Virus record (IMG/VR): IMGVR_UViG_3300045285_000083
Location: 1 to 34,689 of that record
Strand: one strand, 5' to 3'
DNA length: 34,689 nucleotides
Origin: a virus
Lineage: Duplodnaviria; Caudoviricetes
Shown piece after piece: positions 1-34,689 of the stretch. Position 1 is the stretch's first letter. Each line of letters begins with the position of its first letter. Below the pieces are notes generated by a model. It saw only the letters and a program-made list of their open reading frames with translations. It did not search any database and was not told where the DNA came from. Position numbers and translations under genes: made by a program.

Positions 1-1355
1 ATAGCTCGGCGCAATTCGAAACCATCGGCGTCACCGACAGCTGCGGCGGAATGATCTTCGCGGCGGATGCGGAGTTTCTCGCGACCATCCAACAGTTCGG
101 CCGTTTCTATAAATCATGGGATATCTTGCAGACCGACAAGTTGCGGATCGTGGACCGCGGCGCCGTGGTGACGGCAGACATTAACCTCGACAAGACCAGG
201 ATGAGCGGTCAGGTTGCGCTTGCAAGGGCAGCGACAACCAGCGTGCCGCGCGAGCTTGAGCTCAGCACGATCGACCCGAATGCGGATTATACCATCGTGC
301 CGTCTAAGGCCGTGAGGCCGCGGGTGCCGGTCAACGTCTCGAGTTCGGTGTCGTCGGAATCCGTATTCCTGCCGATGATCTTGGATTCCGCAACGCGGAT
401 GTCGCTGGTGACCTACGCCAAATACCAGGAGGAAGTGGCGCGCAAGAAGGTCACCGGGACTGCCATGATGTACGGTCTGGAGATCGAGCCGGGTGACCTG
501 GCGGCGTTTCTGAATCTGGGCGACGACTTTATCAACGAGGTGTTTCACGTCATTGAGACCACGCACGGCCAGAACTATGCGGTGGAATTCGTCGCTGAAA
601 GCATCCTGCGCTGCTCGCTGGTGGTCGATGACGGCACTGATCCATATTTCATCTACGTCGTGTTGTTAATGGGATTTGAGGGCCTCAACGGCTCACAGGG
701 GGCACCAGGTTTCACGGACGAGAGCCTTAAAGCTCACGGCACCGCTACTTTTGGCGGCAGTCCTCATATCGACACCGCAGAACACAAGTTCGGCTTGTCG
801 TCACTTAGAATGCCCGCCGTGAGTTCTGCTCTGATATTTGGCGACAGCGATGACTGGACCCTGTCAAGCGCCAATTCCGATCAGTTCACAGTTGAATGCT
901 GGGCGCGTTTTCACAGCATTACCGGCCCTAGTAATACTCTGGTCGCGCAGACCTATGGTCCGTCGCAGTTCGGGTGGTCGTTCGAAACGTCGGGCACGGC
1001 GGGTGAATTCGCGTTTAAATATTCGACCGATGGCAACACATATACAAGTGTGATTTCCAGCGGCGCAAGTCTGACGGTGGGGATCTGGTATCATCTCGCA
1101 GTCGACAAGGATTCAGGCGGGAAAATTCGGATCTATAAAAATGGAGTGCCAATGGCCAGCGCCACACCCGCGAACAGCAGTATTTTCAACGAGGGTTTTA
1201 GTCTGTCGATCGGCAACGACGCTTTCTACATCAGCAGTTTTGCGCTGGACGGCTGGCTTGACGAGGTCCGCATCACAAAAGGGGTGGCCAGGTATAAAAC
1301 CGATGCATCCTTCACGCCGCCGGCTGCGGCATTCCCGCGCGGAGGGCCGCTCTGA
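1..1355 (+). CDS. Tail tip/host-specificity protein, 5'-truncated, with C-terminal LamG/ConA-like domain
   Basis: Frame of ORF 51..1355 is open back to the window start; C-terminal motifs FTVECW, WYHLAV..RIYKNG, GWLDEVRITKGVARY are typical of LamG_3 domains in phage tail proteins. Confidence 0.75.
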   Translation, partial: SSAQFETIGVTDSCGGMIFAADAEFLATIQQFGRFYKSWDILQTDKLRIVDRGAVVTADINLDKTRMSGQVALARAATTSVPRELELSTIDPNADYTIVPSKAVRPRVPVNVSSSVSSESVFLPMILDSATRMSLVTYAKYQEEVARKKVTGTAMMYGLEIEPGDLAAFLNLGDDFINEVFHVIETTHGQNYAVEFVAESILRCSLVVDDGTDPYFIYVVLLMGFEGLNGSQGAPGFTDESLKAHGTATFGGSPHIDTAEHKFGLSSLRMPAVSSALIFGDSDDWTLSSANSDQFTVECWARFHSITGPSNTLVAQTYGPSQFGWSFETSGTAGEFAFKYSTDGNTYTSVISSGASLTVGIWYHLAVDKDSGGKIRIYKNGVPMASATPANSSIFNEGFSLSIGNDAFYISSFALDGWLDEVRITKGVARYKTDASFTPPAAAFPRGGPL

Positions 1356-1546
1356 TGCCGCTATTGGATGACTGCATCACCGCGATTTTCGAGCCCGGCA
1401 ACATCGGCTCGTCCGCTGGCGAGCCGCCGACTGTGATCCGGCCCGGCACCATTTATAACCCGGAGGATTTTCCGGCCGATACCGTCGATTGGTCGCTCAA
1501 CTTCTCGAGGTTCTACGACAGCGCCTATTATTTCGGAGTTTTATGA
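1355..1546 (+). CDS. Small hypothetical protein (tail region)
   Basis: TGATG coupling to upstream gene, GGAGG upstream. Confidence 0.6.
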   Translation: MPLLDDCITAIFEPGNIGSSAGEPPTVIRPGTIYNPEDFPADTVDWSLNFSRFYDSAYYFGVL

Positions 1547-1547
1547 A

Positions 1548-2069
1548 ATGGCTGGAGCATGGACGACGCTCAACATCAAGGACGCTGCTGGCACGACGCG
1601 CCCAATGCGTGTCTGGGACGAGAGTGGCACCGGCGTGGGGCCGTTCTCGAATGGTCAGGTGCTGGCGGATGGATTAGGTGGGGCCGTCACCGTGACCGGC
1701 GGCGCACTGTCGGTCAGCTCGTCCGGGGGCGTCAGTCCCACGAATTACGTTTCCGGCGCTATCACCACGGCGATGACTGGCACGACCAGTACGTCTCTGC
1801 TTGCCGCCCCGGCCGCCGGCCTGCGCAACTACATCACGCAAATCACGGTTTCGAATTCGCATGCCACAGTCGGAACGGATGTGCTGATTCAGGACGGCGC
1901 CGGCGGCGCGACGCTCTATGTGATTCCGGCCGCGGCCGCATATGGCGGCGCCGCGATCTCGTTTCCGACACCGCTGCGCCAGCCGACGCTCGCGACTGCG
2001 CTCTACGCCCAGAATGTGACAACGGGTGCCAGCACCAAGGTCTCGGCCTCGGGATACAAGGCGGCCTGA
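1548..2069 (+). CDS. Hypothetical virion structural protein (Thr/Ala/Gly-rich, beta-rich)
   Basis: GGAG RBS, 173 aa, tail-module context. Confidence 0.7.
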   Translation: MAGAWTTLNIKDAAGTTRPMRVWDESGTGVGPFSNGQVLADGLGGAVTVTGGALSVSSSGGVSPTNYVSGAITTAMTGTTSTSLLAAPAAGLRNYITQITVSNSHATVGTDVLIQDGAGGATLYVIPAAAAYGGAAISFPTPLRQPTLATALYAQNVTTGASTKVSASGYKAA

Positions 2070-2071
2070 CT

Positions 2072-2680
2072 ATGACGATCCTATTGTTGCAAAGCGGGCC
2101 AGGTAGCGCTGGCGGCGCTGGCGGCGCTGGCATCGGGTTTGATCCGGCCACGACCTTCAATGCAACTCTGTCGAATAATAATCTAACGGCGACACACTCC
2201 AGTACGGCAAGCAATTCCGGGGCGCGGGTTGCGACAACGCATGGTAGCGGCAAATACTATTTCGAACTGAAACTGAATTCCGCTGGCGCTGGTGACGTTG
2301 TTGGTCTTTGTACACCGGCAAATACTTATAATAACGTACAAAGCACCAATGCCACTGTCATAGGTGCATTCCCGAATGGCAATTTAAATGTTTTTGCTGC
2401 CTTCGCTGGTAACATAGGTGGGTTTATTGCAAACGATGTCATCGGGTTCGCGATTGATTTCACTGCTGGATTGGTTTGGATACGCAGAAACGCAGGCAAC
2501 TGGAACGGCAGCGGCACCGCGAATCCGGCAACGGCGGTAGGAGGATCTTCTTTTACGGCGGGTACCGCCCTAATGCCGGTCGTGACTTTCGGTACTACTG
2601 GCGGCGAAAACTGGACCGGGAATTTCGGCGCGACGGCTTTTGCCAATACTGCACCGGCCGGTTTTGGCAATTGGGGTTGA
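2072..2680 (+). CDS. SPRY/B30.2-like lectin-fold virion protein
   Basis: ATG 2072 lies inside ORF 1559..2680; motifs LSNNNLT, SGKYYFE, NDVIGFAIDF..G.VWIRRN, NFGATAF. Confidence 0.7.
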   Translation: MTILLLQSGPGSAGGAGGAGIGFDPATTFNATLSNNNLTATHSSTASNSGARVATTHGSGKYYFELKLNSAGAGDVVGLCTPANTYNNVQSTNATVIGAFPNGNLNVFAAFAGNIGGFIANDVIGFAIDFTAGLVWIRRNAGNWNGSGTANPATAVGGSSFTAGTALMPVVTFGTTGGENWTGNFGATAFANTAPAGFGNWG

Positions 2681-2684
2681 TGAA

Positions 2685-2960
2685 ATGACCGCGCTCAAGG
2701 AATGGGCCAGACAGAATTCCACCTTGGTGTATTTTCTGCTCGCCCAGGCTGCCGCGCTGATCAGCGGTGGGGCGTGGGCGTTGTCGTATATGGTGCGACT
2801 GGAGACGCGGGTGGATACGCTGGAGACGCGAGGCTCGCCGCACCTTGGCACGATCGACAACCGGCTGACGGTGCTGGAAAGCAAGACCGACAACAACAAA
2901 GAGAGCATCGAGCGCATCAAGGACGTGATGACCCGCGAACTGGGCAAGCCGGTGAAATGA
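2685..2960 (+). CDS. Membrane-anchored coiled-coil protein, holin/lysis-accessory candidate
   Basis: MTALKEW.., one TM segment then coiled coil; upstream of endolysin. Confidence 0.6.
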   Translation: MTALKEWARQNSTLVYFLLAQAAALISGGAWALSYMVRLETRVDTLETRGSPHLGTIDNRLTVLESKTDNNKESIERIKDVMTRELGKPVK

Positions 2961-3046
2961 GCGCCTTCCAGCCCAAAACGGCCGTGATCATCATCATCGT
3001 CGCGGTGGCGATGACGCTGGCAGCCGTGCTGTGGATGCAGCCATGA
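2957..3046 (+). CDS. 29-aa single-TM peptide (MSAFQPKTAVIIIIVAVAMTLAAVLWMQP)
   Basis: ATGA overlaps at both ends; hydrophobic. Confidence 0.5.
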   Translation: MSAFQPKTAVIIIIVAVAMTLAAVLWMQP

Positions 3047-3276
3047 GTATGCCGGAGCAGGCCGGCAAGGTCGTCAGCGGCGTAACCGATGCACTGAAGA
3101 ACCAGCCGCTGGCATTGGCTTTGATTGTAATCAATTTGATGTTCCTGGCGGCGGGAATCTGGGTCAGCAGAGATTTCTTTACGCGGCTCGAAAGTGCGTC
3201 ACTAAGAAAAGATACGATGGTCGAGGAAATGATGAAGCGCTGCATGGCATCATTACCGAAGGAGGACAGGCCATGA
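3043..3276 (+). CDS. Holin candidate (one TM)
   Basis: QPLALALIVINLMFLAAGIW segment; ATGA-coupled to endolysin. Confidence 0.55.
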   Translation: MSMPEQAGKVVSGVTDALKNQPLALALIVINLMFLAAGIWVSRDFFTRLESASLRKDTMVEEMMKRCMASLPKEDRP

Positions 3277-3827
3277 ATGAGGATCTCTCACTGACGCCGG
3301 CTGGCGCCAATTTAATCAAACATTTTGAGGGCATCCTTCAACCGCATGGGGAAAAATTCAAGGCATACAAATGTCCCGTTGGAGTTTGGACCGTGGGATG
3401 GGGAACGACGACCGAGCATGGTCACCAGATCAAGCCCGACACCGTCTGGACCAGACAGCAGTGCGACGAGGCTTTTCTCAAAGATATGGCAAGCTTTGAA
3501 ATGGCAGTTCGTCGCCTGGTCAAGGTCGAGTTGGAGCCTTGGCAGTTCGACGCCCTGGTGTCGTTTACTTATAATTGTGGCGAGGGCAATCTCTCTAAAT
3601 CTACCTTGCTCAAGAAAGTGAACGCTGGCGACTTCGAGGGCGCAGCGCTGGAATTCCACAAATGGAACAAGGGCGGTGGCAAGGTGCTCGCCGGGCTGAC
3701 GCGGCGCCGCGCCTCCGAAGCGTTGCTGTTTCAGAACATCACCGACGCGAACTATGATGGCAAGGCCGATCCAGGCAACAAGCCGGCGATCGAGCCGATG
3801 GCGCAGGCGGTCGATGCGCCGGACTAG
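3273..3827 (+). CDS. Endolysin, GH24 phage lysozyme
   Basis: LIKHFEG..AYKCPVGVWTVGWGTT, QFDALVSFTYNCG, GLTRRRASE; GGAGG RBS. Confidence 0.95.
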   Translation: MNEDLSLTPAGANLIKHFEGILQPHGEKFKAYKCPVGVWTVGWGTTTEHGHQIKPDTVWTRQQCDEAFLKDMASFEMAVRRLVKVELEPWQFDALVSFTYNCGEGNLSKSTLLKKVNAGDFEGAALEFHKWNKGGGKVLAGLTRRRASEALLFQNITDANYDGKADPGNKPAIEPMAQAVDAPD

Positions 3828-3837
3828 TCGGGAAGCC

Positions 3838-4038
3838 ATGGCCATGAGCCTCATATTGCGGGACGCCGTGCAGGAATTCATCGTCCGGATGGAAGACATC
3901 CTGCTGCGGCTGGATGACGCGATCGCCGCAGCCGATGTCGACGCCCAGTCTGCCGCGTTCGAGGCCATCGTCGGCCTGACCGAGATGCTGAAAAGCGCGG
4001 CGGAAAAGCCGACAGTGGAAGACCCTGGGCGGCGATGA
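3838..4038 (+). CDS. Hypothetical protein
   Basis: Acidic helical ORF MAMSLILRDAVQE..; ATGA coupling downstream. Confidence 0.5.
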   Translation: MAMSLILRDAVQEFIVRMEDILLRLDDAIAAADVDAQSAAFEAIVGLTEMLKSAAEKPTVEDPGRR

Positions 4039-4157
4039 ACCAGATCCCGCCGCGTGAGCCGTGGTGGCGCGGCCCGTTCTGGCGGTTCGTGCTGATCGGC
4101 GCAGCCTACATCGCGCTAATGGCGGCGATTGTTTTCATCATGCTGTGGGCGTTCTAA
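4035..4157 (+). CDS. 40-aa single-TM peptide (MNQIPPREPWWRGPFWRFVLIGAAYIALMAAIVFIMLWAF)
   Basis: Read manually (below ORF-track cutoff); ATGA overlap; strong TM. Confidence 0.55.
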   Translation: MNQIPPREPWWRGPFWRFVLIGAAYIALMAAIVFIMLWAF

Positions 4158-4265
4158 GTTTCCGTTATCGTTCAGACGTCTGACGCCACAGAAGAACGCC
4201 ATCACGACAAGGCCGGCCGTGGTGCCGACCAGCCAGCCGGCGAGGAAACCCGCTGCGAATGTCAT
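4116..4265 (-). CDS. Small TM protein (MTFAAGFLAGWLVGTTAGLVVMAFFCG..)
   Basis: ATGA-coupled to upstream minus ORF; overlaps a convergent plus ORF. Confidence 0.35.
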   Translation of the reverse strand: MTFAAGFLAGWLVGTTAGLVVMAFFCGVRRLNDNGNLERPQHDENNRRH

Positions 4266-4468
4266 TGTGATTTGCTCTGGACCCGGCGATTGGTCGCGCG
4301 CAGGAACGCCTCGCGCGACAGACTGCGGTTGTGGCTCTTGATGCACTCGTCATGGACGCCGACCATGTCGATCTTGCCGGTGCAGCGAACCTCGACCGCG
4401 CAATGGTCCGCGTCCTCGAGCGGCTTGTTGCAGAGATAACAATTCCTGGTGGAGGAAATCATGGCCAT
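4262..4468 (-). CDS. Possible small Zn-binding protein (CYLC..HDEC)
   Basis: CxxC and HxxC pattern; start uncertain and collides with the divergent gene at 4461. Confidence 0.35.
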   Translation of the reverse strand: MAMISSTRNCYLCNKPLEDADHCAVEVRCTGKIDMVGVHDECIKSHNRSLSREAFLRATNRRVQSKSQ

Positions 4469-4694
4469 CCTGATCTCGTTTTTGAATCTGTTGTTGTATA
4501 TCGCGATCATTCTGTTCGTCGCCTACGTTATCCTCTGGGTTGTGCGCGACTGGTTCAATATCGCCATCGATGGCAATGTCTTGAAGTTCGCCAAGATCAT
4601 CGTCGGGTTGATCTGCCTGATCGCCATCGTGATCTGGCTCGCTGGCGTGTTGGGAGGTGGCATTGGTTTGCCGCACTTTTTTTCTTACAGGTAA
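4461..4694 (+). CDS. Two-TM small membrane protein
   Basis: GGAGGA RBS at 4451-4456; two hydrophobic helices. Confidence 0.7.
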   Translation: MAILISFLNLLLYIAIILFVAYVILWVVRDWFNIAIDGNVLKFAKIIVGLICLIAIVIWLAGVLGGGIGLPHFFSYR

Positions 4695-4950
4695 ACAATC
4701 ACAGCCATCGCCACCAGCTCCTTGCACAACTCGTCGGCATCTATCCGTTTCGGACTCACTCCCATACGCTCCTCCAGTCTTGCGCGCCGTTTCCGCACCG
4801 CTTGGACATCTGCCCACCACTGAGGGTGAACCACGATCTGCCTCCAAGGCTTTCGGCTGACCACTAACCAGGACTTCGATGGTCATTTAATGGATCACCA
4901 TGCATGCGGTGCGCACCGAGCAGAGGCATGGCAGGCGCAAGCTCTCCTAA

Positions 4951-5247
4951 TCATTTCCCTGTGTCCTTATCGAGCGCGGCGCGGGCAGTTTTCATTGCTT
5001 CATCCAACGCGTAAATTTCACCGCAGCATTTAGGAAGCATTGCACCAAGGCCATATGGATGGCGCTCCTTGTAAGGTTCGTCGCGACCTTCGCCGTTCCA
5101 TCCAGCAACCAGCTTTCGCACGCCAGATAGAGCTTTGGCATTGACCAAATTTAGCAGCGCCGCCTCCAGCGTCTCGATGCGGGCTTTAAGCTTCGCATTG
5201 CGATCTTGTAGTTCTCCAATCAAGCGCAATGGATCTGGGTTAGTCAT
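4951..5247 (-). CDS. Array gene (RIETLEAAL..ARAALDKDTGK)
   Basis: ATG 5247 follows the AAGGAGG inside repeat A. Confidence 0.8.
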   Translation of the reverse strand: MTNPDPLRLIGELQDRNAKLKARIETLEAALLNLVNAKALSGVRKLVAGWNGEGRDEPYKERHPYGLGAMLPKCCGEIYALDEAMKTARAALDKDTGK

Positions 5248-5419
5248 TGCCTGCCTCCTTATCGAGCGCAGCGGCAACGATGCAACGCCAGCCCAGCTTC
5301 AACATATCCATTCGGCTCATGCGCCAGTGAGCCTTCACTTCCGGGTTCAAGTCTGCGATCTCAAGAAAGCCGCCGAGATACATCAACATTCCACCAGCCG
5401 GATGCCAGAATAGAGTCAT
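5240..5419 (-). CDS. Array gene, 59 aa (MTLFWHPAGG..VAAALDKEAGND)
   Basis: Manually translated; starts and ends in repeat A copies. Confidence 0.7.
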   Translation of the reverse strand: MTLFWHPAGGMLMYLGGFLEIADLNPEVKAHWRMSRMDMLKLGWRCIVAAALDKEAGND

Positions 5420-5616
5420 TTCCCAGCCTCCTTATCCAGCGCGGCGCTGGTCATTTGATCATCTCGAATGAGATTTGTATCGATTGCTATCTCACCCTGT
5501 CCTTTGCATTTCCAGCACTCGCGATCATTATACGGATAGGAGAGGTAATGATTTGCGAACCCAGTCCCGAAACATTCCGGACAGATTTGGATTTCAATGC
5601 GTGTTTCCCGGCTCAT
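5416..5616 (-). CDS. Array gene with DnaJ-type Zn-finger motifs (CPECFGTG..CWKCKGQG), ends SAALDKEAGK
   Basis: Two CxxCxGxG motifs. Confidence 0.75.
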   Translation of the reverse strand: MSRETRIEIQICPECFGTGFANHYLSYPYNDRECWKCKGQGEIAIDTNLIRDDQMTSAALDKEAGK

Positions 5617-5893
5617 TCCCCTTATCCAGCGCGGCGCGAGCGGTCAGGCAGGCGCGGGCTTCTTGAAGCCGGGTCGGCATCGGCTCGCCCCTTGTCCGAT
5701 GGTCATGACCAAGCCTGACCATGGCTTTTGCACCAGCCATCACCATCTCGTCGGTGACGATGGTTGCCTCCCGCAGCGCGGCTTGCAGCGCCTCAAGATC
5801 ATCAATAATACAGATCACAGCGCGGTCGTAATCATCCCGATCCGGCTTTGACAATTCGCGGCATCTATCCCGCATGGCTTGGGTTGATTTCAT
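5594..5893 (-). CDS. Array gene (DLEALQAALR..ARAALDKG)
   Basis: ATGA-coupled start at 5893; shortened repeat A. Confidence 0.75.
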   Translation of the reverse strand: MKSTQAMRDRCRELSKPDRDDYDRAVICIIDDLEALQAALREATIVTDEMVMAGAKAMVRLGHDHRTRGEPMPTRLQEARACLTARAALDKGNEPGNTH

Positions 5894-6090
5894 GTTGAAA
5901 ACCATAGTGGCCGTGGCCGACGCCATTCCGAAGCATACTCAGGGCGCACGGCCCCACAGCGACGACAATATTTGACTTGTACGTTACCACCGCCCTCCAA
6001 AATATCGGCAGCCACATGAGCGCTGTCATGCGGACATAAGCGCAACCACCGGTCAATCAGGTAATCGATAAATTTTGCTAGTACTCTCAT
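5890..6090 (-). CDS. Hypothetical protein with CPH..CRRC (possible Zn ribbon), no internal repeat
   Basis: Start supplied by repeat A; ATGA coupling. Confidence 0.7.
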   Translation of the reverse strand: MRVLAKFIDYLIDRWLRLCPHDSAHVAADILEGGGNVQVKYCRRCGAVRPEYASEWRRPRPLWFST

Positions 6091-6368
6091 TGTCCTGCGT
6101 CCTTATCGAGCGCGGCGCTAAGTTCGTCAGCACATCTCAAGTACACATCGTCTACGGAATGATTCTCCGACAGCGTTGCTTCATTCCGCCACGTATCAGG
6201 CAGACTATTAACAGCCGCAAGCGCCGCCTCCAGCGCCTCGATGCGGTTCTGTTGGTCTTCAACTACTTCAGCGAGTGATTGCCTGACAGTGTTTACGACA
6301 TGCGCCAACGATGGGTCGGGTTTTCTTAAAGCCTCGATAGCGCGTTCAGCGCTTTTGCGGTCGCTCAT
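6087..6368 (-). CDS. Array gene (RIEALEAAL..SAALDKDAGQ)
   Basis: ATG 6368 with AAGGA upstream. Confidence 0.8.
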   Translation of the reverse strand: MSDRKSAERAIEALRKPDPSLAHVVNTVRQSLAEVVEDQQNRIEALEAALAAVNSLPDTWRNEATLSENHSVDDVYLRCADELSAALDKDAGQ

Positions 6369-6381
6369 CTCTCTTACGTCC

Positions 6382-6642
6382 TTACAAGCTCCTGATGCGA
6401 AACTCCCAAGCGTCCAGACCTTCACAGAAGGCTATCGGCATGCGCTCATCGAGAGAGCGCGTCCCGTAATTGGTGATCCCGACAGGATTGCCATGTTTAT
6501 CCACGACCATGAGAAGGCAAGTCTCGCCCTCCGTAATAGCCATCAAGACCATCATGTGCCCGGTCTTTGTGCCGTAACGATACACGTTGCCGACACGCAC
6601 TTCACTTGGACATGGAGTTATTGTGTCGAGGACAAATTTCAT
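6382..6642 (-). CDS. Hypothetical protein (MKFVLDT..), no internal repeat
   Basis: Start supplied by repeat A ATGA. Confidence 0.75.
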   Translation of the reverse strand: MKFVLDTITPCPSEVRVGNVYRYGTKTGHMMVLMAITEGETCLLMVVDKHGNPVGITNYGTRSLDERMPIAFCEGLDAWEFRIRSL

Positions 6643-6863
6643 TCGCATGCCTCCTTATCGAGCACGGCGCGGCACTGCTGTTGCGCGTCGGTTATGAGGA
6701 CGGCTAGGTCAAACTCCGTGCGTGCTCCATTCCAGAAAACGTCCAGTGCTGTATTAAGCGCCCGCAGGGCCGCCTCCAGCGCCTCGATGCGGTCGTCTTT
6801 CATCTCCAACATCGCCTCCAATGCCTTGATGCGCGTCCACAAATCATGTTCAGCTTCCATCAT
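6639..6863 (-). CDS. Array gene (RIKALEAM..RIEALEAAL..RAVLDKEACE)
   Basis: ATG 6863 just after the upstream stop; two B-like units. Confidence 0.7.
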   Translation of the reverse strand: MMEAEHDLWTRIKALEAMLEMKDDRIEALEAALRALNTALDVFWNGARTEFDLAVLITDAQQQCRAVLDKEACE

Positions 6864-6871
6864 TTCCGCGA

Positions 6872-7156
6872 TTATGCTCGCCCGGATTGTTCTGGCTGGC
6901 CTTCGAAACGAGCAATCATTTCCTTCATCAGGGTGACCACATCCCTGCGATCCGCACCGTTCGAGATGTAATTGCAACGCGCGTCGCCGTTGGCGAGATT
7001 GCCGAACGGGTACAACATCAAAACAAAGCCGTTTTTGCGGTCCTTGCCCTTCACTTCACCATTCAAGACCTGGTCGAGCGCCTTAGCGATGGCGTTCATC
7101 TTCTCGTAGAACTCGGGCTGAATTGGCGCGTCACCAAGTTGATGTTTGTTTGTCAT
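6872..7156 (-). CDS. Phage hypothetical protein (NGFVLMLYPF..CNYISNGADR)
   Basis: 94-aa ORF with globular composition; start at the end of a repeat A copy. Confidence 0.8.
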   Translation of the reverse strand: MTNKHQLGDAPIQPEFYEKMNAIAKALDQVLNGEVKGKDRKNGFVLMLYPFGNLANGDARCNYISNGADRRDVVTLMKEMIARFEGQPEQSGRA

Positions 7157-7179
7157 TTCCCTACATCCCTAATCCCTAT

Positions 7180-7353
7180 CTAGCGCGGCTCGAGCGCGGC
7201 GCGGGCGATCTCGTACTGTTTTTCAGAGAGTCCAGCCGGGTGATCCATGATCTTCCTCAGCGCCGCCTCCAGCGCCTCGATGCGGGCTTCCAAATCGGCA
7301 ATCCGATCCTGATAGTTTCGAAATTCCATATCTATGTCGGTGTAATCACTCAT
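7180..7353 (-). CDS. Minimal array gene, 57 aa (RIEALEAAL..IARAALEPR)
   Basis: ATG 7353 in repeat A. Confidence 0.75.
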   Translation of the reverse strand: MSDYTDIDMEFRNYQDRIADLEARIEALEAALRKIMDHPAGLSEKQYEIARAALEPR

Positions 7354-7751
7354 TTCCCTGAGTCCTTCTCGAGCGCGGCGCGGGCGATCCACTTAAATTC
7401 ACCTACAATCTCGTCAGTTGTTTCTCCATCTCTCCATAGCCAGTCACGGATGCTAATCAGCGCCGCCTCCAGCGCCTCGATGCGGGCGGCGGCTTCAATA
7501 GCAATAGAGCGCAGGGCCGCTATTTGAGCGTCCATCTGCCGCAACTTTTCGCTCAATGTCCTCCTGAGATTATCGCATTCCGCCTTGGCCGCCGTTAGCT
7601 CAGATGCAAGATCGTTTGTCGGTCGCCCTCGTTCCTGATCCACCACCATCCACACCATCACGCCGCCATCCGTGCAAATCTCGTCGGGGTCAAGGCCACG
7701 TCTGGCGCATTCTTCCCTTGCCTCGATCTCACGCTCCGTCAGGTCGCTCAT
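7350..7751 (-). CDS. Array gene, coiled coil (RIEALEAAL..IARAALEKDSGK)
   Basis: GGAGG upstream, 133 aa. Confidence 0.8.
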   Translation of the reverse strand: MSDLTEREIEAREECARRGLDPDEICTDGGVMVWMVVDQERGRPTNDLASELTAAKAECDNLRRTLSEKLRQMDAQIAALRSIAIEAAARIEALEAALISIRDWLWRDGETTDEIVGEFKWIARAALEKDSGK

Positions 7752-7973
7752 TCACTCATGTCCTCCAAAGGTGACGCCCTCGCCGTGCTTCCATTCGAAA
7801 CAGCAGAAGTCGTCACCGTCCGTGATAGTAACCTTGCGGATGATGCCAAGCTGAGCGGCTGGCCTGTCGGTTAACGACTTGGCCAACTTGACTGCTGCCT
7901 CGGCCCCAATGAAGCGGGCCTCGGGGTAATAGTTACCATCCGGGTCCCACCAGTAGACACTGAACTCATTCAT
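7752..7973 (-). CDS. Phage hypothetical protein (MNEFSVYWWD..)
   Basis: ATGA coupling, AGGA upstream. Confidence 0.75.
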   Translation of the reverse strand: MNEFSVYWWDPDGNYYPEARFIGAEAAVKLAKSLTDRPAAQLGIIRKVTITDGDDFCCFEWKHGEGVTFGGHE

Positions 7974-8386
7974 TTCCTGCATCGCCATGATCTGCCGCCG
8001 CGGATCGCCACCTTGTGCATTCGGTGCCTAGAGCAGACATTGCCCTCCGAATGCGAATGCCGCCTGTGTCGCGCTGCAGGCGGCTTGTCCTCGTCCTGCA
8101 TCACGATCACAGGCGGCACGCCTACCTGCGCATCTGGGGCTGGCGGCGTAATGCGCTCGGTAACTGCGACGTCTGCCACCGTCGCCAGCGGCAGACGATC
8201 TTGCTTCTTCAGCAATGGCTGATCGGCCAAGGTCGCGTCGTCCCAGCGCGCCTGAAACGGGTGAACCGGCTCGGGCTCAGCCATGGCCAGCACTTCCGGC
8301 TGACGCGCCGACAGCGCCGCCACCGCCAGGCCGGACCACAGCAGCACCGCGGCAGGCACTATGGCTCTGGGCGGCGTTATTGCCAT
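7970..8386 (-). CDS. Hypothetical protein with N-terminal signal/TM and basic Cys-containing C-terminus
   Basis: 138-aa ORF in the coupled operon. Confidence 0.65.
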   Translation of the reverse strand: MAITPPRAIVPAAVLLWSGLAVAALSARQPEVLAMAEPEPVHPFQARWDDATLADQPLLKKQDRLPLATVADVAVTERITPPAPDAQVGVPPVIVMQDEDKPPAARHRRHSHSEGNVCSRHRMHKVAIRGGRSWRCRK

Positions 8387-8631
8387 GTCGGCTGCTTGCC
8401 GAGCCGCTGCTCGATGGCCTGCAGGATCGGCCGGAACAGCCGTTTCATATCCTGCAATTTCATCTGGTCGACGGGCGGCGCGTCGCGGTCCAGTTCGTCG
8501 CCGTGCCTGAGCGCATAGTCGACCAGGGCGACGACGTAGAGCAATGCGGCATCCTCGTCCTCGTTGTCGAGCGCGGCTAAACCCTGTTCGGCCAAGACGT
8601 CGAGCAACTTGCAGTGTTCATCCCACGTCAT
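8377..8631 (-). CDS. Hypothetical protein (MTWDEH..)
   Basis: GGAGG RBS, ATGA coupling with the GcrA-like gene. Confidence 0.7.
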   Translation of the reverse strand: MTWDEHCKLLDVLAEQGLAALDNEDEDAALLYVVALVDYALRHGDELDRDAPPVDQMKLQDMKRLFRPILQAIEQRLGKQPTWQ

Positions 8632-9137
8632 GCCGCCGCCCTCCGATCGGGCACATAGGCCATTCGGGTGTGGTGGGCGCAATATGGCCAGCCGTCCGCG
8701 GCGACGGCACCGCAAAACAGCGTAGCGACCTCATTGACATTGCCGAGCGGCCAATGGCAGCGGCTGTCGTCGAGTTCGACGATCAGGCATGGCGCCGTGT
8801 TCAACGCGTCCCAGGCAGGATAGTTCTTCGGCTTGAAGGATGGAGCAGGCGGCGGCGTCGGCATTGTCCTGACTTTCTTCTCTCGCGGCGGCGCCCGCGT
8901 GCTGCGCGTGTTGACCTTGGGCAGGGTGCCCGCGCCTTTCTTCTCGAGGCCGTTCTTTTGCAGGCGATGAACGATCCCCATCACCATGTTGCGGTTGCAC
9001 GGTTCCCGAAACCGGGAACCGACTTCTTCGGAGATGGCGCTGGCGGAATGTGTCGGCCACAGTTCTTGCACGAAGTGCTGCTTTTCGTGGTCCCATTGCA
9101 TTTCAGTTGCCTGGTGCATGGTGGTCAGCCCCATCAT
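8628..9137 (-). CDS. gcrA: GcrA-family cell-cycle regulator homolog
   Basis: N-terminal W..LW...SASAI..RNMVMGIVHRL; C-terminal CHWPLG..FCG..PYCAHH.RMAY; start may be 9137 or 9101. Confidence 0.88.
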   Translation of the reverse strand: MMGLTTMHQATEMQWDHEKQHFVQELWPTHSASAISEEVGSRFREPCNRNMVMGIVHRLQKNGLEKKGAGTLPKVNTRSTRAPPREKKVRTMPTPPPAPSFKPKNYPAWDALNTAPCLIVELDDSRCHWPLGNVNEVATLFCGAVAADGWPYCAHHTRMAYVPDRRAAA

Positions 9138-9138
9138 G

Positions 9139-9243
9139 TTAATTCCAATCCTTGTTGTCGAGCGCGTCCAAATGCGCTTGGACCGCTATGTAAATCAGCG
9201 TTCCGAGTCCGGCCGCGACGATGCCAGCGAGAAGGGCGGTCAT
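9139..9243 (-). CDS. Possible 34-aa TM peptide (MTALLAGIVAAGLGTLIYIAVQAHLDALDNKDWN)
   Basis: Manually translated; stop abuts the GcrA start; no clear RBS. Confidence 0.35.
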   Translation of the reverse strand: MTALLAGIVAAGLGTLIYIAVQAHLDALDNKDWN

Positions 9244-9382
9244 TGTTGAGATCCAAACTGATGTTCAAACGCGGTATTACGTTTGACTTCTAATCGTTCC
9301 AACACAGGTGATTGCAGCAGCGACCATGCCGGTGGTGCCGGCGCCAGCGAATGCAACCTGAGGCCTATTCCAAGCAAATAGT

Positions 9383-9426
9383 CTTATAGTACGTCTCCTA
9401 CACGACAGGCAACAGGAAACATCCGC
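9383..9426 (-). promoter_or_regulatory. PL-like promoter with two operator-like sites
   Basis: Minus strand TTGCCT-N18-TATAAG; TAGTACGTCTCCTA (9387-9400) and CAGGAAACATCCGC (9413-9426) resemble yAGGA-N4-TCCTr. Confidence 0.55.
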
Positions 9427-9478
9427 TAGGTTACAAATATTTTAGGAAAGAGGGGAAGGGAAAAAGAGAAAACGGTAT

Positions 9479-10231
9479 TCAGCGACGGCTGTAGTTGCCG
9501 ACGATGACGTGGCAGGTCATCCATTCGCTGCGCTTCAATGTGGAATCCTTTTTGGGATTATGCTGACGGACATACCAGGTGCTGTCGGTGAAGCGCACGA
9601 GATGTCTGACCTTCGCGATCTCGACACCGTCATTCCTACGACATCTGAATATGCAAGTATCGCCATTGCGCGGTGGCAAATGCGGATTGACCAGAGCGGT
9701 CGAGCCGCTCTTGTGTTCAGGGTCCATGACATCGCCAGACACAAGCATGCCATAAGCCCCGTCCACTCTTGCGAGGAAGTCAGGCATCGTCGCCCAATCC
9801 ACAGGACGGTCGGATAGGATCAGTATTTCATGGTTGGCTTGTGTTGTTCCAAACACCGGTAAATCATAGGATTTTATACTAGAAAGCGACCGCACGTTGT
9901 CCAGAAAATTTTGCTGTTCCGCACCAGAAATAGAAGATTGTGCTACCACACGTGCCTTCTGTGCAATGAGATTCGGTTCTATTAGAGCGTTGTTCGGCTT
10001 GGTGTGACTGCGCGTCGGCAATGCCGACGACGTGCCACGTAATACTTCTTCGGATACACCGATCAAATTCGCCAACGGAATTCGGGATTTTTCCGGAAGT
10101 TCCAGCGGATACCCGCGTTTTAAAAATTGCTGCAGATAGGCATGGTTTTTGCCAATTTTTAGCGACGCCTCGGACATCGTCAGTCCAAGTTCCTGCAATT
10201 TCTCTAGAATCAACTTGCGCACGACATCCAT
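9479..10231 (-). CDS. cI: CI-like repressor, XRE HTH plus S24-like C-terminal domain
   Basis: SLKIGKNHAYLQQFLKRG HTH; YGMLVSGDVMDP..G..ALVNP S24 fold; divergent from cro-like gene. Confidence 0.88.
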   Translation of the reverse strand: MDVVRKLILEKLQELGLTMSEASLKIGKNHAYLQQFLKRGYPLELPEKSRIPLANLIGVSEEVLRGTSSALPTRSHTKPNNALIEPNLIAQKARVVAQSSISGAEQQNFLDNVRSLSSIKSYDLPVFGTTQANHEILILSDRPVDWATMPDFLARVDGAYGMLVSGDVMDPEHKSGSTALVNPHLPPRNGDTCIFRCRRNDGVEIAKVRHLVRFTDSTWYVRQHNPKKDSTLKRSEWMTCHVIVGNYSRR

Positions 10232-10241
10232 TCCTCACTTG

Positions 10242-10317
10242 TAGGAGTATACCTATATTTCTGAAACGAGGGACTATCCTATTGACAATATAGGAAACGT
10301 ATTATTTATTTGAGAAT
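10242..10317. promoter_or_regulatory. OR-like region: three operator-like sites and PR
   Basis: TAGGAGTATACCTA 10242-10255, GAGGGACTATCCTA 10268-10281, TAGGAAACGTATTA 10291-10304; TTGACA 10282-10287 with TTTATT 17 bp later. Confidence 0.7.
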
Positions 10318-10527
10318 ATGCCAAATCCGACCAAAGAACTGTTGGCAGAAATCGAGGCCTTCCTGAAACGCACCGGGATGCCGCCAAGCGCGTTTGGCTG
10401 GGCGACGCTGGGCGACCCCAATCTTGTTCGCACGCTCAAGATGGGCCGTGAGCTGAAATACCGAACCCTGCTGCGTATCAAGAAGTTCATCACCGCGTTC
10501 GAACGTGAGCCCGTCTCTCGCCTTTGA
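10318..10527 (+). CDS. cro: Cro-like small DNA-binding protein
   Basis: LLAEIEAFLKRTGMPPSAFG..LGDPNLV..L..GR; divergent from repressor. Confidence 0.8.
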   Translation: MPNPTKELLAEIEAFLKRTGMPPSAFGWATLGDPNLVRTLKMGRELKYRTLLRIKKFITAFEREPVSRL

Positions 10528-10591
10528 GCGCATCGCTCGCATTCTTGGCGGTCAGGATAGCTCCTGAAATCAAGGGCGGGATCGAGGTGCG

Positions 10592-10816
10592 GTGATGGCG
10601 ATGCGCCGGTTGGCGAGCAAGACCCAGCGAATTGCGCTGTTCATTTTGCATGATGGGAAGTGCGCGATCTGCGGTGAAGAACTGCCCGAACGATTTGAAA
10701 TCGATCACATCAATCCATGGATCAAAAAAGGACGCACCGAACTATGGAACCTGCAGCCGCTATGCCTCGACTGTCATTCAAAAAAAACCTCCGCTCAGGT
10801 CAGCAAGAGGTATTAG
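10592..10816 (+). CDS. HNH endonuclease domain (74 aa)
   Basis: CAICG..EIDHINPW..G.T...NLQPLC..CH..K; GAGG RBS. Confidence 0.88.
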   Translation: MMAMRRLASKTQRIALFILHDGKCAICGEELPERFEIDHINPWIKKGRTELWNLQPLCLDCHSKKTSAQVSKRY

Positions 10817-12588
10817 ACCGGCTGGCGACACACCTCGCTCAACTGAACGTCAAACTGCCGACCGGCTATGGAAAAACGTTCACGTTTTGCGCGGTGTATT
10901 CCACATTGCAAAAAGCTGGCCGCGTTAACCGACTGCTTGTGATTTTTCCCACCGACAAGCAGCTAGACCAATTCCTTTGCGACGCACCAAATGACGATTT
11001 GCCGAAAGCCCTAGTGGATGGGCCGTGGCAGGTGGTCGACATTCGTGATGTTGGTTTGAAGGCGATCAAGGCTCATCGAACGAACGAGCGCCAGATTTTC
11101 GCGACTACCATCCAATCGCTGATCCAAAGGGCCGGCGCCGGCGTCGTCGGCGACCTTCTTCAGACAGGTCAGTGGATGGTGGTCGTCGATGAATACCATC
11201 ACTATGGCACCGACAAGACTTGGGGTCGCGCCGTGCTCGGGCTCAATCGGCAGTTCCTGCTGGTGCTTAGTGCGACGCCACATCGTCCTTATGCTGACGG
11301 CGCTTTTGGGCCGCCCGATGTGGAGGTGACCTATGAATTCGCACAAACCGAAGGTGCGGTTAAGAGACTGCTAGGCCACGCCTATCACTACAGCCTAGAC
11401 GTTGAAAAAGACGGTGAGATCATTCACCTGACCACAGCGGAGTTGATCGCGCAGGCGGGCGGTGCCGAGCCGGATCGGATTGAGAAATTTCGCATCGAGC
11501 GCAAGATGCGATGGTCTCCGAAATTCATTTCGCCGCTTGTCGCCGAGCCGATCGACCGGATGCTTTCGAATCGGATCAGGACCGGATTTCCGCTGCAGGT
11601 GCTAATCGCGGCAATCTGCGTATCTCATGCTGAGTTCGTCTGCGGCCAGGTTCAGGAGATGTATCCAGAACTAGCGGTCGACTGGGTCGGCACCGGCGAT
11701 TTTGGTCGCAGCGACGAGACCAACAAAGAAATTCTCGCAAAATTCTGTCCGGCAAAAAATACTGACGGTGTTCGCGACAATCCGACGCTGGACGTGCTTG
11801 TTCATGTGGGTATGGCCGGCGAGGGTCTTGACTCGATTTTGGTGAGCGAAATTGTCGAACTGGCGCCGGCATCGCTGACAAACTCGGGTAATCAATTGCG
11901 TGGCCGCGCAGCGCGGGTTTTGCGCAAGGATGTCGAGGGTCACATCAATTTCGATGCGTCGAGCGAGTTGGCCATCAAGGGCTATATCGGCGCGAACATT
12001 ATGCGTGCGATGGATGAATTGATCCCGGTAGAGACACCGCCGGAGCCGCCAAAGCCAGACGATGATTTTCCGCCAGAGCCGCCAGCGCAGCCGGAAATTC
12101 AGTTGCTCGATATGAAGTTTGAAGGTGTCGATCATGGTGACGCGACCGTGCAGTCGGTTTTCAGGTTCAGGGAATGGCGCGAACCGAATGCCTATCAGTG
12201 GGAGAACATGAGGGCCGATCACGGTCACGCCGACTGGTCGTCGTTCATGGATGATTTTCATGCATTCCGCGCCAGGGAAGCTGAACTGTTCAATGACAAG
12301 GCGACGCTGGCGCAATCGATGAACAACGTCAAACTGCTGCTTCGCGAAACCGTCGGCATCGTGATTAAAAAGATGCGTGCGCGCGGCAACATGGTTGACC
12401 AGACGGTCGCCGGGATGATCAAGCACCGGATCAACGCCAGAAAGCGGCGGCTGATCGGAGAACTGAACAAGGACAATCGGGATATCGAGGCTGCGAAGGC
12501 CCATTACGCTTGGCTTCGGCAACTCAATCTGTCGCTCCGAAACGAGGAAATCCCGCAATGGCTGTTCGTGTCGACTCGGGACCAGTAA
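10762..12588 (+). CDS. SF2 DExH helicase (ResIII-like)
   Basis: LPTGYGKT, VVVDEYHH, LSATP, QLRGRAARV; start uncertain (see frameshift finding). Confidence 0.88.
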   Translation: MPRLSFKKNLRSGQQEVLDRLATHLAQLNVKLPTGYGKTFTFCAVYSTLQKAGRVNRLLVIFPTDKQLDQFLCDAPNDDLPKALVDGPWQVVDIRDVGLKAIKAHRTNERQIFATTIQSLIQRAGAGVVGDLLQTGQWMVVVDEYHHYGTDKTWGRAVLGLNRQFLLVLSATPHRPYADGAFGPPDVEVTYEFAQTEGAVKRLLGHAYHYSLDVEKDGEIIHLTTAELIAQAGGAEPDRIEKFRIERKMRWSPKFISPLVAEPIDRMLSNRIRTGFPLQVLIAAICVSHAEFVCGQVQEMYPELAVDWVGTGDFGRSDETNKEILAKFCPAKNTDGVRDNPTLDVLVHVGMAGEGLDSILVSEIVELAPASLTNSGNQLRGRAARVLRKDVEGHINFDASSELAIKGYIGANIMRAMDELIPVETPPEPPKPDDDFPPEPPAQPEIQLLDMKFEGVDHGDATVQSVFRFREWREPNAYQWENMRADHGHADWSSFMDDFHAFRAREAELFNDKATLAQSMNNVKLLLRETVGIVIKKMRARGNMVDQTVAGMIKHRINARKRRLIGELNKDNRDIEAAKAHYAWLRQLNLSLRNEEIPQWLFVSTRDQ

Positions 12589-13169
12589 ACGCAACTGATC
12601 GACTGGAAACGGTGCCGCGCGAAAAGTGGCACGATTTGATGTGTACGCGCGCCGCCTTTCTGGCAGTCAAACTCTCTTATGATTGCCGATGCCTGGTTGA
12701 GTTCGTGGCCGATGCCGAAGCGATGTATTCGGAGCTCGGCTACGAGTCTGCCGAGGCGATGATACGCGAGGGCTATCGTCTCGAGCCGGAAGAAATCAAC
12801 ATCGCGGTCGAGTGGTTGAAACTCAATCCGCCGGACGAGCCGCTGCCGCTCGACCAGGCGGTGAAGCTCGGCAGGCGCGGGCGTCCGAAATGGATCGAAC
12901 AAGTTGGTTCCGAAAAACCTTGTAATACAAGGTTAAAGTACGGGACGGCTGATTACTGGCTCGCCCGGCTCGATCGTGATGGCCTCGAGGAACTCGCCGC
13001 CAAGGTTCGCAGCAAAAAATTGTCGGCCAATGCGGCAGCGGAAAAGGCCGGCTACCGCAAAAGACCGACACCACTGCAAATCATCCTGAAACAATTGCCA
13101 AAGCTGACGGAAGAGGAGTGCAGTTACTTGCGCGAACTGCTCGACCGGCAACATTCGGAAGCCGCATGA
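12558..13169 (+). CDS. Hypothetical DNA-binding-like protein (GRP..GT..YWLARLDRD..LSANAAA..AG)
   Basis: GAGGA RBS before ATG 12558; overlaps the helicase end. Confidence 0.7.
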   Translation: MAVRVDSGPVNATDRLETVPREKWHDLMCTRAAFLAVKLSYDCRCLVEFVADAEAMYSELGYESAEAMIREGYRLEPEEINIAVEWLKLNPPDEPLPLDQAVKLGRRGRPKWIEQVGSEKPCNTRLKYGTADYWLARLDRDGLEELAAKVRSKKLSANAAAEKAGYRKRPTPLQIILKQLPKLTEEECSYLRELLDRQHSEAA

Positions 13170-13282
13170 ACACCAATTCCGCGCGCTTAAGGTCCCCACC
13201 ATCACGCGCGGATGAAGCCACCGGAGTGATCATCTGCCCCTTTCGCTCCGGTGGCCGATTTAAGTAACAAAGGAAATGATCT

Positions 13283-13591
13283 GTGAGCAGATACCCGCTC
13301 TGTCCGTGCTGCAAACAGCCCTTGCCGGCGCAAAAACGTGGCGGCGTTTATCTGCCGCCAAAGAAGGCGCAGATCTTCGATGTCATCGATCGCAAACCGG
13401 GCATTACCACGCTGGGCATCATCGCCAAATGCTACAGCGGCAACGGCACCGCCAATGCGGTTCGCGTTCACGTCACGCAGATCAACTGCCTGTTAATGGA
13501 AAGCGGCGTCCACATTCGCATCAGTGGTGACGGCACGGACCTGCGTGGCCATTATCGCATCGTCCGGCAGCAGGTGAGGGAGGTGGCATGA
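13283..13591 (+). CDS. Winged-helix (OmpR C-terminal-like) protein with N-terminal CPCC
   Basis: NAVRVHVTQIN..L..G..YRI pattern; AAGGA RBS, GTG start. Confidence 0.7.
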   Translation: MSRYPLCPCCKQPLPAQKRGGVYLPPKKAQIFDVIDRKPGITTLGIIAKCYSGNGTANAVRVHVTQINCLLMESGVHIRISGDGTDLRGHYRIVRQQVREVA

Positions 13592-14343
13592 TGGACGAAA
13601 ACCCCCAGAAGGTTTCCGTGATGCCGCCGGACGATTTGCCAGTGCCCACCGTGACGCCGCTCGACATGCTGAACCGGGCGGTGCTCGCCGGCGCCGACAT
13701 CGCCATGATCGAAAAGCTGATGGCACTGCATGAACGCTGGGATGCCAACCAGGCGCGCAAGGCGTACGACAACGCTATGGCGGCGGCCAAAGCTGAGATT
13801 CCGAACATCAGCAAAAACCGCGAGGTTGATTTCATCTCGCCGAAGGGCCGCACCCACTACAGACACGAAGACCTGGGCGAGATCGCAAAAGCGGTGAACC
13901 CGGTGCTCGCCCGCCACGGTCTGTTCTACCGATTCCGCACCACCTCGCCGGTTAACGAGCCGATCACGGTGACTTGCGTGGTGTCGCACCGCGACGGCCA
14001 TTTCGAGGAAAACACGCTGTGCGCCGGCCGCGACGACTCGGGCAACAAAAATGCGATCCAGGCGATAGGCTCGACGGTGACCTATTTGCAGCGGATGACG
14101 CTAAAAGCAGCACTCGGACTGGCGGCAAGCAACGACGACGACGGCAAGGCGGCGGGCGACGGGGAAAAGATCACGGAACAACAGGCCCAGGAAATTGCAG
14201 ACAAGTGCGCGGCTGTTGCGGACGGATTCGATACGTCGTTTTGCAACTACTTCGGCATAGACAAAATCTCCGACCTTCCGGTGAAAGACTATCAACGCGC
14301 GATCATTGCGATCGGCAAGAAGAAGGGAACGACTGCGAAATGA
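13588..14343 (+). CDS. erf: ERF-family single-strand annealing recombinase
   Basis: AQ/AKAEIP.I.K, P.LARHGL, QAIGSTVTYLQRMTLKAALGLA..DDDG. Confidence 0.9.
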   Translation: MMDENPQKVSVMPPDDLPVPTVTPLDMLNRAVLAGADIAMIEKLMALHERWDANQARKAYDNAMAAAKAEIPNISKNREVDFISPKGRTHYRHEDLGEIAKAVNPVLARHGLFYRFRTTSPVNEPITVTCVVSHRDGHFEENTLCAGRDDSGNKNAIQAIGSTVTYLQRMTLKAALGLAASNDDDGKAAGDGEKITEQQAQEIADKCAAVADGFDTSFCNYFGIDKISDLPVKDYQRAIIAIGKKKGTTAK

Positions 14344-14978
14344 CTGACATCGTTCAGGGGTCAGCCGAATGGCACCAAATCCGTTTAGGCAAGGCGACGG
14401 CCTCCCGTGTTGCCGACGTGGTGGCGCGCACCAAGAGCGGATATGGCGCAAGCCGCGCCAACTACATGGCGCAACTGATTGCCGAGCGGCTGACGGGCGT
14501 GCCGGCCGAGAGCTACATCAACGCGGCCATGCAGCACGGGACGGACACCGAGCCGGAAGCCAGATTCGCCTATGAGTTCTACCAGGGCGTCACCGTCGAG
14601 CAGGTGGCGTTTGTGCATCACCCCAGGTTCGGGGATGGCGCCGGTTGTTCGCCTGACGGCTTCGTCGGCACCGATGGCCTCGTGGAAATCAAATGCCCAA
14701 ATACCGCAACGCACCTGGACACTCTGCTCGGCCAAGCCATGCCTGGCAAATACGAATCGCAGATCCAGTTCCAACTCGCATGCACTGGACGGCAATGGTG
14801 CGATTTCGTTTCCTACGATCCTCGGATGCCTGAGAGTATGCGCCTGTTTGTGATGCGGATCGAGCGCGACGACAGGCGCATTGCCGAACTGGAAACCGAG
14901 GTGGTGAGTTTCCTCAATGAACTTGACGAAAAGATTATGCAGCTCAACAGCCTCTATGGCGAGAAAGCGGCCGCCTAA
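14340..14978 (+). CDS. YqaJ/lambda-exonuclease family protein
   Basis: QGSAEW...RLGKATAS, HG...EPEAR, CSPDG, VEIKCP, QIQFQL..CDFVSYDPR. Confidence 0.93.
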   Translation: MTDIVQGSAEWHQIRLGKATASRVADVVARTKSGYGASRANYMAQLIAERLTGVPAESYINAAMQHGTDTEPEARFAYEFYQGVTVEQVAFVHHPRFGDGAGCSPDGFVGTDGLVEIKCPNTATHLDTLLGQAMPGKYESQIQFQLACTGRQWCDFVSYDPRMPESMRLFVMRIERDDRRIAELETEVVSFLNELDEKIMQLNSLYGEKAAA

Positions 14979-15229
14979 TGAAGCTCCGTCGCGAGGAGAT
15001 TCTCGACCGTTGCCGTAACGGCGAGCGGCTCACCAAGACCATCGCTACGAATCGCGCCCGCAACCCGGTGATCAGCTACTGCCTGGAGCCGAGCGGCACG
15101 TATGTCGCTGAAAACCAGGGCCGCAGTCTGCTCAACAGCGGCAAGTTCGAGCCGGTGGGCGACGGCCTGTTCGGGTTCAATAGCTCGCAGACCTGGCGGC
15201 TGAAGGGCGTCACGGGGGAATCCGCATGA
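14978..15229 (+). CDS. Hypothetical protein
   Basis: TAATG coupling; DGLFG..SQTW tail. Confidence 0.7.
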   Translation: MKLRREEILDRCRNGERLTKTIATNRARNPVISYCLEPSGTYVAENQGRSLLNSGKFEPVGDGLFGFNSSQTWRLKGVTGESA

Positions 15230-15534
15230 CCGCCGATGACAAACACAGGACGTGGGCCGAACTCGGCGCGGTCACGCAAGCCGCGGTGCGGTGCAAGGAT
15301 CCGGTGTTTCGCGCCTTCCTCGAAGAACAAACCAACCGGTACGAGCCCAACGAGCTCATGAGCCGCGATGACCCCGATTTTTTGCCGGTATCAAACGAGG
15401 AGACGGCCGCCAGCATTGTGCGCGGTATGTGCGAGATCGAATCCCGCCGCGAACTGGCCGACAATCTCAATGCTCAGGCGCTCTGGTACGACCTCGACAA
15501 CCTTTATCAAGCATGGTTGGCCAGGGAACGATGA
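15226..15534 (+). CDS. Hypothetical protein (C.DP.F..FL..VR..C.IESRREL)
   Basis: ATGA coupling. Confidence 0.7.
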   Translation: MTADDKHRTWAELGAVTQAAVRCKDPVFRAFLEEQTNRYEPNELMSRDDPDFLPVSNEETAASIVRGMCEIESRRELADNLNAQALWYDLDNLYQAWLARER

Positions 15535-15716
15535 TGGCGACCTTCCGGCAGAACGACCTCAGGCGGGCGATCAAGGCGGCGCGCAACGCCGGGCTGGAAA
15601 ATTTCCGGGTGGATGTTGACAGGAACGGCCGGATCAGCGTGGTCTCATTGCCGGGCGGCGAGCCGGTGGAACCAGAACGGGCGAGCGGATGGGACAAACC
15701 ACTGGACGGCGAATGA
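15531..15716 (+). CDS. Small protein, excisionase candidate
   Basis: FRQNDLRRAIKAA..G; directly coupled upstream of the integrase. Confidence 0.6.
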   Translation: MMATFRQNDLRRAIKAARNAGLENFRVDVDRNGRISVVSLPGGEPVEPERASGWDKPLDGE

Positions 15717-16798
15717 AGAAGCGCTGGAAATGGGGCGTGCCCCATGTCGATCACCAGGTCGATCGGCACGGTCATCCGCGCTGGTGGTACCGGCGGAGCA
15801 AGGGGCCGCGGCTGGCGGCGCTGCCGATGCCCGGCACGACTGGTTTCCTGGCGGCATGGGAGGCGGCTGATAAGAAGGCGGATGGTCTCGAAGTGCCGGC
15901 GGTCGGCGCACGCATGACCCGGCCGGGCACATTGTCGGCGGCGCTGGTGGCCTACTACGGTTCGACGGGCTGGATCCAGGGACTGGCACCGGGCACACGA
16001 GCCATGCGGCGGCCGATCCTGGAGAAGCTGCGCGGCCGCTATGGCGGCGAGCCGATGCGTGAGCTGAAGCGCGAGCACGTTCAGAAATGGCTCAAGCCGC
16101 TTAAACCGAATGCGCAAAGGAACTGGATGAAGGCGTTGGGTCACTTCGTGAAATTCGCGCTGGCCGATGGCTTGATCCAGGTCAACCCGCTCGACGGCGT
16201 GGTCAGGGACAAAGCTGGGCGTAGCGACGGTCATATCGCCTTTACCGAGGACGACGTCGAGCAGTATCGCGCGCGGCACCCGCTTGGCAGCCGCGAGCGG
16301 CTGGCGCTCGAGATCATGCTCAACCTCGGCTTACGCCGTTCCGATGCCCACCGGATCGGGCCGTCCGACATCAAGGGCGGCTGGCTGCGGGATTTCGAGC
16401 CGAAGAAAACCGCCCGCACTACCGGGGTCAAGATCAACGTGCCGCTGCATTCCGACCTGGTGGCGGCGATTGCGGCTATGAGCGTGGTGTCGACCAGGAC
16501 GTTCCTTGTGACCGACCACGGCAAACCGTTTGCCAGCGAGGCATCGTTCGGCAACTGGATGCGCAAGGCCTGCGACGCCGCCGGGCTGTCGGAAGTCTCG
16601 AGCCACGGCCTGCGCAAGGCGGCGGCGATCCGGCTCGCCTACGCGGGCGCGCAGGCGCCCGAACTGATGAAGGTATTCGGCTGGCGCACCATCACGCAGG
16701 CACAGGTTTATGTCGACCAGGCCGACGCGATGCGGATGGCGGCCAGTGCGATGGCGCGGCTAGTGGCGTATCAGAAGGAAACCGCACCCAAAGGATGA
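15713..16798 (+). CDS. int: Tyrosine integrase
   Basis: GLRRSDA (R), KKT (K), HGLRK (HxxR), FGW, QVY (Y). Confidence 0.95.
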   Translation: MKKRWKWGVPHVDHQVDRHGHPRWWYRRSKGPRLAALPMPGTTGFLAAWEAADKKADGLEVPAVGARMTRPGTLSAALVAYYGSTGWIQGLAPGTRAMRRPILEKLRGRYGGEPMRELKREHVQKWLKPLKPNAQRNWMKALGHFVKFALADGLIQVNPLDGVVRDKAGRSDGHIAFTEDDVEQYRARHPLGSRERLALEIMLNLGLRRSDAHRIGPSDIKGGWLRDFEPKKTARTTGVKINVPLHSDLVAAIAAMSVVSTRTFLVTDHGKPFASEASFGNWMRKACDAAGLSEVSSHGLRKAAAIRLAYAGAQAPELMKVFGWRTITQAQVYVDQADAMRMAASAMARLVAYQKETAPKG

Positions 16799-16806
16799 AG
16801 GAAGTT

Positions 16807-16990
16807 TCCCCAACCCTTGACCCCAAGGTTGGGGAGGAAATGAAAAAACGTAACGAAAACAAAGGGATTTTTGACAAATGGCGATCCCGGCAGAAAGAGA
16901 ACCTAGCAAGAAAATCAAACACTTAATCGCCCCAACCCGCTCAAAAGCGTTATTGAGCGCACAAGCGAATTTCTTTTCTCCCCAACCCTG
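16807..16990. other. attP: tRNA-3'-end core, arm-type repeats and IHF site
   Basis: 16879-16893 reverse complement CTGCCGGGATCGCCA (tRNA acceptor end with CCA); CCCCAACC at ~16808, ~16929, ~16980 and inverted at ~16828; AATCAAACACTTA 16913-16925 matches WATCAANNNNTTR. Confidence 0.75.
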
Positions 16991-17003
16991 ACGGGGAGCA
17001 GGA

Positions 17004-17630
17004 ATGACCGCGAAGCACTCCACCCGCTGGTTCTGGAGTGACTGGTCCGGTGATCCGGCGGTGCGCCGCCTGACGCCGGCCGAGCGCGGACTGTGGATTG
17101 ATCTGTTGGCAATCGCGGCGGTGGCAGCACCTACCGGTTATGTCTGCGACGAAAGAGGGAATCCGGTTTCGTACGAGGAGATGGCTCGCTTCGCGAACTG
17201 TTCTCCCACCGAGGCGGAAAGTCTGGTCGTCGGCATACTGGATAAGGGCGTCGCAGGCCGTGACCGCGCCGGGCGGTTGTTCAACCGGCGTATGGTGCGC
17301 GACGTCGCACTATCCGAGAAAAGGCGGGCCGCTGGTAGCACCGGCGGCACCGCTACTAAATTGAAATGGCAAGCGATCTCAGGTTTGCCGGGCGATTTGC
17401 CGGGCCATGTGCCACGGCAAACCGGGACGCGCGCCTTTCCAGAAAGAATAACTAAAACCTTTTCCGGAGCTGCGCGCGAGGGTGCAGTGCAGCAAACCAC
17501 GGCTGCTGCCGATGCTGCGACACCGGCTGGCTTTGCAAAGGAAGCAAGGGAAGCGGTGCAAAAAAGCGCGAGTTCGATCGGCTCGGGCGAGCTTGTCGCC
17601 AACGTCCAACAGCGCGGGTGGGTGAAATGA
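17004..17630 (+). CDS. Putative replication initiator (YdaU/DUF1376-like N-terminus)
   Basis: WFWSDW..DP.VR.LT..ERGLWIDLL; RRMVRD; GGAG RBS. Confidence 0.65.
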   Translation: MTAKHSTRWFWSDWSGDPAVRRLTPAERGLWIDLLAIAAVAAPTGYVCDERGNPVSYEEMARFANCSPTEAESLVVGILDKGVAGRDRAGRLFNRRMVRDVALSEKRRAAGSTGGTATKLKWQAISGLPGDLPGHVPRQTGTRAFPERITKTFSGAAREGAVQQTTAAADAATPAGFAKEAREAVQKSASSIGSGELVANVQQRGWVK

Positions 17631-17643
17631 TCGCGCTGATCAG

Positions 17644-18228
17644 GTGGCAAACATGAACGCGATGACCAAGGGCGAGCGCGAGGACCTGATCCGGTTGATC
17701 AAGCAACGCGAGCGCGTGGCGAAGACGGCGGCGGAACAGCGCTCAGCGGCGATGCTGGCGCAATTCGAGCAGCAGGTGTCAGCGGTGCATTCGTTCGCCA
17801 CCAACGACGTCTGGCGCGCGGCGGTCGAGGCTGTACAGGGCGCGACGCAGGAGGCGATGAAGAAGATCGAAGCCGAGTGCGGCAAGCTCGGCATCCCGGA
17901 GGAATTCCAGCCGCGCGTCAGCTTCGGATGGGCGCAGCGCGGCGAGAACGCCTACGAGGTCCGGCGGACTGAGCTGCGGCGCGTCGCCAAGGCCGAGATC
18001 GACGCGATGGAGAAGGTCGCGCGGGTGCAGATCGAGCAAGCCAGCGTGCAGGCACAGACCGAAGTGATCGCCAACGGCCTGACCAGCGCCGCCGCCATCG
18101 AGTTTCTCAGGAGAATGCCCGCCATCGAGACCATGATGCCTGCGCTCGACGTTACTGCCATCCAAGCCAAGCTCGCCGACCGCGCGCGTCAGGCGCGCAG
18201 CTACAGCGGCCCTCATCTGATCGAGTGA
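17644..18228 (+). CDS. Hypothetical coiled-coil protein
   Basis: 194 aa, strong GC3 codon bias. Confidence 0.75.
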   Translation: MANMNAMTKGEREDLIRLIKQRERVAKTAAEQRSAAMLAQFEQQVSAVHSFATNDVWRAAVEAVQGATQEAMKKIEAECGKLGIPEEFQPRVSFGWAQRGENAYEVRRTELRRVAKAEIDAMEKVARVQIEQASVQAQTEVIANGLTSAAAIEFLRRMPAIETMMPALDVTAIQAKLADRARQARSYSGPHLIE

Positions 18229-18494
18229 TCGCCATGACCGGCAAAACCTTCGATCCTGTGACCGATCGAGTATTTGCGATTGAGGGCGACTGGGCCGTGG
18301 GAGCCGACGAACTTCAGTGGATCCTGTACCGCCGCCGAACCCGTCGCAGCGGACCATACTGGCAGGCGATCTCGTTCGTCCGCTCCTCGAGGGATGTCCT
18401 CGCCCGATGCATGCGGGAGAAGGGTTTAGAGCCCGGTACAGCGGCTCAATTGCTCGCCACGCTCCAGCGCAGGATCCAGGAGAGCGCCAGATGA
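18225..18494 (+). CDS. Hypothetical protein (DELQWIL..SFVRS.RDVLARCMREKG)
   Basis: GTGA/ATGA coupling. Confidence 0.65.
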   Translation: MIAMTGKTFDPVTDRVFAIEGDWAVGADELQWILYRRRTRRSGPYWQAISFVRSSRDVLARCMREKGLEPGTAAQLLATLQRRIQESAR

Positions 18495-19069
18495 GGGGCC
18501 GCAAGCCATACGATCCCTATCTGCAAGGCCCGCAGGTCCACGACCGCCGCGCCCGCGAGATCAACCGCGGCTCGGCGGCGCACATCGTCGAGGTCGAGGT
18601 CGACGATCCCTACGAGGCCGGGGCCAGGATCTCGGCGGTGCGTTCGGTGCGCGACGACCCGCTGGCCGACCATCTCGCCCGCGGCCATATCGACCAGGCC
18701 CAGTACGAAGCCGGTAGGGCATTCCAGCGGTGGTTTGCCGTGGCAGAGAGAGGCCCCCGCGCGATGCAATTGAGTGAGGCGGTGGATGGCGACCCGCCGC
18801 GGGAAATTCTCACTGACGAGCAGCTCTGGGCCACCAAATGGCTAACCAAAGCCTACGGGGTGCTGGGCCGGGATGGCTCGATCCTGATGCACGAAATGCT
18901 GATCCAGAACAAGACCACCCGGCAGATTGCGGCAGCGCGGGGCATGGTGGGATCGGCCTGCAAGTTGTATTTCGCCCGGCGACTTTTTGAAGCCCTCAAT
19001 ACACTGGCTGAAACCTTCGGATTTTCCAATCCAGCGATAGTATGCCAGATGTGGTACTCTGGCCTTTGA
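18491..19069 (+). CDS. Putative late-gene regulator (Q-position; DPL..L.RG.I..QYEAG motif, C-terminal HTH)
   Basis: Last early gene, followed by a promoter-terminator pair. Confidence 0.6.
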   Translation: MRGRKPYDPYLQGPQVHDRRAREINRGSAAHIVEVEVDDPYEAGARISAVRSVRDDPLADHLARGHIDQAQYEAGRAFQRWFAVAERGPRAMQLSEAVDGDPPREILTDEQLWATKWLTKAYGVLGRDGSILMHEMLIQNKTTRQIAAARGMVGSACKLYFARRLFEALNTLAETFGFSNPAIVCQMWYSGL

Positions 19070-19082
19070 ATGGTGCAAGCCC

Positions 19083-19110
19083 TTGACCTATGGGTAACTC
19101 ATGGTAAAAA
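19083..19110 (+). promoter_or_regulatory. PR'-like late promoter
   Basis: TTGACC-N16-TAAAAA with TGn extension. Confidence 0.5.
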
Positions 19111-19123
19111 CACCACAATCGAC

Positions 19124-19159
19124 AAGCCGCCCGCGGGGAACCCCGTCAGGCGGCTTTTT
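19124..19159 (+). terminator. Intrinsic terminator
   Basis: AAGCCGCC..GGCGGCTT stem followed by a T-run. Confidence 0.7.
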
Positions 19160-19201
19160 CGATTGTCTCGCCCTCGGATTTTCGCCGGGATGACGATGAT
19201 G

Positions 19202-19735
19202 TTAGTTGGTCTGCTTACACTGCCGCCCGTTGATCCAGAGGTCGCCGTTTTTCCGGAAGTCCCAGCTACCGCGGGGCGGAACGGTGTCGCCCTCATAGTA
19301 TTTGCCTTTGCCCATCGATATGAAAAACCGACCCCTGTTCGCGGCGGCTGTAATGTCGTTGTCGCAGTTCCATTCGGCCGCGGTGCCGCTCATCTCGAAA
19401 CCTTCCTCACAGCGAACGTGAAGCTGCGTTATGCCCGAGCCTTCTGCATCTCCATAGAGACTGCCCATCTCTTCAATTATGTGACCTCCCTCAGTATCAG
19501 CAGCCCGGGCACTATAGGGCGCCTTGAAAAGCTTGATAACGCGATCGCCTTTAGCAAGACATTGGTTGCGGGTAGCAAAGGTTTCCTTTGTAACCCAATC
19601 AGTTGTTTCGCGCTTGTCTACGCAGCGACTTCGCGTAGCACAGTTCCGGAGCTGCATGTCAAAGCTCAGAAACCATTCGGCATGAGCGGGAGAGGCAAGA
19701 GCAAGCAACAGGCTAGCGGCAATCAGGGTTTTCAC
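19202..19735 (-). CDS. Exported Cys-containing moron protein
   Basis: Signal peptide MKTLIAASLLLALASPAHA; six Cys. Confidence 0.75.
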   Translation of the reverse strand: MKTLIAASLLLALASPAHAEWFLSFDMQLRNCATRSRCVDKRETTDWVTKETFATRNQCLAKGDRVIKLFKAPYSARAADTEGGHIIEEMGSLYGDAEGSGITQLHVRCEEGFEMSGTAAEWNCDNDITAAANRGRFFISMGKGKYYEGDTVPPRGSWDFRKNGDLWINGRQCKQTN

Positions 19736-19769
19736 GGAGCACCTTTCTGTTCGGTATTCAAGCGCACCA

Positions 19770-19994
19770 TTATCGGCGCCATTCTACCCTTTCATCCGCA
19801 CGTAGTTCATGAAATGGGCCGGGCCGGAAGTTCGATTCGCGCCGGAAGGTGCGATCCGATACGAATGGCATGATGTACGGAACACCAGGAGGCTTTGCCT
19901 CTGGTGGAGCTGCAATGACAACATCTCCAAAAGCATAGGCCGCGCTGCTAAACAGCGCAGTGAAAGTAACGGTCGCAATCAGTAATTTCTTCAC
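19770..19994 (-). CDS. Small exported protein
   Basis: Signal peptide MKKLLIATVTFTALFSSAAYA; GTGA coupling. Confidence 0.6.
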   Translation of the reverse strand: MKKLLIATVTFTALFSSAAYAFGDVVIAAPPEAKPPGVPYIMPFVSDRTFRRESNFRPGPFHELRADERVEWRR

Positions 19995-20194
19995 TTTGTA
20001 ATTCCTTCAATTTCGTCTGGGTTGAGTTTCAATTCAATCATGATCCGCAAAAGTTTGGCGACCGGCTCGGGGATGCGGGTTTCCCCGAGCGCGTAACTCT
20101 GAGAAGTTCGTCGGCCGATACCGAGCCAGTCGCCGGCTCTCTCTTGGCTGAGGCCGAGAGCCTTGATGGCGGTGCGGTATTGGGTGGGAGTCAC
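19991..20194 (-). CDS. Small XRE-type HTH regulator
   Basis: MTPTQYR..I.ALGLSQ..AG.WLGIG.RTSQ.YA.GE..IPEPVAKLL. Confidence 0.85.
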   Translation of the reverse strand: MTPTQYRTAIKALGLSQERAGDWLGIGRRTSQSYALGETRIPEPVAKLLRIMIELKLNPDEIEGITK

Positions 20195-20340
20195 TGTTGC
20201 TGCGCCTCGCCGGTTGCTAGTTTTAGCTCAGCGGCGTCGATAGAGATCGGGAGCCAGCGGCGAGCCAAGCCCCAGTAGTGGGCACGGCGCTTGCCGTTCT
20301 TGTCGACTGAAAAGCGGATGGTGATCTTGGGCTTGGTCAT
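20191..20340 (-). CDS. 49-aa hypothetical protein (MTKPKITIRFSVDKNGKRRAHYW..)
   Basis: Manually translated; GGAG RBS; GTGA coupling to the HTH gene. Confidence 0.65.
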   Translation of the reverse strand: MTKPKITIRFSVDKNGKRRAHYWGLARRWLPISIDAAELKLATGEAQQQ

Positions 20341-20365
20341 TTGCTTGCTCCGTTTCAATGAACGC

Positions 20366-20393
20366 AACATACACGCTATTTCAGCGTACGCAA
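20366..20393 (-). promoter_or_regulatory. Moron promoter with a palindromic operator in the spacer
   Basis: TTGCGT-N16-TATGTT on minus; ACGCT-N5-AGCGT at 20373-20387. Confidence 0.55.
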
Positions 20394-20434
20394 GTCCCGC
20401 GTTATCCGTAAGACTACGGTGAAGTAGGTTTCAC

Positions 20435-20569
20435 ATGAAAGCCAAGCCAAAGAAGCGGACGACGGATGATCGAGCCGCCTTGCGTCGGGCCGTTAAGCGC
20501 AGGGACAAGGTGACTGTCGTGCGCGTCATCAAGCCGACGCAGTCGAGAACATCAGGGCGTGGACAGTAA
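20435..20569 (+). CDS. 44-aa basic peptide
   Basis: MKAKPKKRTTDDRAALRRAVKRR..; overlaps the HNH start. Confidence 0.4.
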   Translation: MKAKPKKRTTDDRAALRRAVKRRDKVTVVRVIKPTQSRTSGRGQ

Positions 20570-20903
20570 GCAGGCCTACGAGGCCAGGCGTAAGGCGGCC
20601 CTGCCATGGCGTGCCTGGTACCACACCCCACGGTGGCGCCGCTTGCGGGCAGCACAGCTAAGGGCACAGCCCATGTGCTGCATGTGCAAGCAACGCGGCA
20701 TTGATCGACCAGCATCCGTTTGCAATCACATCGTCCGTCACAACGGCGACTGGGGGGCGTTCTGGGCTGGCCCGTTCAATAGTTTATGCAAGAATTGTCA
20801 CGACAGCGATCAGCAACGGATCGAGGGCGGCAACAAGCCGCGCGTGTTCGTCGACGCCGACGGTTGGCCGCGCGAACCGGGGCATCCGTGGTCAAATCGA
20901 TGA
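20559..20903 (+). CDS. Packaging-associated HNH endonuclease (HK97 gp74-like)
   Basis: WY.T.RW..LR..QL..QP.C.MC, CNHI..H.GD..FW..SLCK.CHDS, DADGWP; upstream of terL. Confidence 0.88.
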   Translation: MDSKQAYEARRKAALPWRAWYHTPRWRRLRAAQLRAQPMCCMCKQRGIDRPASVCNHIVRHNGDWGAFWAGPFNSLCKNCHDSDQQRIEGGNKPRVFVDADGWPREPGHPWSNR

Positions 20904-21019
20904 CCGGGGGGGGCATCTCGAAAAATTCGCGCCGGGGGAGCAGGAACCGCATGCGGCGTTTTTTGCACGCGCTAAGTGGAACTCACTAGGATGCACGCGC
21001 TAAGGGAACTCCATTAGGA
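20904..21019. other. Putative cos/packaging region with a 28-bp tandem repeat
   Basis: G8 run at 20906-20913 right after the HNH; TGCACGCGCTAAG..GGAACT..TAGGA at 20964-20991 and 20992-21019. Confidence 0.55.
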
Positions 21020-22632
21020 TGACGGAAGCCAGGGGTACGGCACTGCAGCGCCAGGCGCGCGAAGCTCTCGCTGACAAGCGGCCGCGTAAACTGCCGTGGC
21101 AGAAGAAAGGGCTGTCTCGGGTCGAGCGGGTGATCGCATTCTTGGAATTTCTGCCGATCACCAAAGGCATCAAACTAGGCACCAACCTGAAATTACTGCC
21201 AGGTCAACGGCGCTTCATCGAGCGTGTCTATGGTTCGACCGGCGTTCGGCTGGCGGTGCGTTCGGAACCGCGCGGCAACGGCAAAACTGGGCTAGTTTCG
21301 GGACTGGCGCTTTGCCATTTACTCGGGCCTGAAGCGGAACTGCGCGGCGAATGTTATTCGGCCGCGGTGAACCGGTTGCAGTCGGCGCTGATGCATGACG
21401 AAATGGTTGCGATCCTGCATGCGGTGCCGGAATTTGCGGTGGTGACCCGTGTGCGTTCGGGCGGACAGCGGCGCTGCATCGAGGTGACGGACGGGCCGGG
21501 CAAGGGCTCGAAATACGAGGCATTGTCGGCCGATGCGCGGCGCGGTCACGGGCTGGCGCCCAGCTGGTGGTGCTATGACGAGATGGCGCAGACCAGGGAT
21601 CGGAAGTTGTTCGACGCGCTGCGTACTGCGATGGGCAAGCGCAAGCGCTGTCTGGGGATCATCCTGTCGACCCAGGCCGAGGACGACGAGCATCCCCTCA
21701 GTCAACTGATAGACGACGGGCTGGCCGGCGACGATCCGGCGCTGGTGATTGACCTGACCTGTGCGCCGCCGAATGCCGACGTGTTTGATCATGAGGTGAT
21801 CCGCGCGACCAACCCGGCGCTGGGGGTGTTTCTCGACCCAGAGACGATCTTCAAGGAAGCCGAGCAGGCCAAGCGGATGCCGAGCGCGGAGAGCGCGTTC
21901 CGCAATCTGCGCTGCAACCAGCGCATTCAGACGGCGGCCGACATGCTGTGCACGCCGGCGGTCTGGAACCAGGGCGACGATGCGATTGACGAAGCCATCT
22001 TCCGCGACGGGCGAGCGGTGTATGGCGGGCTGGATCTGTCGGCGCGGCTGGATCTCACCGCGATTGTTTTGGCCGCGGAAGATAACAACCGCCGCATTCA
22101 CCTGAAGCCTCTGGCCTGGACGCCGGAAAAGACCCTCATGACGCGGACGCAGCGCGATGGTGCGCCGTATGACGCCTGGCACCGGCAGGGCGTGCTGAAG
22201 GCGACACCCGGGCTGACGATCGATTACGACTATGTGCTGGCCGATATCGTCGAGGCGACCGGCGGCATGAATCTGGTCAGTGTTGCGTTCGACAACTGGA
22301 ACATCAACGCGCTGCGCCAGGCGATGGGCCGGATGGGCATTGCGCTGCCGCTGGTGCCGTTCATCCAGGGTTACAAGAGCTATTCGCCCGCGATCAGGGA
22401 ATTTGAAGTCGCGGCGACTGAAAGCCGGATCGTGCATGGCGGCCATCCGGTGTTGCGCTGGTGCATTTCCAACACCGTGTTGCAGCATCAGCCAGGCACG
22501 CCGCAGGGCAATCGCAAGCCGGAGAAGCGGCGCACCTATGGCCGGATCGATTTGGCGGTTGCCGCATTGATGGTGATCGGCGTCATGAAGAGCTCGGGCG
22601 TCGAGCTCGATATCGCCGGAATGATTGGGTAG
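21019..22632 (+). CDS. terL: Terminase large subunit
   Basis: PRGNGKT Walker A, WCYDE Walker B, GGLDLS..DLTA and RIDLAVA nuclease motifs. Confidence 0.96.
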   Translation: MTEARGTALQRQAREALADKRPRKLPWQKKGLSRVERVIAFLEFLPITKGIKLGTNLKLLPGQRRFIERVYGSTGVRLAVRSEPRGNGKTGLVSGLALCHLLGPEAELRGECYSAAVNRLQSALMHDEMVAILHAVPEFAVVTRVRSGGQRRCIEVTDGPGKGSKYEALSADARRGHGLAPSWWCYDEMAQTRDRKLFDALRTAMGKRKRCLGIILSTQAEDDEHPLSQLIDDGLAGDDPALVIDLTCAPPNADVFDHEVIRATNPALGVFLDPETIFKEAEQAKRMPSAESAFRNLRCNQRIQTAADMLCTPAVWNQGDDAIDEAIFRDGRAVYGGLDLSARLDLTAIVLAAEDNNRRIHLKPLAWTPEKTLMTRTQRDGAPYDAWHRQGVLKATPGLTIDYDYVLADIVEATGGMNLVSVAFDNWNINALRQAMGRMGIALPLVPFIQGYKSYSPAIREFEVAATESRIVHGGHPVLRWCISNTVLQHQPGTPQGNRKPEKRRTYGRIDLAVAALMVIGVMKSSGVELDIAGMIG

Positions 22633-22789
22633 CGATTCAATGACAGCCGACGAACTCGAGGCCGAGGGCCGTCGCCTACATGGGCTTGGGCACTTTGTTG
22701 TCTTCCTGTACCCATCCCAAGAATGGTTGGCTGTGAAGACGCAAACGCCGTTCTTGAGATACGGCCGCTTTAACTGAAGGCATTCCCAC

Positions 22790-24718
22790 ATGCGCTACGC
22801 CGTAAAATCGGCGCCGCCTCCTGGCGGCGAGCCGGAAGAATTTGTGCTGTCCGACAACTCGGTCGATCGCATGGGCGATGTGGTCGAGGCCTCGGGCTGG
22901 CAACTCGATCGGATCAAGTCGCCGCCACCGGTCCTGTTCAACCACAACACCAATCAGATCGTTGGCAGTTGGACTGATATTCGTAAGGCCGGCAATCAGT
23001 TGGTGGGCCGCATCGTTTGGACCAATTCCGACAAGTGGCCGATGGCGCAATACATTCGCGACCTGGTGCGCGAGGGCATTCTTCGCACCGTGTCGGTCGG
23101 CTTTGCGCCAGTCGAGCGGCAACCGCTGACCAAGGACGCCAGCAAGGAATTCGGGCCGTGGCGCTTCACCAAGAGCGAGCTGCTCGAGTGTTCGTTGGTG
23201 GCGGTACCGGCCAATCCCAACGCTATGGCGGTCGCTAGATCGTTGCATCTGCCATCTGAATTTGTCGCGGAAGTCTTCGGCGAGCCAGCACGAAGCTCCG
23301 CGGCCAAAACCGGCAAGCCTGCCAAATCCCTCGTGCCAAGAGGCGCGAATAATATGAATATGACGCTTTCCCAGAAGATTCAGGCCGCTCAAAAAAGGAT
23401 TGTCGGCCTGCGCGATCAGCTTACCGATCTGACTAACAAGGACGATCTCAACGACGAGGAAACCAGATCGGCCGAGGAGTTGCCCGATCTGATCGGGGCC
23501 GAACAGGCGGCGCTTGAGGTGCTCGAAAGACAGGAAAAGGCGCTTGCGGTGCGGATCGGCACGCCACCGTCAGCACAACCGGCACAAGAGATTATCGCGC
23601 CAGCGTCTCCGGCATTCAGCATGCCAAAGAAGAAAATCGAACCGGTTGATTACACCTACCGGGCCATGGCGGTGGCGCTGCGCTCATTTGCGTCGCAGAC
23701 GCCGGTCGAGCATGTGCTGCGCAACATGTACGGCAACGACGAGGGAACGCAGATCGTGCTGCGCGCCGCCGTCAATCCGGCCTCGACTGGTACCGCCGGC
23801 TATGCGGCCGAACTGGTGCAGATCGCCTATGGCGGGTTTCTTGATCGCCTGATTGCTAATTCGCTCTATGGGCCACTGTCGGAAACCGGCATGCGGATCG
23901 ACTTCGGTTCCAATGGCGTGGTCAAGATCCCAACGCGCACCAATACTTCGAAGGCGGCAGGCGCGTGGGTCGGCGAGGGCGCGCCGAAACCCGTGAAGAA
24001 GATTAGTCTAGCGCCGATCACGATGACGCCAACCAAGCTCGCAGTGATCACCACATTCACCGAGGAGATGGCCTTTTACAGTACGCCTGCAATTGAAGGC
24101 ATCCTGCGTAAGGCTATGGCCGACGATACGCAGGAATCGCTCGATGCCTTCCTGATCGATAACGTCGCGGCCTCGGCCGCTCGACCGGCCGGGTTGCTCA
24201 ACGGCGTTACTCCGGTTGCGGCATCTTCGGCGACGACGACAGTTCAGAAGATCATTGACGATCTCAACGCCTTGATCAAACCGATGGAAGCGGTCGGCGG
24301 CGGCGGCAAGATCGTGCTGATGGTCAATCCGGCGCAAGCCCGATCCTTGACCATGGCAACGACCACGACCGGTGACTTTGTGTTCGACGGATTGCTACAG
24401 GCCGCCGGTAAATTTGGCATCACCCGGATTGTCTCATCCAGAACCGTTCCGGTGGGTCAGGTCATTGCGGTCGATGCGGAGTGGTTCACTACTGCAACGG
24501 GAGACACGCCGCGCTTTGCGGTGTCGAACGAGGCTACTCTGCATGAGGAAGATACGACGCCGCTCGCGCTTGGCACGACAGGTACGCCGAACGTGGTCGC
24601 GGCGCCGATGCGATCGTTATTCCAAACGGATTCGATCGCTATTCGGTTGTCGCTCTACATCACGTGGGCGATGACGCGGGCCACCATGGTCCAGACTATA
24701 ACAGCGGTCGGATGGTGA
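22790..24718 (+). CDS. Fused HK97-type prohead protease + major capsid protein
   Basis: N-terminal DRMGDVV, VLFNH, SVGF, ELLECSLVAVPANPNA; C-terminal AWVGEG..KP, SLFQTDSIAIR. Confidence 0.93.
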   Translation: MRYAVKSAPPPGGEPEEFVLSDNSVDRMGDVVEASGWQLDRIKSPPPVLFNHNTNQIVGSWTDIRKAGNQLVGRIVWTNSDKWPMAQYIRDLVREGILRTVSVGFAPVERQPLTKDASKEFGPWRFTKSELLECSLVAVPANPNAMAVARSLHLPSEFVAEVFGEPARSSAAKTGKPAKSLVPRGANNMNMTLSQKIQAAQKRIVGLRDQLTDLTNKDDLNDEETRSAEELPDLIGAEQAALEVLERQEKALAVRIGTPPSAQPAQEIIAPASPAFSMPKKKIEPVDYTYRAMAVALRSFASQTPVEHVLRNMYGNDEGTQIVLRAAVNPASTGTAGYAAELVQIAYGGFLDRLIANSLYGPLSETGMRIDFGSNGVVKIPTRTNTSKAAGAWVGEGAPKPVKKISLAPITMTPTKLAVITTFTEEMAFYSTPAIEGILRKAMADDTQESLDAFLIDNVAASAARPAGLLNGVTPVAASSATTTVQKIIDDLNALIKPMEAVGGGGKIVLMVNPAQARSLTMATTTTGDFVFDGLLQAAGKFGITRIVSSRTVPVGQVIAVDAEWFTTATGDTPRFAVSNEATLHEEDTTPLALGTTGTPNVVAAPMRSLFQTDSIAIRLSLYITWAMTRATMVQTITAVGW

Positions 24719-24720
24719 AC

Positions 24721-25071
24721 ATGACTGAAGAAACCACGGAAGTTCAAGTGATCCTCGGGCCATACCGGGATAGCCGGCTGACGATGACGGCGGCCGATGC
24801 ATCGGCCGCCGTCAATGCCCATTGGGCGGTCGATCCGTTTGCTCCGCTCGATGAGCATCCGCACGATCCTCTCACCGAACAGGAGCGTCAGGATGCGTAT
24901 GAAGCGTCCATGACCTGGGCGAAGGCGCAATGGGTCGAGCCGCCGCCGCCGGAACCACCCACGCCGCCGGAAACGCATAAGCGCGATATGACGCCACAGT
25001 CCAGGGGCGAATACGAGACCAGGGACGTCAAGCCGCCAGCGCCAGCGCCCACACCCCCCAGGCACAGATGA
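24721..25071 (+). CDS. Hypothetical head-region protein, Pro-rich C-terminus
   Basis: Between capsid and portal; Y.TRD.KP tail. Confidence 0.7.
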   Translation: MTEETTEVQVILGPYRDSRLTMTAADASAAVNAHWAVDPFAPLDEHPHDPLTEQERQDAYEASMTWAKAQWVEPPPPEPPTPPETHKRDMTPQSRGEYETRDVKPPAPAPTPPRHR

Positions 25072-26489
25072 ATCCACTTTCCGTATTGGCTGCGCTGGTC
25101 CCCTGGCGCACCAAAACCAATCCGGCCGGCGAGGGCAATCCCCACGCCGGCCCGTATAATATCCTGGGTCAGGGCTGGCTGCCCGATGCCTGGGGTCGCA
25201 ATGCCAATTTCTGGCAGATGGATTACGATCCATTGCCGGGACCCTCGTCCTCGATCGTCGAAGCTTGTGTCTGGGCCTATGCCCGCGCCATTGCGCAACT
25301 GCCGGGCTACCACAAGCGCGATACCGGGGACGGCGGCAACGAGATTGTCACGACATCGGCGCTGTCGCGGCTGTTGCGGACGCCGAACAATTATATGACA
25401 TCGAGCGATTTCCTGGTGCATTTGATTCGATCATTACTGCTGACCGGGAATTCTTATTGGGTCGCGGAACGTAATTCCCGCAGCGAGGTCACGGCGCTGC
25501 ACTGGACTGATCCGCGACAATGCCACCCGGTTCAAGTGCTGGTGGAAGGCCAGACCTTTCGCGAGGTGTTTTACCAGATCGGGTTTAATCCGCTGACCGG
25601 CCTGTTTGACCGCGGCAGTCTGGCGATTCCGGCGCGGGATGTATTTCACATCAGACTGGCGACGCCGCGGCATCCTTTGATTGGCGAAACCTGGCTGGCA
25701 TCGCTTCGGAACGAACAGGCAACCCGCGGCGCGATCATGACGACCTCTGCGGCCCTCACTTCCAATATGAGCCGACCGTCCGGCGTGCTCACCAGCGACA
25801 GGGAATTATCCGGCACCCAGATTCAGGAATTGCGCGCCAAGTGGAACGAGCAGGCGGTCGGGTTGAATTCCGGCGGCGTGCCGATCCTTGGCTGGGGCCT
25901 GAAATTCCAGCCGCTGTCGGTCTCGAACGCGGACGCGCAAACTATCGACATGTTGAAGCTGACCGACCGGTCGATTGCAGCGGTGTTCGGCGTTCCGATG
26001 ATTCTGCTTGGCGTCAACGATACCGCTACGCAGAAGTCGAGCGAAGCCATCATGGCGGAATGGCTCGCGGCCGGCCTCGGTTGGCTCATCAACCATATCG
26101 AAGTCAGTACGGATGCCTTCATCGGCCTGAACGATGTAACCGCGGGCCGGGAATGGACCGAATACGACACCAGGGCGCTGCTACGGAGTGCATTCAAGGA
26201 TCGGATCGAGGGCCTCGCCAGGGGCGTTCAGGGGACGGTGTATTCGCCGAACGAAGCGCGTGCTCTGGAAGGATTGTCGGCGGCCAAGGAGGGCGGCGAG
26301 CCGCGCGCGCAAGCGCAATTGGTGCCATTGTCGGCGGCCGCGGGTCTGCCTGCAATGCCGGCAGCGGCGCCGTCTGCACCATCAGCGCCGACGACGGCCA
26401 ATGATAATGCCGCGGCACAATCGCCGGAAGAGCAGAAGGCGTATGCGGCATTTTTGCTGGAGAGAGCAATGAGCCATGCCGCTGGATGA
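25068..26489 (+). CDS. Portal protein (HK97 family)
   Basis: LLRTPNNYMT, LLLTGNSY, RPSGVL, IAAVFGVP..LLG, SPNEARALEGL. Confidence 0.95.
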   Translation: MNPLSVLAALVPWRTKTNPAGEGNPHAGPYNILGQGWLPDAWGRNANFWQMDYDPLPGPSSSIVEACVWAYARAIAQLPGYHKRDTGDGGNEIVTTSALSRLLRTPNNYMTSSDFLVHLIRSLLLTGNSYWVAERNSRSEVTALHWTDPRQCHPVQVLVEGQTFREVFYQIGFNPLTGLFDRGSLAIPARDVFHIRLATPRHPLIGETWLASLRNEQATRGAIMTTSAALTSNMSRPSGVLTSDRELSGTQIQELRAKWNEQAVGLNSGGVPILGWGLKFQPLSVSNADAQTIDMLKLTDRSIAAVFGVPMILLGVNDTATQKSSEAIMAEWLAAGLGWLINHIEVSTDAFIGLNDVTAGREWTEYDTRALLRSAFKDRIEGLARGVQGTVYSPNEARALEGLSAAKEGGEPRAQAQLVPLSAAAGLPAMPAAAPSAPSAPTTANDNAAAQSPEEQKAYAAFLLERAMSHAAG

Positions 26490-27183
26490 CAGAGCGATTA
26501 TCGCCGCGGTCGGCGAGGTGCTGGCGCAAGAGCGGGCGCAGCGATTGACGCTCGAGGCTAAGATTGAACAGTTGGCTACCCTGCTGCGTCAACCGGGACC
26601 GGAAGGGAAACAGGGCGATCAGGGCCAACCTGGCCGGGACGGATCGGTCGGCGAATGTGGCGAGACCGGCCCGCAGGGGCCACCAGGGCCGAGCGGAGAA
26701 GTAGGCCGCGATGGTCGCGACGGATTGCCCGGCCTGCTGGGACCGACCGGCGAGCGCGGTGAGCGAGGCCCAGCCGGCGAACAGGGCCCAGAAGGCCCTG
26801 CGGGGCCGACCGGTAGCGTCGGCGAGAAAGGCGGCCCCGGCGACCCTGCTTATCCTGGCCGCGCCTGCGGGCTTTGGTGTGAGGCTGAGATATATCGGGC
26901 GATGGACGTGGTTACGTCTAACGGCTCCGAGTGGCGCGCGGTGACGGACGATCCCGGCCCATTGCCGGGCGACGGCTGGGTGTTGGGGGCCAAGGGCAAC
27001 CGCGGCAAGCCAGGCGAAAGGGGTGCAAAAGGTGAGAAAGGCGAGCGAGGGCCAGCCGGATTGTCGGTCGTCAGGGCTGACATGGTTGGATTCGAACTGG
27101 TGTTGACGCTTTCGGATGAAACCCGGCTGGTCTGCAATATGCTGGGGGCGTTCGAGCGCTATCACCGCGAGGCCGTGGCATGA
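26476..27183 (+). CDS. Collagen-like (Gly-X-Y) protein with an inserted small aromatic beta module
   Basis: Long G-X-Y run; Y...DVV..NGSEW.A..D.PG..PG..W insert. Confidence 0.8.
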   Translation: MPLDDRAIIAAVGEVLAQERAQRLTLEAKIEQLATLLRQPGPEGKQGDQGQPGRDGSVGECGETGPQGPPGPSGEVGRDGRDGLPGLLGPTGERGERGPAGEQGPEGPAGPTGSVGEKGGPGDPAYPGRACGLWCEAEIYRAMDVVTSNGSEWRAVTDDPGPLPGDGWVLGAKGNRGKPGERGAKGEKGERGPAGLSVVRADMVGFELVLTLSDETRLVCNMLGAFERYHREAVA

Positions 27184-27836
27184 GCAGCGACCAGCAATCC
27201 TATATCAGATTGGAACTGGTCGCGCCTCCGGCCGTCGAGCCATTGACGGCGGCCGAGGCCAAGGCGCGTTTGGCGATCGGTGACGAAGTTTCCGACGAAG
27301 TCATGGACGCCTACATCATGGCGTCGCGCCAGCAACTGGACGGTGCCGTCGGCTGGCTCAATCGGGCGCTGATCACGCAAAGCTGGCGCGGACATCTCGA
27401 TGCTTTCCCATGCGGCAGTCGGCTCTACATTCCGTTGCCGCCGTTACAGCAATTGACAGTCAGTTATGTCGGCGCGGGCGGCAGTTCGATAAATTTGACA
27501 GAGGGCGTCGATTATAAACTGACACAGAACGCGCAACGGCCTTACATCACGCCGATCGGATCGTGGCCATCGTTAACGATCAGCTCCGATGCCATCACGC
27601 TGGATTTTATTGCCGGCTATGGCGATGACGGAGCATCCGTTCCGGAACCGATCAGAACGGCGATTGCGCTCGGCGCTGGGCATATCCATCACATCGCGTC
27701 ACGCAATCCCGCGGTTACCATGGAGGCCGAGGAGGGCATTGGCCAGACCCGTTACGGCGTCACTGCTGAGGTGTTCAAGGTTGTAGATGATACTATTGCT
27801 AGTCTGTTGTCAGTCTATCGGGTCGTCGAAATATGA
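27180..27836 (+). CDS. Head-tail connector (gp6-like)
   Basis: EPLT..EAK..L, RALITQSW, F.AGYG..VPEPIRTAI, LL..YRV. Confidence 0.85.
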   Translation: MSSDQQSYIRLELVAPPAVEPLTAAEAKARLAIGDEVSDEVMDAYIMASRQQLDGAVGWLNRALITQSWRGHLDAFPCGSRLYIPLPPLQQLTVSYVGAGGSSINLTEGVDYKLTQNAQRPYITPIGSWPSLTISSDAITLDFIAGYGDDGASVPEPIRTAIALGAGHIHHIASRNPAVTMEAEEGIGQTRYGVTAEVFKVVDDTIASLLSVYRVVEI

Positions 27837-28198
27837 TTCCAGCCGACTACAATCTTAACATTTACCGCGGCGACACTAGCCGCTGGCAAATCAAACTATG
27901 GGCCGACAAGGACAAAACGCAACGTGCTGACCTGACCGGCGTCACGGTCGAAGCCACGCTGCGCGGCAAGGCGGGCGATAATTTTGCCATGCCGCTGGGT
28001 TGCACCGTCACCGAGGCGAACATCATCGAGATGGTGTTGACATCGGGCCAAAGCCGCGACCTGCCGGCCAGAGGTGGGTGGGACTTGAAACTGACCTATC
28101 CCAGCGGAGATGTCGCCACGGTGCTGATAGGATCGTATTGCGCGATGCAAGCGACATCGCTCGATCCCGCAAGAAAAAAACTGGCGGCTGTCAAATGA
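27833..28198 (+). CDS. Ig-like fibre-attachment/structural protein
   Basis: L.IYRGDT, DLTG..V.A.LR, WDLKLT. Confidence 0.65.
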
Positions 28199-29961
28199 GT
28201 CGCACTATCGACATCGCGCTGACCACAACCCGCGCGATTATCATCGACGTGCAGGACGATACCCTGGCCCGGATCGGCGTGTTGCCGCCCGAGATCATTA
28301 AATTGATCGAAGTCGGCGCGACAGGCCCCAAGGGCGATCCGGGACCGCAAGGTCCCAAAGGCGAGAGGGGACCGCCAGGAGAGGTGGAAGAGGCGCCTAT
28401 TGATGGCATGAAATACGTTCGTTGTGACGCCGATTGGCAGGTGCTGCCGATAAGAGGCGGCGGCGGCGGCGGAAGCGGCGCCGGTAGCGGGGATGGCCCG
28501 CCCGGGCCACAGGGACCGGCAGGACCGCAAGGACCAACGGGGCCGCAGGGACTAACTGGCGCTACCGGCGCTCAGGGACCAGAGGGGCCGCAAGGCCCTC
28601 AGGGATGGACCGGAAATCCTGGCATGCAGGGTGTTCCGGGGCCGCAAGGACCTCAGGGGCCCGCTGGCGCGGATTCCACTGTTCCTGGACCGCAGGGACC
28701 GCAGGGCATTCAGGGTGTTACGGGGCCAACTGGACCGCAGGGTGTACCTGGCGCTACGGGACCGCAGGGCGACCCACAAACGCCGAGCAACAGTAACCCG
28801 CTGATTGACGGCACGGCGTCACCGGGCGCGTCGGCGCTGTATTCCCGTGGCGATCATGTTCATCCGACCGATACGTCACGGGCGGCGCTCACCCAGGTGG
28901 TGCGCTACGACATACCGCAATCGCTGACCGCGACGCAAAAAGCACAAGCTCGTGCCAATATCGATGTGTTGAAAAAGAATTACATCATCAACGGCGCGAT
29001 GATGATCAGTCAGGAGAACGGGTTAACGGCAGGGACGGTGGCTGGGTTTTGTCCGGCTGACCAATTTTTTATGACCTTCAGTAATGCAGGAACTCAGACT
29101 GCCCAGAATGTTGCGAGCCCGACGCCGGGTGGGTCTCCTTCCAGACTACGTCTTACCGCTACTGTAGCTGATGCTTCAGTAGCTGCTGGGGATTACTGTT
29201 TTATCTATCACTCCATTGAAGGATTTCGCGTTGCTGATCTGAGAATGGGCAGCGCCGCTGCTAAGACGGCGACACTTCAGTTTGGCGTCAAGGCTCCCGT
29301 CGGTACTTATTGCGTGTCGTTCTACAATGACGTCGGCAATCGGACCTATGTCGCAGAATTTGTCATCGCCGCTGGCGAAGCTAACATCGACGTTGTCAAG
29401 TCGATTACGGTGCCGCTGGATACAGCAGGCACGTGGCAAACCGGCAATCTCGTCGGTCTCAATATAATCTGGACACTGATGTGTGGGACCACAAAGCAGG
29501 GTGTCGCCAACGCATGGACAGCTACAGGTAACCCTATTGCGACAGCAAACCAGTTCAACTTCATGGGTACCGTCAACAATGTGTTCGAACTGTTCGATGT
29601 CGGCTTGTACGAAGGTAATGTCGCGCCGCCGTTCATGGTGCCGGATTACGCCAGCGAGTTGGCGTTGTGTAAGCGGTATTGGCAGAAGCTCGGTGGCAGT
29701 GCTGCAGCCGAGGTATACCTGAGTAGTTACACAACTGCCGGAACGGGGGCCGCGCAAACATTAGGCTACCCGGTAGAAATGCGGGCAATTCCGACTGCAC
29801 TAATTGTAGGTTCGTGGACTTTATTTAACGCATCGGCACCAACCCTCAATGGTGTCGGTTCAAAATCGCTTGGCTTTAATATCGTAGCAACGGCGACCGG
29901 CGCTCTTTCCGCTTACAACACAAATACCAGTTGTTACGTTTCATTGAACGCGAGGTTGTGA
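28195..29961 (+). CDS. Fibre protein: collagen repeats, foldon-like motif, C-terminal receptor-binding region
   Basis: G-X-Y runs; [16 protein letters not shown]; [13 protein letters not shown]; [20 protein letters not shown]. Confidence 0.85.
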
Positions 29962-30176
29962 TGGCAGAATACCAACTCACCGCAACTGAAGCATCAGTGA
30001 TCCGTACCGCCGATAGTGCGTGCATCCCCAACGATCCAGCCAACCGCGACTGGGCTGAATATCAGCAATGGCTCGCCGATGGCGGCGTGCCCGATCCGGT
30101 GCCGCCGATAGTTGTCGCCACGCTCGACAGCGTCGGCAATGCAAAGACTACGGCGCAAATACTCGGAGCAACATGA
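29961..30176 (+). CDS. Fibre-associated small protein/chaperone (IPNDPANRDW.EY..WLA.G)
   Basis: Motif and position right after the fibre gene. Confidence 0.75.
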   Translation: MAEYQLTATEASVIRTADSACIPNDPANRDWAEYQQWLADGGVPDPVPPIVVATLDSVGNAKTTAQILGAT

Positions 30177-30505
30177 TGTCGGCGCTCGACCTGATCGCAA
30201 CCGCATCGAACGAAACCTTCGCCGGTCGCGTCATGATGATCGAGTTCAGGGTGGCACAGAATGTCGCCAGCGAGGATGCGGGAACGGCGCATCATGCCGA
30301 ACGTATCGCCTATTCAGGCATGGTGATCCGGGGCGAGGAGAAGCCGCAGATCGTCGCCGCGCATGTGATCTCCTCCAATCCATCGATTTCGGCGCAGATT
30401 GAAAGTGACCCGGCTGCACTGGGCAGCAACGTGCCGGATGGCGATATCGAGTTCGCGATGGCCTCGATCTGGGACGCGCGCTCGCTGGCGTTTGCGGCGG
30501 TTTGA
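30173..30505 (+). CDS. Hypothetical structural protein
   Basis: GGAG RBS, ATGA coupling. Confidence 0.7.
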   Translation: MMSALDLIATASNETFAGRVMMIEFRVAQNVASEDAGTAHHAERIAYSGMVIRGEEKPQIVAAHVISSNPSISAQIESDPAALGSNVPDGDIEFAMASIWDARSLAFAAV

Positions 30506-30508
30506 CAA

Positions 30509-30913
30509 GTGAGCCGTGCCGCCGAACTGCTGGCTCAGTACCAGACCAAGATCGCCAAGGCTGGGCAGTGGATCGGGATCAGGCGATACACCGGCACCGG
30601 GCCGACGCGGACCTTCGGCGATACACTGGCGCGGGCCTATGTGATCTATGCGCCCGATAGTGCGCTGGTCGGCGGCGTGGTGCAGGGCAATCTGCTGGTC
30701 TGGGCGCTGGTCGATAGCTTTACTGCGATGGTGCCGCCGGTTAACAATAACGATCGTCTGGTAACCCGGTTTTTCGGTTGTGATGATCCAAACGCGACGC
30801 CGCCTTTGACTGATGGTCACGTCTCCAGTGGTAAAGAGATGGCGCTCAAGAGCGTGATGGAGATCATGCCCGGCGGGACGCTGATCGCGTTGAAAATGGT
30901 TGCGGTGGGCTGA
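30509..30913 (+). CDS. Putative head-closure/neck protein
   Basis: Position and size. Confidence 0.55.
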   Translation: MSRAAELLAQYQTKIAKAGQWIGIRRYTGTGPTRTFGDTLARAYVIYAPDSALVGGVVQGNLLVWALVDSFTAMVPPVNNNDRLVTRFFGCDDPNATPPLTDGHVSSGKEMALKSVMEIMPGGTLIALKMVAVG

Positions 30914-31362
30914 TGTCGGTCACCACAGCCGAAGCTATGGCGCGGGTTCGCGAGCGGCTCAACGCGGGCAGCTATGGCTTTCCGGTTTATTTCGAGGGTG
31001 ATGACGCGGCACTGCTGCCGGACACGCCGAGTCCGTTTGCCGTCGTAGCGTTTAACAACGAGGGCGAAATCGCGGTCAGTTTTGGCGGCGGGCGCGGCAA
31101 CAATGTCTATCGCAACCGGATGCGGGTCGAGGCTTTCGTATTCTCGCCGATGGGGTATGGCGCCGAAGCCGTGGCCGCGTATGCCGAACCCGTGGCCGCT
31201 CAGTTGCGCTCGTACCGGGATGATGTGATCTCATGTTTCGGCGCGGGCGTATTCCCGGTCGGCACAGCGTCTACCCTCGCGGTGCCAGGTTTGGCTTCCG
31301 ATATTTCTAATTATCAATGCGCCGTGGTCGAGGCCGTGGTGACGTTCGACCTGACCGGATAA
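30913..31362 (+). CDS. Putative tail terminator
   Basis: Directly upstream of tail tube, 149 aa. Confidence 0.6.
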   Translation: MSVTTAEAMARVRERLNAGSYGFPVYFEGDDAALLPDTPSPFAVVAFNNEGEIAVSFGGGRGNNVYRNRMRVEAFVFSPMGYGAEAVAAYAEPVAAQLRSYRDDVISCFGAGVFPVGTASTLAVPGLASDISNYQCAVVEAVVTFDLTG

Positions 31363-31375
31363 ACAGGAGTCTGCC

Positions 31376-32713
31376 ATGCCCTTAGCTGAAGGCGTATCTG
31401 CGAGAATAGCCTACAAGTTCTATACTTCGCCGGTTATCGTGCCAGGTGTCCCCGCAGTATCGGCAACGGACCCGGGTGCTACCGGCGGACAGATCTTGAG
31501 ACGGGTTGCGAGTACACTCGCATTCACAAAGGACACCTACCAATCGAACGAAATCCGCTCCGATTATCAGATTGCTGATTTTAGGCATGGCGTGCGACGC
31601 GTCGCGGGCAATATAAGTGGCGAGCTTTCACCGTTGACGTATATGGATTGGTTCGAGGCATCGTTCCGTTCGAACTGGACCGATCCTGTCACAGCAAGCA
31701 ACACCACGCTCACGTCGATGACGGCTGATCATACGGCTTCGACTCTGGTCTTTGGTGGCGGTGACCCGGTGCTCGTCGGCTTGAAGCCCGGCATGGGCAT
31801 CAAGTTCACCGGATTGACCGCAACCGCCAACAACGGCACCACCTTCGTCATCACCGGGTTTTCCGGCACCAGCAACCGCACCGTCGGTGTGCTTCCGGCA
31901 CCGACGACGGCTGCATCGGAAAGCACTTTCACGCTGTCTTCCACCGGTTCTTCCTTGATCATTCCGTCGACCGGTCACACCAGGCGAAAAGTCGCCGTTG
32001 AAATTTACAGCGAAGATGTCGACATCGCGCGGCTGTTTACCGAATGCAGAGTCGGTGGGTTTAATCTGCAAATGCCAGCCACCGGGATGAGCACTATTGA
32101 GTTTAATGCCACCGGACGCGACATGGAAGTGTACGAGACTACAGCAGCGCCATTCTTCACCGCGCCGGCAGCGGCGACGACGACGCACTTGTTGGCTGCG
32201 GTCAATGGTTTGCTGCGGATATCGGGGCAGACTGTCGCCGTGATCACTGCCATGAACATCCAGAATGCCATTACACTGACCGGCGATCCGGTTGTTGGAA
32301 GCAATCTCGTACCGGAAATTTTTGCAGGCAGGAACGTCATAACCGGGCAGATGACGGCGTTCTTCCAGGATGCGGTCTTGATCAATGATTTTAAAAACGA
32401 ATCGGAGATCGATGTACTGGCTTATCTCACCACAGGTTCATTGCCGGGCGCGCCGGCGATGAGCTTTTACTTGCCGCGGGTGAAATTGGGTGGCGCTGAC
32501 CTGGCAACCACAGGCGAGCAAGGTCAGATGATCACCATACCCTATCAGGCGCTGAAATATGAAGGCACTGCCGCCGGCGTTCCACAGACCACGATGCAGA
32601 TCTGGGACTCAGAAGTTCCGGCCGGGTCCGGCACGTTGATGGCCGACCGGAGTGAGATCGATAACGAATCTTCCGCTGCCAAGGAAGGGCCCCGCCTGGC
32701 TCGCGCTGGGTGA
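31376..32713 (+). CDS. Tail tube (major tail) protein with an inserted beta domain
   Basis: LRRV.STL..KDTYQSNEIRSD.QIADFRHG, GELS, F.LPRVK; AGGAG RBS. Confidence 0.88.
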   Translation: MPLAEGVSARIAYKFYTSPVIVPGVPAVSATDPGATGGQILRRVASTLAFTKDTYQSNEIRSDYQIADFRHGVRRVAGNISGELSPLTYMDWFEASFRSNWTDPVTASNTTLTSMTADHTASTLVFGGGDPVLVGLKPGMGIKFTGLTATANNGTTFVITGFSGTSNRTVGVLPAPTTAASESTFTLSSTGSSLIIPSTGHTRRKVAVEIYSEDVDIARLFTECRVGGFNLQMPATGMSTIEFNATGRDMEVYETTAAPFFTAPAAATTTHLLAAVNGLLRISGQTVAVITAMNIQNAITLTGDPVVGSNLVPEIFAGRNVITGQMTAFFQDAVLINDFKNESEIDVLAYLTTGSLPGAPAMSFYLPRVKLGGADLATTGEQGQMITIPYQALKYEGTAAGVPQTTMQIWDSEVPAGSGTLMADRSEIDNESSAAKEGPRLARAG

Positions 32714-32791
32714 TTGCAAGAAGAACCTCCCTGCAATCGAACCGGGCGGCTGGCGGGTCGCCCGGTTCACCCTTCCGCCAAAGGATAAACC

Positions 32792-33214
32792 ATGAATAGA
32801 TTCTCCGGCCTCGAGTTAGAGGTCGACGCTCCCTTCCGCTTGGTCCTCGTTCATCCCGTCACCCGTCAGCCGATGCGTGATGCCGAGGGCAAGACTGCCT
32901 ACATCGATCACTACTCGTCTGACTCCGAGATCGCGAGGAAGCATCAGCGCGCGGTGCAACGGCGAAGGCTGGCAATGCGCGGTCGGATGAAAATCACGCC
33001 GGAAGAATTAGAGGCCGAGGCAACCGAGGTTCTGGCGGCACTGACCGCGGGTTGGTATCTGGTCGATCTCAAGGGCAATGTGATCGATTTGCCGTTCAGC
33101 CAGGAGAATGCTCGCGAGCTTTATGGTAATCCGGCCGTGGGCTGGCTGCGCGAGCAACTCGACGAAAGCACGGCTGATCGGGGAAATTTCTCGCTGGGCT
33201 CATCGACGAACTAG
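32792..33214 (+). CDS. Tail assembly chaperone (gpG-like)
   Basis: L.HP.T, PFS.ENARELY..WLREQ..DRGNF. Confidence 0.8.
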   Translation: MNRFSGLELEVDAPFRLVLVHPVTRQPMRDAEGKTAYIDHYSSDSEIARKHQRAVQRRRLAMRGRMKITPEELEAEATEVLAALTAGWYLVDLKGNVIDLPFSQENARELYGNPAVGWLREQLDESTADRGNFSLGSSTN

Positions 33215-33591
33215 TCGTGTGGGCCGAGTTCGAGTTCAGGAAGACGACCCGAAGATCTGATGGCGCTACCGAGGGCGAGCATTCGGAATCCGCCGCCAGG
33301 CAATTAGCCGCGCTTGGTAGGAAGGCGGCTGCCGCCTTGGCCAGCCCCGAAGGACCGTCGTTCCCCGAGGCGCTTGGTTATCTCTGGCTGTGGTTCTCGC
33401 AGCATTCGATGGGATTGGCAGCGGGCGGGATGTCGCATCCGGTAATTACCTGGGAAGGCTTGTGGGCATGGTCGCAGTTGCTGCAAATCGAAATTGAGCC
33501 GTGGGAAGTCGACCTGATGGTGAACCTTAGCTGCATCAGGGCCAACGTCCACGCCGAGAAAATAGAAGCAGAGCGGAAACAGACGAAATGA
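33181..33591 (+). CDS. gpT-like extension reached by -1 frameshift
   Basis: G GGA AAT / A AAT TTC slippery run at 33181-33190; -1 frame is open to 33591 (YLW.WF..ITW..PWEV). Confidence 0.8.
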   Translation, partial: GKFLAGLIDELVVWAEFEFRKTTRRSDGATEGEHSESAARQLAALGRKAAAALASPEGPSFPEALGYLWLWFSQHSMGLAAGGMSHPVITWEGLWAWSQLLQIEIEPWEVDLMVNLSCIRANVHAEKIEAERKQTK

Positions 33592-34277
33592 GTACGCAAC
33601 TCATTCGCCGGATCGTCACCGTTGATTGGCCGAAGAAGGCCGAACGCGACGCCAAGGCGCTGCTAATTCGCACTGCGCGCACTGGCCATCAGCGGATCAT
33701 GACGGATGCGGCGGCAAAAGGATTAACGCCGAGCTGGGAAGCCTATGCCAATCGTCCCGGCAACAGCAATCTGGAAACCGTCGTTCTTCCAGGACCGATC
33801 GTCTACAACTATCGTTACCTGTCCGATCTGATCAAATTCGCGCTGGAGGAATTGCGGCGGCAGTCACCGGTTACTAGCGGCGAGTACAAGCGTAGCCATA
33901 CCGTGTATGTCAACGACGCGCCGGTCGGCGACACCATCCCTACAAATATCAAGGCCGGCGACCGGATCTACATTGCCAACCCGGTGCCTTATGCGCGGCG
34001 GCTGGAAATCGGCCGAACCCGATCGGGACGTTCGTTCTTGATCCAGGTGCCAAATCGGATTTATGAGCGGGTGACGCAAATGACGCAAGCGGAAGGCAAA
34101 GGGCGGGCCAAGGTGCGAATGGGCTATGTCGATCTCGGCTCGCATGCACTGACGAAGAACCAGCCGACCGGGATCATGACTAGGCGTGGCTGGGGCTATA
34201 GCCGCATTCAGCGGCGCGACCGGCTGGCCGGCGCTGCGGTAACATCTCCTGCGATCTTTTTCGCGAGCCCGATCTAG
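33588..34277 (+). CDS. HK97 gp10-like tail-completion protein
   Basis: SPV.SG.Y..SH, IYIAN.VPYARRLE.G. Confidence 0.6.
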   Translation: MSTQLIRRIVTVDWPKKAERDAKALLIRTARTGHQRIMTDAAAKGLTPSWEAYANRPGNSNLETVVLPGPIVYNYRYLSDLIKFALEELRRQSPVTSGEYKRSHTVYVNDAPVGDTIPTNIKAGDRIYIANPVPYARRLEIGRTRSGRSFLIQVPNRIYERVTQMTQAEGKGRAKVRMGYVDLGSHALTKNQPTGIMTRRGWGYSRIQRRDRLAGAAVTSPAIFFASPI

Positions 34278-34689
34278 ATGGCTGACACTGTCGAGACGGC
34301 GATCTATCGCCTGCAGGTCGAGGGCCAGGCCGAAATTGACCGGCTGACGAAATCAATCGATGACATGGCTGTTGCCGAGGAAAAAGCTACTGCGGCAACC
34401 CGTACATTCTCGCAAGGTTTGCAAAATAATATTGCGCGTCTCGATCCTCTGGTCAGAGCGCAAGAGAACTACCGCAAAGCGCTGGAAGCCAATGCGCGAT
34501 ACCGGGAAACTGGCGTCGGCACGGAAGCGCAACTCAATGCACAACTCGCAGCCGCTACAGAGAGATATCAGACACAGATTTCGGTACTCAAGCAGGGGGG
34601 CCAGGCAGTCAACGAATTGGCAGAGGCCCATAAAGGATTGAATACTCAGGGCCAGGCCGCATTTCATTCGATACGCAGCATGGTCGAGA
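34278..34689 (+). CDS. Tape measure protein, N-terminal part (3'-truncated)
   Basis: Open from ATG 34278 to the window end (MADTVETAIYRLQVEG..RLDPL..); helical Ala/Gln-rich; position. Confidence 0.8.
   Translation, partial: MADTVETAIYRLQVEGQAEIDRLTKSIDDMAVAEEKATAATRTFSQGLQNNIARLDPLVRAQENYRKALEANARYRETGVGTEAQLNAQLAAATERYQTQISVLKQGGQAVNELAEAHKGLNTQGQAAFHSIRSMVE

Follow-up and report, generated by a model that had tools for sequence, protein, structure and literature searches.

A row of short phage genes apparently composed of interchangeable halves that meet at two coding repeats

Layout of the gene array and its repeats

The window, a 34,689-nucleotide stretch of DNA from IMG/VR record IMGVR_UViG_3300045285_000083 (Caudoviricetes) analysed here as a whole, contains eleven short minus-strand genes that fill positions 4951 to 7751 and are punctuated by two DNA repeats, A and B. 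Both repeats are coding joints of 24 to 33 nucleotides. Repeat A comprises the end of one gene (ARAALEKDSGK and the stop codon), the ribosome site of the next gene and its ATGA start; repeat B lies in frame in the middle of a gene and encodes RIEALEAAL. The eleven genes had originally been described as mostly coupled. In line with this, five of the ten gene junctions are 4-nucleotide ATGA overlaps; two others overlap by 8 and 23 nucleotides, and three are gaps of 8 to 23 nucleotides.

Array genes 1 (7350..7751; 133 amino acids [aa]), 6 (6087..6368; 93 aa) and 11 (4951..5247; 98 aa) consist of an N-terminal half (N-half), B, a C-terminal half (C-half) and A. Array gene 2 (7180..7353; 57 aa) follows the same plan with a partial A, and array gene 4 (6639..6863; 74 aa) carries a decayed B followed by a second B, a C-half and A. 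Array gene 8 (5594..5893; 99 aa) has a decayed B in its middle and an altered A, and its start is without A. Array genes 9 (5416..5616; 66 aa, CxxC zinc-finger-like) and 10 (5240..5419; 59 aa) have A at their ends, array genes 3 (6872..7156; 94 aa, phrog_35296) and 5 (6382..6642; 86 aa) are repeat-free inside, and array gene 7 (5890..6090; 66 aa) contains cysteine and is without repeat. Outside the array, an upstream anchor gene (7970..8386, minus strand) is common to array-bearing and array-free relatives. Also upstream, within the leftward gene run to which the array belongs, is a GcrA-like gene (8628..9137, minus strand), which suggests an alphaproteobacterial host. The window integrase is found approximately 8 kb from the array amid ordinary temperate-phage genes, and the ERF annealase (PF04404, E value 9e-22) and YqaJ exonuclease (PF09588, E value 5e-25) reported earlier for this phage were recovered on the plus strand at 13588..14978.

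Eight copies of A were found, all on the minus strand, matching the number originally given. Those at 7350..7385, 6639..6674, 6087..6122, 5243..5278 and 4951..4986 (the last copy) are joined by one with an altered tail (5606..5641), one that is polymorphic between near-identical strains (5416..5451), and a partial copy (7189..7212) that runs on into a decayed, non-coding A tail, together spanning 7153..7212. A further A-tail remnant, read from the sequence, lies out of frame between genes 5 and 6 (6365..6384, minus strand). The five near-identical B copies described before were likewise recovered on the minus strand, at 7458..7487, 7258..7287, 6765..6794, 6219..6248 and 5155..5184, together with two decayed copies at 6810..6833 and 5768..5800. 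The reported identity of 7258..7287 and 7458..7487 (30 of 30 positions) and the 29 of 30 matches of 5155..5184 were reproduced, and the 24-nucleotide core of B can be read as exact in four copies, or in three if the core starts one base downstream.

The commonest 16-mer occurs four times, compared with at most once in any of 200 shuffles. The codons of B are fixed at silent sites: of 428 B positions, 358 carry the consensus codon, where 148 to 207 would be expected to do so. Repeat A exists in two DNA dialects, and all 32 contigs with at least two typed copies use one dialect only. A stop/start overlap closes 129 of 149 A sites, and unrelated genes, among them one for a methyltransferase and one that is HNH-like, have A at their ends as well. 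By inspection, neither repeat is palindromic, but each shows partial complementarity to the other. Between 4200 and 10700, four sigma70-like sites were found versus 3.8 expected, none of them in the repeats, in a scan that may miss alphaproteobacterial promoters; the same region of the minus strand contained no terminator-like site, and A and B are translated. An Rfam search gave no match to the array.

Homology breaks and partner switches at A and B

Arrays built from A and B were identified in approximately 60 distinct uncultured soil-phage contigs with at least two capsid types, most of which were recruited by the repeats themselves. The array-bearing phages are 35 to 85 kb in size with HK97-like or Mx8-like capsids, and the repeat motifs reach 17 copies per locus. 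A blastn search of the array against 50,697 GenBank phages gave no match, and a tblastn search of one protein carrying B followed by A (B..A protein) against cultured phages gave a single weak match (E value 0.4). In GTDB genomes, the A pattern had no match and the B pattern matched one lone copy, on an Actinosynnema contig without an array. A literature search that left most subscription papers outside its reach listed no publication that deals with A and B or with any coding array of two joints.

When array contigs were aligned, pair-ends that reached a repeat in both contigs stopped at that repeat in 78 of 82 cases, a count in which contig pairs are not independent of one another and from which eight near-duplicate contigs and L085 (no site called) were left out. 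At 80% identity or more, with the same-contig pair L092/L023 set aside, 49 of 52 ends fell at repeats, where the rate at which the other ends occur predicts 0.36. Among all 360 alignment ends, 237 did not coincide with a repeat on both sides of the alignment (154 internal and 83 one-sided ends); many of these lie in flanks, weak matches or decayed copies, and some are real breaks elsewhere. The enrichment of breakpoints at the repeats is as anticipated by the original prediction, which had also expected arrays that are neither collinear nor fixed: the window and contig L011 have the same flanks and three common array blocks in permuted order.

Repeat B separates halves that vary independently of each other. 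Next to B, similarity was maintained within a half in 18 of 18 and 32 of 33 pairs but across B in 3 of 18 and 3 of 33, in a test for which 125 of 174 single-B proteins were long enough. The 263 B..A proteins resolved into 203 N clusters, 198 C clusters and 257 combinations, and most recurrent halves (37 of 40 N-halves, 42 of 46 C-halves) had more than one partner, in a protein collection that merges sequences more than 90% alike and thereby hides unchanged pairs. A four-gamete set of N- and C-halves is formed by L076:6073-6273, P0017, P0176 and P0158. Within the window, the C-half of gene 2 is found with two different N-halves in L048:4851-5024 and P0118. Gene 5 and the N-half of gene 6 form a single A-to-B block that is 90% identical in L011/L012, and the N-half of gene 6 bears a different C-half in L012, with the partner switch at B. 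Gene 8 is a natural chimera, with its N-half as in L003, its C-half as in L012 and other partners elsewhere; its partner switch falls at the decayed B at 5768..5800, which still marks an exchange point. Gene 3 sits behind an A copy in L011, L082 and L083. The length of B-to-A fillers is a multiple of 3 in 96 of 99 cases. Collectively, these comparisons strongly support A and B as places where homology breaks between related phages, and B as the point at which half-genes reassort; the central claim of the original prediction, that the repeats serve as joints for gain, loss and half-gene reassortment, is strongly supported by the same comparative data.

Strain-level variants were drawn from assembled contigs of 4 of the 16 listed sequencing runs, and loose contig ends at repeats were not counted, as matching through a repeat alone yields them trivially. 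These contigs contained one deletion junction and no circle junction. The deletion, seen in one contig of one run (X3, a near-identical strain), joins 6087 to 5415, such that exactly genes 7 to 9, which lie between two A copies, are missing. Six substitutions in 17 nucleotides mark the A copy at 5416 in runs X1, X2 and X4, and five of them match the copy at 6087. X1 and X2 diverge at 5303, 28 nucleotides from the nearest A, and this break is off the repeat.

Candidate explanations for the exchange

The array is probably a row of short genes made from interchangeable halves that meet at two coding repeats, with generic short-homology recombination as the likely cause. Through an A-A crossover, whole genes would be gained, lost or moved without harm to their expression, and a B-B crossover would fuse the front part of one gene with the back part of a second or could insert or delete a segment in frame. 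Exchange partners may be co-infecting phages, prophages or copies within one array, and any annealase or RecA at hand could serve as the engine; the same recombination traffic would homogenise the repeats. Such shuffling would provide phages with a mix-and-match library of small proteins. The minimal pairing length is 23 to 27 bp for Red-beta and 31 to 34 for RecA, according to the available text of PMC3945230. The length of A and B is at or below the RecA minimum.

Eighteen complete repeat-bearing genomes were searched for recombination enzymes. No ERF, YqaJ or Rad52 was found among them, in searches that could miss remote members, and RecT was found in one, AAA_24 in two, an Enc34-type SSB in two and a tyrosine integrase (PF00589) in two. 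Thirteen of the 18 had none of the five annealase/SSB families searched, and no shared recombinase was found among 13 genomes. It is this distribution, without ERF or YqaJ and with an integrase in only two genomes, that makes generic short-homology recombination the likely engine; as a mechanism, the integron comparison made in the original prediction is not supported.

Another possibility is that B and A pair as a single-strand hairpin around the filler, which would be recognised in an attC-like manner by a phage or host enzyme. A hairpin would account for the fixed silent sites and for arrays in phages without a recognised annealase. The B:A duplex is approximately -20 kcal/mol, and its pairing gave P values of 0.003 to 0.006 when compared with sequences recoded synonymously by the codon usage of fillers and 0.05 to 0.06 when the recoding followed that of core genes; 11.7 B:A pairs are expected compared with 6.1 when B is recoded, and six or more pairs occurred in 35 versus 24 of 52 units. 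However, a single consensus is one draw, GC-rich alanine codons pair easily, and Rfam offers no match. Breaks are found at both A and B, also in A-A and B-B units without a partner repeat. Furthermore, A changes between dialects and B does not, and there is therefore no compensation between the two. With no common candidate enzyme and integrases as rare as noted above, we consider a hairpin unlikely.

The original prediction favoured the ERF/YqaJ pair of the window phage as a dedicated array engine, a reading that is quite unlikely. Both genes are present in the window and occur in four to five partial array-bearing contigs, two long arrays among them, and the available text of PMC3945230 describes an Erf/Exo pair that is as good as Red at recombining diverged DNA. 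In contrast, ERF was found in 4 of 34 records and YqaJ in 5 of 27, the closest long array, in G001, is without both, and no array accompanies the two ERF genes and YqaJ of the cultured Bradyrhizobium phage ppBjS10J-1. As neither gene occurs in any of the 18 complete repeat-bearing phages, the link is refuted as a general rule. ERF/YqaJ could act on the repeats in the window phage but is not tied to arrays.

Very unlikely is an origin as tandem paralogs, that is, one coiled-coil family whose loops have mutated apart, with the repeats as protein motifs and exchange unneeded. The B..A proteins do form one profile family (at least 1778 clusters at 90%; 3620 clusters at 50%), an LVERLR-like motif is present in 67 of 203 N-halves, a residual motif precedes A in 118 of 203, and the invariant residues of B make up the core of the predicted dimer described below. 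The earlier statement that the fillers are unrelated thus stands for filler DNA, for which no filler-filler similarity was found inside the window (six within-contig matches among 206, none in the window), but in part not for the gene frame, as the LVERLR-like motif indicates. Nevertheless, near-identical halves have unrelated partners, the silent sites of B are fixed, and A ends unrelated genes too; the collapse of linkage exactly at B and the four-gamete set both refute paralogy unless they are assembly artefacts. The fillers are accordingly not simply diverged paralogs, although the B..A genes also belong to one loose protein family, and protein conservation probably explains the origin and persistence of the repeats but not the mosaic pattern. 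That assemblers linked different phages through the 24- to 33-nucleotide repeats is the least probable reading: every sequence is a metagenome assembly and Logan contigs do break at B copies (pieces end at 7287 and 7461), but the independent assembly X1 reproduces the arrangement of the window between 5303 and 7287, a span that includes several repeats, identical arrays occur in separate contigs (L002/L007, L017/L108 and L009/L010), and the swapped halves carry silent differences and are therefore not copies of one molecule.

Predicted products and relation to known systems

Both halves are under purifying selection, with pN/pS of 0.26 for nine N pairs and 0.14 for seven C pairs. In PHROG, 13 of 145 array proteins matched at an E value of 1e-4 or lower, with scattered matches; none of 40 B..A proteins exceeded the Pfam cut-off, and a fold search gave nothing at an E value of 0.001 or lower. 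Of the 120 family clusters listed, 99 are singletons, even though their halves recur, and half-gene exchange would offer one explanation for the many one-off small ORFans in soil viromes.

Array gene 2 was modelled as a helix-loop-helix and as a homodimer. The dimer model scored 0.56 against 0.00 for the best control, a score that is model confidence alone in a fold, the coiled coil, that models easily; of 30 solved homodimers, 20 reached the dimer mark, as did 1 of 23 single chains. Contact agreement between dimer runs was at least 65%, with pLDDT of at least 78. B and A are thus predicted to form a coiled-coil dimer scaffold, in which the B helix would build a parallel coiled-coil dimer and the A helix would fold back on it. 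Such a constant scaffold would keep chimeras folded and display the variable segments. The array products likely act on host proteins, judging from their position in the early leftward gene run. Tentatively, the arrays may constitute a combinatorial display library common to unrelated soil phages, in which a B+A scaffold carries thousands of swappable segments, the joints are DNA-identical because reshuffling is favoured, heterodimers are possible, and binders against host defence or regulatory proteins are renewable. If the scaffold reading is true, the arrays are a large untapped source of phage proteins acting on alphaproteobacterial hosts.

An integron is an array of short variable genes split by repeats, with gain, loss and reordering, and the array resembles it in these respects. 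In contrast to integrons, no integron integrase, common recombinase or attC match (Rfam search) was found here, and integron cassettes are whole genes, whereas here the repeats are coding and half-genes are exchanged inside genes. Integrons have been compared with the promoter-early stem-loop (PeSL) cassettes of T4-type phages (PMC2839356). In the available text of Arbiol et al. 2010 (PMC2839356) and Comeau et al. 2014 (PMC4122927), PeSLs are, like A and B, short conserved sequences repeated within a variable region that holds small non-essential genes. Genes are gained, lost or replaced by homologous recombination at them, with expression context kept and no dedicated recombinase identified; indels and replacements at repeats are found here too. 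PeSLs, however, lie between genes, consist of promoter and terminator motifs and move genes as wholes, whereas in the soil arrays both joints are coding, the stop/start overlap maintains expression, and B splits genes whose halves reassort. The hosts of the cassettes also differ (T4-type phages versus soil phages of the size and capsid types given above), and PeSL mini-circles have been demonstrated, whereas the assembled contigs of the soil arrays showed no circle junction.

According to the available text of PMC3945230, relaxed recombination by Rad52-like annealases proceeds via 23 to 27 bp of exact identity, with Erf/Exo active, and would supply a mechanism for the exchange, but that account concerns general mosaicism and not repeat-built arrays, and most complete array phages are without a recognisable annealase. 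The Ea22/Ead proteins of lambdoid exo-xis regions, in the available text of PMC7093339, are also early-operon accessory proteins with a coiled coil (predicted here), unrelated C-terminal parts and a common terminal motif. Ea22, however, occurs as a single gene in each phage and varies little in its N-terminal part, whereas the arrays hold many genes in which both halves vary and whose joints are fixed at the DNA level. PF13935 (Ead/Ea22) matched none of the 11 window genes and none of 40 B..A proteins at an E value of 0.01 or lower, and a language-model lead to Ead/Ea22 (0.79) was below threshold.

Linker or boundary sequences of lambdoid modules are reportedly treated in the work of Clark et al. 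2001 on HK620. In the modular theory of Botstein and Campbell, as told in the available text of PMC2839356, a conserved short sequence at module borders directs exchange to viable positions, as A and B appear to do; unlike here, where two motifs are repeated and modules measure 30 to 400 nucleotides, each lambdoid boundary has its own sequence and modules are large. By analogy, the array would work like T4 PeSL or linker shuffling, but with coding joints, one of which halves genes. As a natural case of unusual clarity, it supports the linker model of how phage modules evolve and takes this model below the gene level to half-genes that yield new small in-frame proteins. The 2.8-kb array is of a clonable size, which opens a direct test of whether selection maintains short conserved joints as recombination targets or whether such joints are by-products.

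The phage and its array

The window, a virus record of 34,689 nt, represents a temperate phage that encodes a repressor, a tyrosine integrase, ERF, YqaJ, and a GcrA homologue, together with HK97-like head genes (terminase, portal, and a protease-capsid fusion). The GcrA homologue and the best match of ERF, which lies in a Bradyrhizobium phage, suggest an alphaproteobacterial host. The stretch was present in 16 listed sequencing runs, all 16 of them soil metagenomes, with at least half of its words found in 4 of the 16. Downstream of gcrA, a leftward run of eleven small genes (57 to 133 aa; 4951-7751, minus strand) forms the array. Repeat A, found at gene ends in eight copies, one of them partial, codes for the final residues ARAALDKxxGK, and its 3' part is a purine-rich tract followed by ATGA. 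Repeat B, located mid-gene in five copies plus two decayed ones, is translated in frame as RIEALEAAL. The identities between copies claimed in the original prediction were confirmed, and both repeats stand far above shuffled sequence.

Several other features of the window were observed. The homologue (8628-9137, minus; PF07750, E 8e-21) of GcrA, an alphaproteobacterial cell-cycle regulator, has a similar gene in 6 of 13 genomes that were read whole. Between a cro-like gene and erf, a three-gene stretch (10592-13169, plus) encoding an HNH nuclease, a 623-aa ResIII/DEAD helicase, and an unknown protein of 219 aa looks like inserted cargo or a defence module. Two tandem copies of a 28-nt sequence (20964-21019) lie directly upstream of the large terminase gene, and two collagen-like (Gly-X-Y) repeat genes (26476-27183 and 28000-29961) are found in the head and tail region.

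Pattern scans yielded 12, 33, 10, 24, and 37 stretches from IMG/VR and 5 from JGI metagenomes, which merged into 66 contigs. A repeat-blind search using the anchor gene upstream of the array (7970-8386, minus) retrieved 28 loci; A/B arrays were present in 10 (2 new) and absent from 18 within the fetched flank, so the array is an optional element. Once 8 near-duplicate contigs and a single locus at which no site was called had been set aside, 60 contigs, the window among them, carried 149 A and 150 B sites; shuffled sequence at the same threshold gave 0 matches. Repeat A occurs in two DNA dialects, AALDKDAGK and AALAPEQDK, with a common purine-rich tail read in different frames, and all 32 contigs having at least two typed copies contained a single dialect. 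Fillers (the sequences between repeats) common to two contigs gave 25 hits with a median of 88% within a dialect versus 3 hits at 74-78% between dialects. In the 13 whole-read genomes, strong sites formed one cluster per genome, the exceptions being three isolated weak B hits. Proteins running from B to A (B..A proteins) were the most widely shared cluster, found in 11 of these 13 genomes, and 9 of the 13 have a capsid family different from that of the window and related to Mx8; the array therefore crosses phage lineages. No arrays were found in cultured phages or GTDB genomes.

Relatives of gene 3 (6872-7156, minus; phrog_35296) occur in mycobacteriophages (53-56% identical) and, more weakly, in a Paracoccus phage; they also come after the anchor gene in three array-free phages (L123, L125, and L140). 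Several related phages encode secreted-looking proteins with a sorting-signal-like tail, VPLPA/PGL..GL..L...RRR, that is unusual for phages (L125 9231-9953; L140 7528-8349; L144 6007-6510; L168 9484-10176) and that we take to be PEP-CTERM/VPLPA-CTERM-like.

Probable exchange at the repeats

Comparative evidence supports well that shuffling of the array is real; its mechanism is one that we infer. With the repeats masked out, 236 inner fillers fell into 220 clusters. Between contigs, 360 alignment ends were obtained: 82 extend to a repeat in each of the two contigs, 83 do so in just one of them, 154 are internal, and 41 are truncated by the flank. Homology breakpoints had been expected to fall on A or B, and 78 of the 82 ends indeed stop in the repeat (40 at B, 38 at A), with 4 continuing past it. 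Breaks lay within the repeat in 49/52 cases at ≥80% identity and 26/27 at ≥90%, versus a chance expectation of 0.36 that counts every internal and one-sided end as a true break; the pairs are not independent, and p-values for this excess are therefore overstated. The window and contig L011 have common flanking genes on both sides and, within the array, only three common blocks in permuted order; the collinearity of related arrays that would speak against shuffling was therefore not seen. One of these blocks extends from A, unbroken over the boundary of genes 5 (6382-6642, minus) and 6 (6087-6368, minus), to B. Gene 8 (5594-5893, minus) is a chimera, its N-half (before B) as in an L003 gene and its C-half (after B) as in an L012 gene, with the switch inside B. 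One gene seen in contigs L018, L030, and L040 either lacks an insert or has, between copies of B, one of two distinct inserts that keep the frame.

At the strain level, assembled contigs from 4 of the 16 runs (X1-X4) were compared. A single contig of run X3, with a depth of 6.6 and differing from the window at 2 of 457 letters, fuses 6087 to 5415, so that genes 7 to 9 (5890-6090, 5594-5893, and 5416-5616, all minus) are missing between two A copies. An X4 contig agrees with the window solely over an A-to-B block (7243-7385), outside which its flanks differ. The A copy at 5416 in X1, X2, and X4 differs from the window at 6 positions within 17 nt, and 5 of the 6 are exactly those distinguishing the 6087 copy, compared with 12 differences in a whole 1,985-nt X1 piece, which points to patch exchange of repeat sequence. 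As a contrary case, X1 and X2 depart from the window at 5303, 28 nt off the nearest A. No circle junctions were seen in the contigs of the four runs, which cannot reveal rare forms.

Half-gene reassortment and the encoded proteins

A family profile built from 40 B..A proteins matched at least 1,778 clusters at 90% identity (of 7,989 candidates scored) and 3,620 representatives at 50%; the family has no Pfam name. Usable proteins, with B, an A-like end, and halves of at least 12 aa each, numbered 263 of 370. They fell into 203 N clusters and 198 C clusters in 257 combinations, a count for which clustering at 90% conceals unchanged N/C pairs, but 99 of the 120 clusters listed have a single member. 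Among 80 pairs with N-halves at least 80% identical, the C-half was common in 6 and C-halves were below 40% in 71. Several partners were found for 37/40 recurrent N-halves and 42/46 recurrent C-halves, and by inspection L076:6073-6273 and the collection proteins P0017, P0176, and P0158 represent two N-halves and two C-halves in every combination, a set that the automated count missed because the start of P0158 was mis-called. As a linkage control, pairs matching in the 8 residues beside B also matched in the adjoining 8 residues of that half (18/18 and 32/33), while the 8 residues across B matched in only 3/18 and 3/33. The halves appear to assort near-freely at B, in a family of thousands and across phage lineages.

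Frame is preserved in 96 of 99 B-to-A fillers, stop and start overlap at the end of 129/149 A sites, and pN/pS of shared halves was 0.26 (9 independent pairs) and 0.14 (7 independent pairs). The AlphaFold model of gene 2 (7180-7353, minus; pLDDT 87) consists of a long helix (2-36), a loop, and a short helix (44-54). In the homodimer model, the chains run parallel in a coiled coil whose core contains the B residues I25, L28, and L32, and the A helix packs on the partner. The homodimer score was 0.56 versus 0.00 for the best control (contact agreement, ≥65%; pLDDT, ≥78), on a measure whose mark was reached by 20/30 solved homodimers and 1/23 single chains. The model supports, but does not show, a coiled-coil dimer scaffold formed by B and A. 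The consensus codon was used at 358 of 428 conserved B residues versus 148-207 expected (55 B copies in 23 contigs not found through B), which argues that protein constraint cannot account for the DNA conservation of B. Furthermore, the whole genes caught between A copies include one for a DNA methyltransferase and one for an HNH-like protein; in L012 the methyltransferase gene (4037-4582) and the HNH/AP2-like gene (7026-7250) end in A, so ordinary phage genes have acquired this joint.

The array works like PeSL shuffling in T4-type phages, as described in the parts consulted of PMC2839356 and PMC4122927; however, the A/B joints are coding, contain no promoter or terminator, and are not PeSLs. 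The proposed likeness to an integron was not supported as a mechanism, and the array is not one. Array proteins resemble Ea22 in plan (PMC7093339, in part), and no PF13935 match places them in that family. No description of these repeats was found in the literature searched. Their distinct feature is the pairing of a gene-terminal and a mid-gene joint, with near-free assortment of halves across lineages.

Probable recombination at the repeats

The original prediction tied the array to ERF and YqaJ (13588-14978, plus). This link failed: ERF, YqaJ, and Rad52 were each found in 0 of 18 complete repeat-bearing genomes. The same genomes contained RecT in 1, AAA_24 in 2, an Enc34-type SSB in 2, and a tyrosine integrase in 2, and 13/18 had none of the annealase/SSB families sought; ERF occurred in 4 of 34 records, every one partial. 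Because annealase, SSB, and integrase families are rare or absent among the 18 complete genomes, no dedicated enzyme appears to accompany the array. The simplest reading is that generic homologous recombination at the repeats would drive shuffling, and ERF and YqaJ may serve the array of the window phage. According to the part consulted of PMC3945230, minimal pairing lengths are 23-27 bp for Red-beta and 31-34 for RecA; the exact repeat cores of 24-30 nt fit the former and lie below or barely at the latter.

A small opening exists for a structure-guided route through B:A pairing. The second half of B (7258-7287, minus) reverse-complements the first half of A (7189-7212 and 4951-4986, minus) with one bulged base, so that, in mRNA or as single-stranded DNA, each unit of B, filler, and A could form a hairpin. 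This complementarity is weakly above recoded controls, but the pairing lacks covariation support, and generic recombination remains the simplest reading.

A 264-aa protein (L175 3637-4428, plus; phrog_9528, labelled nucleotidyltransferase) is shared by 5 genomes that bear an array but have no recognised annealase, and is a candidate ssDNA-binding or annealing protein. In Bradyrhizobium phage ppBjS10J-1 (OP596615.1; L187 35178-36864), two ERF-family genes lie in tandem.
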